In this document: piece after piece, positions 1 to 64,000 of the stretch | Numbering within the stretch: position 1 is the stretch's first letter | Layout of the letters: each line of letters opens with the position of its first letter | Assembly: GCA_030698375.1 (NCBI GenBank) | Contig: JAUYLL010000045.1 | Coordinates: 2,249-66,248, forward strand | Length of the DNA stretch: 64,000 nt | Direction of reading: 5' to 3' | Origin: Nocardioides sp. | Lineage (GTDB): Bacteria; Actinomycetota; Actinomycetes; Propionibacteriales; Nocardioidaceae | Program-made: the position numbers and the translations under genes | Notes under the pieces: generated by a model | Told to the model about the DNA's origin: nothing | Database searches by the model: none | What the model saw: the letters and a program-made list of their open reading frames with translations, nothing else

Positions 1-40
1 GCAGGCTCTCGTGGTCGCGGGGGATCTCGGTCGTGGGCAC
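1..40 (-). CDS. 5' end of a gene running off the window (MPTTEIPRDHESL...), product unknown
   Basis: GTG at 40-38 lies 6 nt after a GATACT -10-like box (leaderless layout); only 13 codons visible. Confidence 0.35.
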   Translation of the reverse strand, partial: MPTTEIPRDHESL

Positions 41-58
41 CCCTGCAGTATCCACACT

Positions 59-79
59 TGTCTTGAATGCTTCAAGACA
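59..79. promoter_or_regulatory. Inverted repeat TGTCTTGAA-TGC-TTCAAGACA, probable operator (MarR-like) or terminator stem
   Basis: Perfect 9-bp arms, AT-rich in a GC-rich background, intergenic. Confidence 0.55.
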
Positions 80-107
80 GCTTGTGGGGAAAATGGTCCT
101 GGTCCGC

Positions 108-890
108 TCAGAGACCGGGGAGGCTCTTCAGCAGTCCCCGCACCACGTCGTGCACCTCGGCGTCGGCCGCGGCGACCAGCGCCCGGGGCGACGGCTCCTG
201 GGGCCGGTACGGCGTCCCGTCGAGCCCGCCGACCATTCCGCCGGCCTCGTGCAGCAGCAGCGATCCGGGGGCGTGGTCCCAGGGCAGGGTCTTCTTGTAG
301 ATCGCGTAGTCGGCGCCACCCTCGACCAGCTGCGGGTAGTCGACCCCGCAGCAGACCCAGGTCAGCTCCAGGGCCTGCAGCGTGCCTAGCGCCTGCCCGA
401 TCCAGCCCCGCCGCGACGTCACGCCCCGCAACTCCTCGGTCGGGGACTGCCGCACGAGCCGGCGGTCGCCGCACCAGGCGCCGGCCCCGCGCTCGGCGAC
501 GTACGCCCGCCGGTGCTGGGGCTGCCATATCCAGCTGCGCACGACCTCCCCGGCCCGCAGCTCGGCGAGCATCATCGCGTGGTCGGGGGACCCCCGGACG
601 AAGTTGCGCGTGCCGTCGACCGGGTCGACGGTGAAGGCGTGGTCGGCGTCGGCGAAGGCCTCGAGGAGCCGCGGGTCGGCCGAGGTGGCCTCCTCGCCGA
701 GGATGAGAGCGTCCGGGTAGGCCGCCCGGAGGGCCTCGGTGATCCGCACCTCGGCCTCGCGGTCGGCCACGGTCACCAGGTCGCCCGGGTTCTTCTCGGC
801 GACGTCTCCCTCGGTGAGCGCGCCGAAGCGGGGGTCGACGACCTCGGCCGCCACCTGCTGCATCAGCGCCAGGACGTCATCGGTCTCCAC
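108..890 (-). CDS. Inositol monophosphatase family protein
   Basis: DLVTVAD, LGEE, VDPVDGTRNF and WDHAPG motifs. Confidence 0.9.
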   Translation of the reverse strand: METDDVLALMQQVAAEVVDPRFGALTEGDVAEKNPGDLVTVADREAEVRITEALRAAYPDALILGEEATSADPRLLEAFADADHAFTVDPVDGTRNFVRGSPDHAMMLAELRAGEVVRSWIWQPQHRRAYVAERGAGAWCGDRRLVRQSPTEELRGVTSRRGWIGQALGTLQALELTWVCCGVDYPQLVEGGADYAIYKKTLPWDHAPGSLLLHEAGGMVGGLDGTPYRPQEPSPRALVAAADAEVHDVVRGLLKSLPGL

Positions 891-902
891 GCGCGAGCCC
901 GC

Positions 903-2690
903 TCAGTCGCGGGGCTTCTTGTGCCGGGGCTTCTTCGACCCCGGGGCGTCGGACGAGCGGGGACCGTCCGAACGCGGGCGGCTCGCGGGGGACCCGGTGT
1001 CCTCCTGCAGCTCGATGAGCTTGCCGGAGATCCGGGTGGTGGCCAGCGCGTCCCAGATCTCGGGTGCCAGGTCGGCCGGCAGCTCCACGATCGAGTGGTC
1101 GGGACGGATCGCGATGTGGCCGAAGTCGGTGCGGCGCAGACCGCCCTCGTTGGCCAGCGCGCCGACGATCTGGCGCGGCTCGACCTTGTGGCGCTTCCCC
1201 ACGCTGATCCGGTACGGCGCCAACGGCGGCCCGCCGTCGCGTCGCTGGCCGCGCCCCGGGCCGTCGGCCTGCGGGCGGGCCGGTCGGTCGCGGTCGGTGC
1301 GCTGGGGGCGCTCGGGGCGGTCCGGGCGCTCGCGGCGTGCCGGCTCGGGCTCGAGCAGCAGCGGGGTGCTGCCCTGGAGGACCACCGCGAGCGCGGCGGC
1401 GACGTCGATCTCCGGCACGTCGTGCTCGCGCAGGTAGTGCGAGACGACGTCGCGGAAGAACCCGACCTGCTCGGAGGAGAGCGCCGCGGTGATCTGGTCG
1501 TCGAAGCGCGCCAGCCGGGTGGTGTTGACGTCGTCGACGGTCGGCAGATGCATCTGGGTGAGCGGCTGGCGGGTGGCCTTCTCGATGTGCTTGAGGAGGT
1601 ACTTCTCCCGCGGGGTGACGAACGAGATCGCGTCGCCGCTGCGGCCGGCGCGGCCGGTGCGGCCGATGCGGTGCACGTAGGACTCGGGGTCGGTGGGGAT
1701 GTCGTAGTTCACGACGTGGCTGATCCGGTCGACGTCGAGCCCACGCGCGGCGACGTCGGTGGCCACGAGGATGTCGAGCTTGCCGGCCTTGAGCTGGTTG
1801 ACGGTCCGTTCGCGCTGCACCTGGGCGACGTCGCCGTTGATGGCCATCGCGGAGAACCCGCGGGCGCGCAGCTTCTCGGCTAGCGTCTCGGTCTCGTTCT
1901 TGGTGCGGACGAACACGATCATCGCTTCGAAGTTCTCCACCTCGAGGATGCGGGTCAGCGCGTCGACCTTCTGCGGGTAGGAGACGGTCAGGTACCGCTG
2001 GGTGGTGTTCGCCGAGGTCGTGGTCTTGCTCTTGACGGTGATCTCGGCGGGGTTGCTGAGGTACTTCTTCGACAGCCGGCGGATCTGGGCGGGCATCGTC
2101 GCGGAGAACAGCGCGACCTGCTTGGAGTCCGGGGTGTCGGCCAGGATCGTCTCGACGTCGTCGGCGAAGCCCATGTTGAGCATCTCGTCGGCCTCGTCGA
2201 GGACCAGGAAGCGCAGCGCGCTGAGGTCCAGCGTGCCCTTCTCCAGGTGGTCCATGATCCGGCCGGGGGTGCCGACCACGACGTGCACGCCGCGGCGCAG
2301 GGCGCTGAGCTGGACGCCGTACCCCTGGCCGCCGTAGACGGGGAGGACGCTCACGCCGCGCAGGTGGGAGGCGTACTTCTCGAACGCCTCGCAGACCTGG
2401 AGCGCGAGCTCGCGGGTCGGGGCGAGCACCAACGCCTGGGGGGTCTTCTGCTTCAGGTCGAGCCGGTCGAGGATCGGCAGCGCGAAGGCGGCAGTCTTGC
2501 CGGTCCCGGTCTGCGCCAGGCCGACGAGGTCACGACCGTCGAGCAGGGTCGGGATGGTCGCGGCCTGGATCGCCGAGGGGGTCTCGTAGCCGACGTCGGC
2601 CAGCGACCTCAGGACTGCGTCGGAGAGGCCGAGGTCGGCGAAGGTCGGGGTCGTCGGCTCGGCGGTGGGGCTGGGGTTGTCGGTGCTCAC
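903..2690 (-). CDS. deaD: DEAD-box RNA helicase DeaD/CsdA with C-terminal DbpA-type RNA-binding domain
   Basis: AQTGTGKT, PTRELA, DEAD, SAT and HRIGRTGRAG motifs; leaderless TACCGT -10 upstream. Confidence 0.93.
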   Translation of the reverse strand: MSTDNPSPTAEPTTPTFADLGLSDAVLRSLADVGYETPSAIQAATIPTLLDGRDLVGLAQTGTGKTAAFALPILDRLDLKQKTPQALVLAPTRELALQVCEAFEKYASHLRGVSVLPVYGGQGYGVQLSALRRGVHVVVGTPGRIMDHLEKGTLDLSALRFLVLDEADEMLNMGFADDVETILADTPDSKQVALFSATMPAQIRRLSKKYLSNPAEITVKSKTTTSANTTQRYLTVSYPQKVDALTRILEVENFEAMIVFVRTKNETETLAEKLRARGFSAMAINGDVAQVQRERTVNQLKAGKLDILVATDVAARGLDVDRISHVVNYDIPTDPESYVHRIGRTGRAGRSGDAISFVTPREKYLLKHIEKATRQPLTQMHLPTVDDVNTTRLARFDDQITAALSSEQVGFFRDVVSHYLREHDVPEIDVAAALAVVLQGSTPLLLEPEPARRERPDRPERPQRTDRDRPARPQADGPGRGQRRDGGPPLAPYRISVGKRHKVEPRQIVGALANEGGLRRTDFGHIAIRPDHSIVELPADLAPEIWDALATTRISGKLIELQEDTGSPASRPRSDGPRSSDAPGSKKPRHKKPRD

Positions 2691-2742
2691 CCGCCAACGG
2701 TAGTGCGTCCGAGCCGTTGTGGCCTCCTCGGCCGGGTGTGAC

Positions 2743-4512
2743 TCAGCCGGCCCAGAGCACCGGGACGAGCGCGACCGTGAGCCCCAGCACGGTCAGGGTG
2801 AGGATCCAGCCGAGCCGCGCGTAGTCGGTGAACCGGTAGCCACCGGGGCCGTAGACCATCATGTTCGTCTGGTAGCCGATGGGGGAGAGGAAGGACGCCG
2901 AGGCGGAGATCGCCACGGCGATCGCCACTCCGCGCGGGTCCAGCCCGGTCGCCGAGGCGGCCGAGACCGCGATGGGCAGCATGAGCAGCGCCGCCGCATT
3001 GTTGGTGACCATCTCGGTGAGGATGATCGTGGCGAGCACGATGCCGAGCAGCACGCCGCGGTCGCCGAACCCGCCGAAGACGTCGACCAGCCCCGTCGCG
3101 ATCGTCGCGGCCAGGCCCGAGGACTGCATCGCCGCAGCCAGCCCGAAGGCGGAGGCGATGACGACGATCACCTCGATGTCGATCGCCCGTCTCGCCTCCA
3201 GCGGGGTGAGCACCCGGGTCGCCACCAGCGCGATCGCGCCGATCAGCGCGCCCTCGAGGATCGGCACGACCCCGGTCGCGGCCGCCGCCACGACGGCGAG
3301 CAGCACGGTGACCGGGATCCACGCCCGCGAGGACGACGCCGGCGGGGCGCCGTCCATCGGGGCGACGAGCAGGAAATCGGCCCGGTCGCGCCAGCGCTCG
3401 CGGAAGTCGGGGTCGGTGACGAGGATGAGGGTGTCGCCGACATGGATCGTCTCGGTGCCGATGCGGCCCTGGAGCAGCTGGCCGGAGCGGTGGATGCCGA
3501 GCACGGCGGCCTGGTACGTCGACCGGAAGCCGACGTCCTTCAGGGTGCGGCCGACCAGGGGCGACCGGGAGCCCACGACCGCCTCGAAGTAGCGGACCGA
3601 GGGATCGGCGAGGTCGAGGACGTGCTCGAGCTCCGCGGAGCGCAGCCCGCGCATCTCCTGGAGGTCGACGACCTTCTCGACGGGGCCGACGAAGTGCAGC
3701 CGGTTCCCGCCGCGCAGCACGGTGTCGGGGCGCACCGGCGCGATCGTGGTGTCACCGCGGTCGACGGAGGCGAGGAAGAGGCCGGAGAGGTTGCGCAGCT
3801 GGGCCTGCTCGACCGTCTTGCCGTCGATGGCCCCGCCCTCCTCGACGATCATCTCGACACTGAAGCGGCGGCCCGCCTGCTCCATCTCGCTGCGGGCCGA
3901 GCGGCGGTCGGGCAGCACCCGGGGGGCGAGCACGATGATCGCGACCAGGCCGATCGCGGCGATCGGCAGGCCGAGCTTGCCGATCTCGAAGAACCCGATC
4001 TCCTCCAGGCCCAGGGTGCTCATCTGCCCGGAGACGACGAGGTTCGTGGAGGTCCCGATGACGGTGATCAGTCCACCGAGGACGGCGGCGAAGGAGACCG
4101 GCATGAGCAGCTTGGAGACCGATACCCCACGCCGCTCGGCCCACGAGGTGACCTGGGGGATGAGCATCGCGACGATCGGCGTGTTGTTGAGGAACGCCGA
4201 GGCGCCGGCTGTCGGGACGAGCGTGCGGATCAGCGGGAGGCGGTACCAGCCGCGCTCGCCGAGCGTGCTCTGCATGATGGGCGTCAGCGCACCGGTCTTC
4301 TCGATGCCGGCAGCGAGGACGTAGAGCGCGGCGACCGTGATGGGGGCAGGGTTCGAGAAGCCGGAGAAGGCCTCCTCGGGCTCGATGACGCCGACCACCA
4401 GCAGGGTGACCGCGCCGCCGAAGACGGCGACCGACGGGGAGACCCGGCTGCGCACGAGCACGGCCAGCACGGCCACGATCACACCGAGGGTGATCCAGGC
4501 GTCGAGCGTCAC
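2743..4512 (-). CDS. SLC13/DASS family permease with two TrkA-C domains
   Basis: SAFLNNTP, IGTSTNL, TNNAAA and PIGYQTN motifs; multiple TM segments around a soluble middle region. Confidence 0.9.
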   Translation of the reverse strand: MTLDAWITLGVIVAVLAVLVRSRVSPSVAVFGGAVTLLVVGVIEPEEAFSGFSNPAPITVAALYVLAAGIEKTGALTPIMQSTLGERGWYRLPLIRTLVPTAGASAFLNNTPIVAMLIPQVTSWAERRGVSVSKLLMPVSFAAVLGGLITVIGTSTNLVVSGQMSTLGLEEIGFFEIGKLGLPIAAIGLVAIIVLAPRVLPDRRSARSEMEQAGRRFSVEMIVEEGGAIDGKTVEQAQLRNLSGLFLASVDRGDTTIAPVRPDTVLRGGNRLHFVGPVEKVVDLQEMRGLRSAELEHVLDLADPSVRYFEAVVGSRSPLVGRTLKDVGFRSTYQAAVLGIHRSGQLLQGRIGTETIHVGDTLILVTDPDFRERWRDRADFLLVAPMDGAPPASSSRAWIPVTVLLAVVAAAATGVVPILEGALIGAIALVATRVLTPLEARRAIDIEVIVVIASAFGLAAAMQSSGLAATIATGLVDVFGGFGDRGVLLGIVLATIILTEMVTNNAAALLMLPIAVSAASATGLDPRGVAIAVAISASASFLSPIGYQTNMMVYGPGGYRFTDYARLGWILTLTVLGLTVALVPVLWAG

Positions 4513-4570
4513 GGTCTGTCCTCCCGGGGCGGTGCCCGGCGGAGGCCCACCGGGTCTGAGAAGCAGCAGA

Positions 4571-6286
4571 CTAGTGCCGCCCGTGCAGCTTCATCCTCGG
4601 TGGCCGCCCGTCGGGGTCGACCACCGCGCGGTACGCCGGGGCGAGCAGCGTGCGCTGCCAGCGGGGCGGGTCCTCGACGTGGTGGCGCCGCAGCCGGCCC
4701 GGCGGACGGTCGCCCTGCTCCCCGTCGGCGTACCACTGCTCGAGGGTGGTCGAGGAGCGGCGGACGGTCTCGAAGGCCTCGACCGGGTCGACCAGGCCCT
4801 CGTCGTCGTCCCCGTCGCGGGCGCGGTCGAGGTGCTCACGGAAGAGCTCGAGCCGCAGGTCGCGGGCGAACGTGCGCGCGCCGTCGCCGAGGCCGGCCGG
4901 GTCGTGGGGCACCCGCTGGTCCCGTCGGGAGTCGACGACGGCCGCGGTGAGCTCGGAGTCGTGGGTCCAGGACCGGCGGTTGAAGTTGTCGCTGCCGACG
5001 GTGGCCCAGACATCGTCGACCACGCAGACCTTGGCGTGCACGTAGACCGGCTCGCCGAGGCGGTTCACCACGTCGACCACCTGCACACGGTCACCGCCGG
5101 CCTCCTGGACCTGCTCGATCGCCTGGGCGTGACCGAGAAGGGCGGCCGCCCGCCCGATACGGCCGTCCTGGTCCGGGAACCGGGGGACGACCGCCAGCAG
5201 GTGCAGACCCGGCTCCCGCTCGAGGGCCTCGACGAAGACCTGCGCCACCGACGTCGACCAGAGGTACTGGTCCTCGAGGTAGACCAGCCGGCGGGCCCGC
5301 CGCAGCGCCTTGGCGTAGCCGCGGGCGACGCTGCGCTCCCCGTCGGGTGCGAACGGGTAGCCCGGCCAGCGATTGGGGTAGGTGCGCAGCAGCTGCACCG
5401 CGCAGGTGCCGGAGGCCGGGGGGTCCGGCAGCGGGTCGGGGAGCGCGCTGGGGCTCCGGTCGGTGCCGCGGAGCAGGTCCGGGATCACGTGCCAGGGCAG
5501 GCGGGTCAGCTCGGCCGGGTCCTCCCAGCGCTCGCGGAAGAGGTCCTCCACGTCCCGGACGGCAGGACCCCGCACCTCCACTTGCACGTCGTGCCAGGCC
5601 GGGGTGTCGCCGTACCACTCGGCGAAGGGCTGGGTCTGGTGGTCGCCGCGGTGCTCGGCGTCGTCGCGGCGGCTGTGGGCGAGGTCGATGCCGCCGACGA
5701 AGGCCACGTCGCGCTCGGGGGCGTCGGGGTGCCGGACGGCGATGAACTTCTGGTGGTGGCTGCCGAGCGGCCGCACGCGCTGGTCCAGCAGCGCCTCACC
5801 GCCGGCGTCGTTGACCTCCTCGGTGAGGTCGCGGTTCTGGTCGGCCGAGAAGCGGAACCGGTCCAGGTGCGAGCGCCACAGCAGCCCCTTGACAGTCACG
5901 CCACGCGCCGCGGCTGCCGCCAGCGCGTCGGAGATCGTCGGCCCCTCGTCGGTGAGCAGTTGGTCGGGGTCGCCCCGCCAGTCGCTGAAGAAGATCAGGT
6001 CGCCGGACCGGGTCGCGGCGATCGCCTCGGCGAGGGCGGGGAAGTAGGCGGCCCCGTGCACGAGCGGGCGCGCCAGGTTGCCCTCGGTCCAGGGGCGGAT
6101 CCGGGTGGCGGTGTTCCCGCGCTCCTCGCCGGTAAGGAACCAGGCCGCCAGCGGGTCGGGCGAGGCCGAGGACGCCGGGAGCGCGGTCAGCGTGGTCCCG
6201 TCCTTCCGCAGCGGCATGCCCACCCCGGGGCGCGAGTGGTCGCGGAGCGAGAAGGGCCAGAGCCTGCGGGGACGGGGCACGGGCAC
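4571..6286 (-). CDS. Phospholipase D family protein (start may be 6217)
   Basis: HQKFIAVR...GGIDL and HAKVCVVDD...GSDN HKD-type motifs. Confidence 0.85.
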   Translation of the reverse strand: MPVPRPRRLWPFSLRDHSRPGVGMPLRKDGTTLTALPASSASPDPLAAWFLTGEERGNTATRIRPWTEGNLARPLVHGAAYFPALAEAIAATRSGDLIFFSDWRGDPDQLLTDEGPTISDALAAAAARGVTVKGLLWRSHLDRFRFSADQNRDLTEEVNDAGGEALLDQRVRPLGSHHQKFIAVRHPDAPERDVAFVGGIDLAHSRRDDAEHRGDHQTQPFAEWYGDTPAWHDVQVEVRGPAVRDVEDLFRERWEDPAELTRLPWHVIPDLLRGTDRSPSALPDPLPDPPASGTCAVQLLRTYPNRWPGYPFAPDGERSVARGYAKALRRARRLVYLEDQYLWSTSVAQVFVEALEREPGLHLLAVVPRFPDQDGRIGRAAALLGHAQAIEQVQEAGGDRVQVVDVVNRLGEPVYVHAKVCVVDDVWATVGSDNFNRRSWTHDSELTAAVVDSRRDQRVPHDPAGLGDGARTFARDLRLELFREHLDRARDGDDDEGLVDPVEAFETVRRSSTTLEQWYADGEQGDRPPGRLRRHHVEDPPRWQRTLLAPAYRAVVDPDGRPPRMKLHGRH

Positions 6287-6329
6287 ATCCGACCACCTGG
6301 TGGGGGCGAGGGCAACGACGGCTCTCCGC

Positions 6330-6365
6330 TAGCATCCGTCATACAAACAGTCACGCCTGACTTTT
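6330..6365 (+). promoter_or_regulatory. Promoter -10 (TAGCAT) followed by dyad AGTCA-CGCC-TGACT, probable repressor site of the fusion gene
   Basis: AT-rich intergenic dyad at 6349-6362, just upstream of ATG 6378. Confidence 0.5.
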
Positions 6366-6377
6366 TCTGGAGATGCG

Positions 6378-9203
6378 ATGCCCCCGGTGGACCCGTCCGA
6401 CCCGCTGACCGGCTACCCGCGCGTGGTGCGCGCCGCGGCCGATGCACAGGCACCGCTCACGCTGCTGCAGGGGCTCGTCGCCAACCTCGCGCGGTACGCC
6501 GAGTGGCTGAGCATGCACGCGTCGTTCCGGAGCGCGCCCCCGGAGGTCGCCAGCGCCGGCGACACCTTCGACGAGCAGGTCACCCTGATGGGGATCCCGG
6601 CCGACATCGCCTGGACGGTCGCCGAGGCGGAGGAGGGCCTGACCGTCCTCACCGGCACCGGCCCGATGGACCTCACCCTGACGCTGCGCGTCGCCGTGTC
6701 CGAGGACGGTGAGGGCGCCCGGGTGAGCGTGGACGCGGGCATCGGTGGCGACCCCGCCGAGGGGCCGCTCGGGGCGACCGTCGCCGCCAGCGTCGAGGAG
6801 GCGCTGGTCGAGTCGGTCGCCCGCCTGGCCGCGCTCGCGGAGTCGCTCGCCGCCGACCCGGCGGAGGCCGCGGGCTCCCGCTACCCCCAGCGCACCGTCG
6901 TACACGAGCGCACCGGCACCCGCCTCGACCCCCGCACGCCGGTGCTCGTCGGCGTGGGCCAGGTCGTCCAGCGCGAGCCGGACCTCTCCGACCCCGCAGA
7001 CCCGGTGGCGCTGGCCGTCCGGGCGCTGCGTGCGGCCGGCGAGGACAGCGGTGCGGGGGAGGAGTTGCTCCGCGCCGCGGACGCCGTCTACGCCGTCGCC
7101 AGCGCGTCGTGGACCTACCGCGACGCCGCCGCCCTGGTGGCCGAGGCGCTCGGCGCCGAGCCGGACGAGACCGCCATGTCCGCCCCGTACGGCGGCGACG
7201 CCGGCCAGGTGCTCGTGAACACCGCCGGCCAGGCGGTCGCCGACGGCACCGCCGACGTGGTGCTGGTCTGCGGCGCCGAGGCGGGAGCGACCCTGGCCGC
7301 CGCCCAGAAGCAGGGGCTCGACCCGGCCTGGCCGACCCAGGAGCCCGGCACCGCCTCGACCCGCGTCATCGGCAGCGACCGCGAGGCCAACAACGCCCCC
7401 GAGACCACGGCGGGCCTGAGCATCCCGGTCTACACCTACGCGCTGATGGAGTCGGCCGTGCGGGCCAAGGCCGGCGAGACGCCGGAGGAGCACCGCCGGA
7501 CGATCACCGGCCTGTGGTCGCGCTTCTCCGAGGTCGCCGCGGAGAACCCGCACGCCTGGCTGCCGCGTGCCTTCACGCCCGAGGAGCTGGCCACGCCCGA
7601 CGCCGGCAACCGGATGATCAGCGAGCCCTATCCCAAGCTGCTCTGCGCCAACCTCCAGGTCGACCTCGCCGCCGGGGTGGTGGTGACCAGCGTCGCCGCG
7701 GCAACGGCCCTCGGGATCCCCCAGGAGCGGTGGGTCTTCCTGCACGCCGGTGCGGCGGCGTACGACGAGTGGTTCGTCTCCGAGCGGGCCGAGCTCGCCG
7801 CGTCGCCGGCGATCCGGGCGGTGGGGGAGGCGGCGTTCGCGCACGCCGGGGTCGGCCCCGACGACATCGCCCACGTCGACCTCTACTCCTGCTTCCCGGC
7901 CGCGGTGCAGATCGCCGCCGGTGAGCTGGGCTTCCCGCTCGACGACCCACGTCGTCCGCTGACCGTCACCGGAGGGCTCACCTTCGCCGGGGGCCCGGGC
8001 AACAACTACGGCACCCACGCCGTCGCCACCCTGGTGGACCGGCTGCGCCGTGACCCCGACGCCTACGGCCTCTCGACCTCGCTGGGGTGGTTCGTCACCA
8101 AGCACGCGCTCGGCATCTACTCCGCGACGCCGCCGCGGACGCCGTACCGCGCGCTGAACCCGGTGCTGCTGCCCGAGCGGGCGCGCCCCGCCCTCGAGGA
8201 GTACGCCGGCCCGGGTGTCGTCGAGGCCGCCACCGCGCGCTACGACCGGCAGGGCGAGCCGGAGGCCGCGATCCTCAGCGTGCTCACCCCGGCGGGGGAG
8301 CGGGTGCTCGTGCGCAGCACCCAGCCCGAGGTCCTCGACCGGGTCGTCGGCGGCGACCCGCTGCACCTCGCGGTCGACGTCACCGACACCAGGACGCTGG
8401 CGTTCGGCGACGCGGCGCCCCAGGCGCTCCCGGAGCCGCCCGAGCCCACGGTGCTCGTCGAGCGGCGCGGTCCGGTGCTCGTGATCACCGTCAACCGCCC
8501 GGCGCGGCGCAACGCCATCGACCTGCCCACCGCCCAGCTCCTCGAGCGGGTCGTCGACGCCTTCGAGGCGGACCCCGAGGCCCGGGTCGCGGTGCTCACC
8601 GGCGCCGGCGGCACGTTCTCCGCGGGCATGGACCTCAAGGCCGCCGCGGCCGGCCAGTTCGCGCTGACCGACAAGCGCGGACCGCTCGGCATCGCCGCGC
8701 TGCCGATCGCCAAGCCCGTCATCGCCGCCGTCGAGGGGCACGCGCTGGCCGGGGGCTGCGAGCTCGCGCTCGCCGCCGACCTCGTCGTCGCGGCCACCGA
8801 CTCGCAGTTCGGGATCCCCGAGCCCAAGCGGGGACTGGTGGCCGCCGCCGGGGGCGTGCTGCGGCTGGCGGAGCGGCTGCCGCGCAACGTCGCGATGGAG
8901 CTGGCGCTGACCGGCAACCCGATGCCCGCGACCCGGATGGCCGAGCTCGGCCTGGTCAACCGGCTCGCCGAGCCCGGCGCCGTGCTCGACGCCGCGCTCG
9001 CCCTGGCCGACGAGATCGTGGCCAACGCGCCGCTGTCGGTCGCCGCGAGCCGGCGGATCGTCCTGGAGTCGCCCGGCTGGGCGCCCGAGGAGGCGTTCGC
9101 CCGCCAGAGCGACATCGCCGGGAGCGCGGTGATGTCGGAGGACGCCGCCGAGGGCATCGCGGCCTTCGCCGAGCACCGCACCCCGCAGTGGAAGGGCCGC
9201 TGA
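6378..9203 (+). CDS. Fusion: SRPBCC-like domain + thiolase-like (TLP1/SCP2-type) domain + enoyl-CoA hydratase/crotonase
   Basis: N-terminal ~150 aa SRPBCC-like; PVLVGVGQ, DLYSCFP and GGPGNNY thiolase-like motifs; C-terminal NRPARRNAI, FSAGMDL, AGGCE and FGIPE crotonase motifs. Confidence 0.85.
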   Translation: MPPVDPSDPLTGYPRVVRAAADAQAPLTLLQGLVANLARYAEWLSMHASFRSAPPEVASAGDTFDEQVTLMGIPADIAWTVAEAEEGLTVLTGTGPMDLTLTLRVAVSEDGEGARVSVDAGIGGDPAEGPLGATVAASVEEALVESVARLAALAESLAADPAEAAGSRYPQRTVVHERTGTRLDPRTPVLVGVGQVVQREPDLSDPADPVALAVRALRAAGEDSGAGEELLRAADAVYAVASASWTYRDAAALVAEALGAEPDETAMSAPYGGDAGQVLVNTAGQAVADGTADVVLVCGAEAGATLAAAQKQGLDPAWPTQEPGTASTRVIGSDREANNAPETTAGLSIPVYTYALMESAVRAKAGETPEEHRRTITGLWSRFSEVAAENPHAWLPRAFTPEELATPDAGNRMISEPYPKLLCANLQVDLAAGVVVTSVAAATALGIPQERWVFLHAGAAAYDEWFVSERAELAASPAIRAVGEAAFAHAGVGPDDIAHVDLYSCFPAAVQIAAGELGFPLDDPRRPLTVTGGLTFAGGPGNNYGTHAVATLVDRLRRDPDAYGLSTSLGWFVTKHALGIYSATPPRTPYRALNPVLLPERARPALEEYAGPGVVEAATARYDRQGEPEAAILSVLTPAGERVLVRSTQPEVLDRVVGGDPLHLAVDVTDTRTLAFGDAAPQALPEPPEPTVLVERRGPVLVITVNRPARRNAIDLPTAQLLERVVDAFEADPEARVAVLTGAGGTFSAGMDLKAAAAGQFALTDKRGPLGIAALPIAKPVIAAVEGHALAGGCELALAADLVVAATDSQFGIPEPKRGLVAAAGGVLRLAERLPRNVAMELALTGNPMPATRMAELGLVNRLAEPGAVLDAALALADEIVANAPLSVAASRRIVLESPGWAPEEAFARQSDIAGSAVMSEDAAEGIAAFAEHRTPQWKGR

Positions 9204-9204
9204 G

Positions 9205-10380
9205 TCAGGGGAGCGCGGGGAGGATCCGTCCGCGGGCCTCGCCGAACCCGAGCCGGGAGCCGTGCGGTCCGGGAGCGGACGCGGTGATGACGACCTCGTC
9301 GCCGTCCTCGAGGAAGGTTCGCGCCTCCCCGCCGACCTCGAGAGGCTCGGCGCCGTCCCAGGTCAGCTCGATGAACGCCCCGCGCGTCTCGCGCTCCGGG
9401 CCGGAGACGGTGCCGGAGCCGAGCAGGTCGCCGGGGCGCGTGGGAGCGCCGTTGACGGTGAGGTGCGCCAGCATCTGCGCCGGTGACCAGTACGTCGTCC
9501 GGTACGGCGGCCGGCTGACCTCCTGGCCGTTCCACTCCACCGTCATCGTGATGTCGAGGCCCCACGGCTCCTCCATCGCGAGGTAGGGCAGCGGTGCGGG
9601 GTCCTGGGGCGGAGTGGGCACCCGTGCCTCCTCCAGGGCGAGCAACGGCACGACCCACGGGGAGATCGTCGAGGCGAAGGACTTGCCGAGGTGCGGCCCG
9701 AGCGGGACGTACTCCCAGGCCTGGATGTCGCGCGCGGACCAGTCGTTGAGCAGCACCACCCCGAAGAGGCGTCGGTCCGCGTCGGTGACGTCGACCCGGC
9801 TGCCCTGCGCGCTGCCGGTGCCGACGAGGAACCCGAGCTCGGCCTCGACGTCGAGACGCTCGGTGGGGCCGAAGACGGGGGACCCCTCGGGGCCGCGCCG
9901 CTGCCCGCACGGACGCCGGACGTCGGTGCCGGAGACCACGACCGACCCCGCACGGCCGTGGTAGCCGATCGGCAGGTGCTTCCACGCCGTCGGCAGCGGG
10001 TCGGCCTCGTGCGGGCGGAAGATCCGGCCGAGGTTCCGCGCGTGGTGCTCGGAGGCGTAGAAGTCGACGTAGTCGCCGACCTGCACGGGCAGGTGCAGGG
10101 TGACGTCGGCGAGGGCGTGGACCGCCTCCGCGGGGACGTCGCCGGCCAGCTGGTCGGTCACCGCAGCCCGGACCGCGACCCAGCGGTCGCGCCCCTCCGC
10201 GAGGAACGGGTTGAGGGAGCCGGCCGCGAGCACTGGGTCGTCCAGGAGGACGGCGAGGTCGACGACGTGGTCGCCGTACCGGACCCCGACGCGCGGTGCG
10301 GCACCGGCGGGGGAGAAGACGCCGTACGGCAGGTTCGCGAGCCCGTACGGCGAGTCCCGGGGCACGGTCAGCGACACCAT
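9205..10380 (-). CDS. fahA: Fumarylacetoacetase
   Basis: NLPYGVF, DYVDFYAS, PIGYHGRA, NDWSARDIQAWEYVPLGP and GSGTVSG motifs; start taken at ATG 10380. Confidence 0.88.
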   Translation of the reverse strand: MVSLTVPRDSPYGLANLPYGVFSPAGAAPRVGVRYGDHVVDLAVLLDDPVLAAGSLNPFLAEGRDRWVAVRAAVTDQLAGDVPAEAVHALADVTLHLPVQVGDYVDFYASEHHARNLGRIFRPHEADPLPTAWKHLPIGYHGRAGSVVVSGTDVRRPCGQRRGPEGSPVFGPTERLDVEAELGFLVGTGSAQGSRVDVTDADRRLFGVVLLNDWSARDIQAWEYVPLGPHLGKSFASTISPWVVPLLALEEARVPTPPQDPAPLPYLAMEEPWGLDITMTVEWNGQEVSRPPYRTTYWSPAQMLAHLTVNGAPTRPGDLLGSGTVSGPERETRGAFIELTWDGAEPLEVGGEARTFLEDGDEVVITASAPGPHGSRLGFGEARGRILPALP

Positions 10381-10424
10381 GACGGCATCCTGCCCTGGAC
10401 GCGCGGCACGGGCGAGGGGGCGCG

Positions 10425-11138
10425 TCAGGAGGAGGCCGCGACGGGGCGCGCGGCGACGTACACCGAGCACGAGGAGGTGCCGTCGGTGACCGGGTTGGCG
10501 AAGGCCACCGTGTGCGTCTCGACGGTCTCGAACACCGCGCCCAGGTGGGCGGTGAACGCCTCGTCCGGCGGGTCGTCGGACCACAGGCTCAGCACGCCGT
10601 GGGGGCGCAGCATCCGCCCCGCCGCGCGCAGGCCGTCCTGGGTGTAGAAGTCGCCGTGGTCCTCGCGCAGGAGGTGGGCCGGCGAGTGGTCGATGTCGAC
10701 GAGCAGCGCGTCAAGCGGCGTCGACCACGCGCGGTCGCGTACCAGCGCGAAGAAGTCGTGCTGGCGCAGGTCGCAGCGGGGGTCAGCGGCGAGCCCGGAG
10801 GTCGCGGGCAGCAGGTCCCGCTGGTGCCAGTCGATGACCGGGGCCAGGGCCTCGACCACGGTGACTCGGGCGACACGGGGGTCGAGGAGGGCTTCGGACG
10901 CCGTGTAGCCGAGCCCAAGACCGCCGACCATGACCTCGAGCCGCTCGCCCTCGAGGGCGGCCAGCCCGAGCGAGGCCAGCGCCTGCTCGGTCGCGGTGAA
11001 CTGGCTCGACATCAAGTAGTCGTCATCGAGCTTGACCTCGTAGACGGTGCGCCGGGTGATCCGGTCACGCCGGCGCCGCAGGCTGATCTCGCCCCACGGG
11101 GTCTCGGCCCAGTCGAGCTCCTCGAACAGGGCGGCCAT
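10425..11138 (-). CDS. Spermidine-synthase-like SAM-binding protein
   Basis: LMSS, VGGLGLGYT SAM-binding loop, VVE and DIDHSP; start ATG 11138. Confidence 0.8.
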   Translation of the reverse strand: MAALFEELDWAETPWGEISLRRRRDRITRRTVYEVKLDDDYLMSSQFTATEQALASLGLAALEGERLEVMVGGLGLGYTASEALLDPRVARVTVVEALAPVIDWHQRDLLPATSGLAADPRCDLRQHDFFALVRDRAWSTPLDALLVDIDHSPAHLLREDHGDFYTQDGLRAAGRMLRPHGVLSLWSDDPPDEAFTAHLGAVFETVETHTVAFANPVTDGTSSCSVYVAARPVAASS

Positions 11139-11182
11139 CAGGGCGCCGTCGGATCGGGTCGAGTCGACTCCGCACGATGCAT
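11138..11182 (-). CDS. Putative leaderless 14-aa uORF (MHRAESTRPDPTAP) coupled to the next gene
   Basis: ATG 6 nt after TAGGTT -10; its TGA overlaps the downstream ATG (TGATG). Confidence 0.45.
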   Translation of the reverse strand: MHRAESTRPDPTAP

Positions 11183-11188
11183 CCCGAC

Positions 11189-11209
11189 AACCTACCGCTG
11201 CGTGAGGTT
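11189..11209 (-). promoter_or_regulatory. Putative MerR operator/-10, copy 1 (AACCTCACGCAGCGGTAGGTT)
   Basis: Dyad; matches copies 2 and 3; contains TAGGTT -10. Confidence 0.7.
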
Positions 11210-11271
11210 GATGGGGGAGGGGTGCCGGAGAGGACCTAGAGTGGGCCCGGCACCGACGCGAGAGGAGCCCG

Positions 11272-11682
11272 ATGTCTGGCCAGCACGTCCAGATCGGTGA
11301 GGTGGCGGCGAGCACGGGCCTGAGCCTGCGGACCATCCGGTACTACGAGGAGGTTGGGCTGGTCACGCCCTCGGCCCGCTCGACGGGCGGTTTCCGGCTC
11401 TACGCGGCCGCCGACGTCGACCGCCTCGAGCTGGTCAAGCGGATGAAGCCCCTGGACTTCTCCCTCGACGACATGCGCGACCTGCTCCGCGTCGTGGACG
11501 CACTGGATGCCGGTCCCACGTCGGAGGAGCGCCGTGAGCTCCTCGAGCGGCTGCACGGCCTGCACGGCGAGGCCGCCGAGCGCGTCGAGTCCCTGCGGCG
11601 CAAGCTGACGGTGGCGGAGCAGTTCGCCGACAGCCTGGCCGTGCGGCTGGGCGATCAGCGCAGCCGCTCCACCGACGCCTGA
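11272..11682 (+). CDS. MerR family transcriptional regulator (no Cys)
   Basis: QIGEVA...LSLRTIRYYEEVGL...R..GGFRLY HTH; GAGGAG RBS. Confidence 0.92.
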   Translation: MSGQHVQIGEVAASTGLSLRTIRYYEEVGLVTPSARSTGGFRLYAAADVDRLELVKRMKPLDFSLDDMRDLLRVVDALDAGPTSEERRELLERLHGLHGEAAERVESLRRKLTVAEQFADSLAVRLGDQRSRSTDA

Positions 11683-11694
11683 CGAGTTCGGCGC

Positions 11695-11715
11695 CACCTC
11701 ACGCGCCGTTAGGGT
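11695..11715 (+). promoter_or_regulatory. Putative MerR operator/-10, copy 2 (CACCTCACGCGCCGTTAGGGT), leaderless prfC promoter
   Basis: Dyad; TAGGGT ends 5 nt before GTG 11721. Confidence 0.7.
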
Positions 11716-11720
11716 CAGGG

Positions 11721-13292
11721 GTGATGACGGACCAGGACCCCCGCCCCCGCCGTACCTTTGCGGTGATCAGCCACCCCGACGCCGGCAAGTCGACGCTCAC
11801 CGAGGCACTCGCCCTCCACGCGCACGCGCTCACCCAGGCCGGAGCCGTCCACGGCAAGGCAGGCCGCAAGGCGACCGTGTCGGACTGGATGGACATGGAG
11901 AAGGCCCGCGGGATCTCCATCACCTCGGCGGCGCTGCAGTTCGAGCACGCCGACCACGTCATCAACCTCGTCGACACTCCGGGCCACTCCGACTTCTCCG
12001 AGGACACCTACCGGGTGCTGACGGCCGTCGACTCCGCGCTGATGCTCATCGACGCCGCGAAGGGGCTGGAGCCCCAGACCCTGAAGCTCTTCCGGGTGTG
12101 CGCCCAGCGCGGGCTGCCGGTCATCACCGTCATCAACAAGTGGGACCGTCCGGGGCTGGACCCCTTCGCCCTCCTCGACGAGATCGAGAAGGAGATTGGC
12201 CTGCGCCCCACCCCGCTCACCTGGCCGGTCGGCATCGCCGGGGACTTCCACGGCGTGCTCGACCGCCGGGACGGCCACTTCGTGAAGTACACGAGAACCG
12301 CCGGGGGAGCCACCCGCGCGCCGGTCGAGCACGTCGACGCGGCACGCGCGGCGGAGATCGCCGGTGCCGACTGGGAGGAGGCCGTCGAGGCCGACGAGCT
12401 GCTGTCGGCCGACGGTGCCGACCACGACCAGGCCAGCTACCTCGGCGGCAAGACCACTCCGGTGCTCTTCGCCTCCGCGCTGCTCAACTTCGGTGTCGAC
12501 CAGATCCTCGAGCTGCTGGTCGACATCGCCCCGGCCCCGCACGCGACCCGCGCCCAGGACGGGACGGAGCGGGCGGTCGACGACGACTTCAGCGCGTTCG
12601 TGTTCAAGGTGCAGTCCGGGATGGACTCCGCCCACCGGGACCGGCTCGCCTACGCGCGGGTCTGCTCGGGAGTCTTCGAGCGCGGGATGGTCGTGACCCA
12701 TGCAGCGTCCGGCAAACCGTTCGCGACGAAGTACGCCCAGGCCGTCTTCGGCCGCGAGCGCGTGGCGGTGGAGCGGGCCTACCCCGGCGACGTCATCGGG
12801 CTTGTGAACGCCTCCGCGCTCCGGGTCGGGGACACGATCTACGACGGCGAGCCGGTCGCCTTCCCGCCGATCGAGTCGTTCTCCCCCGAGCACTTCGCCA
12901 CCGCCTCCGTCGCCGACACCGGGCGGTGGAAGCAGTTCCGTCGCGGCATCGAGCAGCTCGACGAGGAGGGCGTCGTCCAGGTGCTCCGCTCCGACCTGCG
13001 CGGGGACCAGTCGCCGGTGCTCGCCGCCGTCGGACCGATGCAGTTCGAGGTGGTCGCCGCGCGGCTGGAGGCGGAGTTCCGCGCTCCGGTGCGCCTCGAG
13101 CGGCTCGGCTTCGAGCTTGCCCGCCAAGTGCGCCCCGACCAGGCGGACCTGGTCGGCTCCCAGCGGGGGGTCGAGGTGCTCGCCCGCCGCGACGGCACCC
13201 TGCTCGCCCTCTTCCCCGACAAGTGGCGGCTGCGTCAGGTGCAGCGGGACCACCCCGACCTCGAACTGGGTGCGCTTCCGGCGGGCGGGTAG
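11721..13292 (+). CDS. prfC: Peptide chain release factor 3
   Basis: RRTFAVISHPDAGKSTLTE, SDWMDMEKARGISI, DTPGH, NKWD, HRDR and GPMQFEV motifs. Confidence 0.95.
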   Translation: MMTDQDPRPRRTFAVISHPDAGKSTLTEALALHAHALTQAGAVHGKAGRKATVSDWMDMEKARGISITSAALQFEHADHVINLVDTPGHSDFSEDTYRVLTAVDSALMLIDAAKGLEPQTLKLFRVCAQRGLPVITVINKWDRPGLDPFALLDEIEKEIGLRPTPLTWPVGIAGDFHGVLDRRDGHFVKYTRTAGGATRAPVEHVDAARAAEIAGADWEEAVEADELLSADGADHDQASYLGGKTTPVLFASALLNFGVDQILELLVDIAPAPHATRAQDGTERAVDDDFSAFVFKVQSGMDSAHRDRLAYARVCSGVFERGMVVTHAASGKPFATKYAQAVFGRERVAVERAYPGDVIGLVNASALRVGDTIYDGEPVAFPPIESFSPEHFATASVADTGRWKQFRRGIEQLDEEGVVQVLRSDLRGDQSPVLAAVGPMQFEVVAARLEAEFRAPVRLERLGFELARQVRPDQADLVGSQRGVEVLARRDGTLLALFPDKWRLRQVQRDHPDLELGALPAGG

Positions 13293-13343
13293 GCGACTGA
13301 GACAGAGATCACGGCTGGTCCCGCAGCGGACGATGCGCGGCTG

Positions 13344-13364
13344 AGTCTCACGTCACGGTAGAGT
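13344..13364 (+). promoter_or_regulatory. Putative MerR operator/-10, copy 3 (AGTCTCACGTCACGGTAGAGT)
   Basis: Dyad matching copies 1 and 2; contains TAGAGT -10; upstream of sulP. Confidence 0.7.
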
Positions 13365-13537
13365 CTGGTCCGGCACAGCGCGTCACGCACCGCTGCGTCG
13401 GGTTCCTCCTCGGGAGGACACCCCTTCTTCTTCTCTCGCGGTCCCCGGCCGCATCCTCCGATCCTCGTGGTCCCGGCTGACGTGCAACGACGCGCCGCAG
13501 CGGTCCGCACACCCGACCGACCGCCTGGAGTTCCCCT

Positions 13538-15073
13538 GTGTCTGATGCCCAGCCCGCCGCGTCCGTGGTGACCGACGTCCACCATCCGCCGGCCGAGGTC
13601 CACACCGTCATGGGCGCGCTCCGTCGTCCGGCGATCCTGCGCCGCGAGCTGATCGCAGGCCTGGTCGTGGCCCTGGCCCTCATCCCCGAGGCGATCGCGT
13701 TCTCGATCATCGCCGGCGTGGATCCGCGGGTCGGGCTCTTCGCCTCGTTCACGATGGCGGTCTCGATCGCGTTCCTCGGCGGTCGCCCCGCGATGATCTC
13801 GGCCGCGACCGGCGCGATCGCGCTCGTCATCGCTCCGGTGGTTCGCGACCACGGTCTTGACTACCTCATCGCCACGGTGCTGCTCGGCGGCATCATCCAG
13901 GTGGCGCTCGGGCTCTCGGGTTTCGCGAAGATGATGCGGTTCATCCCGCGCTCGGTGATGGTCGGCTTCGTCAACGCCCTCGCCATCTTGATCTTCATGG
14001 CGCAGATCACGCACATGGTCGACGTGCCGCTCATCGTCTACCCGATGATCGGCTTCGGGATCCTCGTGATGGTGCTGCTGCCGCGGATGACCGTGGCCGT
14101 TCCCGCGCCGCTGGTCGCCATCGTGATCCTCACGGTCCTCACCGTCGCGGTCGGCCTGACCGTCCCGAACGTGGGCGACGAGGGCGAGCTGCCCGACAGC
14201 CTCCCCTCACTCTTCGTGCCCGACGTGCCGTTCACCCTCGAGACGCTGCAGATCATCGCGCCGTACGCGATCGCGATGGCGTTGGTCGGGCTCCTGGAGT
14301 CGCTGCTGACCGCCAAGCTCGTCGACGACATCACCGACACCCACTCCGACAAGACCCGTGAGGCCTGGGGCCAGGGCGGCGCCAACATCATCACCAGCTT
14401 CTTCGGGGGCATGGGGGGCTGCGCGATGATCGGCCAGACGATGATCAACGTGAAGGAGGGCCGGGCGCGCACCCGAATCTCCACCTTCTCCGCCGGCGTC
14501 TTCCTGCTGATCCTCGTGGTCGGCTTCGGCGACATCGTCGCCATCATCCCGATGGCCGCGCTGGTCGCGGTGATGATCATGGTGGCCGTCGGCACCTTCG
14601 ACTGGCACAGCGTCGCCCCGGCCACGCTGCGCCGGATGCCCAAGTCGGAGACGACGGTGATGGTCTCGACCGTGGTCGTCACCGTCGGCACCCACAACCT
14701 CGCCATCGGCGTCGTCGTCGGTGTCCTGGTGGCCATGACGCTCTTCGCGCGTCGGGTCGCACACATGACCGAGACGCACCGCGAGCTGGTCGAGGCCAAG
14801 GACGGCTCCGTGGCGGCGGTCTACCGGGTCACCGGGGAGCTGTTCTTCGCCTCCAGCAACGACCTCTACACCCAGTTCGAGTACGCCGAGGACCCCGAGT
14901 ACGTCGTCATCGACCTCTCGGCCTCCCATGTCTGGGACGCCTCGACCGTGGCGGCGCTGGACAGCATCTGCACCAAGTACGAGCGCAAGGGCAAGACGGT
15001 CGAGATCACCGGGCTCAACGACTCCAGCGCCTACCGCCACGGCACGCTGACCGGGAACCTGTCGATGCACTGA
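13538..15073 (+). CDS. SulP/SLC26 family anion transporter with C-terminal STAS domain
   Basis: LIPEAIAFS, GGRPAMIS, GLLESLLT, GGCAMIGQ and GELFFAS motifs. Confidence 0.92.
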   Translation: MSDAQPAASVVTDVHHPPAEVHTVMGALRRPAILRRELIAGLVVALALIPEAIAFSIIAGVDPRVGLFASFTMAVSIAFLGGRPAMISAATGAIALVIAPVVRDHGLDYLIATVLLGGIIQVALGLSGFAKMMRFIPRSVMVGFVNALAILIFMAQITHMVDVPLIVYPMIGFGILVMVLLPRMTVAVPAPLVAIVILTVLTVAVGLTVPNVGDEGELPDSLPSLFVPDVPFTLETLQIIAPYAIAMALVGLLESLLTAKLVDDITDTHSDKTREAWGQGGANIITSFFGGMGGCAMIGQTMINVKEGRARTRISTFSAGVFLLILVVGFGDIVAIIPMAALVAVMIMVAVGTFDWHSVAPATLRRMPKSETTVMVSTVVVTVGTHNLAIGVVVGVLVAMTLFARRVAHMTETHRELVEAKDGSVAAVYRVTGELFFASSNDLYTQFEYAEDPEYVVIDLSASHVWDASTVAALDSICTKYERKGKTVEITGLNDSSAYRHGTLTGNLSMH

Positions 15074-15106
15074 GTGGGAGGAGGGGGTACGGGTAGGTTC
15101 GCGGCC

Positions 15107-15676
15107 ATGGCGCCCACGAAGTCGCAGCGCACCCGCGCAACCCTGCGCGAGATCGCGTTGCGCCACTTCGTCCAGCACGGCTTCGACGCCGCCAGTGTCC
15201 CAGCGATCGCGGACGAGGCGGGGGTCACTGAGCGCACGTTCTACCGGCACTTCGCCACCAAGGACGAGGTGCTCTTCGCGGACGTCGCCGATGCGCTGGT
15301 CTGGTTCCGCACCGCGATGCGCGATCGACCGGCGGACGAGGACCTGGTCCGCTCGGTCGTCGCCGCGCTCGGTTCCGCACCGACGGACCCGCGGCTGATG
15401 GTGGAGATCGCCGACCTGCGCAGCCAGCTGCTGCGTCCGGATCGGATCGAGAAGGTCTACCGCGACCGGCAGGGCCTGATGGCCCGAGAGCTGCGGGCGC
15501 TGCTCGTCGAGCGGGGAGACGACGACCTCGACGCCGCCGTTCGCGCCGAGGTCGTCGCCGGCGCGGTCTTCGGTGCGCTCCTGGTCTGGACCGAGACCCA
15601 CGGGCCACACGACCTGCGTGAGCTCGGTCGCCTGACGACAGCCGCGCTCGAGCGGGTCCGGCCCGCACTGGGCTGA
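15107..15676 (+). CDS. TetR family transcriptional regulator
   Basis: IADEAGVTERTFYRHFATKDEVL HTH; TAGGTT -10 shortly before ATG 15107. Confidence 0.9.
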   Translation: MAPTKSQRTRATLREIALRHFVQHGFDAASVPAIADEAGVTERTFYRHFATKDEVLFADVADALVWFRTAMRDRPADEDLVRSVVAALGSAPTDPRLMVEIADLRSQLLRPDRIEKVYRDRQGLMARELRALLVERGDDDLDAAVRAEVVAGAVFGALLVWTETHGPHDLRELGRLTTAALERVRPALG

Positions 15677-15708
15677 TCGTGGTCGGGGGCCGTCAGCATC
15701 CTCCGAGA

Positions 15709-17187
15709 TCAGCGCGTGGTGCCCCGACAGTGGTAGTCCCGCCCCTGGAGCGACTCCCAGGTCTTGCCGGTCCAGCGCACGAAGCGCCAGCACTCCGAGA
15801 CCCGCTTCTGGCTGACTCGTTGCGGGGAGTGCAGGCTGTTGGCCGTCCAGCTCTGCACGCCGGAGACGGCGCGCACCAGCGAGGCGCGGTCGAGGTCGCC
15901 GCCGAGACGCGCAGCCTCCTGGGCGAAGAGACGCGCGGCGGACCAGGCGAAGAGGCCGAAGAATCCCGGGGAGGCGCTGGGGTTCACCTGCCGCAGGTAG
16001 CTCAGGTAGAGCCGCAGCTCCTCGTTGCGGGCGGCCTCCTCGAACGGGGTGAAGTTCATGAACACCACCGTTCCGACCGCGGCACTGCCCGCCTGCTCGG
16101 TGTACTGCGGGCTGTAGGCCGTGGGGTCGAGCAGCAGCAGCTTGGGCTTGAACCCCTGCTGCTGCATGGCCTGCGCCAACCGGACGAACTGCGGCGCCGC
16201 CGCGACGAACTGCACGGTCTCGACCCCGCGCTCGCGCATCGCCTGGACGTACGGCGCGTAGTTGAACTCGGCGAGGTCGACACCGGCGGTGTAGACGAAC
16301 TTCATCCCGCGCTTGGTCTGGTGCCGCACCTGCGCCGGGCCGTTCTCGGTGGCCGCTCCGCCCTTCAGGTAGAGCATCGCGGCCTTCTGGCCGCCTCCGT
16401 AGGACCGCTTGATGAAGTCGGGCACGGCGTTCTGGAACTCGTCGGGCCCGGCGGGTTGGGCCGGCCAGCAGGTCCGGCAGGCGGAGCGGTCCCTCGTCGT
16501 GGCGATCGCGCGCACGTCGGGCAGCCCACATCTCTCCGCGGTGCGAGCGCCCCCGGAGTCGAAGCCCGACATCGACCCCACCATCGCGAACACCTCGCTG
16601 CAGCCGCGGGTGTAGGCCTGCTGGTCCGCGCCGTTGTCGGTGCGGCTGTCGTAGCTGACCAGCTCGAGGCGGCGCCCACAGATGCGTGACCCGGAGTCGT
16701 TGAAGTAGCGGACGAACGCCCGCACCGCCTCCCGCGCCTCGGCGAAGAGGCCCGGCACCGGACCGCTGATGTCGGAGGCGTTGCCGATGGTGATGGCGGC
16801 GTTGCTGATGCCGGTGCCGTTGCGCAGCCCCGTGCACGCTGTCTCGGGCTTGGTCGTGACGGCGGGGCTGCCCGAGCCGGATCCCGCACCTGCGCGGGAC
16901 CCGTCCGAACCCCCGGGGCCGGCGTCCTCGCCTGCGCTGGGCCCCGCGCCGGCGGGGGTCTCGGCGTCCGCCGGGTCGCCTCCGGCATCTCCCACCGGCC
17001 CACCGGTGTCGGTCCCGCCGTCCGCACCGGCGAACCCGGTGCCCGGTTCGGCAGGGCCGCCCTGGAGGCTGCTGGAACCAGCGCCGGTCCCTCCCGCGGC
17101 GGCGACCACGGAGGGGTCGAGGCGGGTGCCGCAGGCAGCGAGTAGCAGGCAGGTGGTGGCGACGAGGACCCCGCGACGAAGGCGCAC
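15709..17187 (-). CDS. ABC-type substrate-binding lipoprotein (branched-chain/Peripla_BP_6-like)
   Basis: Lipobox LLAAC, Gly/Ala/Pro-rich linker, ICGRRLEL..YD motif. Confidence 0.8.
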   Translation of the reverse strand: MRLRRGVLVATTCLLLAACGTRLDPSVVAAAGGTGAGSSSLQGGPAEPGTGFAGADGGTDTGGPVGDAGGDPADAETPAGAGPSAGEDAGPGGSDGSRAGAGSGSGSPAVTTKPETACTGLRNGTGISNAAITIGNASDISGPVPGLFAEAREAVRAFVRYFNDSGSRICGRRLELVSYDSRTDNGADQQAYTRGCSEVFAMVGSMSGFDSGGARTAERCGLPDVRAIATTRDRSACRTCWPAQPAGPDEFQNAVPDFIKRSYGGGQKAAMLYLKGGAATENGPAQVRHQTKRGMKFVYTAGVDLAEFNYAPYVQAMRERGVETVQFVAAAPQFVRLAQAMQQQGFKPKLLLLDPTAYSPQYTEQAGSAAVGTVVFMNFTPFEEAARNEELRLYLSYLRQVNPSASPGFFGLFAWSAARLFAQEAARLGGDLDRASLVRAVSGVQSWTANSLHSPQRVSQKRVSECWRFVRWTGKTWESLQGRDYHCRGTTR

Positions 17188-17197
17188 CAGGACCTCC

Positions 17198-18031
17198 TCA
17201 GACCTCGGTGAAGCCGACGTCGAGGGTGACCTGCTCCCAGGCGTCGATCGAGGCAGCCATCGCGGCGAGCTTCTCCCGTGTCGCAGCCAGCACGTCGGAG
17301 CCGAGCAGTAGCCGCAGTGGGGGGTCGTCGAGTCCGGCCACCATCACCACGGCGTCGCCGACCCGACGCGGGTCGCCGGGTAGATGATCGGCGAACTGGC
17401 GGATCAGGTCCTTGCGGACCCCGACGTCGCCGGCGTACGCGTCGAGGGGCGTGGTCGCCTCGTGCATGGAGCGCTTGGCCCAGTCGGTGCGGAAGCCGCC
17501 GGGCTCGATCGCGGTGACCCTGATGCCGAGCGGGCCGACCTCCTTGGCGAGTGCCTCGGTGAGTGCCTCGAGGGCGAACTTCGTGGAGCTGTAGTAGGCG
17601 TTGGGCGGGTTGGCGACCAGTCCCGTCATCGAGGAGATGTTGACGACGTGGCCGCTGCCGCGCTCCCGCATGCCGGGCAGCACGGCCTTGATCATGTCGA
17701 CGGCCCCGAAGTAGTTCGTGTCGAACAATGCGCGGACCTCCTCGTCCTCGCCCTCCTCGACCGCGGCGAGGTATCCGTAGCCGGCGTTGTTGACCAGCAC
17801 GTCGACTCCGCCGAAGGCGTCCTCGGCGGCGGCCAGCGCAGCGGCGATCTGCGTCTTGTCGGTGACGTCCAGCGCCACCGCGTGGGCGCGGTCGCCGTAC
17901 GTCTGCGGGAAGTCGGTCACGTCGTCGACCTTGCGCGCGGTGACCACGACCTGGTGACCGGCCTCCAGAGCCGCACGGGCGATCTCCCGACCGATGCCGG
18001 TCGAGCAGCCGGTGACCAGCCAGCGCGCCAT
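17198..18031 (-). CDS. Short-chain dehydrogenase/reductase
   Basis: TGCSTGIG, NNAG and YSSTK motifs. Confidence 0.92.
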   Translation of the reverse strand: MARWLVTGCSTGIGREIARAALEAGHQVVVTARKVDDVTDFPQTYGDRAHAVALDVTDKTQIAAALAAAEDAFGGVDVLVNNAGYGYLAAVEEGEDEEVRALFDTNYFGAVDMIKAVLPGMRERGSGHVVNISSMTGLVANPPNAYYSSTKFALEALTEALAKEVGPLGIRVTAIEPGGFRTDWAKRSMHEATTPLDAYAGDVGVRKDLIRQFADHLPGDPRRVGDAVVMVAGLDDPPLRLLLGSDVLAATREKLAAMAASIDAWEQVTLDVGFTEV

Positions 18032-18032
18032 C

Positions 18033-19289
18033 TCAGGCCATCCCCTCGGGGAGCCGGCGCAGGTAGTCGGAGCGCCGCTGGTCGCCCTGCTCCCTGCGCT
18101 CGGCCGCGGTCAGCCGCGGAAGGTCGGGCAGCTCGGCGTCGAGTCGGTCCAGCCGCACCACCCGCCCGGTGGCGGCCAGGTCGGGGCGCGGGCCCCCCTC
18201 GGGGAACTCGGCCATCCGCAGGGTCAGCAGCCCCTCGTGGAGCCCGTCGGTGTCGAGCCAGTTGTGCACGCCGGGGTCCTCGGCGCTGATGACGAAGGTG
18301 TAGGTGCCGTCCGGGTTGGGCCGGGACTGGGCCTTGTTGAGGCTTCCGGTGCGCTCGGCGATGTCGAGCGTGGTGCCCCAGGTGTTGCCGAGCGGGACCG
18401 TGAAGTACTCCGCGCCACCGTCGCTGACGTCGACGACGAAGGCCTCGCCGGGTGCCAGCGCGAAGCGACCGGCCACGTAGACCTGGTGTCGCAGGGCCCC
18501 GGTGTGGTCCGCGGACCAGCCCAGCGAGAAGTGGTTGGGCGGAAGCTTGAGCATGCCGTGCACGAGCTTGCCGGTGAAGTCGGCGAAGTGCGCCATCATC
18601 GCCGCGGTCGCCTCGGCCTGCTCGTCGCGCGTGCGAGCGGGTCTCGTCGGCTCGCCCCCGAGGCGCTCGACCTCGAGGTGGTTCACGTCGTCGTGCTCCC
18701 AGTCGAGGAGCACGTCGCGGATGTAGAACTCGTGGGCGGCGGCCGACGAGCGCACGTGGTTGGGCCGCCCGCCGGCGGGGTCGGCGTCGACGGTGATGGT
18801 GAAGCTGCCGTCGTCCTCGACGTGCATCCGGCGGCCGTCGAGGACGTCGACCGTGCCCATGTTCGCGTCCCAGAGGGTGAAGTAGTTCTCGGTGAGACGG
18901 TGCTCGCCCACCCGGCCGCGGATCTCGTAGCGCTCGTCACCGGAGACCGGGATGACGCGGTAGACGGAGTCGGGGTTGTCGATGCCCCAGCGGCTGCCCG
19001 GCACGCGCCGTCCCTCGACCGGGTGCGCCAACCGGGTGATGCAGGTGACCTCGGGTCGCAGCGGGTCCTGGTTCGCCGACCAAACGGCCGCGGAGAACAT
19101 CACCTCCGCGTACGCCGCCTCGAACCGCGCGCGCATCTCCGCGCTGGGCCGCGCCCGCTCCAGCCAGCGCCGGGCGACATCGTCGCGGGCCGCCCGCACG
19201 GTGGGGTGCTGCATCAGCTCGAGCGCCGCGAGCTCGTGGGCGTGCTGCGCCGCGGTGGCCACCGGGTGGCTGGTCAGGGTCGGGGTCAC
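18033..19289 (-). CDS. DUF1214-like hypothetical protein
   Basis: GIDNPDSVY, DGSFTITV and DGTYTFVISAEDPGVHNWLDT motifs. Confidence 0.75.
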   Translation of the reverse strand: MTPTLTSHPVATAAQHAHELAALELMQHPTVRAARDDVARRWLERARPSAEMRARFEAAYAEVMFSAAVWSANQDPLRPEVTCITRLAHPVEGRRVPGSRWGIDNPDSVYRVIPVSGDERYEIRGRVGEHRLTENYFTLWDANMGTVDVLDGRRMHVEDDGSFTITVDADPAGGRPNHVRSSAAAHEFYIRDVLLDWEHDDVNHLEVERLGGEPTRPARTRDEQAEATAAMMAHFADFTGKLVHGMLKLPPNHFSLGWSADHTGALRHQVYVAGRFALAPGEAFVVDVSDGGAEYFTVPLGNTWGTTLDIAERTGSLNKAQSRPNPDGTYTFVISAEDPGVHNWLDTDGLHEGLLTLRMAEFPEGGPRPDLAATGRVVRLDRLDAELPDLPRLTAAERREQGDQRRSDYLRRLPEGMA

Positions 19290-19349
19290 GGGTGCCTCCT
19301 CGCACCCCGGCGGGGCGCCGGGAGTCCGACGTTAACCCTCTCCGGGACA

Positions 19350-19369
19350 TTTTGTCAGTACTGACAAAA
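19350..19369. promoter_or_regulatory. Perfect 20-bp palindrome TTTTGTCAGTACTGACAAAA, TetR-type operator
   Basis: Loopless AT-rich palindrome upstream of the DUF1214 gene. Confidence 0.8.
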
Positions 19370-19371
19370 AA

Positions 19372-20511
19372 TCAGTCGAGGAACCTGCGCCGGTACTCCG
19401 CGAACCGCGCGTCCACCTGCTCCGGCGCGAGGCCGTAGGTCTCCAGGCGGTAGTCGGGGCGTCCCGCCTCCCGGGGCCGGCGCTGCAGCCAGTCGGTCAT
19501 GGCCTGTCGGGCCTCGGGCGTCAGGGGGACCTTGAGGTCGGCGTAGACGCGGGCCACCTGGCCCAGCGGGTCGGCGACGGCGGTGTCGAACCGGATGTCG
19601 GTCACGCTGGGTGCCTCGGGCTCGTTGGCCCACCGGTCACGGGTCGCCAGAGCGCGGTCCGTGGCCCAGCCCATCCGGTCGAGCCAATCGGCGCCCAGCC
19701 GGTGTAGGTCGACGTGACCGCTGTGCAGCGCGTGCAGGGTGGCGTTGAGGCTCGCTCCCGAGGCGATGGTGGTACGGGGGTCGCGGTGCAGGTGCACCAG
19801 GTGCAGGCAGGGGAACCGGACGCGCAGCGTGTCGAGGTAGCCCAGGTGCGCCGGCGTCTTGAGCACCCAGCGGCCCCCGGGCTCCCCCCGGCGGCGCTTC
19901 TGCCACTGGAGCAGCTGCAGCATCCGGTGCAGGTGGTCATAGGCCGGCGTGAGGTCCTGGGTGTCCAGCCAGGCGCGGTACGCCGGCACGTGCGCGCCGG
20001 ACTCCGGGACGTGGGAGAGGAACGCGTCGGCCAGGAAGACGATCTCCTCCTCCGCCTCCTCGGCGTACATCGGGTGGATAGCGAAGAGGTCGGGGGTGAA
20101 GGTGCGCATCAGCTCCTGGCGCTCCAGCGCGGCCGCGACCCGGGGGTCGGGTGCTGCCCAGTCGTGGTCCAGCGCGGGCGCGACCTGGGCCACCTCCCAG
20201 CCGTAGGCGCAGCGGTGGGCCGGGTCGGCCGCGAGCAGCCGCTGGAGGAGGGTGGTCCCGCTGCGCATCATCCCGACCACGACGACCGGGTCGGTGACCT
20301 GCTCCTCGGCGATCTCGGGGTGGCGGCGGAACCACTCCTGGCTGCGCAGCCGCATCCGCAGCGCGTGCACGACACCACCGCGCAGCACGGAGAGGCCGCC
20401 CTCGCTGAGGTCGGCCTCGGCGTACGCGGCGAGCAGTCGGGAGAGCGGCTCCTCGATGGCTCCGGGGCCGAGGTCGTCGAGCCCCTCCTTGCGGCGGGCG
20501 TGCTCGAGCAC
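19372..20511 (-). CDS. Sulfotransferase family protein (start 20511 or 20544)
   Basis: GMMRSGTT PAPS loop, WVLKTPAH and HRDP...S motifs. Confidence 0.88.
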   Translation of the reverse strand: MLEHARRKEGLDDLGPGAIEEPLSRLLAAYAEADLSEGGLSVLRGGVVHALRMRLRSQEWFRRHPEIAEEQVTDPVVVVGMMRSGTTLLQRLLAADPAHRCAYGWEVAQVAPALDHDWAAPDPRVAAALERQELMRTFTPDLFAIHPMYAEEAEEEIVFLADAFLSHVPESGAHVPAYRAWLDTQDLTPAYDHLHRMLQLLQWQKRRRGEPGGRWVLKTPAHLGYLDTLRVRFPCLHLVHLHRDPRTTIASGASLNATLHALHSGHVDLHRLGADWLDRMGWATDRALATRDRWANEPEAPSVTDIRFDTAVADPLGQVARVYADLKVPLTPEARQAMTDWLQRRPREAGRPDYRLETYGLAPEQVDARFAEYRRRFLD

Positions 20512-20566
20512 GCTGAAAAATGTCAGTCCTGCTCTTTGGGGCACAGGGGAAACCTATGCTGTCGCG

Positions 20567-21013
20567 ATGGCCGACAGCGCGCGCGAGATCGAGAACCTGC
20601 TCTACACCTACGCCGAGCTCATCGACGGCGGCGACCTCGACGGGGTGGCTGCGCTCTTCGCGCACGGCCGGATCCACGGGCAGGAGGGCGGCGGTCCGGA
20701 GACCGTCTTCGAGGGTCGCGACGGGGTGCGGGCACTCTACGAGTCCGCGACGCGGATCTACGAGGACACCGGCACGCCGAAGACCAAGCACGTCACCACC
20801 AACGCCCGCATCGAGGTCGACGAGGACGCCGGCACGGCCTTCAGCCGGGCGTACTACACCGTCTACCAGGCCACCGACGCGCTGCCGCTGCAGGTGATCA
20901 TCACCGGCCGGTACGGCGACACCTTCCACCGCGTCGAGGGTCGCTGGTGGTTCGACACCCGCACGATGTACGTCGACCAGGTCGGGGACCTCAGTCACCA
21001 CCTCAAGTGGTGA
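20567..21013 (+). CDS. NTF2/SnoaL-like protein
   Basis: IENLLYTYAELIDGGD, TKHVTTN and GRYGDTF motifs; TATGCT -10, leaderless. Confidence 0.85.
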   Translation: MADSAREIENLLYTYAELIDGGDLDGVAALFAHGRIHGQEGGGPETVFEGRDGVRALYESATRIYEDTGTPKTKHVTTNARIEVDEDAGTAFSRAYYTVYQATDALPLQVIITGRYGDTFHRVEGRWWFDTRTMYVDQVGDLSHHLKW

Positions 21014-21026
21014 ACCGGGAGCGAGG

Positions 21027-22001
21027 TCAGCCGGCGAGCGCGTCGACGCCGGTCTGCTCCGCCGACCACGCCCACAGCCGCGCTGCCTCCTCGGGATCGA
21101 GCGCGTGCGGCTTCACCCCCGAGGCGAGTAGGCCGTCCTCGGTGACCAGCGGACCCACCTCGCAGTCCTCCAGGTAGGCGCCGCCCCGGTCCTCCAGCAG
21201 CGGTGACGTCGCCGCCCACGCGGCCGTGGCTGCGCCCTGCTCAGGGGTCTTGAAGTCCGGCATCACCGGTTCGCCGGAGGCGTCGCGGACGAGCACGGCG
21301 TCGAGGTCGTCCTCGGTGAGGTGCCGGCCCAGGGAGGTCAGGATCGCGCCGGGGTGCAGCGACCAGGCCCGCACACCGTGCTCGCGACCGTGCCGGTCCA
21401 GGTGCGCGGCGAAGAGGATGTTGGCGGTCTTCGACTGCCCGTAGGCCGCCCACTTGTCGTAGCCGCGGTCGAAGGCCGGGTCGTCCCAGCGCATCGGGGA
21501 GTGGTGGTGGCCCAACGAGGACACGCTCACCACCCGCGCGCCACCGGCGAGCAGCGGCCACAGCCGGTTCACCAGGGCGAAGTGGCCCAGGTGGTTCGTG
21601 GCGAGCTGACGCTCCCAGCCGGGTCCCACCCGCGCCTCGGGGCACGCCATCACCCCGGCGTTGCCGACCACGACGTCGATATGGCCGCCCGCGGCGACCA
21701 GCCCGTCGACGTACGTCGTGATGCTGGCCTGGTCGGCCAGGTCGAGGGCGCCGACGATGACCCGCGGGAGGCCTGCCAGCGTCTCGGCGGCCTGCTCAGG
21801 CCGCCGTGCGGGGGCGAGCACCTCGGCCCCGGCCTCGACGAGCGCGCGCACGAGCGGGAGCCCGATCCCGGAGTAACCGCCGGTCACCAGAACTCGGCGA
21901 CCGGTCAGGTCGTGCCCGGCGAGGACCTCGGCGGCCGTGCTCGTCGCCCCGAACGGGGAGCCGACGGAGTCCTGGGCGGCCAGGTCGGCAGCGGCCTCCA
22001 C
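21027..22001 (-). CDS. SDR oxidoreductase (retinol-dehydrogenase-like)
   Basis: TGGYSGIG, NAGVM, NHLGHF and YGQSK motifs. Confidence 0.9.
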   Translation of the reverse strand: MEAAADLAAQDSVGSPFGATSTAAEVLAGHDLTGRRVLVTGGYSGIGLPLVRALVEAGAEVLAPARRPEQAAETLAGLPRVIVGALDLADQASITTYVDGLVAAGGHIDVVVGNAGVMACPEARVGPGWERQLATNHLGHFALVNRLWPLLAGGARVVSVSSLGHHHSPMRWDDPAFDRGYDKWAAYGQSKTANILFAAHLDRHGREHGVRAWSLHPGAILTSLGRHLTEDDLDAVLVRDASGEPVMPDFKTPEQGAATAAWAATSPLLEDRGGAYLEDCEVGPLVTEDGLLASGVKPHALDPEEAARLWAWSAEQTGVDALAG

Positions 22002-22148
22002 TCAGAGGGCCATGAACAGGATCGCGTCCCGGTCGTACTCGCGGCCGGGGTGCTCGGCGGCCAGGTGGGCCTGGGCCTTCTCGACCAGGTCGTCCTCGTC
22101 CTCGCCACGGATGCGCTCGCCGCAGGGGCAGCTCAGCAGGGTCTTCAC
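22002..22148 (-). CDS. Small 48-aa putative metal-binding protein (DUF1059-like), not in ORF track
   Basis: MKTLLSCPCGERIRGEDEDDLVEKAQAHLAAEHPGREYDRDAILFMAL; GAGGAGGA RBS; abuts the next gene. Confidence 0.8.
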   Translation of the reverse strand: MKTLLSCPCGERIRGEDEDDLVEKAQAHLAAEHPGREYDRDAILFMAL

Positions 22149-22174
22149 AGGGTCCTCCTCGGGGGTGGGACGCC

Positions 22175-22996
22175 TCAGGCGGGTGCCGGAGGCAGCAGGG
22201 TGGTGCCGATCATGCCTCCGTCGACGAGCAGGTCGGTACCCGTCACGTAGGCCGCGTCGGCCGAGAGCAGGAAGCAGGCGGCGCCGGCGACCTCGTCGGG
22301 GGTGCCAAGACGGGCGGCGGGGGAGGCCTCGACGAGCAGGCGCATGTCGGCGCCGAGCGGCCCCTCCAGCTCCTCGCGGCCCATGGCGGTGTCAATGACG
22401 CCGGGGCTGAGGCTGTTGACCCGGAGACCGCGTGCGCCCCAGGGGCCGGCGGTTGCCTGCACCCGGAGCCGGACACCGCGCTTGGCGAGCATGTAGGCCA
22501 GCGCGGAGTTGCCGTCGAGCGCCTCGTCCGAGAGCCCCGGGAGTGCGGCGAGCCTGTCGGTGGGGGCGTGGGCGAGGCCGGACTCCAGCGCGGGGTCGAG
22601 CGGACCGGTGAGGTGCCCGGCGACGCTGGCGACCACCACTGCGGCCCCACCCGGGGCGAGGACCTCGCCGAAGGCGTCGAGGACGCGCGCGGCCCCGACG
22701 AGGTCGACGGCGACGATCGTGGCGGGCGGTGCCTGGACGGGGGAGACCCCCGCCGCAACGAGGAGCGCCTCGACGGGCCCGGCCTCGGCACAGGCGTGGG
22801 CGAAGGCGGTCACCGCGGCGGGGTCGGTCACGTCGAGCGAGCAGGCGCGGGCGGATCCGCCCACGGACTCGACGACGGTGCGGGCTGCCTCCTCGGAGCG
22901 GTCGCCGACCACCACCGTGTGGGTGGCGGCCATCCGCCGGGCCACGGCACCGGCCATCCCGCCGGCACCGGCGAGCGCGAGGACGGGGCGGGTCAT
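22175..22996 (-). CDS. SDR oxidoreductase
   Basis: Gly-rich N-terminus, AAGVS, YMLAK and RVNSLSPG motifs. Confidence 0.88.
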   Translation of the reverse strand: MTRPVLALAGAGGMAGAVARRMAATHTVVVGDRSEEAARTVVESVGGSARACSLDVTDPAAVTAFAHACAEAGPVEALLVAAGVSPVQAPPATIVAVDLVGAARVLDAFGEVLAPGGAAVVVASVAGHLTGPLDPALESGLAHAPTDRLAALPGLSDEALDGNSALAYMLAKRGVRLRVQATAGPWGARGLRVNSLSPGVIDTAMGREELEGPLGADMRLLVEASPAARLGTPDEVAGAACFLLSADAAYVTGTDLLVDGGMIGTTLLPPAPA

Positions 22997-24234
22997 CGCG
23001 GCCTCACCGGGGTGATGGGCAGGGAGCGGCGGGGCTCGAAGCTGAACGAGGACCCGGTGCTGAAACGGGTCACCGAGACCTCGCTGGCCTCCGCGGCGGG
23101 TTCGTCGCGGCGTACCACCCGGGCCGTCCAGCTCGTGGCGTCACCGGTGAGCTCGACGTCGAGGTGCGGGTCGACGGCGCGGACGGCGGCCTGCAGGGGC
23201 TCCGGATGCTCGGGGTCGACGAGCGCGATCCAGGCGTCGCCGTCCTCGTGGGCGGGGGAGGGGCCCACCCGGAGCTCGCCGGCTCCCTGGACCACGTCCG
23301 CGCCGACGTACGCCGCCGGGTTGAGCAGCGGGTGCAGTTCCAGCACCCGCAGGGCACCGGTCTCGTCGGCGGGCAGTCCCAGTGCGCGGTGGATCCGCTC
23401 GGCCGCGATGCCGGCGATGCCGACGAGCTGCTTGCGGGCGATCTCCAGGGTCTGGGCCTCGTCGGCGGCCCGCTGACGCACCGCGTGCACGAAGGAGAGG
23501 TTCAGCAGGTGCATCTGCAGACAGACCTCGTCGGCGATCCGGACCAGCGCCGAGTGCGAGTACGCCGTGAAGTCGATGTCGGAGAGAACCGGCCCGCTGT
23601 AGTCGGAGGCGCCCTCGTCCGCCGGGTCGATCGGGTCCAGCTCGATGCTCGCGGCCCGCTTCGCGACCACGTGGTGGAAGGCGGGCAGCTCCTCGACCGG
23701 CGGGTGAGCGTCGTCGATGACGATCGTCCACGCGCAGTGGGGGGCCCGGTCCGCCGGCATCCGCGGCGGGCGGTGCAGGGGACGCACCTGGGCCCGCGGG
23801 TTCGAGGCGACCGCCGTGGCGTCGAAGGTGGGGTCCTCGATGTCGTGACACATCGCGCGGACGTAGTCCTCGCCCATCGGCTCGACGTCCATCAGCGCAC
23901 CGCAGTGGTCGAGCTGGAACTCGGCGTGGTGCCGGTCCCGGATGGTGAACCGGAAGTCCATGAACTGCGGCGGCGCGCCGATGTCCAGCTGGAGGCCCTT
24001 GATGATCGTGTGCACGTCGTCGCCCTCGTAGCCCAGCGTCTGCTGCATGCGCCGGGTGTAGATCGGCGAGGACCCGGCCCACTCCTCGATCGCGATCTGG
24101 GCCATCGCGTCGCGGCCGAACGCCGAGATGCACCAGGCCATGCCCGAGCGGTCGATGAGCTGGCCGATGAGCAGGAGCTCGGGGACCAGGGTGGCCAGCT
24201 CCTGTCGGGACAGGCTGGCGAAACGGCTGCGCAC
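22993..24234 (-). CDS. Conserved hypothetical protein with internal duplication
   Basis: Coherent GC-biased ORF, GGAGGAG RBS, 4-bp overlap with the SDR gene. Confidence 0.8.
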   Translation of the reverse strand: MRSRFASLSRQELATLVPELLLIGQLIDRSGMAWCISAFGRDAMAQIAIEEWAGSSPIYTRRMQQTLGYEGDDVHTIIKGLQLDIGAPPQFMDFRFTIRDRHHAEFQLDHCGALMDVEPMGEDYVRAMCHDIEDPTFDATAVASNPRAQVRPLHRPPRMPADRAPHCAWTIVIDDAHPPVEELPAFHHVVAKRAASIELDPIDPADEGASDYSGPVLSDIDFTAYSHSALVRIADEVCLQMHLLNLSFVHAVRQRAADEAQTLEIARKQLVGIAGIAAERIHRALGLPADETGALRVLELHPLLNPAAYVGADVVQGAGELRVGPSPAHEDGDAWIALVDPEHPEPLQAAVRAVDPHLDVELTGDATSWTARVVRRDEPAAEASEVSVTRFSTGSSFSFEPRRSLPITPVRPR

Positions 24235-24305
24235 GGACGATCTCCTCCGCTGATTCTCCGCTGAGTGGGACGAACCCTTTGACGTAGGTCACACTCGGGC
24301 TTAGT

Positions 24306-24319
24306 TTGACGCGTGTCAA
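24306..24319. promoter_or_regulatory. Operator TTGACGCGTGTCAA
   Basis: Exact reverse complement of 32021-32034; lies between divergent genes; degenerate copy at 24279-24292. Confidence 0.75.
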
Positions 24320-24403
24320 CCACGTGGTCGCTCGGGGGACCGGCCACCACCCAGTCACCGCGTCGCGAGCACTCGCGGCGCAGACGGCACGGAAGGATCG
24401 AGC

Positions 24404-25987
24404 ATGGCGGAGACGGTGCAGCAGCTTCTGCGGGAGCGGGCGCAGGACGAGCAGCCGGGGCTCAAGTACGGCGACCAGGTCTGGTCGTGGCGCGAGCACG
24501 TCGCGCGGTCCTCCGCGCAGGCCTCGGCGCTGGTCGGGATGCTGGACCGTGACCGGCCGATGCACGTCGGCACCCTGCTGGGAAACACCCCGGCGATGCT
24601 CGAGGCGCTGGCCGGTGCCGCACTCGGCGGCTACGTGCTGTGCGGCATCAACGGCACCCGCCGCGGTGAGGGCCTGGTGACCGACGTACGACGCTCGGAG
24701 TGCCAGGTGCTGCTCACCGACGCCGAGCACCTGCCGCTGCTCGAGGGCCTCGACCTGGGCGACGTCCGCATCGTCGAGGTCGACGACGCCTCGTGGGAGC
24801 AGATGCAGTCCGAGGCCCCGGAGCTCGTGCCCTGCCGCGAGGCGGAGGCCATGGACACCTTCATGATGATCTTCACCTCCGGCACCAGCGGGGACCCGAA
24901 GGCCGTCCAGGTGGCCCACCTGATGGTGATCTTCGCGGGGCTCACCCTCGTCGACAAGTACTCCGTCGGCTCCGAGGACACCTGCTACCTCTCGATGCCG
25001 CTGTTCCACTCCAACGCGATCCTCGCGGGCTGGTGCGTGGCCATCACCAGCGGTGCGGCGATGGCGCCCGCCCGATTCACCGCGTCGCGCTTCCTCGACG
25101 ACGTGCGGCACTACGGGGCGACGTACATGAACTACGTCGGCAAGCCGCTGGCCTACGTCCTCGCCACCCCGGAGAAGGACGACGACGCCGACAACCCGCT
25201 GCGGGTGGCCTTCGGCAACGAGGCCTCCGACCGCGACATCGAGGAGTTCGGCCGCCGCTTCGGCTGCACCGTGTGGGACGGCTTCGGCTCCACCGAGGCG
25301 GCCGTCATCATCACCCGCGAGGAGGGCACCCCACAGGGCTCGGTCGGCAAGGGCTTCGACGGCGTCGCGGTCTACAACTCCGAGACGGTCACCGAGTGCG
25401 CCCCTGCCGAGTTCGACGAGCACGGCAAGCTGATCAACGCCGACGAGGCCGTCGGCGAGCTGGTCAACACCCAGGGCGCCGGCTACTTCTCGGGTTACTA
25501 CAACGACGAGCAGGCCAACAACGAGCGCATGCGCCACGGCATGTACTGGTCGGGCGACCTGGCCTACAAGGACGCCGACGGCTGGATCTACCTCGCCGGG
25601 CGCACCGCGGACTGGATGCGCGTGGACGGCGAGAACCTCGCCGCGGCCCCGATCGAGCGGGTCCTCATGCGCCTGCCGCAGCTGAGCCGCGTCGCGGTGT
25701 ACGCCGTTCCCGACGAGCGCGTCGGCGACCAGGTGATGGCCGCGATCGTGCTCCGCGACGATGCCACGCTCACCCCGGCCGAGCTCGAGGAGTTCCTCGC
25801 GGCGCAGGCCGACCTCTCGCCCAAGGCGTGGCCGCGATTCGTGCGGATCGCCCCCGAGCTGCCCAGCACGGCCACCAACAAGGTCGTCAAGCGTGAGCTC
25901 GTGACCCAGGGGCCCACCGCCGGCAACGGCGTGCTCTGGGTGCGCGAGGAGCGCGGCCGCTCCTACAGCGAGCTGGCCAACGCCTGA
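24404..25987 (+). CDS. Acyl-CoA synthetase (FadD1/FadD17-like)
   Basis: FTSGTSGDPK, PLFHSNA, GSTE, SGDL and GRTADWMRVDGEN motifs. Confidence 0.9.
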   Translation: MAETVQQLLRERAQDEQPGLKYGDQVWSWREHVARSSAQASALVGMLDRDRPMHVGTLLGNTPAMLEALAGAALGGYVLCGINGTRRGEGLVTDVRRSECQVLLTDAEHLPLLEGLDLGDVRIVEVDDASWEQMQSEAPELVPCREAEAMDTFMMIFTSGTSGDPKAVQVAHLMVIFAGLTLVDKYSVGSEDTCYLSMPLFHSNAILAGWCVAITSGAAMAPARFTASRFLDDVRHYGATYMNYVGKPLAYVLATPEKDDDADNPLRVAFGNEASDRDIEEFGRRFGCTVWDGFGSTEAAVIITREEGTPQGSVGKGFDGVAVYNSETVTECAPAEFDEHGKLINADEAVGELVNTQGAGYFSGYYNDEQANNERMRHGMYWSGDLAYKDADGWIYLAGRTADWMRVDGENLAAAPIERVLMRLPQLSRVAVYAVPDERVGDQVMAAIVLRDDATLTPAELEEFLAAQADLSPKAWPRFVRIAPELPSTATNKVVKRELVTQGPTAGNGVLWVREERGRSYSELANA

Positions 25988-26003
25988 CCTCTGTTCGACA
26001 CAG

Positions 26004-26036
26004 GAGCCCGGGTCCGCCTGTTGCGGGCCCGGGCTC
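26004..26036. terminator. Hairpin downstream of fadD
   Basis: GAGCCCGGGTCCGC-CTGTT-GCGGGCCCGGGCTC, 14-bp stem. Confidence 0.6.
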
Positions 26037-26128
26037 TCGCGCGTCCGGGGCTCGTCCGGTGGTGGCGCCGGTGACGAGCTTCAGGCATGCCGCGGGGTCC
26101 GCAGCAGGCGGGCTGCGGGGCGGGGCAG

Positions 26129-27486
26129 CTACGACTCGATCGGCTCGAGCAGGTGCCGCGGGAGGGCCGGGTTGCCGTGCCGGTCGAGCCACTCGTAGAG
26201 GGGTCGGCCGTCGGTGTCCCAGCCATCGCGGCGATACGTCCAACCGGTCCAGGTCTTCAACCGATGGTGCCGTCGGCACAGCGCGGCAAGGTTGTCGGGT
26301 CGCGTCTGGCCCGGCGGGCCACCCTCGACGTGGGCTCGATGTGGTCGAGGTCTGCGGACCTGGCGTCGCGAGTGCAGTCGGGGAACACACAGCTGCGGTC
26401 GCGCAGGACGACCAGCTCGCGCATCCACTCCGGCGGCACCCGGCCGTCCACACCATCGGTGCGGGCCGTCTCGAGCACGGGCCTCAGGGTGATGCCATCG
26501 CGGGCGATCCCGCCAGGTCGGGTCAGCCATTCACCGAGCAGGTCGAGGGTGGCGGGCCCGAGCCGTTCGATGCTCCCGCCACCATCCAGGCCCTCCTGGA
26601 CCATCGCGGACACGTCGCAGGCCTCCAGGTGCAGGTAGACCACCGCAGAACGACCCCGCACCCCCTTCGGCGGTTCCGAGCCCGTGGACTTCGTGGTGGC
26701 GTGAGTGGTCAGGTCGCCGGCCAGCAGGTCCATCGCCAGCTGCGGATTCGTCAACGTCCCCACGGCCTTGGCGCGGCGCACCTGCAGTGGCGACTTGTCA
26801 CCGAGGACCGCGTGGACCGTGGCCAGGTCGTTCAATGTGGCGTCCAGCAGTGCGGCGTCGGGGGTGTCGAGCACCATCGCCACCCGCGTCGTGACCCTGG
26901 TGCCAGCGGGACCGGGGCGCTCGACGAAGACCCCGCGCCCGTCGAGACGTTGCGCCTCGCGATCGGCGAAGGTCTCGGGGTCGAAGCGCCGCAACGCCTC
27001 TCCGACCAGCTGCCCCACCACACCGGTGATCGAGCGGCGGGTCTCACCCAGCCGGGCATCGACCCACTCGACGGCCTCGAGGCTCAACGCCCGTGTCTCT
27101 TGGGCGACCACGCGTGCCCGCCAGGCGTCGACCTCCCCCTCGAGCAGCCGCCCCCACAGCCCGGGCAGCCGGTGCTTCAGGTCGAGCGCGTCCGCGAGCA
27201 GCGCCGCCGCCGCGTCCGGGCCGCACGCGAGGCCATGGCCCAGCTCGGTCGCCGCGAACTCACTGACCTGCGGCGTCCCGACCCCACCGAGAGTGACCAG
27301 ACGCTCGGAGACGATCGGCAGCATCGACGGCAACCCGACCATGCTCGCGGCGTCGTAGAGGTCCGCGAGGTGCGCCGCGGCGACCAGCTCATCGGCCCGC
27401 TCCCGAGCGACCCGTGCCCGCGAGACACGCATGACGTCGAAGACCTCGGCCTTGCCGAGATCATCGAGGCGGTCCCTGTCGAGCAT
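26129..27486 (-). pseudogene. DUF222/HNH endonuclease (13E12-repeat-like), frameshifted within the HNH domain
   Basis: RDRSCVFPDC...DLDHIEP in one frame; GQTRPDNLAALCRRHHRLKT continues in another frame from about 26331. Confidence 0.8.
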
Positions 27487-27492
27487 GGATCC

Positions 27493-27514
27493 ATTGCACC
27501 AGGGGCCACCGACA
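27493..27514 (-). promoter_or_regulatory. RecA-NDp/PafBC-like DNA-damage promoter TGTCGGTG-N8-TGCAAT
   Basis: Matches TGTCRGTG-N8-TANNNT apart from the -10 second base; 6 nt before ATG 27486. Confidence 0.6.
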
Positions 27515-27554
27515 GTCCGGACGAATCAGGGGAGCTTGTGCACACCCCACGCCC

Positions 27555-28319
27555 TCAGCCGAAGGCGCGCAGCACGTGCCCGTGCACGTCGGGGTAGCGC
27601 ATCAGGTGCGCACCGCCGTTGAGGTCGAGGACCTCGCCGGTCAGCCACGCCGAGCGCAGGGTGAACAGCACCGCGTCGGCGATCTCCTCGACCGTCCCGG
27701 GGCGCCCCAGCGGGGTCTGGGCGACGTAGTCGTCGCGCACCCCGGGGATGTCCATGGCCGGCGCGGTCAGCGGGGTCTCGACCAGGCCGGGGGAGACGGC
27801 GTTGACCCGTATCCGCGGGGCCATCTCGAGCGCCGCGACCTGGGTGAGCATCGCGAGCCCGGCCTTGGCCGCGCAGTAGGGCCCGAAGCCCACCCCGACC
27901 TGACGGGCGTTGAGCGAGGTCAGCGACGTGATGGCGCCGCCGTCGGCCACGTGTCGGCCGGCGTGCTTGAGCACGAGGAAGGCGCCGTGTAGGCACACGT
28001 CGGTCACCCGGCGAAACTCGGCCTCGTCGATCTCGGTCAGCAGCCCCAGCGTGCTCGAGCCGGCACTGTTGACGACTGCGCGCAGGTCCCCGTCGGCGGC
28101 CGCGGCCTCCACCACCGCCGCGACCGAGGCCTCGTCGGTGACGTCGACGCGGACACCCTCGTGGCCGTCCCCGGACAACGTCCCGGCGAGCGCCACCGCG
28201 GCGGGCCCGTCGAGGTCGGCGACGGTGACGCGGTGCCCGGCGTCAGCCAGGGCGCACGCGGTGGCGGCGCCGATCCCGGACGCACCGCCGATGACCAGGG
28301 CCGTTCCTGTGGCGCTCAT
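27555..28319 (-). CDS. SDR oxidoreductase
   Basis: GGASGIG, NSAG and YCAAK motifs; start overlaps upstream stop. Confidence 0.88.
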   Translation of the reverse strand: MSATGTALVIGGASGIGAATACALADAGHRVTVADLDGPAAVALAGTLSGDGHEGVRVDVTDEASVAAVVEAAAADGDLRAVVNSAGSSTLGLLTEIDEAEFRRVTDVCLHGAFLVLKHAGRHVADGGAITSLTSLNARQVGVGFGPYCAAKAGLAMLTQVAALEMAPRIRVNAVSPGLVETPLTAPAMDIPGVRDDYVAQTPLGRPGTVEEIADAVLFTLRSAWLTGEVLDLNGGAHLMRYPDVHGHVLRAFG

Positions 28320-28993
28320 CCGACGGCCCCGGCCGCCGCGGCGTCTAGGTCCTCGCCAGCGGCCCAGCGCGGAACGATCCACACGCCCTCGGCCTCGATC
28401 GCGACGGACCCGGGGGCACCGATGGTGCCGCGCAGGAACAGCTTGCGGCCCTCCTGGCGCTCGACCCGGCCCTCGAGCTCGACGGGTCCGAGCAGGAGGC
28501 TGTCGCGGTAGCGCAGCGTGAGCGTGCCGGTCACGGCGATCTTCGTGTAGCCCATCGAGGCGGTCTCGCCGAGGAGGTGGTCGAGGAGCAGTGCGCTGAC
28601 ACCGCCGTGCACGATGCCCGGCTGCCCCTCGTACGGCGCCCCGAGCGTGAGCGCGGCGCGGCAGTGACCCGGTTCGACCTGCTCCACGGCCATCGGCGGC
28701 GCCACGGCGTTGCGGCGGCCCACAGCGGCGTTCCCCCAGTTCCAGGAACGCCCTTCGTTGTTGAAGCTCACCCCCACGGGCCCGGGGTGCGCCTCCGCCT
28801 CGAGCATCGTCACGACCTCCCGCACCCGGGCGGCAGCGTCGGTGACGGTGTCGCCCGGCACGGTGGTGCGGATCGCCACGTCGACGAGGTCGCGCACGGC
28901 AGCCACGAGGGGTGCGTGGGTCGCCTCGATGGCGTCGATCTCGGCGGTGGGGACGTCGGCGTGCACGAAGCCGCGGATGCTGTCCCCGCTCAT
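28316..28993 (-). CDS. PaaI family thioesterase
   Basis: YEGQPGIVHGGVSALLLD hotdog-fold motif. Confidence 0.88.
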   Translation of the reverse strand: MSGDSIRGFVHADVPTAEIDAIEATHAPLVAAVRDLVDVAIRTTVPGDTVTDAAARVREVVTMLEAEAHPGPVGVSFNNEGRSWNWGNAAVGRRNAVAPPMAVEQVEPGHCRAALTLGAPYEGQPGIVHGGVSALLLDHLLGETASMGYTKIAVTGTLTLRYRDSLLLGPVELEGRVERQEGRKLFLRGTIGAPGSVAIEAEGVWIVPRWAAGEDLDAAAAGAVG

Positions 28994-29925
28994 GCGTCCG
29001 CCCCGACCTGCGCGGTGCGGAGCGTCCGGGCGAGGAAGGCGACCTGGTGGCGGACGACCGCCTCGTGCCACGGCTTCCCCGGCCAGACATCGAAGTGGTC
29101 GGCGGGGTAGTGGCGCACCACTGCCCGGGCGGCGAACGCGGCCTTGGCGGCGGCGTGCGGCGGGGCGCTGCGGTCCAGGTCGGCGATCTGGAAGAGCGCG
29201 GGGCAGGTGACCTGCTTGGCGTCCCGGGTGGCCCGCACGGAGCCGAGCTCGAGCCCGACCGCGGCGTCGACCTCGTTGCGCCAGGTGGGGCCGGCGATCG
29301 CGAGGTAGTCCTCGTAGCACCCGTCGAGGGTGAGCGCGGCGGTCTCGCCGGGGCGGCCGACGACCGGCATGGTCCGGGCTGGGCGCCCGCGCAGGCCCGC
29401 GACCCGGCTGGCGACACCGGCCGCGGTCGAGCGGGCCATGGCCGAGGGCTTGTGGGAGGCGAGGGCGTGCCGACCGGCGGCGAGCCCGTCGACCAGGGGG
29501 GTGAGGGAGACGACCGCGGCTACGTCGTCGCGCCCGGCCGCGACCGACAGCACGTGGCCGCCGGCCAGGGAGACCCCCCATAGCACCACGCGTGCGGGGT
29601 CGACCCCCGGGAGCGTCGCGGCCAGGGCCATCGCAGCGCGGTAGTCCTCCTGCTGCCGGGTGACGCTCACCTGCTGGCGCGGGTCGCCCTCGCTGGCACC
29701 GAAGCCGCGGTAGTCGAAGGCGAGCACGTCGAGCCCGGCACCGGCCAGGGCCTCGGCGAACGGCGCCAGGCCGGAGTCCTTGGTGCCCCCGAGCCCGTGG
29801 GCCATGACCACCACGGGGCGGCCGCCCGGGCCCTCGAGCGCGTAGCCGGTCGCGGGGAAGTGCCAGGCGGCGCAGGAGGTGCCGTGGGAGTCGAAGGTGA
29901 GGTCGCGCGGTGTCGTCAGGGTCAT
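28990..29925 (-). CDS. Alpha/beta hydrolase
   Basis: MAHGLGG, DYRGFGAS, GVSLAG nucleophile, D and HF. Confidence 0.88.
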   Translation of the reverse strand: MTLTTPRDLTFDSHGTSCAAWHFPATGYALEGPGGRPVVVMAHGLGGTKDSGLAPFAEALAGAGLDVLAFDYRGFGASEGDPRQQVSVTRQQEDYRAAMALAATLPGVDPARVVLWGVSLAGGHVLSVAAGRDDVAAVVSLTPLVDGLAAGRHALASHKPSAMARSTAAGVASRVAGLRGRPARTMPVVGRPGETAALTLDGCYEDYLAIAGPTWRNEVDAAVGLELGSVRATRDAKQVTCPALFQIADLDRSAPPHAAAKAAFAARAVVRHYPADHFDVWPGKPWHEAVVRHQVAFLARTLRTAQVGADA

Positions 29926-30572
29926 CGGGTGCTCCTGGGCGTGGGGTCGTCGGTGCCGAAGATGGTGCGGGTCCAGATCGCCACGACGGCGTCGAGGTGC
30001 TCCTCGCGGGGCACCGCGCTGCCGCGGACCTCGCGCTCGAGGACCCGGTCGTTGAGCTCGAGCAGCAGGCTGGCCAGGGACGTGGCATCCGGGCCGCCGG
30101 GTGCACGGCCGGCGGCCCGCTCGTCCCGGATCGTCGTGGCGACCGGCTCGACGAACGACTCCCGCGCGGCGTCCCAGAGCTCGCGCACGGTGTTGCTCGT
30201 CGCGCGAGCCTCGAGCATCGCGGCGTACAGGTGGGCGTGCTGGTCGAGGGTCTCGAACATCTCCTGGAGGCCGGCCTTGATCCGGGCGCGCGGGGTCTCG
30301 TCCTCGGCTCGCAGCAGGGTCGCGGCGACGAAGGAGTCGTCGTACACCTCGGCCATGAGGGCGGAGACCGCCACGGCTTTGCTCTCGAAGTAGAAGTAGA
30401 ACGCCGAGCGGGTCACCCCGGCCCGGTTCGAGATGTCGGCGACGTTGATCTCCGCGAGCGGCTGCTCGCGCAGCATCGCGTCGAGCGCCGCGAGCAGCGA
30501 CGCCCGGCGCCGGTCGGCTCGCGCCGGGGGTGTGGTCGGGGACGGGCCCCGAGCCCCCGCGGCGGCGCTCAC
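29922..30572 (-). CDS. TetR family regulator (EthR-like)
   Basis: ISNRAGVTRSAFYFYFESK HTH; W.RTIFG C-terminus. Confidence 0.88.
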   Translation of the reverse strand: MSAAAGARGPSPTTPPARADRRRASLLAALDAMLREQPLAEINVADISNRAGVTRSAFYFYFESKAVAVSALMAEVYDDSFVAATLLRAEDETPRARIKAGLQEMFETLDQHAHLYAAMLEARATSNTVRELWDAARESFVEPVATTIRDERAAGRAPGGPDATSLASLLLELNDRVLEREVRGSAVPREEHLDAVVAIWTRTIFGTDDPTPRSTR

Positions 30573-31963
30573 CGTGCGGCCACGGCGGCTGCGCTGTGCG
30601 TCGCCCGGTCGAGGAACGCCGGCGGACCGAGCTCGGCGACCCGCCGACGGCCGGCCGGGAGCTCCTTGGCCCGCATGTCGTGCTCGTAGACGAAGTAGTC
30701 GACCTGCTGGGTGTGGCGCGCGGAGTCCTGCATGTGCCCGATGTACTTCTGCTCGTCGGCCATGATCACCCGCTCCATCTCCGCAGGGCTCGGCAACCGG
30801 TAGAGCCCGGCGGCGTAGGCGCCCACGAGACGGGCCTGGGACTCCACGAACGGGAAGAGCGTGGGCGTGGACTGGGCGAACCCGACCAGCAGCAGGTCCT
30901 CCAGACCCGGCTTGAACATCCGCTTGTACAGCGGGATGACGTTGTCGGGCGCGCTGAGGACCTCGGGGTCCATGAACGGGAAGGTGATGTTGTAGCCGGT
31001 CGCGTAGACGATGACGTCGAACTCGGCGCTGGTGCCGTCGATGAAGTGGACGGTGCGGTCGTCGAGGCGGGCCACGTTCGGCTTCGGGGTCACGTCACCC
31101 GAGCCCAGGCGCAGCGGGAGCTCGACGGACTGGGTCGGGTGGGCCTCGAAGAACTTGTGGTTGGGCTTGGGCAGTCCGTACAGCTCGGGGTTCGACCCGG
31201 TCATGAACTGCATCTTCTGGACGAGCTTGCGCTGCCACGACAGCGGCAGGTAGGGCGTGGTCTTGTAGTACTTGTCGGCCGGCAGGCCGTAGGCGTACTT
31301 CGGCACGATCCAGGCACTCGAGCGGGTGGAGAGCGTGACCTCGTTCTGCAGGGTCTTCGAGGACAGCTCGACGGTGATGTCGGCGGCGCTGTTGCCCAGG
31401 CCGACGACGAGGATTCGCTTGCCGGTCAGCGGCAGCGGCGTCTGCGGGTCGATGTAGGCATGGGAGTGGATCGACTCCCCGGTGAACTCGCCCTCGAACT
31501 TCGCGAAGCGCGGGTCCCAGTGGTGGCCGTTGCCGACGACGAGGAGGTCGAACTCGCGCGTCGTCCCGGCCTGGTCGAGGATCTCCCAGCCGCCCCCGTC
31601 GCGGCGCGCGGCGTGCACGACCCCGTTCTCGAACTCGATGTGGCGGCGCAGGTCGAAGGTGTCGGCGTACCCGTCGAGGTAGTCCTTGATCTGGGTGTGG
31701 TGCGGGAAGTCGGGGTAGTGCTCGGGCATCGGGTAGTCGCGGAAGGACAGCCGGTGCTTGGAGGTGTCGATGTGCAGCGACCGGTAGGCGCTGCTGTGGC
31801 CGTTGGGGTTGCCGAACGCCCAGTTGCCGCCCACCCGGTCGGAGGACTCGAACGTCGTCACGTCGACGCCGTAGTCGCTGAGCATCTTGGTGCTGGTCAG
31901 GCCGCTGATGCCGGCGCCGACGACCGCGACCCGGGGGCCGGGGAACTGGGGACTGCGGGACAC
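30569..31963 (-). CDS. Flavin-containing monooxygenase (FMO type)
   Basis: GAGISG, FTGESIHSHAY (FxGxxxHxxxY), GLGNSA and ATGY motifs. Confidence 0.92.
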   Translation of the reverse strand: MSRSPQFPGPRVAVVGAGISGLTSTKMLSDYGVDVTTFESSDRVGGNWAFGNPNGHSSAYRSLHIDTSKHRLSFRDYPMPEHYPDFPHHTQIKDYLDGYADTFDLRRHIEFENGVVHAARRDGGGWEILDQAGTTREFDLLVVGNGHHWDPRFAKFEGEFTGESIHSHAYIDPQTPLPLTGKRILVVGLGNSAADITVELSSKTLQNEVTLSTRSSAWIVPKYAYGLPADKYYKTTPYLPLSWQRKLVQKMQFMTGSNPELYGLPKPNHKFFEAHPTQSVELPLRLGSGDVTPKPNVARLDDRTVHFIDGTSAEFDVIVYATGYNITFPFMDPEVLSAPDNVIPLYKRMFKPGLEDLLLVGFAQSTPTLFPFVESQARLVGAYAAGLYRLPSPAEMERVIMADEQKYIGHMQDSARHTQQVDYFVYEHDMRAKELPAGRRRVAELGPPAFLDRATHSAAAVAAR

Positions 31964-32020
31964 GGGCGCTCCTGGGGTTCTCGGGGTGACGGCCTGCTGC
32001 TGGCGACACTAGGCCTGGAA

Positions 32021-32054
32021 TTGACACGCGTCAACGGATTCCGACACGTGTCAG
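32021..32054. promoter_or_regulatory. Tandem operators TTGACACGCGTCAA and CCGACACGTGTCAG
   Basis: Two dyads 20 bp apart, upstream of the FMO operon. Confidence 0.75.
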
Positions 32055-32084
32055 TGGCGGCGCGGGCGCCGCGCTCCTGCCAAG

Positions 32085-32939
32085 GTGTACGACGTGGAGC
32101 TGCCCGTCGTCGGTGAGGTCGGGGTCGCGGTGGTGGTCGCGGCCGTGCTGGGCGTCCTCTGGGCCACCAGCACCGGCCTGCTCATCGCGGCGCGGGTGCA
32201 GTTGGCGCGCTCCCGGGCCCGCGCCCGCCGGCTGACCGCCCAGCTGGAGGACCAGGGCCGCCGTCCCCCGCGCAACGTCGCCGAGCGCGCGGTGAAGGTC
32301 GCGGTGTCCACCGTCGCCAAGGTGCGCGACCACGGCGTGAGCAGCCTGGTGCTCTCCTCGATCGACGACCTCACCCGCTGGGCGCTGGAGGACCGCGCCG
32401 AGATCGCCAAGGTCGCCGCGCCCGACGGCACCGTGACCGTGCTCTTCTCCGACGTCGAGAGCTCGACGGCGATGAACGAGGAGCTCGGGGACACCGCGTG
32501 GGTGCGCCTCCTCGAGGCGCACGACGCGCTCGTGCGCGCCCAGGTGGACCGGCACCACGGGCACGTCGTGAAGTCCCAGGGAGACGGCTTCATGGTGGTC
32601 TTCGGTGACCCTGCCGACGCGGTGAGCGCGGCGATCGGGGTCCAGCGCGCCCTCGGGTCCGCGCGCGGCCGCCGGCTGCGACGCCATCCCATCCGGGTGC
32701 GGCTGGGCATGCACACCGGCCCGACCATCAGCCGGGACGGCGACTACTTCGGTCGCAGCGTCGCGTTCGCCGCCCGGGTGGCCGCCCGCGCGGACGGCGG
32801 TCAGGTGCTGGTCTCCGACGCGGTGCGCGACGCGCTGCCCGACGAGCACGGGTACGTCCTCGAGGACCTCGGCGAGGTGGGCCTCAAGGGGCTCCAGGGC
32901 GAGCATCGCCTGTGGGCCGTCGACTGGTCGGCGCCCTAG
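32085..32939 (+). CDS. Class III adenylate/guanylate cyclase with N-terminal TM helix
   Basis: FSDVESST, KSQGDGFM, GMHTG and DYFGRSVAFAAR motifs. Confidence 0.87.
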   Translation: MYDVELPVVGEVGVAVVVAAVLGVLWATSTGLLIAARVQLARSRARARRLTAQLEDQGRRPPRNVAERAVKVAVSTVAKVRDHGVSSLVLSSIDDLTRWALEDRAEIAKVAAPDGTVTVLFSDVESSTAMNEELGDTAWVRLLEAHDALVRAQVDRHHGHVVKSQGDGFMVVFGDPADAVSAAIGVQRALGSARGRRLRRHPIRVRLGMHTGPTISRDGDYFGRSVAFAARVAARADGGQVLVSDAVRDALPDEHGYVLEDLGEVGLKGLQGEHRLWAVDWSAP

Positions 32940-32942
32940 CCC

Positions 32943-33560
32943 GTGGACATCGTGTGGCTGGGCCTCGGCCTCGGGCTGGCCGCCGGGGTCAGCCCCGGGC
33001 CGCTGTCGGTGCTGGTGGTGACGGCCACGCTGCGCTCGGGGCTCCGCGCCGGGCTGCTCACCTCGGTCGTCCCGCTGCTCACCGACGTGCTCGTCGTGGC
33101 GCTCGCGCTCACGGTCCTCCGTCAGTTGTCCGACCGGGGGCTGGGGGCACTCGGCGTGGTGGGCGGGCTGGTCGTGGCCGCCGTCGGGGTGCGGACGGTG
33201 GTCGATGCCCGCGGCGCCTCCGTGGAGGCCGACCGTGCGATGCCGGACTCGTGGCGCACCACCCTGCGGCGGGCGTTCCTCGTCAACATCCTCAGCCCGC
33301 ACCCCTGGGTGGCCTGGTTGACCGTCCTCGGCCCGCTCGCCGTCGCTGCCGGCCGTACGTCGACCCTCGCCGGGGTGCTCTTCGTGGCAGCGTTCTACGT
33401 GGGGATCGTCGGCGCGAAGGCCGCGCTGGCGGTGGTGGTGGCCGGGGGCAGGGACCGGCTGCGCGACGCCGGCTACCGACGGGCCCTGGGGCTGGCCGGC
33501 CTGCTGCTCCTCGGCGCCGGCGCCGTGATGCTGCTGGAGTTCGGACCGGCGCTCACGTGA
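32943..33560 (+). CDS. LysE family exporter
   Basis: SPGP motif, NILSPH, about six TM segments. Confidence 0.82.
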   Translation: MDIVWLGLGLGLAAGVSPGPLSVLVVTATLRSGLRAGLLTSVVPLLTDVLVVALALTVLRQLSDRGLGALGVVGGLVVAAVGVRTVVDARGASVEADRAMPDSWRTTLRRAFLVNILSPHPWVAWLTVLGPLAVAAGRTSTLAGVLFVAAFYVGIVGAKAALAVVVAGGRDRLRDAGYRRALGLAGLLLLGAGAVMLLEFGPALT

Positions 33561-33662
33561 GCACCGGTGGATCAGACCCTCCAGGTGACGGCCTGGGCGA
33601 GGTGGTCGGCCAGCGGCAGGGACGTCGCGGACGTCCTCCTGGCGAACCTGGCTGTACGCCGC

Positions 33663-34073
33663 TCAGGACCCCATGTCCGAGATTTTCTCGATGAGGGCCG
33701 TCGTCGAGATGGCGGGCGTGCGCGGCAGGTAGACCACGCGGCAGATGTCCTCGAACTCGTCGAACTTCCCGGCCCAGTCGTCACCCATGACCAGGACGTC
33801 GGCGTGGTGCTCGAGGAGGTAGTCCCGCTTCTGCTCCAGGCTCTCCTCGAGGAAGACCTCGTGCACGGGCTTCAGAGAGCGGACGATCTCCATCCGCTCG
33901 GCCTCGGAGAAGACCGGTGCCCGGCCCTTCTTGCGCACGTTGAGCGCGTCGGCGGAGACCCCGACCACGAGGCGGTCGCCGAGCGCGGCGGCCCGCTGGA
34001 CCACCCGGAGGTGGCCGACGTGGAAGACGTCGAAGGTGCCGAAGGTGACGACGGTGGTGGGACGCTCGTTCAT
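33663..34073 (-). CDS. Cytidylyltransferase (TagD-like)
   Basis: GTFDVFHVGH, MGDDW and RTPAISTT motifs. Confidence 0.88.
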   Translation of the reverse strand: MNERPTTVVTFGTFDVFHVGHLRVVQRAAALGDRLVVGVSADALNVRKKGRAPVFSEAERMEIVRSLKPVHEVFLEESLEQKRDYLLEHHADVLVMGDDWAGKFDEFEDICRVVYLPRTPAISTTALIEKISDMGS

Positions 34074-34116
34074 GGGCGGCATCCTCGCATGGGCCCACCG
34101 GGTAGGTTCACGCCCG

Positions 34117-35373
34117 ATGTCGATCTCGCTGGTGACCCCCGATCCTGCCGCCGATGCCGCCCGGCGGGCCGGTCTGCGCCGCATGCGAGCGGTCGCGTCC
34201 TCCCTGCTCTTCATCGCCGCGGCGGTCTACGTGCTCACCCACGGCGAGGACGGCGCCTTGGGCTACGTCAACGCCGCGGCCGAGGCGTCGATGGTGGGGG
34301 CGATCGCCGACTGGTTCGCCGTCACCGCGATCTTCCGCCACCCCCTGGGCATCCCCATCCCGCACACCGCGCTGATCCCGCGGAAGAAGCAGATGCTGGG
34401 CCGCAGCCTCGAGGAGTTCGTGGGGGAGAACTTCCTGCACGAGGACGTCATCCGGGAGCGGCTGGGCCACACCGGGGTCACCCTGCGCGTAGGACAGTGG
34501 CTGCAGGAGGAGGAGCACGCCCGGAGGGTGGTCGACGAGTCGGCGTCGCTGCTGCACCTGGCGCTCACGAAGATCCGCGACGCCGACGTGCGCGCGCTGG
34601 TCGAGGAGGCGCTGCTCCCGCGCCTGCGCGAGGAGCCGATCAGCCCCGTCGCCGGCAGCCTGCTGGCCGAGGTGGTGCGCGACGGGGCCCACCACGGGCT
34701 GGTTGACCTCGTGCTCGAGGAGGGCCACCGCTGGCTGGTCGGCAACGCCGACACCTTCACCGAGGTCGTCGGCGAGCGTGCCCCCTGGTGGGCACCCGCC
34801 CGGGTCAACGAGGCGGTCACCACGCGCCTGCACGTCGAGGCGGTCCGCTGGCTCGACGACATCCGGTCCGATCCCGACCACGGGGCACGCCGCGCGCTCG
34901 ACAGCCTGCTGGCCCAACTCGCCGAGGACCTCCTGCACGACGAGGACACCCAGGAGCGGGCCGAGCGCCTCAAGGACCGGATGCTCGCGCAGCCGGCGCT
35001 GGTGGAGAGCGGGATGTCGCTGTGGAACGGCTTCCGGCGTGCGCTGCGCGACTCCCTCGAGGACCCCGCCGGCCCGGTCCGCACCCGTGCGCTCGCCGAG
35101 GTCCAGGCCCTCGGTGAGCGGCTGGTGCGCGACGAGCCGCTGCGGGCCCGGCTCGACCAGCGGGCCGCCGACCTCGTGGTCTTCGGCATCGAGCGCTACG
35201 GCAGCGAGCTGACCGCGGTCATCACCACCACGGTGGAGCGGTGGGACGGCCGGGAGGCGGCTCGCAAGATCGAGCTGCACGTCGGCCGCGACCTGCAGTT
35301 CATCCGGATCAACGGCACCCTCGTCGGCGGCCTCGTGGGTCTGGTCATCCACGCCGTCAGCGAGCTGCTCTGA
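34117..35373 (+). CDS. DUF445 family membrane protein
   Basis: EASMVGAIADWFAVTAIFRHP and GRDLQFIRINGT motifs. Confidence 0.9.
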   Translation: MSISLVTPDPAADAARRAGLRRMRAVASSLLFIAAAVYVLTHGEDGALGYVNAAAEASMVGAIADWFAVTAIFRHPLGIPIPHTALIPRKKQMLGRSLEEFVGENFLHEDVIRERLGHTGVTLRVGQWLQEEEHARRVVDESASLLHLALTKIRDADVRALVEEALLPRLREEPISPVAGSLLAEVVRDGAHHGLVDLVLEEGHRWLVGNADTFTEVVGERAPWWAPARVNEAVTTRLHVEAVRWLDDIRSDPDHGARRALDSLLAQLAEDLLHDEDTQERAERLKDRMLAQPALVESGMSLWNGFRRALRDSLEDPAGPVRTRALAEVQALGERLVRDEPLRARLDQRAADLVVFGIERYGSELTAVITTTVERWDGREAARKIELHVGRDLQFIRINGTLVGGLVGLVIHAVSELL

Positions 35374-35434
35374 TCGACCGCGACCGCGACCGAGCTGGCG
35401 AGGTCGGGACCGCTGGGCGCGTAGGGTCGGCGCG

Positions 35435-35692
35435 GTGAAGTGGATCCGTCGTACGCCGAAGCCCGCCCAGCCCGTGACCCCCGCGGTGCGTGACGTCCCG
35501 CTGCGCGACGACGGCATCCGGTTGGGGCAGTTCCTCAAGCTCGCCGACCTCGCCGACGCCGGCGCGGACGCCAAGCAGCTCATCGCCGACGGGGCCGTGA
35601 CGGTGAACGGGGAGCCCGAGCTGCGCCGCGGCCGGCAGCTGGTCAAGGGCGACGTCGTCACCCTCGGCGACACCAGCGTGCGGGTGGCCTGA
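35435..35692 (+). CDS. S4-domain RNA-binding protein (YbcJ/YaaA-like)
   Basis: IRLGQFLKL...VNGE.ELRRGRQL. Confidence 0.85.
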   Translation: MKWIRRTPKPAQPVTPAVRDVPLRDDGIRLGQFLKLADLADAGADAKQLIADGAVTVNGEPELRRGRQLVKGDVVTLGDTSVRVA

Positions 35693-35724
35693 GCACAGCC
35701 CGGACCCGGTCGCCCGGGCCGCGC

Positions 35725-35756
35725 TCAGCGGACCTCGAGGGTCAGCGGACCTCGAG
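35725..35756 (-). repeat. 15-bp direct duplication of the FKBP gene 3' end (period 17)
   Basis: TCAGCGGACCTCGAG at 35725-35739 and 35742-35756. Confidence 0.85.
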
Positions 35757-36110
35757 CAGGTCCACCACGAAGATGAGGGTCTCGCCGGGCTTGATGACCC
35801 CGCCGGCGCCCCGGTCGCCGTACCCCAGGTGGGGCGGGATCACCAGCTGGCGGCGGCCGCCGACCTTCATCCCCTGGACGCCCTGGTCCCAGCCGGAGAT
35901 GACCTGACCGGCACCGAGGCGGAAGGACAGCGGCTCGTTGCGGTTGTAGCTGGCGTCGAACTCCTCGCCGCTGGAGTGGGCGACCCCCACGTAGTGCACG
36001 CGGACGGTCGTGCCCGCGGTGGCCTCGTCGCCCTCGCCGACGGTGACGTCGCTGACCTGCAGCTCGCTCGGGGCCTCGCCGGGGAAGTCGATCTCGGGCT
36101 TCTCGTCCAT
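35742..36110 (-). CDS. FKBP-type peptidyl-prolyl isomerase
   Basis: VHYVG, FDAS, VISGWD and TLIFVVDL motifs. Confidence 0.93.
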   Translation of the reverse strand: MDEKPEIDFPGEAPSELQVSDVTVGEGDEATAGTTVRVHYVGVAHSSGEEFDASYNRNEPLSFRLGAGQVISGWDQGVQGMKVGGRRQLVIPPHLGYGDRGAGGVIKPGETLIFVVDLLEVR

Positions 36111-36186
36111 CAGTGCTCCTCGCGCAGGGGTTCGGTCGGCGGTGACTCTACGGGGGTGCCCGCTGCGCTCCGGCCCCGACCGTGCC

Positions 36187-36624
36187 TCAGGAACTGCTCC
36201 GGTGGACGTAGGAGTCCAGCTGGTCCCGCTCGAACTCGAGCCGGTCGATCTTGTGCTTGACCACGTCGCCGATGCTCACGATGCCGACCAGGCTGTCGCC
36301 GTCGCACACGGGGACGTGGCGGATGCGCCGCTCGGTCATCGTCTGCATCAGCTCGTCCAGGTCGGTCTCCGGGCTGCAGGTCGAGACCTCGGTGGTCATG
36401 ATCGCGCCGACGGTGTTGTTGACGACGGTGCCGTCGTGGTGCAGGTGACGGACCACGTCGCGCTCGCTGACGATGCCGTCCAGCGACGTGCCGTCGGCGC
36501 TCACGACGAGCGCGCCCACGTTGTGCTCGGCCAGCAGCGCCACGAGCTCCCTCACCCCGGCGTCGGGGCGGACCGTGACGACGTCCTGGCTGGCCTTGGC
36601 GTTGAGAATCTCGCTGATGCGCAT
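36187..36624 (-). CDS. CBS domain protein
   Basis: GIVSERD and IRHVPV...GIVSIGD. Confidence 0.9.
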   Translation of the reverse strand: MRISEILNAKASQDVVTVRPDAGVRELVALLAEHNVGALVVSADGTSLDGIVSERDVVRHLHHDGTVVNNTVGAIMTTEVSTCSPETDLDELMQTMTERRIRHVPVCDGDSLVGIVSIGDVVKHKIDRLEFERDQLDSYVHRSSS

Positions 36625-36690
36625 GAGCCACCTTCGGGTCGGGGGCCCCAAACCTAGACCGCCCGTGGCGCCGTGGCCAGGTCCGCCACG

Positions 36691-37575
36691 CTAGTCCGTG
36701 ACGGGGCGTCGGCGCGCGCTGAGCTCGTGCACGGAGCCGGAGGGCCGGCGTACGGCGTCGGGGTCGCCGTCGTCCGGCACCGAGCCGAGGTAGGACAGCA
36801 CCGCGTCGTGCAGGTGTCCGTTGGTCGCCACCGCGTTGCCGCCCCAGGGACCGGGCTCGCCGGCGAGCGAGGTGAAGGTCCCGCCGGCCTCACGGACGAT
36901 GATGTCGAGGGCAGCCATGTCGTGGACCTCCAGCTCCGGCTCGGCAGCGAGGTCGACGGCACCCTCCGCGACGAGGACGTAGGACCAGAAGTCGCCGTAG
37001 GCACGAGTGCGCCAGCAGCGGCGGGAGAGCGAGAGGAAGTCGCCGAGCTGGTCGCGCTCCTCCCAGCCCGAGAGCGAGGAGTAGGAGAACGAGGCATCGG
37101 CGAGGTCGTCGACGTCGGAGACCCGGCAGGGCATCGCCTTCACCAACGAGCGCCCCGTCCAGGCCCCGGAGCCCGTCGAGGCCCACCACCGGCGGTTCAG
37201 CCGCGGGGCCGAGACGACCCCGACCACCACCTCGTCATCGACCACCAGGCTGATCAGGGTCGCCCAGACCGGCACGCCCCGCACGAAGTTCTTGGTGCCG
37301 TCGATCGGGTCGACGACCCAGCGCCGGTTGCTGCTTCCGGTGGTGCCCTCCTCCTCGCCGGTGACGGCGTCGCGAGGACGCGCGCGCGAGAGGGTGCGGC
37401 GGATCATCTCCTCGACGGACCGGTCGGCGTCCGTGACCGGGGTGAGGTCGGGCTTGCGCGCCACGTGCAGGTCGATCGCCCCGAAGCGGTCGGTGGTCAA
37501 CGAGTCCGCGTCGTCGGCCAGCAGGTGGGCCAGACGGAGGTCGTCGGTGAAGTCGGCGGGCCTGGCGGAGGACAT
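36691..37575 (-). CDS. hisN: Histidinol-phosphatase (IMPase family)
   Basis: KPDLTPVTDAD, DPIDGTKNFVRGVPVWATLI and AYGDFW motifs. Confidence 0.88.
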   Translation of the reverse strand: MSSARPADFTDDLRLAHLLADDADSLTTDRFGAIDLHVARKPDLTPVTDADRSVEEMIRRTLSRARPRDAVTGEEEGTTGSSNRRWVVDPIDGTKNFVRGVPVWATLISLVVDDEVVVGVVSAPRLNRRWWASTGSGAWTGRSLVKAMPCRVSDVDDLADASFSYSSLSGWEERDQLGDFLSLSRRCWRTRAYGDFWSYVLVAEGAVDLAAEPELEVHDMAALDIIVREAGGTFTSLAGEPGPWGGNAVATNGHLHDAVLSYLGSVPDDGDPDAVRRPSGSVHELSARRRPVTD

Positions 37576-37602
37576 GGCGGTCAAGGTACCGCGCCGGCTC
37601 CC

Positions 37603-38619
37603 TCAGTCCTCCTCGGCCGCCTCGCGGCTGGCCAGCAGCCGCCGGAACGAGTCGACCCGCGCCGGGGTGGTCTCGGCGTCGGAGACCGCGTCGTCGAGGC
37701 CGCACTCGGGCTCCCCGACGCCGTGGGTGCAGCCGCGCGAGCAGGTGTCGGTGAGCGCGGCGAGGTCGGGGAATGCCTCGATGAGCCGGGCCGGCTGCAC
37801 GTGGGCGAGCCCGAAGGAGCGGATGCCGGGGGTGTCGACGATCCAGCCGTCGGCAGGGCCGTCGGGGTCGGTGCCGGGGAGGGCGAGCATCAGCGCCGAG
37901 GTGGAGGTGTGCCGCCCGCGACCGGTGACGGCGTTGACGTGGCCCGTCGCCCGGTGGGTCCCGGGGACGAGCGCGTTGACGAGCGTGGACTTCCCGACGC
38001 CGCTGTGGCCGATCATCACGCTCGTGCGGCCAGCCAGCCGTGCCCGTAGGTCGTCGAGCTCCTCGCCGCGGCGGGTGACCACCCACGGCACGTCCAGCGG
38101 TCGGTAGATCTCCAGCAGGGTCTCGGGGTCGGCCAGGTCGGGCTTGGTCAGGCACAGCAGCGGGTCCATGCCGGCCGCGTACGCCGCCACGATCGCCCGG
38201 TCGATCAACCGCGGCCGGGGCTCGGGATCGGCCAGGGCGGCGACGACCACGAGCTGGTCGGCGTTGGCGACGATCACCCGCTCGACGGGGTCGGAGTCGT
38301 CGGCGGTACGGCGCAGCACGGTGCGGCGCTCACCCACCTCGACGATGCGCGCCAGCGACCCGTCGACCCCGGACGTGTCGCCGACCATGCGGACGCGGTC
38401 GCCGACGACCACGCCCTTGCGGCCCAGCGGCCGCGACTTCATCGCGGTGACGAGGTGCGTGCCCTCGGCGATCCGGCAGGTGTAGCGGCCGCGGTCGACG
38501 GTGACGACGACGCCGTCCACCGCGTCGTCGTACGACGGACGGTCCTTGGTGCGCGGCCGGGTGCGGCGGCGCGGCCGCTCGTAGCTGTCCGGGTCGTGCG
38601 GGTCGAACCGCGGGCTCAC
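37603..38619 (-). CDS. rsgA: Ribosome small-subunit-dependent GTPase A
   Basis: [22 protein letters not shown] and CxxxCxHxxxxxxC motifs. Confidence 0.92.
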
Positions 38620-39917
38620 CCGAACAGCCCCGCCCAGGCGCCGGGGAAGTCCGGGAAGGTCTTGGCGGTGGTGGCGACGTCCTCGACGAGCACCTCTGGC
38701 ACGGCGGCGGCGACGACGACCGCAGCGTGCGCCATCCGGTGGTCGGCGTAGGTGCGGAAGGTTCCGCCGCGCAGAGGAGCGGGGGAGAAGCGCAGCCCGT
38801 CCTCGGTCTCGGTGACGTCCGCACCGAGCCGGCCGAGCTCGGTGGCCAGCGCCGCCAGGCGGTCGGTCTCGTGCCCGCGCACGTGGGCCACGCCGCGGAT
38901 CACCGACGGGCCCTCGGCGAGCGCGCAGAGGGCGGCGACGACCGGGGTGAGCTCGCCGACGTCGTGCAGGTCGAGGTCGACACCCCGGAGACCGGCCGGG
39001 GCGGTGGGGCCGGTGACCTGCAGACCGGCCGGCACCCGCTCGACGGTGCAGCCCATCGCGGCGAGGATCTCGCGGAGCACGTCGCCGGCCTGGGTGGTGG
39101 TCGCCGGCCAGTCGCGGACGGTCACGCTGCCCCCGGTGACGGCTGCGAGCGCGAGGAAGGGGCCTGCGTTCGAGAGGTCGGGCTCGACCGCGACGTCGGT
39201 GGCCCGGACGGGGCCGGGGTGCACACGCCAGCGGTCCGGGACGCTGTCGTCGACCTGGACGCCGTGCTCGCGCAGGCTGGCGACGGTCATCGCGAGGTGG
39301 GGCAGCGACGGCACCGGGGGGCCCTCGTGACGGACCTCCACGCCGTCGTCGTAGGCCGGCCCCGCGAGCAGGAGCGCCGAGATGAACTGGCTCGAGGCCG
39401 AGGCATCGATGACGGTGGTGCCGCCGCGGACCGCGCCCGTGCCGTGCACGGTGAACGGCAGCCGGCCGCGACCGTCGTCGTCGATGCGCACCCCTAGCCC
39501 GCGCAGGCCGGCGAGCACCTCACCCATCGGGCGGGTGCGGGCGTGCGGGTCCCCGTCGAAGGTGACCGGGCCGTCGGCGAGCGCGGCCACCGGCGGCACG
39601 AAGCGCATAACGGTGCCGGCCAGCCCGCAGTCGACGTGGGTGCCGCCCCGCCACGGCCCGGGGGTGACGGTCCAGTCCGCCCCGGCGGTGTCGACGTCGG
39701 CGCCGAGCGCCGTGAGCGCCTGCGCCATCAGCAGGGTGTCGCGCGAGCGCAGTGCACGGCCGACGACCGACGGGCCGTCGGAGAGCGCCGCGAGCAGCAG
39801 GGCCCGGTTGGTGAGGGACTTCGAGCCCGGCAGCGAGACCTCCGCGTGCACCGGGCCCCCGGCGTACGGCGCGGGCCAGGGGTCGGCCACGGGGGCGGCT
39901 GCGGGGGAGTGGCTCAT
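38616..39917 (-). CDS. aroA: EPSP synthase
   Basis: [25 protein letters not shown] and KTFP motifs. Confidence 0.95.
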
Positions 39918-39928
39918 CGGGCCTCAGT

Positions 39929-41104
39929 CTAGGACTGGTCGGCGTGCGCGGGCTCGGCGTCGACCTCCGGCGGACCACCGGCGACGAGCACCGCGATCAC
40001 CGTGGTGATGGGGACCGCCGCGATGATGCCGAGACCGCCGACGAGGGCACGCAGGACCTCCTGGCCGATGCCGTCGGAGAGGAAGGCGCTGGTGAAGTCC
40101 GAGGAGGTCAGGCTGAGCAGGAGCAGGATCGGCAGCATCGACGAGGCATAGGCCAGCACGAGGGTGTTGACGGCCGCGGTGACGTGCGAGCGGCCGATGC
40201 GCATCGCGCCGGCGTACACCCGCCGGCGGGAGGCCTTCGGGTCCGCGGCCCGGAGCTCCCACACGGCCGCGGCCTGGGTGACGGTGACGTCGTCGAGCAC
40301 CCCGAGCGCACCGATGATCAGCCCGGCGAGGATGAGGCCCTCGTAGTCGAGATCGCCCTGGAGCGCGCTGAGGAACGAGACCGACTCGTTGCTGAAGCCG
40401 GTGAAGCGCGCCGCGCCGGAGAAGAGGGCGCCGAGCACGCCGGCGAGGGTCAGGGACAGCAACGTGCCGAGGAGCGCGACCGAGGTGACGGCGCGGATGC
40501 CGTGGCCGAGGTAGAGCGTCACGATCATCACCGCCGACGCGGCGACGATGGCGACTATCAGCGGTGACTGCCCGGCCAGCAGGTTCGGCAGGACGAACCA
40601 GATCACCAGCGCCAACGAGAGGGCGAGGCTGAGCAGGGAGGCGACGCCGCGCCAGCGCGAGAGCACGATGACCGCGAGGGCGAAGACGAGCACCATGAGG
40701 TACATCGGGGTGGAGCGGTCGAAGTCGACGATCGACCACTGCACCGCCTCGAGGTTGTCGGCGGCGTGGAAGAGGACCACGTCGTCCCCGACCGCGACCC
40801 GGGGCGCACCCGACCCCAGGGGCGCGGGCGCCTCGACCTCGTCGCCGGCGCTGAAGGTGGTGCTGTCGGCGGGTGCCTCGTCGAGCGTGACGGTCGCGGC
40901 GCTGCAGCGGCCGGTCGGACCGGGGCCGACCACCGACTCCAGACCCGGCGAGCAGGCCTGGACGGAGACGATCTCGCCGGTGACCCGCTCGGGTCGCTCG
41001 TAGCCCTGCGGTCCGGTGACGTCGCTGTCGGGCCACAGCGCGATGAGGGCGACAGCCGTGACCGCCACCAGCGGCAGCACGAGGGCGAACAGCACCAGCC
41101 GCAC
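39929..41104 (-). CDS. YibE/F family membrane protein (start uncertain)
   Basis: IGALGVLDDVTVTQ and VNTLVLAYA motifs. Confidence 0.85.
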   Translation of the reverse strand: MRLVLFALVLPLVAVTAVALIALWPDSDVTGPQGYERPERVTGEIVSVQACSPGLESVVGPGPTGRCSAATVTLDEAPADSTTFSAGDEVEAPAPLGSGAPRVAVGDDVVLFHAADNLEAVQWSIVDFDRSTPMYLMVLVFALAVIVLSRWRGVASLLSLALSLALVIWFVLPNLLAGQSPLIVAIVAASAVMIVTLYLGHGIRAVTSVALLGTLLSLTLAGVLGALFSGAARFTGFSNESVSFLSALQGDLDYEGLILAGLIIGALGVLDDVTVTQAAAVWELRAADPKASRRRVYAGAMRIGRSHVTAAVNTLVLAYASSMLPILLLLSLTSSDFTSAFLSDGIGQEVLRALVGGLGIIAAVPITTVIAVLVAGGPPEVDAEPAHADQS

Positions 41105-41170
41105 GTTGCGGGGAAGCGCTACGGCAACCTCGCCGGGGGCGCGGTCGCCGTGCGCGTGACGGGCCAGGGG

Positions 41171-41701
41171 TCAGCCGACCTGGGCGCGGGCGAGCTTGGC
41201 CTCGCGCTTGGCGGACTTCGCGGCCCGCCGGACTTCGCGGCGGGCCTGGCCGGCACCGTGCTGTGCGCGCCAGGCCAGACCGGGCTTGCCGTCGGTGTCG
41301 ACGGCGGCGAGCAGCGTGCCACCGAAGAGCGAGACGTTCTTGAAGAAGAGCGCCATCTCGTGGCGCTTCTCCGTCGGGTCGGACTCCTCCCAGAAGCGGT
41401 GGCCGACGGCGGTGGTCGGGACCAGCGTGGCCGCGAGCAGGGTGGCGGCCAGTCGGGGCTGGCGGTTCGTGGCGAGGGCGAGGCCGGCGACGACCTGGAC
41501 GCCGGCGTTGATGCGCACGAGCGTCTTCGCGTCCTGCGGGACCGGGACCTGGGGCGCGGCCTTCGCCGCCGCGGGCGCCACCTTGTCGGTGACCGGGCGG
41601 GCCTTCGCAGCCAGGGCGTCGGCATTGCGCAGGGCATGGACGCCACCGACGATGAACGTCGACGCGAGGAGCGGGCGGGCGAGCAGCCTGGTGACAGTCA
41701 T
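41171..41701 (-). CDS. DoxX family membrane protein
   Basis: RLLARPLLA, PTT..GHRFW and FFKNVSL motifs. Confidence 0.85.
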   Translation of the reverse strand: MTVTRLLARPLLASTFIVGGVHALRNADALAAKARPVTDKVAPAAAKAAPQVPVPQDAKTLVRINAGVQVVAGLALATNRQPRLAATLLAATLVPTTAVGHRFWEESDPTEKRHEMALFFKNVSLFGGTLLAAVDTDGKPGLAWRAQHGAGQARREVRRAAKSAKREAKLARAQVG

Positions 41702-41753
41702 GCGCCCTTCCTACCCCATGACCCCGGCTGCTACGCAGCCCTAGGGTGTGTCC

Positions 41754-42530
41754 ATGTGCGGCCGCTACGCCTCCAGCAGGGAGCCCGACGACCTCGTCGA
41801 GGAGTTCGACGTCGTGCGCAGCGAGGTGGGTGCGGGGATCCCCCCCGACTGGAACGTCGCCCCCACCAAGGAGGTGTACGCCGTCCTCGAGCGTCCGCCG
41901 GCCCCCGAGCGGGACCGGCCCCAGGCCGAGCGGCAGTTGCGCGTCCTCACCTGGGGGCTGGTGCCGTCCTGGGCCAAGGATCCCTCGATCGGCAGCCGGA
42001 TGATCAATGCGCGCACCGAGACTGTCGCGGAGAAGCCCGCCTTCCGGAAGGCCTTCGCGTCCCGACGCTGCCTGCTTCCCGCGGACGGCTACTACGAGTG
42101 GTACGCCGCTCCCGCGGTTGAGGAGGGGGGTGGGGGAGCGCGGTCCAAGCCGCGCAAGCAGCCGTTCTACATCCGCCCCGCCGACGGCGGGGTGCTGGCC
42201 CTCGCGGGCCTCTACGAGATCTGGCGCGACCCGGCCCGGGCCGACGACGACCCGCTGCGGTTCCGGTGGACGTGCACGGTGCTGACGACCACGGCCGAGG
42301 ACGCCCTGGGCCGCATCCACGATCGGATGCCTCTGCTCGTCGAGCCCGCACGGCGTGACGCCTGGCTGGACCCCACGGTCTCCGGGGCCGACCGGCTCGA
42401 CCTGCTGGTGCCCGCGGCGCCGGGCCGGCTGGTCGCGCAGCCGGTGTCGACGCTGGTGAGCAACGTCCGCAACAACGGGCCCGAGCTCACCGAGCCCATC
42501 CCGCTCACCGAGGCACTGGTGGAGGCCTGA
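41754..42530 (+). CDS. SOS response-associated peptidase (SRAP/HMCES-like)
   Basis: MCGRY N-terminus, INAR.E, GYYEW and IHDRMP motifs. Confidence 0.92.
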   Translation: MCGRYASSREPDDLVEEFDVVRSEVGAGIPPDWNVAPTKEVYAVLERPPAPERDRPQAERQLRVLTWGLVPSWAKDPSIGSRMINARTETVAEKPAFRKAFASRRCLLPADGYYEWYAAPAVEEGGGGARSKPRKQPFYIRPADGGVLALAGLYEIWRDPARADDDPLRFRWTCTVLTTTAEDALGRIHDRMPLLVEPARRDAWLDPTVSGADRLDLLVPAAPGRLVAQPVSTLVSNVRNNGPELTEPIPLTEALVEA

Positions 42531-43174
42531 TGTCCGACGTCCGCACCTTCGAGACCCCGCACGGCCCGGGACGTCTGCACGTCTCCCGAGCCCGGCGCCC
42601 TCGGGCGACCCTGCTGGTCAGCCACGGCGCGGGCGGCGGCATCGACGCCCCCGACCTGTTGGCCCTGGCCCGCGACCTGCCGCGCAACGGCGTCACGGTC
42701 GTGCGCCTGGAGCAGCCGTGGCGGGTCGCCGGACGGAAGATCGCCGGTCCGCCGGCCTCTCTCGACGAGGGGCTGCGCGCCGGCGCCTCCGCCCTGCGCA
42801 CCCGGACGCCGCTCGTGGTGGGCGGGCGCAGCGCCGGGGCGCGCAGCGCCGCCCGGTGCGCCCGCTCCCTCGGCGCGGTCGGCTGCCTGGCGCTCTCGTT
42901 TCCCCTCCACCCGCCCGGTCGGCCCGAGAAGTCCCGCGCCGACGAGCTGCTCGGCTCGGGGGTGGCCACGCTCGTGGTCCAGGGCGAACGCGACGCGTTC
43001 GGCCGGCCCGAGGAGTTCCCGCCCGACGACGGGACCCGCCATCTCGTGATCGTGCCCGAGGCCGACCACGGGCTGAAGGTGCCGAAGCGGGCGGTCCTGG
43101 ACGCCGACGAGGTCGACGCGCTGGTGGTCGAGGCCACCCTCGAGTGGCTGGTCCGCGAGGTCGTCGGCGGGTGA
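42530..43174 (+). CDS. Alpha/beta hydrolase family protein
   Basis: HGAGG, GGRSAG, FPLHPPG and QGERD motifs. Confidence 0.85.
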   Translation: MSDVRTFETPHGPGRLHVSRARRPRATLLVSHGAGGGIDAPDLLALARDLPRNGVTVVRLEQPWRVAGRKIAGPPASLDEGLRAGASALRTRTPLVVGGRSAGARSAARCARSLGAVGCLALSFPLHPPGRPEKSRADELLGSGVATLVVQGERDAFGRPEEFPPDDGTRHLVIVPEADHGLKVPKRAVLDADEVDALVVEATLEWLVREVVGG

Positions 43175-43192
43175 CCTGATCGGGCGTGGCAG

Positions 43193-43219
43193 GGAATAGC
43201 GCGTGCAGCGGACCGGTTG
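43193..43219 (+). promoter_or_regulatory. SigR/SigH-dependent autoregulatory promoter GGAAT-N18-GTTG
   Basis: Exact consensus and spacing, upstream of sigR. Confidence 0.85.
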
Positions 43220-43300
43220 TGTCGTCGTACCGCGAAGGTGAGGAGAGCCGTGCAGACGACGCTGGACCGCAGGCCTACCGACGAGCGCCTAGGCTGGTCG

Positions 43301-43951
43301 GTGATGAGTCCACTCACCCAGGACGACGCGGCCACGCCGGTCGACCTCGCCACCGAGACCCAGGAGCAGCGCTCCGCGCGCTTCGAGAGTGACGCGCTGC
43401 CGTTCCTCGACCAGCTGTACGGCGCTGCGATGCGCATGACGCGGAACCCGGCCGACGCCGAGGACCTCGTGCAGGAGACGTTCGCGAAGGCGTTCTCGTC
43501 CTTCCACCAGTTCAAGCCCGGCACCAACCTGAAGGCCTGGCTGTACCGGATCCTGACGAACACGTTCATCAACAACTACCGCAAGAAGCAGCGGCAGCCG
43601 CAGCAGGCGATGACCGAGGACGTCGAGGACTGGCAGCTCGCCCGCGCCGAGTCGCACACCTCTGCGGGCCTGAAGTCTGCCGAGGTCGAGGCGCTCGAGC
43701 ACCTGCCCGACTCCGACGTGAAGGAGGCACTGCAGCAGCTCCCGGAGGACTTCCGGCTCGCGGTCTACCTCGCCGACGTCGAGGGGTTCCCGTACAAGGA
43801 GATCGCCGACATCATGGGCACGCCCATCGGCACCGTGATGTCGCGGCTGCACCGGGGGCGCCGTCAGCTGCGTGACCTGCTCGCGGACTACGCCCGCGGC
43901 CGCGGGATGCGCGTCCCGCAGGGCACGGACGGAAAGGGGAGCGACTCATGA
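43301..43951 (+). CDS. sigR: ECF sigma factor SigR/SigH (longer isoform possible from GTG 43250)
   Basis: [24 protein letters not shown] and [11 protein letters not shown]; followed by rsrA. Confidence 0.92.
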
Positions 43952-44208
43952 GCTGCGAGAGTTGCGACTGCCAGACCGCGCTCAAGAACCTCTATCTCTT
44001 CCTCGACTCCGAGATCGACAACGCCAGTTGCGAGGAGATCCAGGCCCACATCGACTCCTGCTCGGACTGCCTGACCGAGTACGACCTCGAGCGCCTGGTG
44101 AAGACCCTGGTCTCCCGCTCGTGCGCCGAGCGGGCTCCGGAGCCGCTGCGCGAGCGGGTGCTGCTGAGCATTCGGCGGGTCCAGGTCGCCATCGAACTCG
44201 ACGAGTGA
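43948..44208 (+). CDS. rsrA: Zn-binding anti-sigma factor RsrA/RshA
   Basis: HIDSCSDC (HxxxCxxC); overlaps sigR stop. Confidence 0.9.
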
Positions 44209-44321
44209 CCGCCCCCGGGGCCGGCACGTCGACCGCCCCGGTTTGGTCGTCCCCGTCCCACCTGGGATGATGGCCTCCGGTCCTGGCTGTCCAGGCCGAC
44301 CGCCAGCGTCGAGGAGGAACC

Positions 44322-44396
44322 ATGGGCAAGACCGGTCGCAAGCGTCGCGCGCGCAAGAAGAAGGCCGCTAACCACGGCAAGCGCCCCAACGCCTGA
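44322..44396 (+). CDS. 50S ribosomal protein bL37 (24 aa), not in ORF track
   Basis: MGKTGRKRRARKKKAANHGKRPNA; GAGGAGG RBS; position after rsrA. Confidence 0.9.
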   Translation: MGKTGRKRRARKKKAANHGKRPNA

Positions 44397-44413
44397 CCCC
44401 CGCGTCAGCGCAC

Positions 44414-44450
44414 ACGACCCCCGAGCCTCCGGCCGGGGGTTCGTTGCTTC
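44414..44450 (+). terminator. Hairpin terminator after bL37
   Basis: ACCCCCG...CGGGGGT stem followed by TCGTTGCTT. Confidence 0.55.
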
Positions 44451-44495
44451 CGGGCCCGATCGGTCGTCCAGGCTCCGTCGGGCACGATGGGTGGC

Positions 44496-44900
44496 ATGAA
44501 CGCCACCCCGGAGGTCCCCGCGGGCGCCTCGGCCACCTTGACCTTCACCGTGACCGACGACGACACCGCCGCAGCCGTCGGCTCGGGTGACCTCGCGGTC
44601 CTCGGTACGCCGCGGCTGCTGGCCTGGTGCGAGGCGGCCACCTGTGCCGCGCTCGCCGGCGTACTGCCCTCGGCGAGCACCTCGGTCGGCACCCGCGTCG
44701 GGCTCGAGCACAAGGCCGCCAGCCCCGTCGGGGCCGAGGTCGTCGTCACTGCCTCGGTGCTCCACGTCGACGGTCGCCTCGTCCGCTTCTCCGTCGCTGC
44801 CGAGCACTCCCTTGCGGGCGGTACGCCGACCCTCGTCGCCACCGGTGAGATCACCCGGGTCGTCGTCGACCGCGAGCGGTTCCTGGCGCGCCTGGGCTGA
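44496..44900 (+). CDS. FlK-like thioesterase
   Basis: GSGDLAVLGTP..LAWCE and SVGT...EH motifs. Confidence 0.85.
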   Translation: MNATPEVPAGASATLTFTVTDDDTAAAVGSGDLAVLGTPRLLAWCEAATCAALAGVLPSASTSVGTRVGLEHKAASPVGAEVVVTASVLHVDGRLVRFSVAAEHSLAGGTPTLVATGEITRVVVDRERFLARLG

Positions 44901-44958
44901 GCGGGACGCCGGTCAGGGAGTTTGGCCGTCTCGAGGATGTCGAAGTCCCTGACAGGCA

Positions 44959-44988
44959 ACGGAGTCCCCGGCCGGCCGGGGACTCCGT
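44959..44988. terminator. 30-bp perfect palindrome between convergent genes
   Basis: ACGGAGTCCCCGGCC|GGCCGGGGACTCCGT. Confidence 0.7.
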
Positions 44989-44994
44989 CACCCC

Positions 44995-46698
44995 TCAGAC
45001 CCCGAACGTGGCGCGCGGGTAGGCGGCCTCGACGTCGGTGATGACGTTGACCAGGTAGGGCACACCGGAGGCGAAGGCGCGGTCGAGGGCGGGGCCGATG
45101 TCGCGCGGGTCGGTGACCCGCTCGCCGGCACCGCCGAGCGCCTTGACCACCTCGTCGTAGCGGGTCTGGGGAGCCAGGTCCGCGGCGACGTCGTAGCCGT
45201 AGAGCATCTGCATCGGGCCCTTCTCCAGGCCCCAGGCGCTGTTGTTGCCGACCACCATGACCACGGGCAGGTCGTGCCGGACGAGGGTGTCGACGTCCAT
45301 GAGCGACATGCCGGCGGCCCCGTCGCCGTACAGCAGGACGACCTGGGACGAGGGACGGGCGAGACGGGCGGCGATGGCGCCGCCGAGGCCGGCGCCGAGA
45401 CAGCCGTAGGGGCCGGGATCGAGCCAGCCACCGGGGCGCTTGGGCTCGACGAACTTCCCGGCGAAGGAGACGAAGTCACCGCCGTCACCGATGACGACCG
45501 CGTCGTCCGCGAGCCGGGGGACCAGCTCGCCGTAGATCCGCGCCGGGTGGATCGGGTCGGCCTCGGCGCTGAGCAGCGCACGGTCCCGCTCGGTCGCGGC
45601 CGCGACCCCGCCCTGCAGGTCGGCGACCCAGGCGCTCCAGTCGGGACGGCGACCCTGGGCCTCCACGGCGGCGAGCAACCCGTCGAGGACCAGGGAGAGG
45701 TCCCCGGAGGCCGAGGCGGCCAGCTCGGCGTGGCGCGAGACCTGGCCGGGGGAGTCGGCAAGGTGCACGACCTTCGCCGGCGGTGCGCCCTCCTTCCCGC
45801 CGAAGACGCCGTAACCCAGGCGGAAGTCCAGGGGAGTGCCGACCACGATCGTCAGGTCGCAGGTGCCGAGCGCCGTGCTCCGCGCCTTGGTCATGAGCAG
45901 CGGGTGCCCGCCGGGGACGACGCCGCGGCCCATGCCGTTGGTGATGGCCGGCAGGCCGAGGTGCTCGACCAGGCGCAGGGCGGCGTCCTCGGCGCCGTCG
46001 GCCCAGACATCGGTGCCGAGGATCACCACGGGACGCTGCGCCTCGGCCAGCATGCTGGCCACCCGGTCGAGGGCGTCGGTGTCCGGTGCCAGCGGCTCCG
46101 CGCGGGTGACCGTGGGGCGATCAACCGACGCCGCGTTGAAGAGCTCGTCCATCGGGACGTCGACGAAGACCGGCCCACGGTGCGAGGACCCGGCGGCGAC
46201 GAAGGCCTCGTTCACGCCGCCGGCGATCTCCGGGGCGGTGTGGATGGTCCGGGCCAGCTTGGAGACAGGAGCGAAGATGGGCGGCTGGTCGAGCTCCTGC
46301 AGGCTGCCGGAGCCCCAGCGGCCTGCGGGCGCGCGTCCGCCGACGACCACCATCGGGGAGCCGGCGAACTGGGCCTGCGCGACGGCACTCACGCCGTTGG
46401 TCACGCCCGGGCCGGCGGTGAGCACCGCGAGGCCGGGTGTCCGGGTGAGCTTGCCCATGGCCTCGGCCGCGAACGCGGCGGTCTGCTCGTGGCGCACGTC
46501 GAGCAGACGCATCGGCGGGTCGGCCTTCACGGCGGCGTCGTACATGGGGAAGACATGGGCGCCGGAGAGGGTGAACATCACGTCGACGCCGTGCGCGGCG
46601 GCGACCGCCACGGCGTGCTCGCCGCCGTGGCCTTCGAGGGGCCCCGCCGGGGAGTCGGTCGTGCGGGCAGGGGTCTCGGGGGTGGACTGGTCCGTCAT
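44995..46698 (-). CDS. Acetolactate-synthase-like ThDP enzyme (IlvG-like)
   Basis: DVRHEQTA, TAGPGVTN and GDG...NN motifs. Confidence 0.88.
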   Translation of the reverse strand: MTDQSTPETPARTTDSPAGPLEGHGGEHAVAVAAAHGVDVMFTLSGAHVFPMYDAAVKADPPMRLLDVRHEQTAAFAAEAMGKLTRTPGLAVLTAGPGVTNGVSAVAQAQFAGSPMVVVGGRAPAGRWGSGSLQELDQPPIFAPVSKLARTIHTAPEIAGGVNEAFVAAGSSHRGPVFVDVPMDELFNAASVDRPTVTRAEPLAPDTDALDRVASMLAEAQRPVVILGTDVWADGAEDAALRLVEHLGLPAITNGMGRGVVPGGHPLLMTKARSTALGTCDLTIVVGTPLDFRLGYGVFGGKEGAPPAKVVHLADSPGQVSRHAELAASASGDLSLVLDGLLAAVEAQGRRPDWSAWVADLQGGVAAATERDRALLSAEADPIHPARIYGELVPRLADDAVVIGDGGDFVSFAGKFVEPKRPGGWLDPGPYGCLGAGLGGAIAARLARPSSQVVLLYGDGAAGMSLMDVDTLVRHDLPVVMVVGNNSAWGLEKGPMQMLYGYDVAADLAPQTRYDEVVKALGGAGERVTDPRDIGPALDRAFASGVPYLVNVITDVEAAYPRATFGV

Positions 46699-46708
46699 GT
46701 GACGGAGG

Positions 46709-47578
46709 TTACCCGTGGGTCACCCCAGCTTGGTGCGGTGCCACGAGCAACGGCGCGTTCGAGCCGCGCAGCGCCTCAATGAGCACGAGCAGCAGGTCGC
46801 TGCGGACCTTCGGGGGCGCCGGGGCGAGGGCCAGCTGGAGGTGCAGGGACCGCAGGAACGCCTGGGCCTCGGCGGCCCCCTGGTAGGGGTCCTCGTCAAG
46901 GCTCCGCTGCACCGGTACGGCGCCCGCCGCGATCCGGTTCACCCACGGCTCGAGGACGTCGAGCCCGAGCAGGTCGCGGCGCAGCACCTGCATCGTCGCC
47001 TCGGCGAGACGGTCGACCTCGCCGCCGAGCAGCCGGGCCGGGCCCAGGTCGAGGAGGCGGTCGGCGACCACGTCCAGCACCACCGTGAGCTCGAGTCGCT
47101 CGAGGTGGCGGGACCGGGCGAGGGCGCCGAGCGCATCCGCCCCGTGGGCGACGGCGTGGACGAGGCCCTGGCCGGGGACGTGCGCACGCAGGTCCTGCTC
47201 CCGGGGCAGCCACGTCATCACCCGGTCGCCCCAGGTCAGCACCGGTGTGGGACCGAGCAGCGACTGCTCGGTGTCCCGGTCCACGCAGGCGGCGAGGACC
47301 AGGGCCGAGAGCGAACGGCGGAACACGCTGGGCGTCCCGGCCTCCCCGAGCCCGGTCTGCAGCCCGCTGGCGATCCCGTCCCCGAGGCCGAGCAGCAGGT
47401 CGTCGTACACGCCGCGCTCGAGCCAGGTGAGCAGCACGGGCAGCGCGACCTCGTGGCGCACCCGGGGGTCCGGCGAGCCGAGCATGCCGGTCAGCTCCGC
47501 GGTCAGCTCGTCGAGCGGACGGTCCGTGGGCACGGCGTGCTGCCGGGCGACCACCTCGCCCCAGTATCCCGAGATCAT
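46709..47578 (-). CDS. DUF2785-like hypothetical protein
   Basis: VFRRS.SAL and E.DLR....G..HAVAHGAD motifs. Confidence 0.75.
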   Translation of the reverse strand: MISGYWGEVVARQHAVPTDRPLDELTAELTGMLGSPDPRVRHEVALPVLLTWLERGVYDDLLLGLGDGIASGLQTGLGEAGTPSVFRRSLSALVLAACVDRDTEQSLLGPTPVLTWGDRVMTWLPREQDLRAHVPGQGLVHAVAHGADALGALARSRHLERLELTVVLDVVADRLLDLGPARLLGGEVDRLAEATMQVLRRDLLGLDVLEPWVNRIAAGAVPVQRSLDEDPYQGAAEAQAFLRSLHLQLALAPAPPKVRSDLLLVLIEALRGSNAPLLVAPHQAGVTHG

Positions 47579-47678
47579 GGGCCCCATCCTGCCACCGCCA
47601 CGGGGGTGCTCGATGCCCCCCGGGGGTTTGGCACGGACGCCCCGGGCCTGGGGGAGCCTGCCCTCGTAGGCTGGACGG

Positions 47679-49235
47679 GTGCCGTCCCTCAACGACCTCG
47701 TCCGGGCCCACACAGACCTGACGGCCGAGGACCTGGCGTGGCTGCACCTGCTGCTCGCCGACTGGCAGGTGATCGCCGACCTGTCGTTCGCCGATCTCGT
47801 GCTGTGGCTGCCCGACAGGGATGGCACCGGCTTCTGGGCGGGGGCGCAGATGCGGCCCACGACCGGCCCCACGGCGTACGTCGACGACCTGGTCGGTGGG
47901 TTCCTGGCCGCCGGAACACGGCCCCTCCTCGACGCGGCGTACCAGCAGGGCCGGATCGCGCGGGAGGGTGACCCCGAGTGGCGTGACGACGTACCCGTGC
48001 GGGTGGAGACGATCCCCGTGCGTCGCGGCGACCGGGTGCTCGCGGTCATCGGGCGCAACACCAACCTGCTCGGGGTGCGCACGCCCAGCCGCCTCGAGCT
48101 GTCGTACCTGCAGACCGCCAGCGAGCTGACCCAGATGATCAGCGCCGGCCGGTTCCCCCTGCCGGGCCAGCGCTCCGACCACGCCGACTCGCCGCGGGTG
48201 GGCGACGGCTTCCTGCGGATCGACGCCGACGGCAAGGTGGTCTACGCCAGCCCCAACGCGCAGTCGGTCTACCGGCGCCTCGGTCTCACCGGCGACCTCG
48301 CCGGTCACGGCCTCGCCGAGGTGACGCGGGCGCTGGTGCCGGCCCGGCACCGGGCCGACGAGGAGTCCGTCTCGGCGGTCCTCGGGGGCCGGTTGGCCCG
48401 GGAGACCGAGCTCGGCAGCGAGGACGTCGTGGTCATCCTGCGCTCAATCCCGCTCTCGCCGACCGGGACGCACAGCGGTGCGCTGGTGCTGCTGCGGGAC
48501 GTCTCGGACCTGCGCCGCCGCGACCGCGAGCTCGTGACCAAGGAGGCGACCATCCGGGAGATCCACCACCGGGTGAAGAACAACCTGCAGACGGTCGCCG
48601 CACTGCTGCGGCTGCAGGCCCGCCGCATCACCTTTCCGGAGGGGCGCCAGGCGCTGGAGGAGGCGGTACGGCGGGTGGGCTCGATCGCGATCGTCCACGA
48701 GACCCTGAGCCAGGCCTTCGACGAGAACGTCGCCTTCGACGAGGTCGCCGACCGGGTGTGCCGGATGGTGGGGGAGATCGGCACGCGCGGCGCGGTGGTG
48801 ACCACGCGGCGCACCGGGAGCTTCGGCATCCTGCCCGCCGAGGTGGCCACCCCGCTGGCGATGGTGCTGACCGAGATCCTGCAGAACGCCGCCGAGCACG
48901 GCTTCGGCGAGAGCGGGGAGGGGTCGATCGTGCTCCATGCTCAGCGCGACGACGGGGGCGGGGGCGGGTGTCACGACGTACGGGTCGACGCCGAGGGGGG
49001 CGACGACGAGGCTGGTGCCGATCAGAGGGGCGAGCTCCGGGTGGTCGTCACGGACGACGGCCGTGGCCTGCCCGCCGGGTTCGACCCGGACTCCTCGACC
49101 AGCCTGGGGCTCTCGATCGTGCGCACCCTGGTGGAGTCCGAGCTCGGCGGGGACCTGCGCTTCGAGCGCGGGCATCCGACGGGGACGCGGGTCACGCTCG
49201 TCCTCCGCCTCGCGGAGCTGCCACGGCGCGCCTGA
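47679..49235 (+). CDS. pdtaS: Soluble sensor histidine kinase PdtaS
   Basis: ADLSFADL, EIHHRVKNNLQ, QNAAEH, DDGRG and LGL.IV motifs; convergent with whiB1. Confidence 0.88.
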   Translation: MPSLNDLVRAHTDLTAEDLAWLHLLLADWQVIADLSFADLVLWLPDRDGTGFWAGAQMRPTTGPTAYVDDLVGGFLAAGTRPLLDAAYQQGRIAREGDPEWRDDVPVRVETIPVRRGDRVLAVIGRNTNLLGVRTPSRLELSYLQTASELTQMISAGRFPLPGQRSDHADSPRVGDGFLRIDADGKVVYASPNAQSVYRRLGLTGDLAGHGLAEVTRALVPARHRADEESVSAVLGGRLARETELGSEDVVVILRSIPLSPTGTHSGALVLLRDVSDLRRRDRELVTKEATIREIHHRVKNNLQTVAALLRLQARRITFPEGRQALEEAVRRVGSIAIVHETLSQAFDENVAFDEVADRVCRMVGEIGTRGAVVTTRRTGSFGILPAEVATPLAMVLTEILQNAAEHGFGESGEGSIVLHAQRDDGGGGGCHDVRVDAEGGDDEAGADQRGELRVVVTDDGRGLPAGFDPDSSTSLGLSIVRTLVESELGGDLRFERGHPTGTRVTLVLRLAELPRRA

Positions 49236-49246
49236 GCCGACCGGCA

Positions 49247-49291
49247 GCTCACGCGGTCGGGAGGCTCAGGCGGTCGGGAGGCTCAGGCGGT
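49247..49291 (-). repeat. 17-bp tandem repeat (about 2.6 copies) at the whiB1 3' end
   Basis: GCTCACGCGGTCGGGAG / GCTCAGGCGGTCGGGAG / GCTCAGGCGGT. Confidence 0.85.
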
Positions 49292-49534
49292 GCGGATGCG
49301 GGCGCGGGCGTTGCGACGCTTGAGAGCGCGTCGCTCGTCCTCGCTGAGGCCGCCCCAGACGCCGTGGTCCTGCCCCGCCTCGAGCGCCCACGCGAGGCAC
49401 TGCTCGCGCACGTCGCAGCGACGGCACACCTTCTTGGCCTCCTCGATCTGGAGGATGGCCGGACCGGTGTTGCCGATCGGGAAGAACAGCTCCGGGTCCT
49501 CTTCGAGGCACGCAGAGCGGTGGCGCCAATCCAT
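49283..49534 (-). CDS. whiB1: WhiB1/WblE Fe-S transcription factor
   Basis: MDWRHRSAC..EDPELFFP, CRRC, C and GVWGG. Confidence 0.93.
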   Translation of the reverse strand: MDWRHRSACLEEDPELFFPIGNTGPAILQIEEAKKVCRRCDVREQCLAWALEAGQDHGVWGGLSEDERRALKRRNARARIRTA

Positions 49535-49739
49535 GGCGGGGGACTCCTCATTCTCGGGTGCTGGCCGCTGGCGGATGGCCGCGGACCGCGCGGACCAGCG
49601 GACGAGGCCCGTCCACCGGGTCCCCGGCCGTCCCGGCCCGGTGGGGCCGCGGCGACGCGGGGGATTCAGCCCGACCCGAGGTCGGACGCACGACACGACC
49701 ACGGCGAGGCGGGATCTCGCGTCGACCGTGGACTGACTG

Positions 49740-49796
49740 AGCATGGCAAGAGAAGTGGCGGGGCACAACCCTCCACGCCACGTCGCCTTCGTCACA
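49740..49796 (-). promoter_or_regulatory. Candidate whiB1 promoter TTGTGC-N17-CATGCT with upstream CRP-like half site TGTGA
   Basis: Spacing fits; second CRP half site is poor. Confidence 0.35.
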
Positions 49797-49856
49797 ACGG
49801 CCCCACCAGGAGGTCCGGGAGCGACCCTCCGAGCTGGGCATCAGTAGGGTCGAGCC

Positions 49857-50291
49857 GTGTCCCGCTCCCCTGCCTCGCCCCCGCCCTCCGGCCCTCCCGA
49901 GGGTGACCCGACCGGGCGGCCCGCGATCCCCGGAACGCTCTGGCTGGCCGCAGCCCTGGTGGCGGTCGAGGGCTTGGCCCTGGTCGTCCTCGGGGTCGCC
50001 GAGCTCTTCGCCGTGACCGGCGACCGGGCGCTCATGGGGGTGACCACGAGCGTGTTCTTCCTCGGGTTCGGCGGGGGCCTGGTGGCGTGCGCGTGGGGGA
50101 TGACCCGCCCCTGGACGTGGGTGCGGGGCCCGGTGGTGCTCGCGCAGCTCATCCAGCTGGGCGTGGCGTGGAGCTTCCGGGGTGGGGACACCGCGGGCGT
50201 CTCGGTGGCGCTGACGGTGTCGGCGCTGGTGGTGCTGGTCCTGGTGCTGCTCCCGTCATCGACGGCAGTGCTGCTCGACGACGAGGAGTGA
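49857..50291 (+). CDS. Small integral membrane protein
   Basis: Four hydrophobic segments; TAGGGT -10, leaderless. Confidence 0.75.
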   Translation: MSRSPASPPPSGPPEGDPTGRPAIPGTLWLAAALVAVEGLALVVLGVAELFAVTGDRALMGVTTSVFFLGFGGGLVACAWGMTRPWTWVRGPVVLAQLIQLGVAWSFRGGDTAGVSVALTVSALVVLVLVLLPSSTAVLLDDEE

Positions 50292-50316
50292 GGCCCGACG
50301 CCCAGGCGGCGTCGCC

Positions 50317-51117
50317 TCAGGCAGGGGCCTCGTCCATGACCTCGCGCATCGTGCGCAGGGACCGGCTGAGCAGCCGGGAGACGTGCATCTGGGAGACGCC
50401 CACGTCGCCGGCGATCTGGCTCTGGGTCATGCCGGCGAAGAACCGGAGCATGACGATGCGGCGCTCACGCGGCTCGAGGCGGTCCAGCAGCGGCTCGAGG
50501 GAGGCGCGGATCTCCACGTTGGCCAGGGCCTCGTCGTCGGCGCCGAGCGAGTCGGCGAGGGTGAGGGACCCTTCCTCGCCCGGGGCGTCGGGACGGTCCA
50601 GCGACAAGGTCTGGTAGGCGTTGCCGGACTCGATGCCCTCGATCACCTCGTCGACGGTGCACTCGAGGCGGACGGCCAGCTCGGAGGGCGTGGGGGAGCG
50701 TCCCAGCTCCTGGGCCATCTCGGCGGTCACGGCGCTGATCTGCTGGCGCAGTTCCTGGAGTCGGCGGGGCACCCGGATCGCCCAGCCCTTGTCCCGGAAG
50801 TGTCGTTTGATCTCACCGACGATGGTGGGGGTCGCATAGGTGGAGAACTCCACCCCACGGCCGGTGTCGAACCGGTCGACGGCCTTGAGCAGCCCGATGG
50901 TGCCGACCTGGACGAGGTCCTCGAGCGGCTCTCCCCGGTTGCGGAAGCGCCGTGCGCAGTGGTGCACGAGTGGCAGGTGCAGCTCGATGAGACGGTCCCG
51001 CACGCTCGCGTGCTCGGGGCTGCCCTGCTCGGCCTCCGCCATCCGTGCGAAGAGCGAGCGGGTGACCGTCCGCGTGTCCTGCGGCGGGTCGGCCGTGAGC
51101 AGGTCGTCGCCGTCCAT
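50317..51117 (-). CDS. SigB/SigF family sigma factor
   Basis: DLVQVGTIGLLKAVDRFD, GEIKRHFRD and SQMHVSR motifs. Confidence 0.92.
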   Translation of the reverse strand: MDGDDLLTADPPQDTRTVTRSLFARMAEAEQGSPEHASVRDRLIELHLPLVHHCARRFRNRGEPLEDLVQVGTIGLLKAVDRFDTGRGVEFSTYATPTIVGEIKRHFRDKGWAIRVPRRLQELRQQISAVTAEMAQELGRSPTPSELAVRLECTVDEVIEGIESGNAYQTLSLDRPDAPGEEGSLTLADSLGADDEALANVEIRASLEPLLDRLEPRERRIVMLRFFAGMTQSQIAGDVGVSQMHVSRLLSRSLRTMREVMDEAPA

Positions 51118-51125
51118 CAGGCCGC

Positions 51126-51569
51126 TCAGCTGCCCACCGAGGCGCCGAGCACCCCTCCGGACGGGGCCGTCGAGGTCGAGGCTGCGGTGAGCTCGAGAGT
51201 CAGGCGGTCCTCGGCTGCCTCGGCGTGCACCGACGAGGTCAGGGCGGCGAGCACCTGCCAGGAGAAGCTGTCGCGGTCCGGCTCGTGCGGCGACGTGCAG
51301 TCCGCGGAAAGGGTCACCACCATGGTGTCCGCGCGCAGGGCGAAGCCACACTCGAGGTGGCTGCCCGGCGTCGCCTGGGTCAGCAGCATCGAGGTGGCCT
51401 CGTCGACCGCGGTGCGGATGTCCTCGATGTCGTCGAGCGGGAAGTCGAGGCGGGCTGCCAGGCCCGCCGCGGCGGTGCGGAGGACCAGCACGTACGCGCT
51501 GTCAGCCGGGAGCCGCAGCTCGACGTCCGCGCGCTGGCCGACGTCGCCGGCGTGGTTCTGCGCGTTCAA
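51126..51569 (-). CDS. Anti-sigma factor (RsbW/UsfX-like)
   Basis: LPADSAY..VLRT, IED.R.AVDEA; TTG start after GGAGGA. Confidence 0.82.
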   Translation of the reverse strand: MNAQNHAGDVGQRADVELRLPADSAYVLVLRTAAAGLAARLDFPLDDIEDIRTAVDEATSMLLTQATPGSHLECGFALRADTMVVTLSADCTSPHEPDRDSFSWQVLAALTSSVHAEAAEDRLTLELTAASTSTAPSGGVLGASVGS

Positions 51570-51594
51570 TGTGGTCCTCCTCCGCCGTCGGTCC

Positions 51595-51996
51595 TCAGGC
51601 CTTCTTCGTCTCCCAGAAGATCTCCGCGATCTCGTCGATCTTGGCGAGCAGCTGGTCGGCGGCCTCGGCATCCATCGTGCCCTTGGTCCCGCCTGCGCCG
51701 GCGAGCTTGGTGGCCTCGTTGACCAGCGTGTGCAGCTGGGGGTACTTCTCGAAGTGCGGCGGCTTGAAGTAGTCGGTCCACAGCACCCACAGATGGTGCT
51801 TCACGAGCTCCGAGCGCTGCTCCTTGATGAGCACCGCACGGGTGCGGAAGTCGGGGTCGTCGTTGTCGGCCAGCTTGGCGATGAGCGCCTTGACCGACTC
51901 GGCCTCGACGCGCGCCTGGGCGGGGTCGTACACGCCGCAGGGCAGGTCGCAGTGCGCCTGGGCCTCGAGGGTGGGGGCAAAGAGTCGCTGGAACAT
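51595..51996 (-). CDS. sodN: Nickel superoxide dismutase
   Basis: Ni-hook HCDLPCGVYDP after a 14-aa propeptide. Confidence 0.96.
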   Translation of the reverse strand: MFQRLFAPTLEAQAHCDLPCGVYDPAQARVEAESVKALIAKLADNDDPDFRTRAVLIKEQRSELVKHHLWVLWTDYFKPPHFEKYPQLHTLVNEATKLAGAGGTKGTMDAEAADQLLAKIDEIAEIFWETKKA

Positions 51997-52191
51997 GAAG
52001 GTCCTCTCTCGTCGTGCACAGCCCGCTGGCTGTCGTCGGTGGGCCCTGCTGCCGCGGGGGACGCTGGCGCCCCCCGAGGCTTCTGCTGGGACACTACTCC
52101 GGGCGGGCGTGACCCTGCAGGCGGGTCCTGCAGATTGCAGCAGGTCCGCGGACGGTTGCGGGATGGGAATGGTCGGGAAGGTCGTACGAGC

Positions 52192-52569
52192 ATGGAGGTA
52201 CCCAGCGGGAGCCCTGATACTCCGGGACCGGGTGGTCCGGTCCGCCCCGCGCGCCCGCAGGGACGGTGGGGAGTGGCGGTCGTCCGCGGTCGTTCGATGC
52301 GACCGACGCTCGCCGACGGCGACCGCGTGCTCGTCCGGTACGCCGGCCAGCCCCGCCCAGGGCGGGTCTTGCTCGTCCTGCTGCCCGACGGTGTCCTCGC
52401 GGTCAAGCGCGCGGTGGGCCGGGTCGACGGGGGCTGGTGGGTGGCCCGCGACAACCCGTACGAAGGGGTCGACTCCGCACAGGTGGGCGCCGTGCCGGTG
52501 GCTGACGTGTGTGGGGTGGTGGCCGCGCGGCTCTCGCCGCGGCCTCGCTGGCTGCGGCGTCGACGCTGA
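52192..52569 (+). CDS. sodX: NiSOD maturation peptidase (S26-like)
   Basis: GRSMRPTL..GD, VKR and DNP..G.DS motifs; divergent from sodN. Confidence 0.82.
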   Translation: MEVPSGSPDTPGPGGPVRPARPQGRWGVAVVRGRSMRPTLADGDRVLVRYAGQPRPGRVLLVLLPDGVLAVKRAVGRVDGGWWVARDNPYEGVDSAQVGAVPVADVCGVVAARLSPRPRWLRRRR

Positions 52570-52798
52570 CGTCCCTACCCGTCGACGCGGGCCGTCCGCG
52601 ACGTCTCCGTCGACCTGTCCACCGGGCTGGCACCTGCCCGGTGGGCTGCCGTCTGTGTGACAAACTGGAGGCTGGGTGACCCCCTGCGACGCGGGAACCC
52701 GGCCCACCGGCCCCGACCGCCCGCGTCCGTCGAAACTCCTTCGCCTGCGGGACCTCTGCGACGCGGTCCTGCGTGCCCGTCCACGTCGAAAGTGCTCC

Positions 52799-54007
52799 AT
52801 GTCTGCTCCTGAGACCGTGACCAGTCCCGCTGCCTCGCCGACCGCCGTGTCGCCCGAGGACCCCGTCTTCGCCCTGCACGCGGGCGGAAAGATGGAGACC
52901 GTCTCCACGGTGGCCGTCACCGGTCCGGCGGAGCTGTCGCTGGCCTACACACCCGGTGTCGCTCGGGTGTGCGAGGCAATCGCGGCCGACCCGGAGCTGG
53001 TCAAGGACTACACCTGGGTCTCGAACACGGTCGCCATCGTCACCGACGGCACGGCCGTCCTCGGCCTGGGGGACATCGGCCCCGCGGCCGCGATGCCGGT
53101 GATGGAGGGCAAGGCCGTGCTCTTCAAGCAGTTCGGTGGCGTCGACGGCGTCCCGATCTGCCTCGACACCACCGACACCGACGAGATCGTCGAGACCGTC
53201 GTCCGGTTGGCGCCCAGCTTCGGCGGCATCAACCTCGAGGACATCTCCGCGCCGCGCTGCTTCGAGATCGAGGAGCGTCTGAAGGCGCGACTCTCGATCC
53301 CCGTCTTCCACGACGACCAGCACGGCACCGCCGTGGTGGCGCTGGCCGCGCTCGAGAACGCCCTGAAGCTGACCGGCCGTCAACCCAACTCCACCCGCGT
53401 CGTGATCTCCGGTGCCGGGGCAGCCGGCGTGGCGGTCGCGCGCATCCTCCTCGCCGCTGGCATCCGCGACCTGGCCGTCGTCGACCGGCAGGGGGTCCTC
53501 AGCTCGACCCGCTCCGACCTCACCCCGGTCAAGAGCGACCTGGCGCGCGACACCGCCGACGTCACCGGGCGCACGGGCACCCTGGCGGAGGTCATGGTCG
53601 GCGCCGACGTCTTCATCGGGGTCTCCGGCGGCACGGTGCCAGAGGAGGTCGTGGCCACGATGGCCCCGGACGCGATCATCTTCGGACTGGCCAACCCCCA
53701 TCCCGAGGTGCACCCGGACGTCGCCCGCAAGCACGCGCGGGTCGTGGCCACCGGTCGCTCGGACTTCCCGAACCAGATCAACAACGTCCTCGCCTTCCCC
53801 GGCATCTTCCGCGGGGCCTTCGACGTACGGGCGTCCGCGATCACCGAGGGCATGAAGCTGGCGGCCGCGGACGCGCTGGCCGACCTCGTGGGTGACGACC
53901 TCAGCGAGGACTTCATCGTGGTCTCGCCCTTCGACCCGAGGGTCGGTCCGGCGGTCGCCAAGGCGGTCGCCGAGGCGGCACGGCGCGACGGGGTCGCGAC
54001 GCGCTGA
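52799..54007 (+). CDS. NAD(P)-dependent malic enzyme
   Basis: AYTPGV, MEGK, NLEDI, FHDDQHGTA and NQINN motifs. Confidence 0.92.
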   Translation: MSAPETVTSPAASPTAVSPEDPVFALHAGGKMETVSTVAVTGPAELSLAYTPGVARVCEAIAADPELVKDYTWVSNTVAIVTDGTAVLGLGDIGPAAAMPVMEGKAVLFKQFGGVDGVPICLDTTDTDEIVETVVRLAPSFGGINLEDISAPRCFEIEERLKARLSIPVFHDDQHGTAVVALAALENALKLTGRQPNSTRVVISGAGAAGVAVARILLAAGIRDLAVVDRQGVLSSTRSDLTPVKSDLARDTADVTGRTGTLAEVMVGADVFIGVSGGTVPEEVVATMAPDAIIFGLANPHPEVHPDVARKHARVVATGRSDFPNQINNVLAFPGIFRGAFDVRASAITEGMKLAAADALADLVGDDLSEDFIVVSPFDPRVGPAVAKAVAEAARRDGVATR

Positions 54008-54030
54008 CCCGCCTCAGTAGGGTCGGAGGC

Positions 54031-54999
54031 ATGTTCTCCGTCTACGCCGAGTCCTTCTCCTCCGACGACCCGCTGTCCGGCCTCGTGGTCGGGGAGCTGC
54101 CGGAGCCGGACCTGCCCGACGGCTGGGTGCGGGTGCGGGTCCGTGCCGCGTCGCTCAACCACCACGACCTGTGGTCGCTGCGCGGGGTGGGGCTGCGCGA
54201 GGAGGCGTTGCCCATGGTGCTCGGCTGCGACGCCGCCGGCGTCGACGAGGAGGGCAACGAGGTCGTCGTGCACGCGGTCGTGAGCTCCCCCGAGTGGGCC
54301 GGTGACGAGACGCTCGACCCCTCCCGTTCGCTGCTCAGCGAGAAGCACCCCGGCACCTTCGCCGACACGGTGATGGTCCCCCGGCGCAACGTCGTGCCGA
54401 AGCCGGCGTCGTTGTCGTTCGAGGAGGCGGCGTGCCTGCCGACCGCGTGGCTCACCGCCTACCGGATGCTGTTCACGCAAGGCGGCCTCAAGGCCGGTGA
54501 CAGCGTGCTCGTGCAGGGCGCGGGCGGCGGTGTCGCCACCGCGCTCATCACGCTCGGTCGCGCGGCGGGGCTGCGGGTGCTCGCCACCAGCCGCGATGAG
54601 GCCAAGCGGGCCCGCGCCCTGGAGATCGGCGCCCACGAGGTCTTCGAGTCCGGGGCCCGGTTGCCGAGGAAGGTCGACGCGGTCATGGAGACGGTGGGGC
54701 GCGCGACCTGGTCGCACTCGGTGCGTTCCCTGCGCCCCGGCGGCGCCATCGTCATCTCCGGCACCACGTCGGGACCCCAGCTCGACGACGCCGAGCTGAC
54801 CCGGATCTTCTTCCTGCAGCTGCGGGTGCAGGGCTCCACCATGGGCACTCGCGCCGAGCTCGCGTCGCTGGTCTCCCTCCTCGACGCGACCGGCACCCGC
54901 CCGCTGATCGACCGGGCCCTGCCGATGACCGAGGCGCGCGAGGGCTTCGCCGCGATGGCCTCCGGCGACGTCTTCGGCAAGATCGTGTTCACCCGGTGA
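54031..54999 (+). CDS. Zinc-binding/MDR family dehydrogenase
   Basis: SLNHHD, LGCD, QGAGGGV and GKIV motifs. Confidence 0.88.
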   Translation: MFSVYAESFSSDDPLSGLVVGELPEPDLPDGWVRVRVRAASLNHHDLWSLRGVGLREEALPMVLGCDAAGVDEEGNEVVVHAVVSSPEWAGDETLDPSRSLLSEKHPGTFADTVMVPRRNVVPKPASLSFEEAACLPTAWLTAYRMLFTQGGLKAGDSVLVQGAGGGVATALITLGRAAGLRVLATSRDEAKRARALEIGAHEVFESGARLPRKVDAVMETVGRATWSHSVRSLRPGGAIVISGTTSGPQLDDAELTRIFFLQLRVQGSTMGTRAELASLVSLLDATGTRPLIDRALPMTEAREGFAAMASGDVFGKIVFTR

Positions 55000-55688
55000 A
55001 GGCCGCGACCCACCTGGTCACCGGCGCGGGCTCCGGTATCGGCGCAGCCGTCGCACGGCTGCTGGACGCGCGCGGCGACCACCTCCTCCTCGTCGCGCGC
55101 AACGAGGCACGGGCCGCCGTCCTCGCCGAGGCGTTCCCTCGGGCCGAGGTCCTCGTGGCCGACCTCGCCGACGCCGACGGCCTCGCGGCCGCGCTCGTGG
55201 ACCGGCTGCCCGACCGGCTCGACTCGGTGGTGCACTCCGCCGGGGTGGTCGAGCTCGGCCCCGTCGCCGAGCAGGACGTGAGCACCTGGCGACACACCCT
55301 CGAGGTGAACCTGGTGGCGCCGGCGGAGCTCACCCGCCTCGCCCTGCCCGCACTGCGCGCCGCGCGCGGCCACGTGGTGCTGGTGAACTCCGGAGCCGGG
55401 CACGTCGCGGCACCCGACTGGGCGTCGTACGCGGCGTCGAAGCATGGTCTGCGGGCGCTCGCGGACTCGTTGCGTGCGGAGGAGCAGGAGCACGGGGTGC
55501 GGGTGATCAGCGTCCACCCCGGCCGGACGGCCACCCCCATGCAGCAGAAGGTGCACGCCCAAGAGGGCAAGGAGTACGACCCCTCGGCCTGGACGTCGCC
55601 GGAGGCGGTCGCGACGACCGTGCTGCACGCCCTGGACCTGCCCCGCGACGCCGCCCTCACCGAGGTGCGGATCCGCCCGGGCGGATGA
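54996..55688 (+). CDS. SDR oxidoreductase
   Basis: TGAGSGIG and YAASK motifs. Confidence 0.88.
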   Translation: MKAATHLVTGAGSGIGAAVARLLDARGDHLLLVARNEARAAVLAEAFPRAEVLVADLADADGLAAALVDRLPDRLDSVVHSAGVVELGPVAEQDVSTWRHTLEVNLVAPAELTRLALPALRAARGHVVLVNSGAGHVAAPDWASYAASKHGLRALADSLRAEEQEHGVRVISVHPGRTATPMQQKVHAQEGKEYDPSAWTSPEAVATTVLHALDLPRDAALTEVRIRPGG

Positions 55689-57223
55689 CCCGTCCACGCC
55701 CCCGGCGTCGCGGTCTCGCGGCTGCCGCGCTGCTCGGTGCCGCAGCCCTCGCTGCCTCGGCCACTCCCGGCGCCGGTGCCGCACCCCTAGGTGAGGCGGT
55801 CTCGGCTGCGTCCCGGGTGACCGCACAGGACCCCGATGCCCCGGACGGGGCGTCCCACCGCAACGTCCTGTTCCTGACCGTCGACGACGCGGCCATCGGC
55901 GACCTCGACGCGATGCCCCTCGCCCGGTCGGTGCTCGGGGAAGCCGGCACCAGCTACACCCAGGCCGTCGCGCCCACCCCGATCTGCGTGCCGGCCCGGG
56001 CCTCGATGATCACCGGCCAGCACGCGGACAACCACGGCGCGCACACCATCTCCGGACCCCAGGGTGGAGCAGCCGCCTTCGAGGACGACGACACGCTGCC
56101 CGTCGCCCTGGAGGAGGCGGGCTACGAGACCCTGATGGTCGGCAAGTACCTCAACGGCTGGGGCGCGGACGGCGACCTGGACCCGCCTCCCGGCTGGACG
56201 CACTGGCGGGGCACGGTCGACCCGTCGACGTACTCCTTCTTCACGCCGACGCTCAGCGTGGACGGCCGGCCGCGGTCGTTCTTCCGCTACAACTCGGATC
56301 TCTTCTCCGACCTGCTCGAGGACTTCCTGCGCGACCCCGGGCGTGAGGGCCGGCCATGGTTCGGCTGGGTCAACTTCGTGGCGCCGCACACCGGGTCGCC
56401 GAACGTGCGCACCGAGCCGCCGAACCGCTTCGCCCACTGCCTGGTCGACCGGCCGGTACGTGTGCCCGTCCCGGCGCCGAGACACGAGGGCAGCGCCTCC
56501 TTTACGCCGCTCCCAGACACCCCGGACCTCTTCGCGGAGAGTGAACCGGGCGCACCCTCCCTGGACGGGCCCACGTGGACGCTCTGCGGGCGCGAGATGG
56601 TGCAGCGCGCCCACCAACTGCGTCTGGAGTCCCTCCGAGCAGTCGACGAGGCGGTGGACCGTGCGGTGGCCACGCTCGAGGAGATCGGACAGCTGGACGA
56701 CACGCTCGTGCTGCTGGTCTCCGACAACGGATTCGTGACCGGCCAGCACAACAGATACGGCAAGCTCGTGCCCTACGACCAGATCCTGAGGGTGCCCGTG
56801 CTCGTACGTGGACCGGGGTTCGACGCCGGGTCGCGGGAGGGCGCATCGATCACCATGGCCGACCTCGCCACGACGATCGCTGCCCATGCCGGGGTGCGGC
56901 CGGGACGGGTGCAGGACGGCTATCCGTTGACGGACCTCCCGCGGGACCGGGTCGTGCCGCTCGTGGCCTGGCCGGTCCGTGACGGGTCCCGCCCGCTCTA
57001 CCGCGGGGTGCGCACGACGCGCTTCACCCACGCCCTGTTCACCGACGGGCGCGAGCTGCTGTTCGACCGCAGGGTCGACCCGGCGGAGCTGCGCAACCTC
57101 GTCGACGACCCGGCGTACGCCGACACCTTGCGCGCCGCGCGTACGGCGACCGAGACGCTGGCGGGGTGCGCGGGAGCAGAGTGCCGGGTCCTCGACGGGA
57201 CGGGGCTCCCCGCCCCGGACTGA
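55685..57223 (+). CDS. Secreted sulfatase
   Basis: Signal peptide (RRR + hydrophobic stretch), VDD, CVPAR (CxPxR), GKYLN and SDNG motifs. Confidence 0.87.
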   Translation: MTRPRPRRRGLAAAALLGAAALAASATPGAGAAPLGEAVSAASRVTAQDPDAPDGASHRNVLFLTVDDAAIGDLDAMPLARSVLGEAGTSYTQAVAPTPICVPARASMITGQHADNHGAHTISGPQGGAAAFEDDDTLPVALEEAGYETLMVGKYLNGWGADGDLDPPPGWTHWRGTVDPSTYSFFTPTLSVDGRPRSFFRYNSDLFSDLLEDFLRDPGREGRPWFGWVNFVAPHTGSPNVRTEPPNRFAHCLVDRPVRVPVPAPRHEGSASFTPLPDTPDLFAESEPGAPSLDGPTWTLCGREMVQRAHQLRLESLRAVDEAVDRAVATLEEIGQLDDTLVLLVSDNGFVTGQHNRYGKLVPYDQILRVPVLVRGPGFDAGSREGASITMADLATTIAAHAGVRPGRVQDGYPLTDLPRDRVVPLVAWPVRDGSRPLYRGVRTTRFTHALFTDGRELLFDRRVDPAELRNLVDDPAYADTLRAARTATETLAGCAGAECRVLDGTGLPAPD

Positions 57224-57235
57224 CGGCCTGTCAGG

Positions 57236-57412
57236 TCAGTCGTCGGGGTCGTCGAGCCGAGCGAGCCAGGTGGCCAACCGCTCGACCGGCACCTCGAAGT
57301 CGGGGTTCAGGTCCACGAACTCGACGAGGCGCTCGGCCAGCCACGCCAAGGTGACCTCCTCGTCGCCCCGGCGTCGCTCGAGCTCCTCGATCCCGCGATC
57401 GGTGTGGTACAT
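57236..57412 (-). CDS. Small conserved protein (DUF6104-like)
   Basis: MYHTDRGIEEL..RRG.EEV...WLAERL..FVDLNP; directly downstream of kgd. Confidence 0.8.
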   Translation of the reverse strand: MYHTDRGIEELERRRGDEEVTLAWLAERLVEFVDLNPDFEVPVERLATWLARLDDPDD

Positions 57413-57422
57413 CGACCCGCCC

Positions 57423-60400
57423 TCAGGAGAATGCCTGCGCGACGAGGCCCTTCTGCTCCTCGACGTGGCGGGACTGCTGCCCGACCGCGGGGGAGGAGGA
57501 CTCCGGTCGCGAGACCCGGTAGAACGGCACGTCGAGCTCCCCGGTGAGGTGGAGCGCCATGTGCGGCCAGGGGCCCATGTTCGCGGGCTCGTCCTGCACC
57601 CACCGGACCTCCTCGAGGTTCGGGTAGCGGGACAGCTCGGCCTGGAGCTCCTCGACGGGCCGCGGGTAGAGCTGCTCGACGCGGACGATGGCGGTGGTCG
57701 GCTCATCGCCCTCGCGCTTCTTGCGCTCGACCATGAGGTCCCAGGTCACCCGGCCGCTGCACAGCAGCACCTTGCGGACGGACTCCGCGTCGACCTGGGC
57801 ATCGCCGATGATCGGGCGGAAGGTGCCCTCGGTGAAGTCGGTCGGCTGAGAAGCGGCCTCCTTGCGCTTGAGCATCGACTTCGGGGTGAAGACGATGAGA
57901 GGGCGGTGCTCCTCCTCGAGGGAGTGGCGCCGAAGCAGGTGGAAGTAGCTCGCCGGGCTCGACGGCTGGGCGACGACGAAGGCCTCGTCGGCCGCCATCG
58001 TCAGGAACCGCTCGATCCGGGCGGAGGAGTGGTCGGGGCCCTGGCCCTCGTAGCCGTGCGGCAGCAGGAGCACCACTCCGGACTGCTGTCCCCACTTGGT
58101 CTGGCTCGAGGTGATGAACTCGTCGATGACGATCTGGGCACCGTTGACGAAGTCGCCGAACTGAGCCTCCCAGAGCACCAGCGCGTCGGGGCGGGCGACG
58201 GAGTAGCCGTACTCGAAGCCGAGGGCGGCGTACTCCGAGAGCAGGGAGTCGTAGATGTAGAACTGCGCCTGGTCCTCGGAAAGGTTGCTGAGCGGGGTCC
58301 ACTCGTCGGCGTTGCGGCGGTCGATGATCGTCGCGAACCGCTGGACGAAGGTGCCCCGACGCGAGTCCTGGCCGGCGAGCCGGACGGGCCGCCCGTCCAT
58401 GAGCAGCGAGCCGAAGGCCAGGATCTCCCCGGTACCCCAGTCGATGGGCCCGTCGGTGATCGCACCGGCTCGACGCTGCAGCTGTGGCTGCACCTTGGGG
58501 TGGACGACGAAGCCCTCGGGCGCGCTGACGTAGGCGTCCGCGATCCGCTTGAGCGTCTCCTTGCTGATGGCGGTGGTTGTCTCGCCCGAGCTCTTCTCGG
58601 GGTAGTCCGGCACCGTGGTCCACTCCGAGGGGGTGTTGGTGGCCTCCCGCACCTCGGTGAAGACCCGCTCGAGCTGCTGCTGGTAGTCCCGCAGGACCTG
58701 CTCGGCCTCCTCGAGCGTGATGTCGCCACGCCCGATCAAGGACTCGGTGTAGAGCTTGCGCACCGAGCGCTTCTGCTCGATGAGGTCGTACATCAGCGGC
58801 TGGGTGTACGACGGGTCGTCGCCCTCGTTGTGACCGCGGCGGCGGTAGCAGACGAGGTCGATGACGACGTCCTTGTTGAACGCCTGGCGGTACTCGAAGG
58901 CCAGCCGGGCGACGCGGATGCAAGCCTCGGGGTCATCGCCGTTGACGTGGAAGATCGGCGCCTGGACCATCCGCGCGACGTCGGTGCAGTACAGCGACGA
59001 GCGGGAGGACGCGGGGGAGGTGGTGAACCCGACCTGGTTGTTCACGATGACGTGGATGGTTCCGCCGGTGCGGTAGCCGCGCAGCTGGGAGAGGTTCAGC
59101 GTCTCGGCGACGACACCCTGCCCGGCGAAGGCCGCGTCTCCGTGGATCAGCAGGGGGAGGACGGGGTACTCGGCGCCACGGTTGAGGACGTCCTGCTTCG
59201 CGCGGGCGATGCCCTCGACGATCGGGTCGACAGCCTCGAGGTGGGAAGGGTTGGCGGCGACGGAGACCTTGATCTTTTCCCCGGTGCCGGCGGTGAAGGA
59301 CCCCTCGGCACCCAGGTGGTACTTCACGTCGCCCGAGCCCTGGACGGTGCGCGGGTCGATGTTGCCCTCGAACTCACGGAAGATCTGGCCGTAGCTCTTG
59401 CCGACGATGTTCGCCAGAGCGTTGAGCCTGCCCCGGTGGGCCATGCCCATGCAGACCTCGTCGAGCCCGCCCTCGGCCGCGGCCTCGCAGATCTCGTCGA
59501 TCAGCGCGATGGTGGTCTCGCCACCCTCGAGGCTGAACCGCTTCTGCCCGACGAACTTCGTCTGGAGGAAGGTCTCGAAGGCCTCGGCCTGGTTGAGCTT
59601 GAGCAGGATGCGCAACTGCTCCTCGCGCGGGGGCTTCTGGTGCGGCTGCTCGAGGCGCTCCTGCACCCAGCGACGCTGCTCGGGGTCCTGGATGTGCATG
59701 TATTCGATGCCGACCGTGCGGCAGTAGGTGTCGCGCAGGATCCCGAGGATGTCGCGGAGCTTGAGGAACCGTCGGTCCGACCCGCCGAAGGAGCCGGTCG
59801 CGAACTCGCGGTCGAGGTCCCACAGCGTCAGGCCGTGCGACTCGACCTCGAGGTCGGGGTGGCTGCGCTGGCGGTACTCGAGCGGGTCGGTGTCGGCCAT
59901 CATGTGACCGCGCACGCGGTAGGCGTGGATGAGTTCGAGGATCCGGGCCTGCTTGCTGATCTCGTCGTCATGGTTCGTCGAGATGTCGGCAGCCCAGCGG
60001 ATCGGCTCGTAGGGGATCCGCAGGGAGCGGAAGATCTCGTCGTAGAAGCCCTTGTCGCCGAGCAGCAATCCCTGCACCCGGCGGAGGAACTCACCGGACT
60101 GGGCACCCTGGATGACCCGGTGGTCGTAGGTCGAGGTCAGCGTCATGACCTTGCTGACCGCGTTGCGGGAGAGGGTCTCCTCGGACGCACCCTGGTAGCC
60201 GGCGGGGAAGTCCATCGCGCCGACGCCGATGATCGCGCCCTGCCCCCTCATCAACCGGGGCACGGAGTGGTTGGTGCCGATGGTGCCGGGGTTGGTGAGG
60301 CTGACGGTGGTGCCCTGGAAGTCCGAGACCGCGAGCTTGTTGTTGCGCGCCTTGCGGACGATGTCCTCGTAGGCGGTCCAGAACTGCGCGAAGTCCATCG

Positions 60401-61229
60401 ACTCGGCGCCCTTGATCGCCGGGACGAGCAGCTGGCGGGTGCCGTCGGACTTCTGCTGGTCGATGGCCAGCCCGAGGTTGATGTGGGCCGGTGTGACGAG
60501 GTGCGGCTTGCCGTCGATCTCGTCGTACCCGTTGTTCATCTCCGGCATCGAGACCAGGGCCTTGACCAGCGCGTAGCCGATGATGTGGGTGAACGACACC
60601 TTGCCGCCGCGTGCGCGGGAGAGGTGGTTGTTGATGACGGTGCGGTTGTCGATGAGCAGCTTCACGGGCACGTCGCGCACGCTCGTCGCGGTCGGCACCG
60701 TGAGGCTGATGTCCATGTTCTTCGCGGTCCGGCCCGGGGCCCCGCGCAGGACCGAGACCGTCGGCTCGTCGGCGACCTCGGGAGCGTCGGTCTTCGGCTG
60801 CTCCTTCGGCACCGGGGGCGTGGCGGGGCGGTCGCCGGAGGCGTTGCGCTCCTTGGTGGTCGAGGTCGCCTTCGCCTCGCTGGTGGTGCGGGAGTCGCCC
60901 TGGGCGCGGGTCTCGGTGGGCTTGCCCGGGCCGGTCTTCTCCTTGGCGGGCATGCCCGAGGCGACGGGTGCCTCGGCACTGTCGGGGGCCTGCTCGGGCG
61001 ACTTGGCGCGCGGGGCCGGCTTGGCGCCGGGCGCGGCCGCGCTGGAGCCGGAGGTGGTGGTGGTGGCGCCGTTGCCCGCCTGGCCGTTCTTCTCGAAGTA
61101 CTCGACCCACGCGGAGTCGACGCTCCCCGGGTCGCGCTGGTAGGCCTGGTACATCTCGTCGACCAGCCACTCGTTGGCGCCGAAGGCGTCGAGGGAGGTG
61201 TCGGAGTGGTCACGGGGTGACTCGGGCAC
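57423..61229 (-). CDS. kgd: Multifunctional 2-oxoglutarate decarboxylase/dehydrogenase (E1o with succinyltransferase domain)
   Basis: [31 protein letters not shown] and WEAQFGDF motifs; start taken at GTG 61229. Confidence 0.95.
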
Positions 61230-61487
61230 GGCTAGGTTCGCCTCTTCCGGTGCGTCGCGCGGGGGGTGGGTGTGCGGCACCCAGGCTAGTCCGTCGCGGC
61301 AACATTCCGCACGCGGGACGCGGGCCGTCACACGAGGCCCGCGTGGTCTCCGCCACGTCGTCCGCACGGCACGTCCTGTCCTCCAGGTGGGCCCCCGTCC
61401 TGCGCGCTCGGGGGCGCTGGCACCCTGGAGCGGCCGATGGTCGGGTCGGTGTCGAGCAGGCAAGCGTGAGCACGGAAGGAGTCCTGG

Positions 61488-62123
61488 GTGTGCGGAGGAC
61501 AGCGTCGGCGGGGTCGTCACGTCGTGGCGGGAGTGCTCGTGGCCGTCCTCGTGCTGACGGGGTGCACGAGCGGGAGCAACGGCAATGAGCCGGGCCCCGA
61601 GCGCCAGGACGTCACCCGTGGCGACGTCCTGGAGCCCCGGGCGGCGCCGCTGGGGGTGCAGATCGCCTCTGTGGCGGGCCAGATCCCGCGGCGGCAGCGC
61701 GAGCAGATCCGCAAGCGCATCGCCGCCACCGTCAGCGGCTACGTCCAGGGGGCGTTCCTCGGTGACTACCCGCGCACGACGTACCGCGGCGCGTTCGGAG
61801 ACTTCACCGACTCCGCGAGGTCGCGGGCGCGCCGCGACCTGGGCCTGCTCACCCACGCCGATCGGGGAGCGCGGTACGTCGGGGTGACCCCGCGCCGCCA
61901 GCAGGTCCGGGTGCACGCGTACGCCCCCCGGCGGCGGGTCCTGGGCGCCACGGCGCGGCTGCGGCTCGTGCTGCTGATCGAGCGCGACGACGAGACGGTC
62001 CAGCGCGTCTGGGTCACCGGGCGGTTGTTGCTGACCCGGACGCGCAACGGGAGCTTTCGGGTCTTCGGCTACGACATACGACGGACGTCCTCGCGGCCGG
62101 CCGTCGCGGGAGGTGGGGCATGA
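61488..62123 (+). CDS. Hypothetical lipoprotein (start uncertain)
   Basis: Lipobox LTGC; overlaps the LCP gene start. Confidence 0.6.
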
Positions 62124-63025
62124 GGCGCTCGCGAACCGCTGCTGCCGTGGCAGGTCTGGCGCTGCTCGCCACGATCACGCCCGACGCGGCCTACCAGGAG
62201 CCCCCCGCTGCGCTGGTTTCCGTGGCGCGTGACGACGGACGCGCTCAGGCCATCGGGCGGGACCCCGCGGTGACCTGGATCCTGGCGATGGGGTCGGACG
62301 CCCGTCCGGGGCAACGGGTGCTGCGCAGCCGTGCCGATGCCATCCAGCTCGTCGGCATCAACGCCCGCACCGGGCATGCGACCGCGATCGGCATCCCGCG
62401 TGACTCCTACGTCCCCATCCCGGGCTACGGCCGCAACCGCGTGAACGCGGCCCTGACCTTCGGTGGTCCGCAGCTCATGGCACGGACGGTGGCGCAGATG
62501 ACCGGGCTGCGTCCCGACTACGTGATGATCACGAGCTTCCGGGGCTTCGAGCGGATGGTCGTCGCCGTCGGGGGGATCACCGTGCGCTCGCCGTTCGCCT
62601 TCGAGGACATCGTCCGTCCGCAGGGGTACAAGGTGGGGAAGAATCGGCTCAACGGGCTCCAGGCCCACATCTTCGCGCGGATCCGCAAGCCGCTGCCGCG
62701 CGGGGACTTCGACCGCTCGGCGAACCAGCAGCGCGCCATGATGGGCATCCTGCGGGAGATCCGTCGCAAACGGGAGCGCCCAGGCTTCGTGGAGCGCGGG
62801 GTGCTGGCAGCGGTACGCGACCTCTCGACCGACCTGAACCCCGTGGAGGCCTACCGGCTGGGCCACGCAGTAGCCCAGGTGCGGCCCTCCCGGGTACGCA
62901 CCTGCGTGTTGCGGGGGCGGACGGGCAGCGCGGGTGCGGCCAGTGTGGTCTTCCCCGACATCCGGCAGGCCCGGAGCATCACCCGGCGTGCCGGTCGGGA
63001 CGCACGCCTCGAGGGTCGCTGCTGA
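62120..63025 (+). CDS. LCP (LytR-CpsA-Psr) family protein
   Basis: GSDAR, RAD, IPRDS, R..R and GDF.RSANQ motifs. Confidence 0.88.
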
Positions 63026-63116
63026 GGCAGCCCGCCTCCGGCTGGACGCCGGTCCGGACGTGGCAAGGGCCGCCGAGCGTGCTGCTCGGCGGCCCTTGTC
63101 GTGGAGTGCGGCTGGG

Positions 63117-64000
63117 TCAGTTGCGTCGGATGCGGGCGGTGGCCAGGCCCAGCTCGACGATCCGTCCCAGTGGGCCGGCGTCGCTGAGGCCGACCCGGAT
63201 GCCGGTGACCGCGATGCCGCGCTTCAGGCGCTTCACGTTCTTGCCCGAGCCCGTCGTCTGGATGAAGCCGCCGTCGAACTCGGTGACGCCGGACGGGTGC
63301 AGCGTGATCTCCTTGCCGTCGACCAGGACCTGAGCGATCCGGACCGTCGGCACCCGGCGCTTGATCCGGCCCCTGGGGCCCTGGACGACACGGGCCTGGG
63401 AGACGAGACCGCGGACCTCGACCGGCACCGGGCCGAGGAGCTGGACCGAGCCGATGGTGGAGCGGAGCACCGTCACGGCGCTCCCGTTCTTGCGGTGCTT
63501 GCCCATCGACTCGGACTTGGCCCCGGTGACCTTGACCAGGCCGCCGAGGATGTTGCTCTCGCCGACTCGCTCGGCCTTGAACTTGCCGCCGGTGCCTTCG
63601 CAGCGCACGCCCTGCATGAGGATGCGACCGAGCAGCGTCAGCGGCCCGCCCTGGCCGGTCTCGGCCAGGTTCACCCGGCCGAGGATGGCTGCGCCGTGGA
63701 AGACCTGGTCCGGCCGGTTGCGGGCGACTCGTGACCAGGCACGTCCGAGATCGACCTTGGTCTGGATCGCGTCCAGGTGCAGCTTGAGGGCGTAGGTGCT
63801 GGACTCCGCGAAGCCCGCCCGGGCCTTCGAGCGCTCGTGACCCAGAGCGATCTTGCCGAGGCCGGGGATCGCGATGCCACCGGGACCTGCCTGCTTCAGC
63901 ACGCCGGTGACTGCGCTCACGAGGGTGTTCGCCGGCTCCCGCGTGTTCTCCGAGATCGCGTCGAGGAGGTCCTGGAGGGGCTCGCTGATCTCCTCGGGGA
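63117..64000 (-). CDS. C-terminal part of a beta-rich, probably secreted protein (choice-of-anchor-P-like); begins beyond the window
   Basis: Frame appears open to the window edge; beta-strand-rich; ends VELGLATARI. Confidence 0.5.
   Translation of the reverse strand, partial: PEEISEPLQDLLDAISENTREPANTLVSAVTGVLKQAGPGGIAIPGLGKIALGHERSKARAGFAESSTYALKLHLDAIQTKVDLGRAWSRVARNRPDQVFHGAAILGRVNLAETGQGGPLTLLGRILMQGVRCEGTGGKFKAERVGESNILGGLVKVTGAKSESMGKHRKNGSAVTVLRSTIGSVQLLGPVPVEVRGLVSQARVVQGPRGRIKRRVPTVRIAQVLVDGKEITLHPSGVTEFDGGFIQTTGSGKNVKRLKRGIAVTGIRVGLSDAGPLGRIVELGLATARIRRN

Follow-up and report, generated by a model that had tools for sequence, protein, structure and literature searches.

The described regulators closest to the system reported here are TipA, Mta and SkgA. 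The locus shares with them an almost identical 21-bp odd dyad (ACCCTCACGT-N-ACGT...) and the form of an autoregulated local unit, as far as the available part of the source describes them (PMC7762955). The consensus of our operator matrix was compared by eye with three probes from that part of the source, and it was of the same ACCCTNACGT-N-ACGT type (PMC7762955). In the promoters of tipA, mta and skgA given there, TTG directly precedes the same class of dyad (PMC7762955). However, the present operators lacked both a TTG -35 ahead of the dyad and a 19-bp spacer, and the dyad covered the -10 box. Two dyads were often found 5 bp apart, and the targets included translation and RNA factors. The DNA-binding domain was related to those of TipA and Mta (TipAN, E 3e-13; MtaN, E 2e-12). 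However, the MerR protein of the window, a 64,000-nucleotide stretch of Nocardioides DNA, had no C-terminal TipAS drug-binding domain.

Short members of the MerR family that lack a ligand domain, namely HiNmlR (a fold match), GlnR/TnrA, HspR and YfmP, were also similar. GlnR, HspR and YfmP act as repressors. Autoregulation of Bacillus subtilis YfmP is described in the available part of its source (PMC3210768). However, NCBIfam scores were far below the cut-offs for NmlR (55 vs 175), HspR (40 vs 105) and TnrA (43 vs 140). The window protein differed from this group in operator and targets and had no conserved Cys pair, with YfmP compared by description only. Metal and redox regulators (CueR, MerR, ZntR, CadR/PbrR and SoxR) were alike in fold and size. 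However, all their profiles were below cut-off, and two or more Cys occurred in only 2 of 52 relatives of the window protein.

The same merR and sulP pair is carried by the Arthrobacter plasmids pA8H1 and pA40H2 as the SLP module, and both plasmids matched both window proteins; in the part of the source available, neither an operator nor a link to RF3, RNase J or HelD is given for the module, and sulfate uptake is assumed (PMC6305408). We found the operator on pA8H1. The regulon had been considered undescribed, and of its content only the merR-sulP pair was found in published work; this pair had already been named in the available part of that source (PMC6305408).

The regulator and its three predicted operators

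The features of the locus are collected in Table 1.

Table 1. Features of the prfC-sulP locus in window coordinates
Feature	Positions	Strand	Basis
Spermidine-synthase-fold SAM protein, 237 aa	10425..11138	-	PF01564 and PRK00811, both below cut-off
Possible leaderless upstream ORF, 14 codons	11138..11182	-	Read from sequence
Operator 1	11189..11209	-	20.3 bits, relatives' matrix
Predicted merR -10 box TAGAGT	11237..11242	+	Read from sequence, inferred
Short MerR-family regulator, 136 aa	11272..11682	+	Pfam MerR_1, E 5e-17
Operator 2	11695..11715	+	12.7 bits, weakest of the three
prfC, peptide chain release factor 3	11721..13292	+	NCBIfam PRK00741, 582 bits, cut-off 473
Operator 3	13344..13364	+	27.9 bits, top score in genome
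C-rich sulP leader, 173 nt	13365..13537	+	75 C vs 19 A
SulP/SLC26 transporter with STAS domain	13538..15073	+	Pfam PF00916 and PF01740

The regulator belonged to the MerR superfamily (PF13411, 62 bits, cut-off 21.6) and had a winged HTH and a coiled-coil helix. In the predicted structure (pLDDT 96.5), helix 84-135 reached the protein end, and the Foldseek matches were MtaN, CadR and HiNmlR, with MtaN the nearest. The Pfam cut-off was passed in the profile searches, and no named NCBIfam equivalog was passed. No effector or drug-binding domain was found, as there was a single terminal helix and no TipAS-type Pfam domain. The relatives were 121-150 aa long, counted from close to the aligned start up to the stop codon, and MKPL.F and AE.FA were conserved in the clade. 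A metal- or redox-sensing MerR (CueR, MerR, ZntR, CadR, SoxR, NmlR) was rejected, with NCBIfam scores below cut-off and no conserved Cys ligands. The absence of cysteine noted earlier was true of the window protein (0 Cys) but not of the clade, where at least one Cys was present in 34 of the 52 aligned relatives (18 had none, 32 had one and 2 had two or more). No other MerR with the same recognition helix was found in the assembly (G000, 87% complete), which held 5 distant paralogs of at most 38 bits.

All three 21-bp dyads of the preliminary description were present at the positions and strands in Table 1. Its pattern, CTCACG-N3-CG[G/T]TAG-NN-T, had 3 matches on both strands of the assembly (3,462,855 bases), and these were exactly the three sites. 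The right arm of every dyad ended in TANNNT facing its own gene, and a search for sigma-70 consensus -35/-10 pairs gave none, consistent with the earlier remark that no good -35 was visible. The right arm of operator 1 contained the predicted -10 of the SAM gene (TAGGTT, 11194-11189). Operator 2 contained the predicted prfC -10 (TAGGGT, 11710-11715), located 5-8 nt ahead of the prfC start, and this promoter was predicted to be leaderless. In the close relative L006, a 26.8-bit site was located at the position of operator 2, with the -10 followed by ATG 7 nt later. Operator 3 contained the predicted sulP -10 (TAGAGT, 13359-13364). Operator 1 was 62 nt upstream of the divergent merR start, and the TAGAGT box at 11237-11242, which operator 1 left uncovered, was the likelier merR -10. 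With the relatives' matrix, the runner-up position in the window scored 6.2 bits, and 8 positions genome-wide in G000 exceeded 12 bits. The Poisson probability of 3 such sites within 4.65 kb was about 5e-8. Two observations ran counter to the regulon reading: site 2 was weak (12.7 bits), and the likely merR -10 was outside operator 1.

The prfC product had the equivalog score, the G domain, the RF3_C domain and intact G1-G4 of RF3, and the G motifs were preserved in 61-63 of 63 homologs. The gene gave a single strong tblastn match in G000 and was the sole copy found in the assembly. RF3 is dispensable, and it was present in 60 of 251 Actinomycetota genomes. The available part of the source describes how it acts in termination and quality control and how patchily it is distributed (PMC4342817).

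Conservation of the operator and membership of the predicted regulon

The three window sites served as the seed of a symmetric matrix, which was then iterated only on 80 loci of relatives. The final matrix comprised 131 sites and 23.7 bits, with the consensus ACYCT-HMCST-N-ASGKD-AGRGT, and gave the window sites the scores listed in Table 1. The related loci, 1.04 Mb in all, had 194 positions above 15 bits; each of 5 block shuffles had 1. Upstream sites were counted above 12 bits with training and held-out loci pooled. Such a site preceded sulP in 50/54 cases and the DUF2795 gene in 11/14. An own site was found for prfC in 12/57, rising to 55/57 when genes directly behind a module gene were included; the corresponding values were 9/19 and 13/19 for the SAM gene and 9/25 and 21/25 for rnj. 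Random stretches had sites in 93/2140. In held-out genomes, a site was present in 13/13 MerR loci with module neighbours and in 0/5 without them. Plasmid loci carrying this MerR had a site in 14/15. The control loci gave 1/26 for prfC without an adjacent MerR and 0/8 for sulP or prfC in genomes without a MerR match. In 5 MerR-less genomes the pattern had 12 matches vs 13 for its reverse; the counts were 51 vs 9 in one set of 5 MerR-bearing genomes and 33 vs 10 in a second set of 5. The motif was conserved upstream of orthologs although gene order was rearranged, and was at background level where the MerR was missing. The predicted operator follows this MerR clade across Actinomycetota. The merR-sulP locus of Corynebacterium glutamicum pBL90 had no site above 10.3 bits, and none was present at two unlinked copies of sulP in genomes that carry the MerR. 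As the genomes are related and not independent, these counts all overstate the support.

Motif conservation and clade tracking supported the proposed non-metal MerR regulon joining prfC, sulP and the SAM protein. The co-occurrence check on 80 MerR-related loci found prfC nearby in 46, sulP in 39 and the SAM protein in 15, together with RNase J in 20, MFS in 12 and DUF2795 in 11. The SAM gene is thus found in a minority of the loci. The genes prfC, sulP and SAM were all together in only 5 of the 80 loci, and 17 lacked both prfC and sulP within 7 kb. Judged from sequence, the RNase J, MFS, DUF2795, HelD-like and ADP-ribosylglycohydrolase genes also belong to the predicted regulon, and NhaA, USP, OtsA and acyltransferase genes were scattered further members. 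The operator was divergent from nhaA in L009 and preceded otsA in L038 and usp in L091, and nhaA adjoined the module on two plasmids. The links to NhaA, USP and OtsA involved 1-3 loci each. The same SulP was found on 44 of 45 MerR-bearing plasmids, and RF3 was beside MerR on at least 4 of these 45 among the plasmid records examined. Such a SulP was absent from five merR-prfC genomes outside the window's class, which indicated that SulP was no obligatory partner.

Position of the operator in the promoter

MerR proteins bind dyads in the promoter spacer. This was not the placement seen here. TANNNT was at dyad position 10, 16 or 21 in 84 of 94 sites, which placed the predicted -10 inside the dyad. 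TTG directly before the dyad and TANNNT at position 23/24 (19-20 bp spacing) were each found in 0/94. The geometry of DNA-twisting activators, with the dyad starting inside a TTGACN -35 and the -10 at 19-20 bp, was thus absent. The operator overlapped the core promoter as in MerR-family repressors, with -10 boxes predicted by sequence. Because the dyad lies over the -10 rather than in an elongated spacer, repression is likelier than MerR-type activation. TANNNT at position 16 was partly inherent in the palindrome, with 56 toward the gene vs 28/94 on the opposite strand. In several loci, the start codons of prfC, rnj, sulP, usp and merR were 6-8 nt behind the predicted -10 boxes. A second overlapping dyad with a 5-bp offset was present in 49 of 72 operators, compared with a null mean of 10.3 and a maximum of 21 (2000 draws). 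The two dyads are possibly sites for two dimers.

The SulP transporter

The transporter had the Sulfate_transp and STAS domains of the SulP/SLC26 family and was below the DauA, BicA and TIGR00815 cut-offs. It was close to SLC26Dg (PDB 5DA0, E 5.5e-149), which is a fumarate transporter. No conserved RNA structure was found in the sulP leader (folding z -0.5; no Rfam match near gathering score), and such leaders were alike only among close kin.

Proposed mechanism and alternative explanations

We propose that MerR represses prfC, sulP and the methyltransferase-like gene until ion/pH stress releases it, which we regard as reasonably probable. The regulon and the repression together are very likely, and the assignment of ion/pH as the releasing signal is tentative. 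The 136-residue MerR would bind the 21-bp palindromes over the -10 boxes of these genes and block RNA polymerase by covering the -10, not activate by DNA twisting. Where two dyads overlap with a 5-bp shift, two dimers could load on opposite DNA faces. The releasing stress would most likely be a cytoplasmic ion/pH imbalance (weak-acid, salt or anion). Since the regulator has no ligand domain, release may occur by an ion/pH effect on the MKPL.F/AE.FA dimer junction, a partner protein, or turnover. Hints of ion/pH were the closeness of SulP to SLC26Dg, the operators at nhaA, otsA and usp, and nhaA by the module on two plasmids. Derepression would supply transporters that restore ion balance and factors for clearing machinery that is stalled or error-laden, with RF3 acting on ribosomes, and RNase J and the HelD-like protein on RNA and RNA polymerase. 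RNase J and HelD have roles in clearing stalled RNA polymerase. RF3, SLC26/SulP and often a second RNase J are likely a rescue kit for stalled gene expression under stress.

The same repressor regulon might respond instead to slowed translation (cold shock, ribosome-targeting drugs), where a short-lived sensor-less repressor would decay as synthesis drops and RF3, RNase J and the HelD-like protein would be switched on. The MerR has no effector domain in its model, the targets of regulon members are ribosomes, RNA and RNA polymerase, and several promoters appeared leaderless. Outside the window's class, the link observed was merR next to prfC, and SulP was not found there. Hosts included Antarctic and Arctic isolates. 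However, the commonest mobile unit was merR and sulP without RF3, and no CspA or DEAD-box family was recurrent among the neighbour clusters, which left this signal rather unlikely. A TipA/Mta-like defence against a toxic amine-bearing compound, which the SAM protein would methylate and MFS or SulP export while RF3 and RNase J limit damage, would fit the operator class of tipA/mta/skgA, MtaN as the nearest fold, the putrescine N-methyltransferase-like signature of the SAM protein, MFS in 12/80 loci and plasmid modules near resistance islands. We consider it improbable, as the regulator lacks a drug-binding domain, the methyltransferase is in only 15/80 loci, and the resistance genes flanking the module vary between plasmids. 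A classical MerR activator on a long spacer, or binding of the sites by another MerR protein, is very unlikely. The dyad resembles activator operators, but none of the 94 sites had activator geometry, the motif tracked this MerR clade, and no similar MerR was found in the 87% complete G000.

A fluoride-resistance module is highly improbable. On two plasmids crcB genes adjoined the module; usp was present as well, and one of the two plasmids also had nhaA and glpX. However, crcB occurred in 2/120 loci, the crcB of pRWAY02 had its own fluoride riboswitch and no operator, and 10 chromosomal loci gave no Rfam match. There is likewise scarcely any likelihood that merR-sulP is a sulfate uptake module, as SulP is close to the fumarate transporter SLC26Dg and no sulfur-assimilation genes were recurrent among the module neighbours. 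This is the SLP module of Romaniuk et al. 2018; SulP is annotated as a sulfate permease, and the available part of the source places sulfur-oxidation genes next to the module on two Arthrobacter plasmids (PMC6305408). However, a probable Rhodococcus copy appeared not to be induced by sulfate limitation. In Rhodococcus qingshengii IGTS8, peg5415/peg5414 are an adjacent sulfate permease and MerR, equated with the window module by size and gene order, not sequence, and had low counts (PMC13689224 Table S2). With the columns interpreted as DESeq2-type output, dibenzothiophene vs MgSO4 gave log2 values of -0.38, -0.37, -0.32 and +0.42 (adjusted p 0.48-0.72; PMC13689224).

Release of the MerR repressor by ion/pH stress was preferred over these readings. 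A broader picture is more speculative: a phylum-wide, plasmid-mobile gene-expression rescue regulon in which two dimers on opposite faces would clamp a 26-bp palindrome (ACTCT-ACCCT-NACGTN-AGGGT-AGAGT) over the -10, with the TipA-type operator re-used. RF3, a spare RNase J, the HelD-like ATPase, protein-modification-reversing enzymes and the SLC26 transporter would be switched on together. If so, RF3 would be an inducible stress factor in Actinomycetota, which would help to explain its patchy distribution. Its predicted dedicated repressor touches the question why some lineages keep or regain RF3. The same predicted repressor would control a second RNase J and a HelD-like ATPase as well as an SLC26Dg-like transporter, and the unit also occurs on plasmids. 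Identification of the inducer would show under which condition RF3 and the SLC26 proteins of bacteria are important. A TipA-type site has apparently been recruited for repression, in many cases with two dyads that overlap.

The SAM protein

The SAM protein scored 20.8 bits against Spermine_synth (cut-off 22.9). Its AlphaFold model (pLDDT 93.6) matched spermidine synthases at Z ~20 over 213 residues, and it was 15-22% identical to solved SpeE proteins. Leu76 aligned with the SpeE Asp, and Leu76, Thr79 and Asp148 were invariant in 17/17 sequences. Spermidine synthase identity was rejected, as Leu76 replaces the dcSAM-amine-binding Asp of GGGDG and the equivalog score was 21.5 vs 260 bits. The enzyme had earlier been called spermidine-synthase-like; the Asp required for aminopropyl transfer is missing. 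According to the available part of the source, putrescine N-methyltransferase was derived from spermidine synthase with the D103 and V106 positions altered (PMC3725402). The SAM protein resembled it in the SpeE fold, a hydrophobic residue at D103 (Leu76), Thr at V106 (Thr79) and the kept catalytic Asp (Asp148), and differed in being a bacterial family. It is probably a SAM-dependent (N-)methyltransferase and not a spermidine synthase. The candidate 14-codon ORF upstream begins 6 nt after the -10, and its stop overlaps the SAM-gene ATG; this arrangement may be due to chance.

Operator sites associated with the MerR clade

All three 21-bp dyads claimed in the preliminary description were present in the window, before the SAM protein gene, prfC and sulP; their strict pattern was absent elsewhere in the 3.46-Mb assembly.

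Positions of the module genes, operator sites and further reading frames in the window
Feature	Position	Strand
Phospholipase D-like gene	4571-6286	minus
SpeE-fold protein (SAM protein)	10425-11138	minus
Possible leaderless 14-codon ORF	11138-11182	minus
Operator site 1	11189-11209	minus
MerR, 136 aa	11272-11682	
Operator site 2	11695-11715	
RF3 (prfC)	11721-13292	
Operator site 3	13344-13364	
SulP with STAS	13538-15073	

A symmetric matrix was seeded with these sites and iterated on 80 related loci with the window left out. It converged on ACYCT-HMCST-N-ASGKD-AGRGT (131 sites, 23.7 bits), under which window sites 1, 2 and 3 scored 20.3, 12.7 and 27.9 bits. The matrix scan proposed in the preliminary description gave 194 positions above 15 bits in related loci versus 1 per shuffle. 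A stricter pattern, used first, gave 1 site across 5 genomes and was abandoned.

Upstream sites were counted by target gene with training and held-out loci pooled, against a background of 93 sites in 2140 random stretches. The motif was conserved upstream of sulP orthologs (50/54) and of DUF2795 genes (11/14). Of 57 prfC genes, 12 had a site of their own and 45 followed a module gene directly. In held-out genomes, a site was found at 13/13 MerR loci with a module neighbour and at 0/5 without neighbours. The controls gave a site at 1/26 prfC loci lacking an adjacent MerR and at 0/8 sulP or prfC loci from genomes without a MerR match. Pattern matches in five MerR-less genomes were at background (12 versus 13 for the reversed pattern), compared to 51 versus 9 and 33 versus 10 in two sets of MerR-bearing genomes. 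No site was detected at two unlinked sulP copies of MerR-bearing genomes or at the pBL90 locus. Based on this sequence comparison, we consider the predicted MerR operator system to be real.

A large dispersed regulon was rejected because genome-wide pattern matches clustered at the module, where most of those in the first MerR-bearing set were grouped. The window's assembly held one plausible distal site and three weaker ones. The plausible site (19.8 bits; C111:58392, locus L124) was immediately upstream of an unlinked ADP-ribosylglycohydrolase gene, whose homologs had sites within the module in L026, L046 and L119 and none in L040 and L024. An 18.2-bit site at C131:67872 of the same assembly had a TAGGGT box 6 nt before the ATG of an ORF (L123:2006-2866, minus) with no Pfam match and no homolog among module loci; the ORF looked like a short remnant of a USP-like protein followed by a lipoprotein-like portion. 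Operators occurred occasionally before nhaA, usp, otsA, acyltransferase and PP2C genes. At C143:5942 of that assembly, an aconitase-like gene was preceded by a perfect palindrome of another kind, probably the site of a different regulator.

Promoter geometry and predicted repression

The preliminary description noted that MerR proteins bind dyads in the promoter spacer, and placed a -10 box in the right arm of each dyad. Classical spacer geometry was not seen: the predicted -10 was inside the dyad, and none of the 94 sites with a clear target had activator geometry, with no TANNNT at the 19-20 bp position. TANNNT was at dyad position 10, 16 or 21 in 84 of the 94, toward the gene twice as often as away, and start codons followed the predicted boxes by 6-8 nt at several loci. 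The dyad is similar to the operators of tipA, mta and skgA, which have TTG immediately before the dyad (PMC7762955, available text). However, TTG preceded 0/94 module sites. From this operator-over-promoter geometry, MerR is predicted to be a repressor.

When anchored on the -10, the consensus was a 26-bp palindrome, ACTCT-ACCCT-NACGTN-AGGGT-AGAGT, equal to two 21-bp dyads 5 bp apart. The upstream dyad was also present in 49 of 72 sites having the downstream dyad (expected 10.3; maximum 21 in 2000 draws); the window sites had the downstream dyad only. The shifting register of the -10 was discarded as proof that MerR is a repressor, since positions 16 and 21 reflected a single promoter arrangement in which two dyads overlap. 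A separate register was limited to the rnj type, with the box at position 10 (four Saccharothrix loci and one other). The palindrome might instead be a single even-centred site; this is less favoured, because sites with a single register (23 and 6) and the likeness to TipA speak for the 21-mer. The 21-mer is thus our favoured prediction for the binding unit. Two dimers on dyads half a turn apart could occupy opposite faces of the DNA.

Gene content of related loci

Neighbours were counted up to 7 kb around MerR in the best 80 of 266 relatives from a species-genome scan. The linkage of prfC, sulP and the SAM protein suggested in the preliminary description was borne out for prfC (46) and sulP (39), which were common, but less so for the SAM protein (15), and all three occurred together at only 5 loci. 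prfC and/or sulP were found at 63 of these 80 loci, both at 22 and neither at 17. The same 80 loci had RNase J in 20, MFS in 12, DUF2795 in 11, a hemerythrin-domain protein in 5, a 76-86 aa protein in 4, a HelD-like ATPase in 3 and ADP-ribosylglycohydrolase in 2. RNase J and HelD clear stalled RNA polymerase. Gene order was highly variable. HxHxDH was intact in 25/25 RNase J copies, and the G motifs in 61-63 of 63 RF3 sequences. The RNase J gene of the window's assembly was on a different contig, without the module.

The preliminary description knew of no described regulon with this content; of the system, the literature searched gave only the two-gene "SLP module" (PMC6305408, available part). 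No description of the operator, repression or the RF3/RNase J link was found in the literature searched, which included the main text of PMC5884947 and left subscription journals and regulon databases outside its scope. The component families are known; the operator use and gene set appear undescribed.

The 76-86 aa protein (for example L087:7611-7847, L026:5791-6045 and L038:6613-6840) belonged to no Pfam family and had only sub-threshold Atlas matches; its gene diverged from merR and had an operator in 4/5 cases. One module held two MerR paralogs of the same clade in L087, L090, L091 and L073, with an additional degenerate MerR-like gene in L090 and L091. Homologs of the phospholipase D-like gene adjoined the module in L053 and L067, and in L067 the homolog was divergent from merR with operators in between. 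The possible leaderless ORF shared one base with the start of the SAM gene. In Cellulomonas and Cellulosimicrobium (L027, L042, L043, L047, L056, L062), merR was immediately before guaA, with two operators upstream of merR and neither prfC nor sulP nearby.

The MerR protein, its targets and the signal

The structure model of MerR showed a winged HTH plus a single long helix and lacked an effector domain; its fold neighbours were MtaN, CadR and HiNmlR. MKPL.F and AE.FA were conserved across relatives and cysteines were not, which makes a metal or thiol switch unlikely and agrees with the non-metal MerR originally proposed. The SAM protein had the SpeE fold, as expected of the spermidine-synthase-like enzyme suggested before. 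However, the dcSAM-binding Asp was replaced by Leu, with Thr three residues on (both invariant in 17/17). These exchanges match those converting spermidine synthase to a methyltransferase (PMC3725402, sections available). RF3 takes part in the turnover of release factors and in quality control (PMC4342817, in the portion available).

We favour a predicted repressor that would be released by ion or pH stress, a signal proposed tentatively. Slowed translation or cold is a rather unlikely signal, and a toxic small molecule an improbable one. A module for sulfate uptake is very doubtful. SulP was close to SLC26Dg (E 5.5e-149), a fumarate transporter. Rhodococcus peg5415, which adjoins a MerR and by size and gene order is probably a copy of the module SulP, had low expression that did not differ between sulfate and dibenzothiophene (PMC13689224 Table S2, available part); if it is such a copy, this would suit a repressed gene and speak against sulfate uptake. 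A fluoride module is just as hard to credit, since crcB was in only 2/120 loci and has its own riboswitch. Neither a riboswitch nor a conserved RNA was detected in the sulP leader. A fluoride riboswitch preceded a crcB-crcB-usp operon in Rhodococcus pRWAY02 (L120:6590-6680), and a c-di-AMP riboswitch a LysM gene in Arthrobacter pAD51 (L090:144-300).

Distribution and inheritance of the module

MerR was patchy among kin (3/40 relatives at E 1e-20). A profile search scoring at most 16 candidates per genome found it in 18/251 phylum genomes, the window's included. It was encoded on 45 of 72,556 plasmids at E 1e-11, all actinobacterial, and 44 of these were among the 49 plasmids with a close SulP. 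The range outside Actinomycetota was judged from this plasmid search and the named matches among the best 120. More complete modules that included RF3, MFS and RNase J were carried by plasmids from Cellulosimicrobium, Brevibacterium, Arthrobacter and Glutamicibacter, and sites were present in 14 of the 15 plasmid MerR loci examined.

In the phylum sample, SulP was adjacent in 6/6 MerR-bearing genomes of the window's class; it was not found in 5/5 tested merR-prfC genomes of other classes, which speaks against SulP as an obligatory partner or co-sensor. RF3 was present in 60/251 genomes of that sample and in 10 of the 17 MerR-bearing genomes other than the window's, within about 2 kb of MerR in 6. 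Some mycobacteria have gained RF3 (PMC6418233, text available in part). A quick tree interleaved module-linked and solo RF3 copies, and a single module clade was rejected: the tree needed 10 label changes and mostly tracked families. Solo prfC often retained DUF2795-type or MFS neighbours. From the distribution and this tree, the module history may be read as old linkage with repeated loss and plasmid transfer.

In L156, L162, L184 and L186, from genomes without a MerR match, prfC was still linked to MFS without an operator, and in L156 also to the close SulP. In a Pseudonocardia plasmid, a C-terminal remnant of prfC was immediately after merR (L119:9452-9697), which suggested loss of RF3 from the module.
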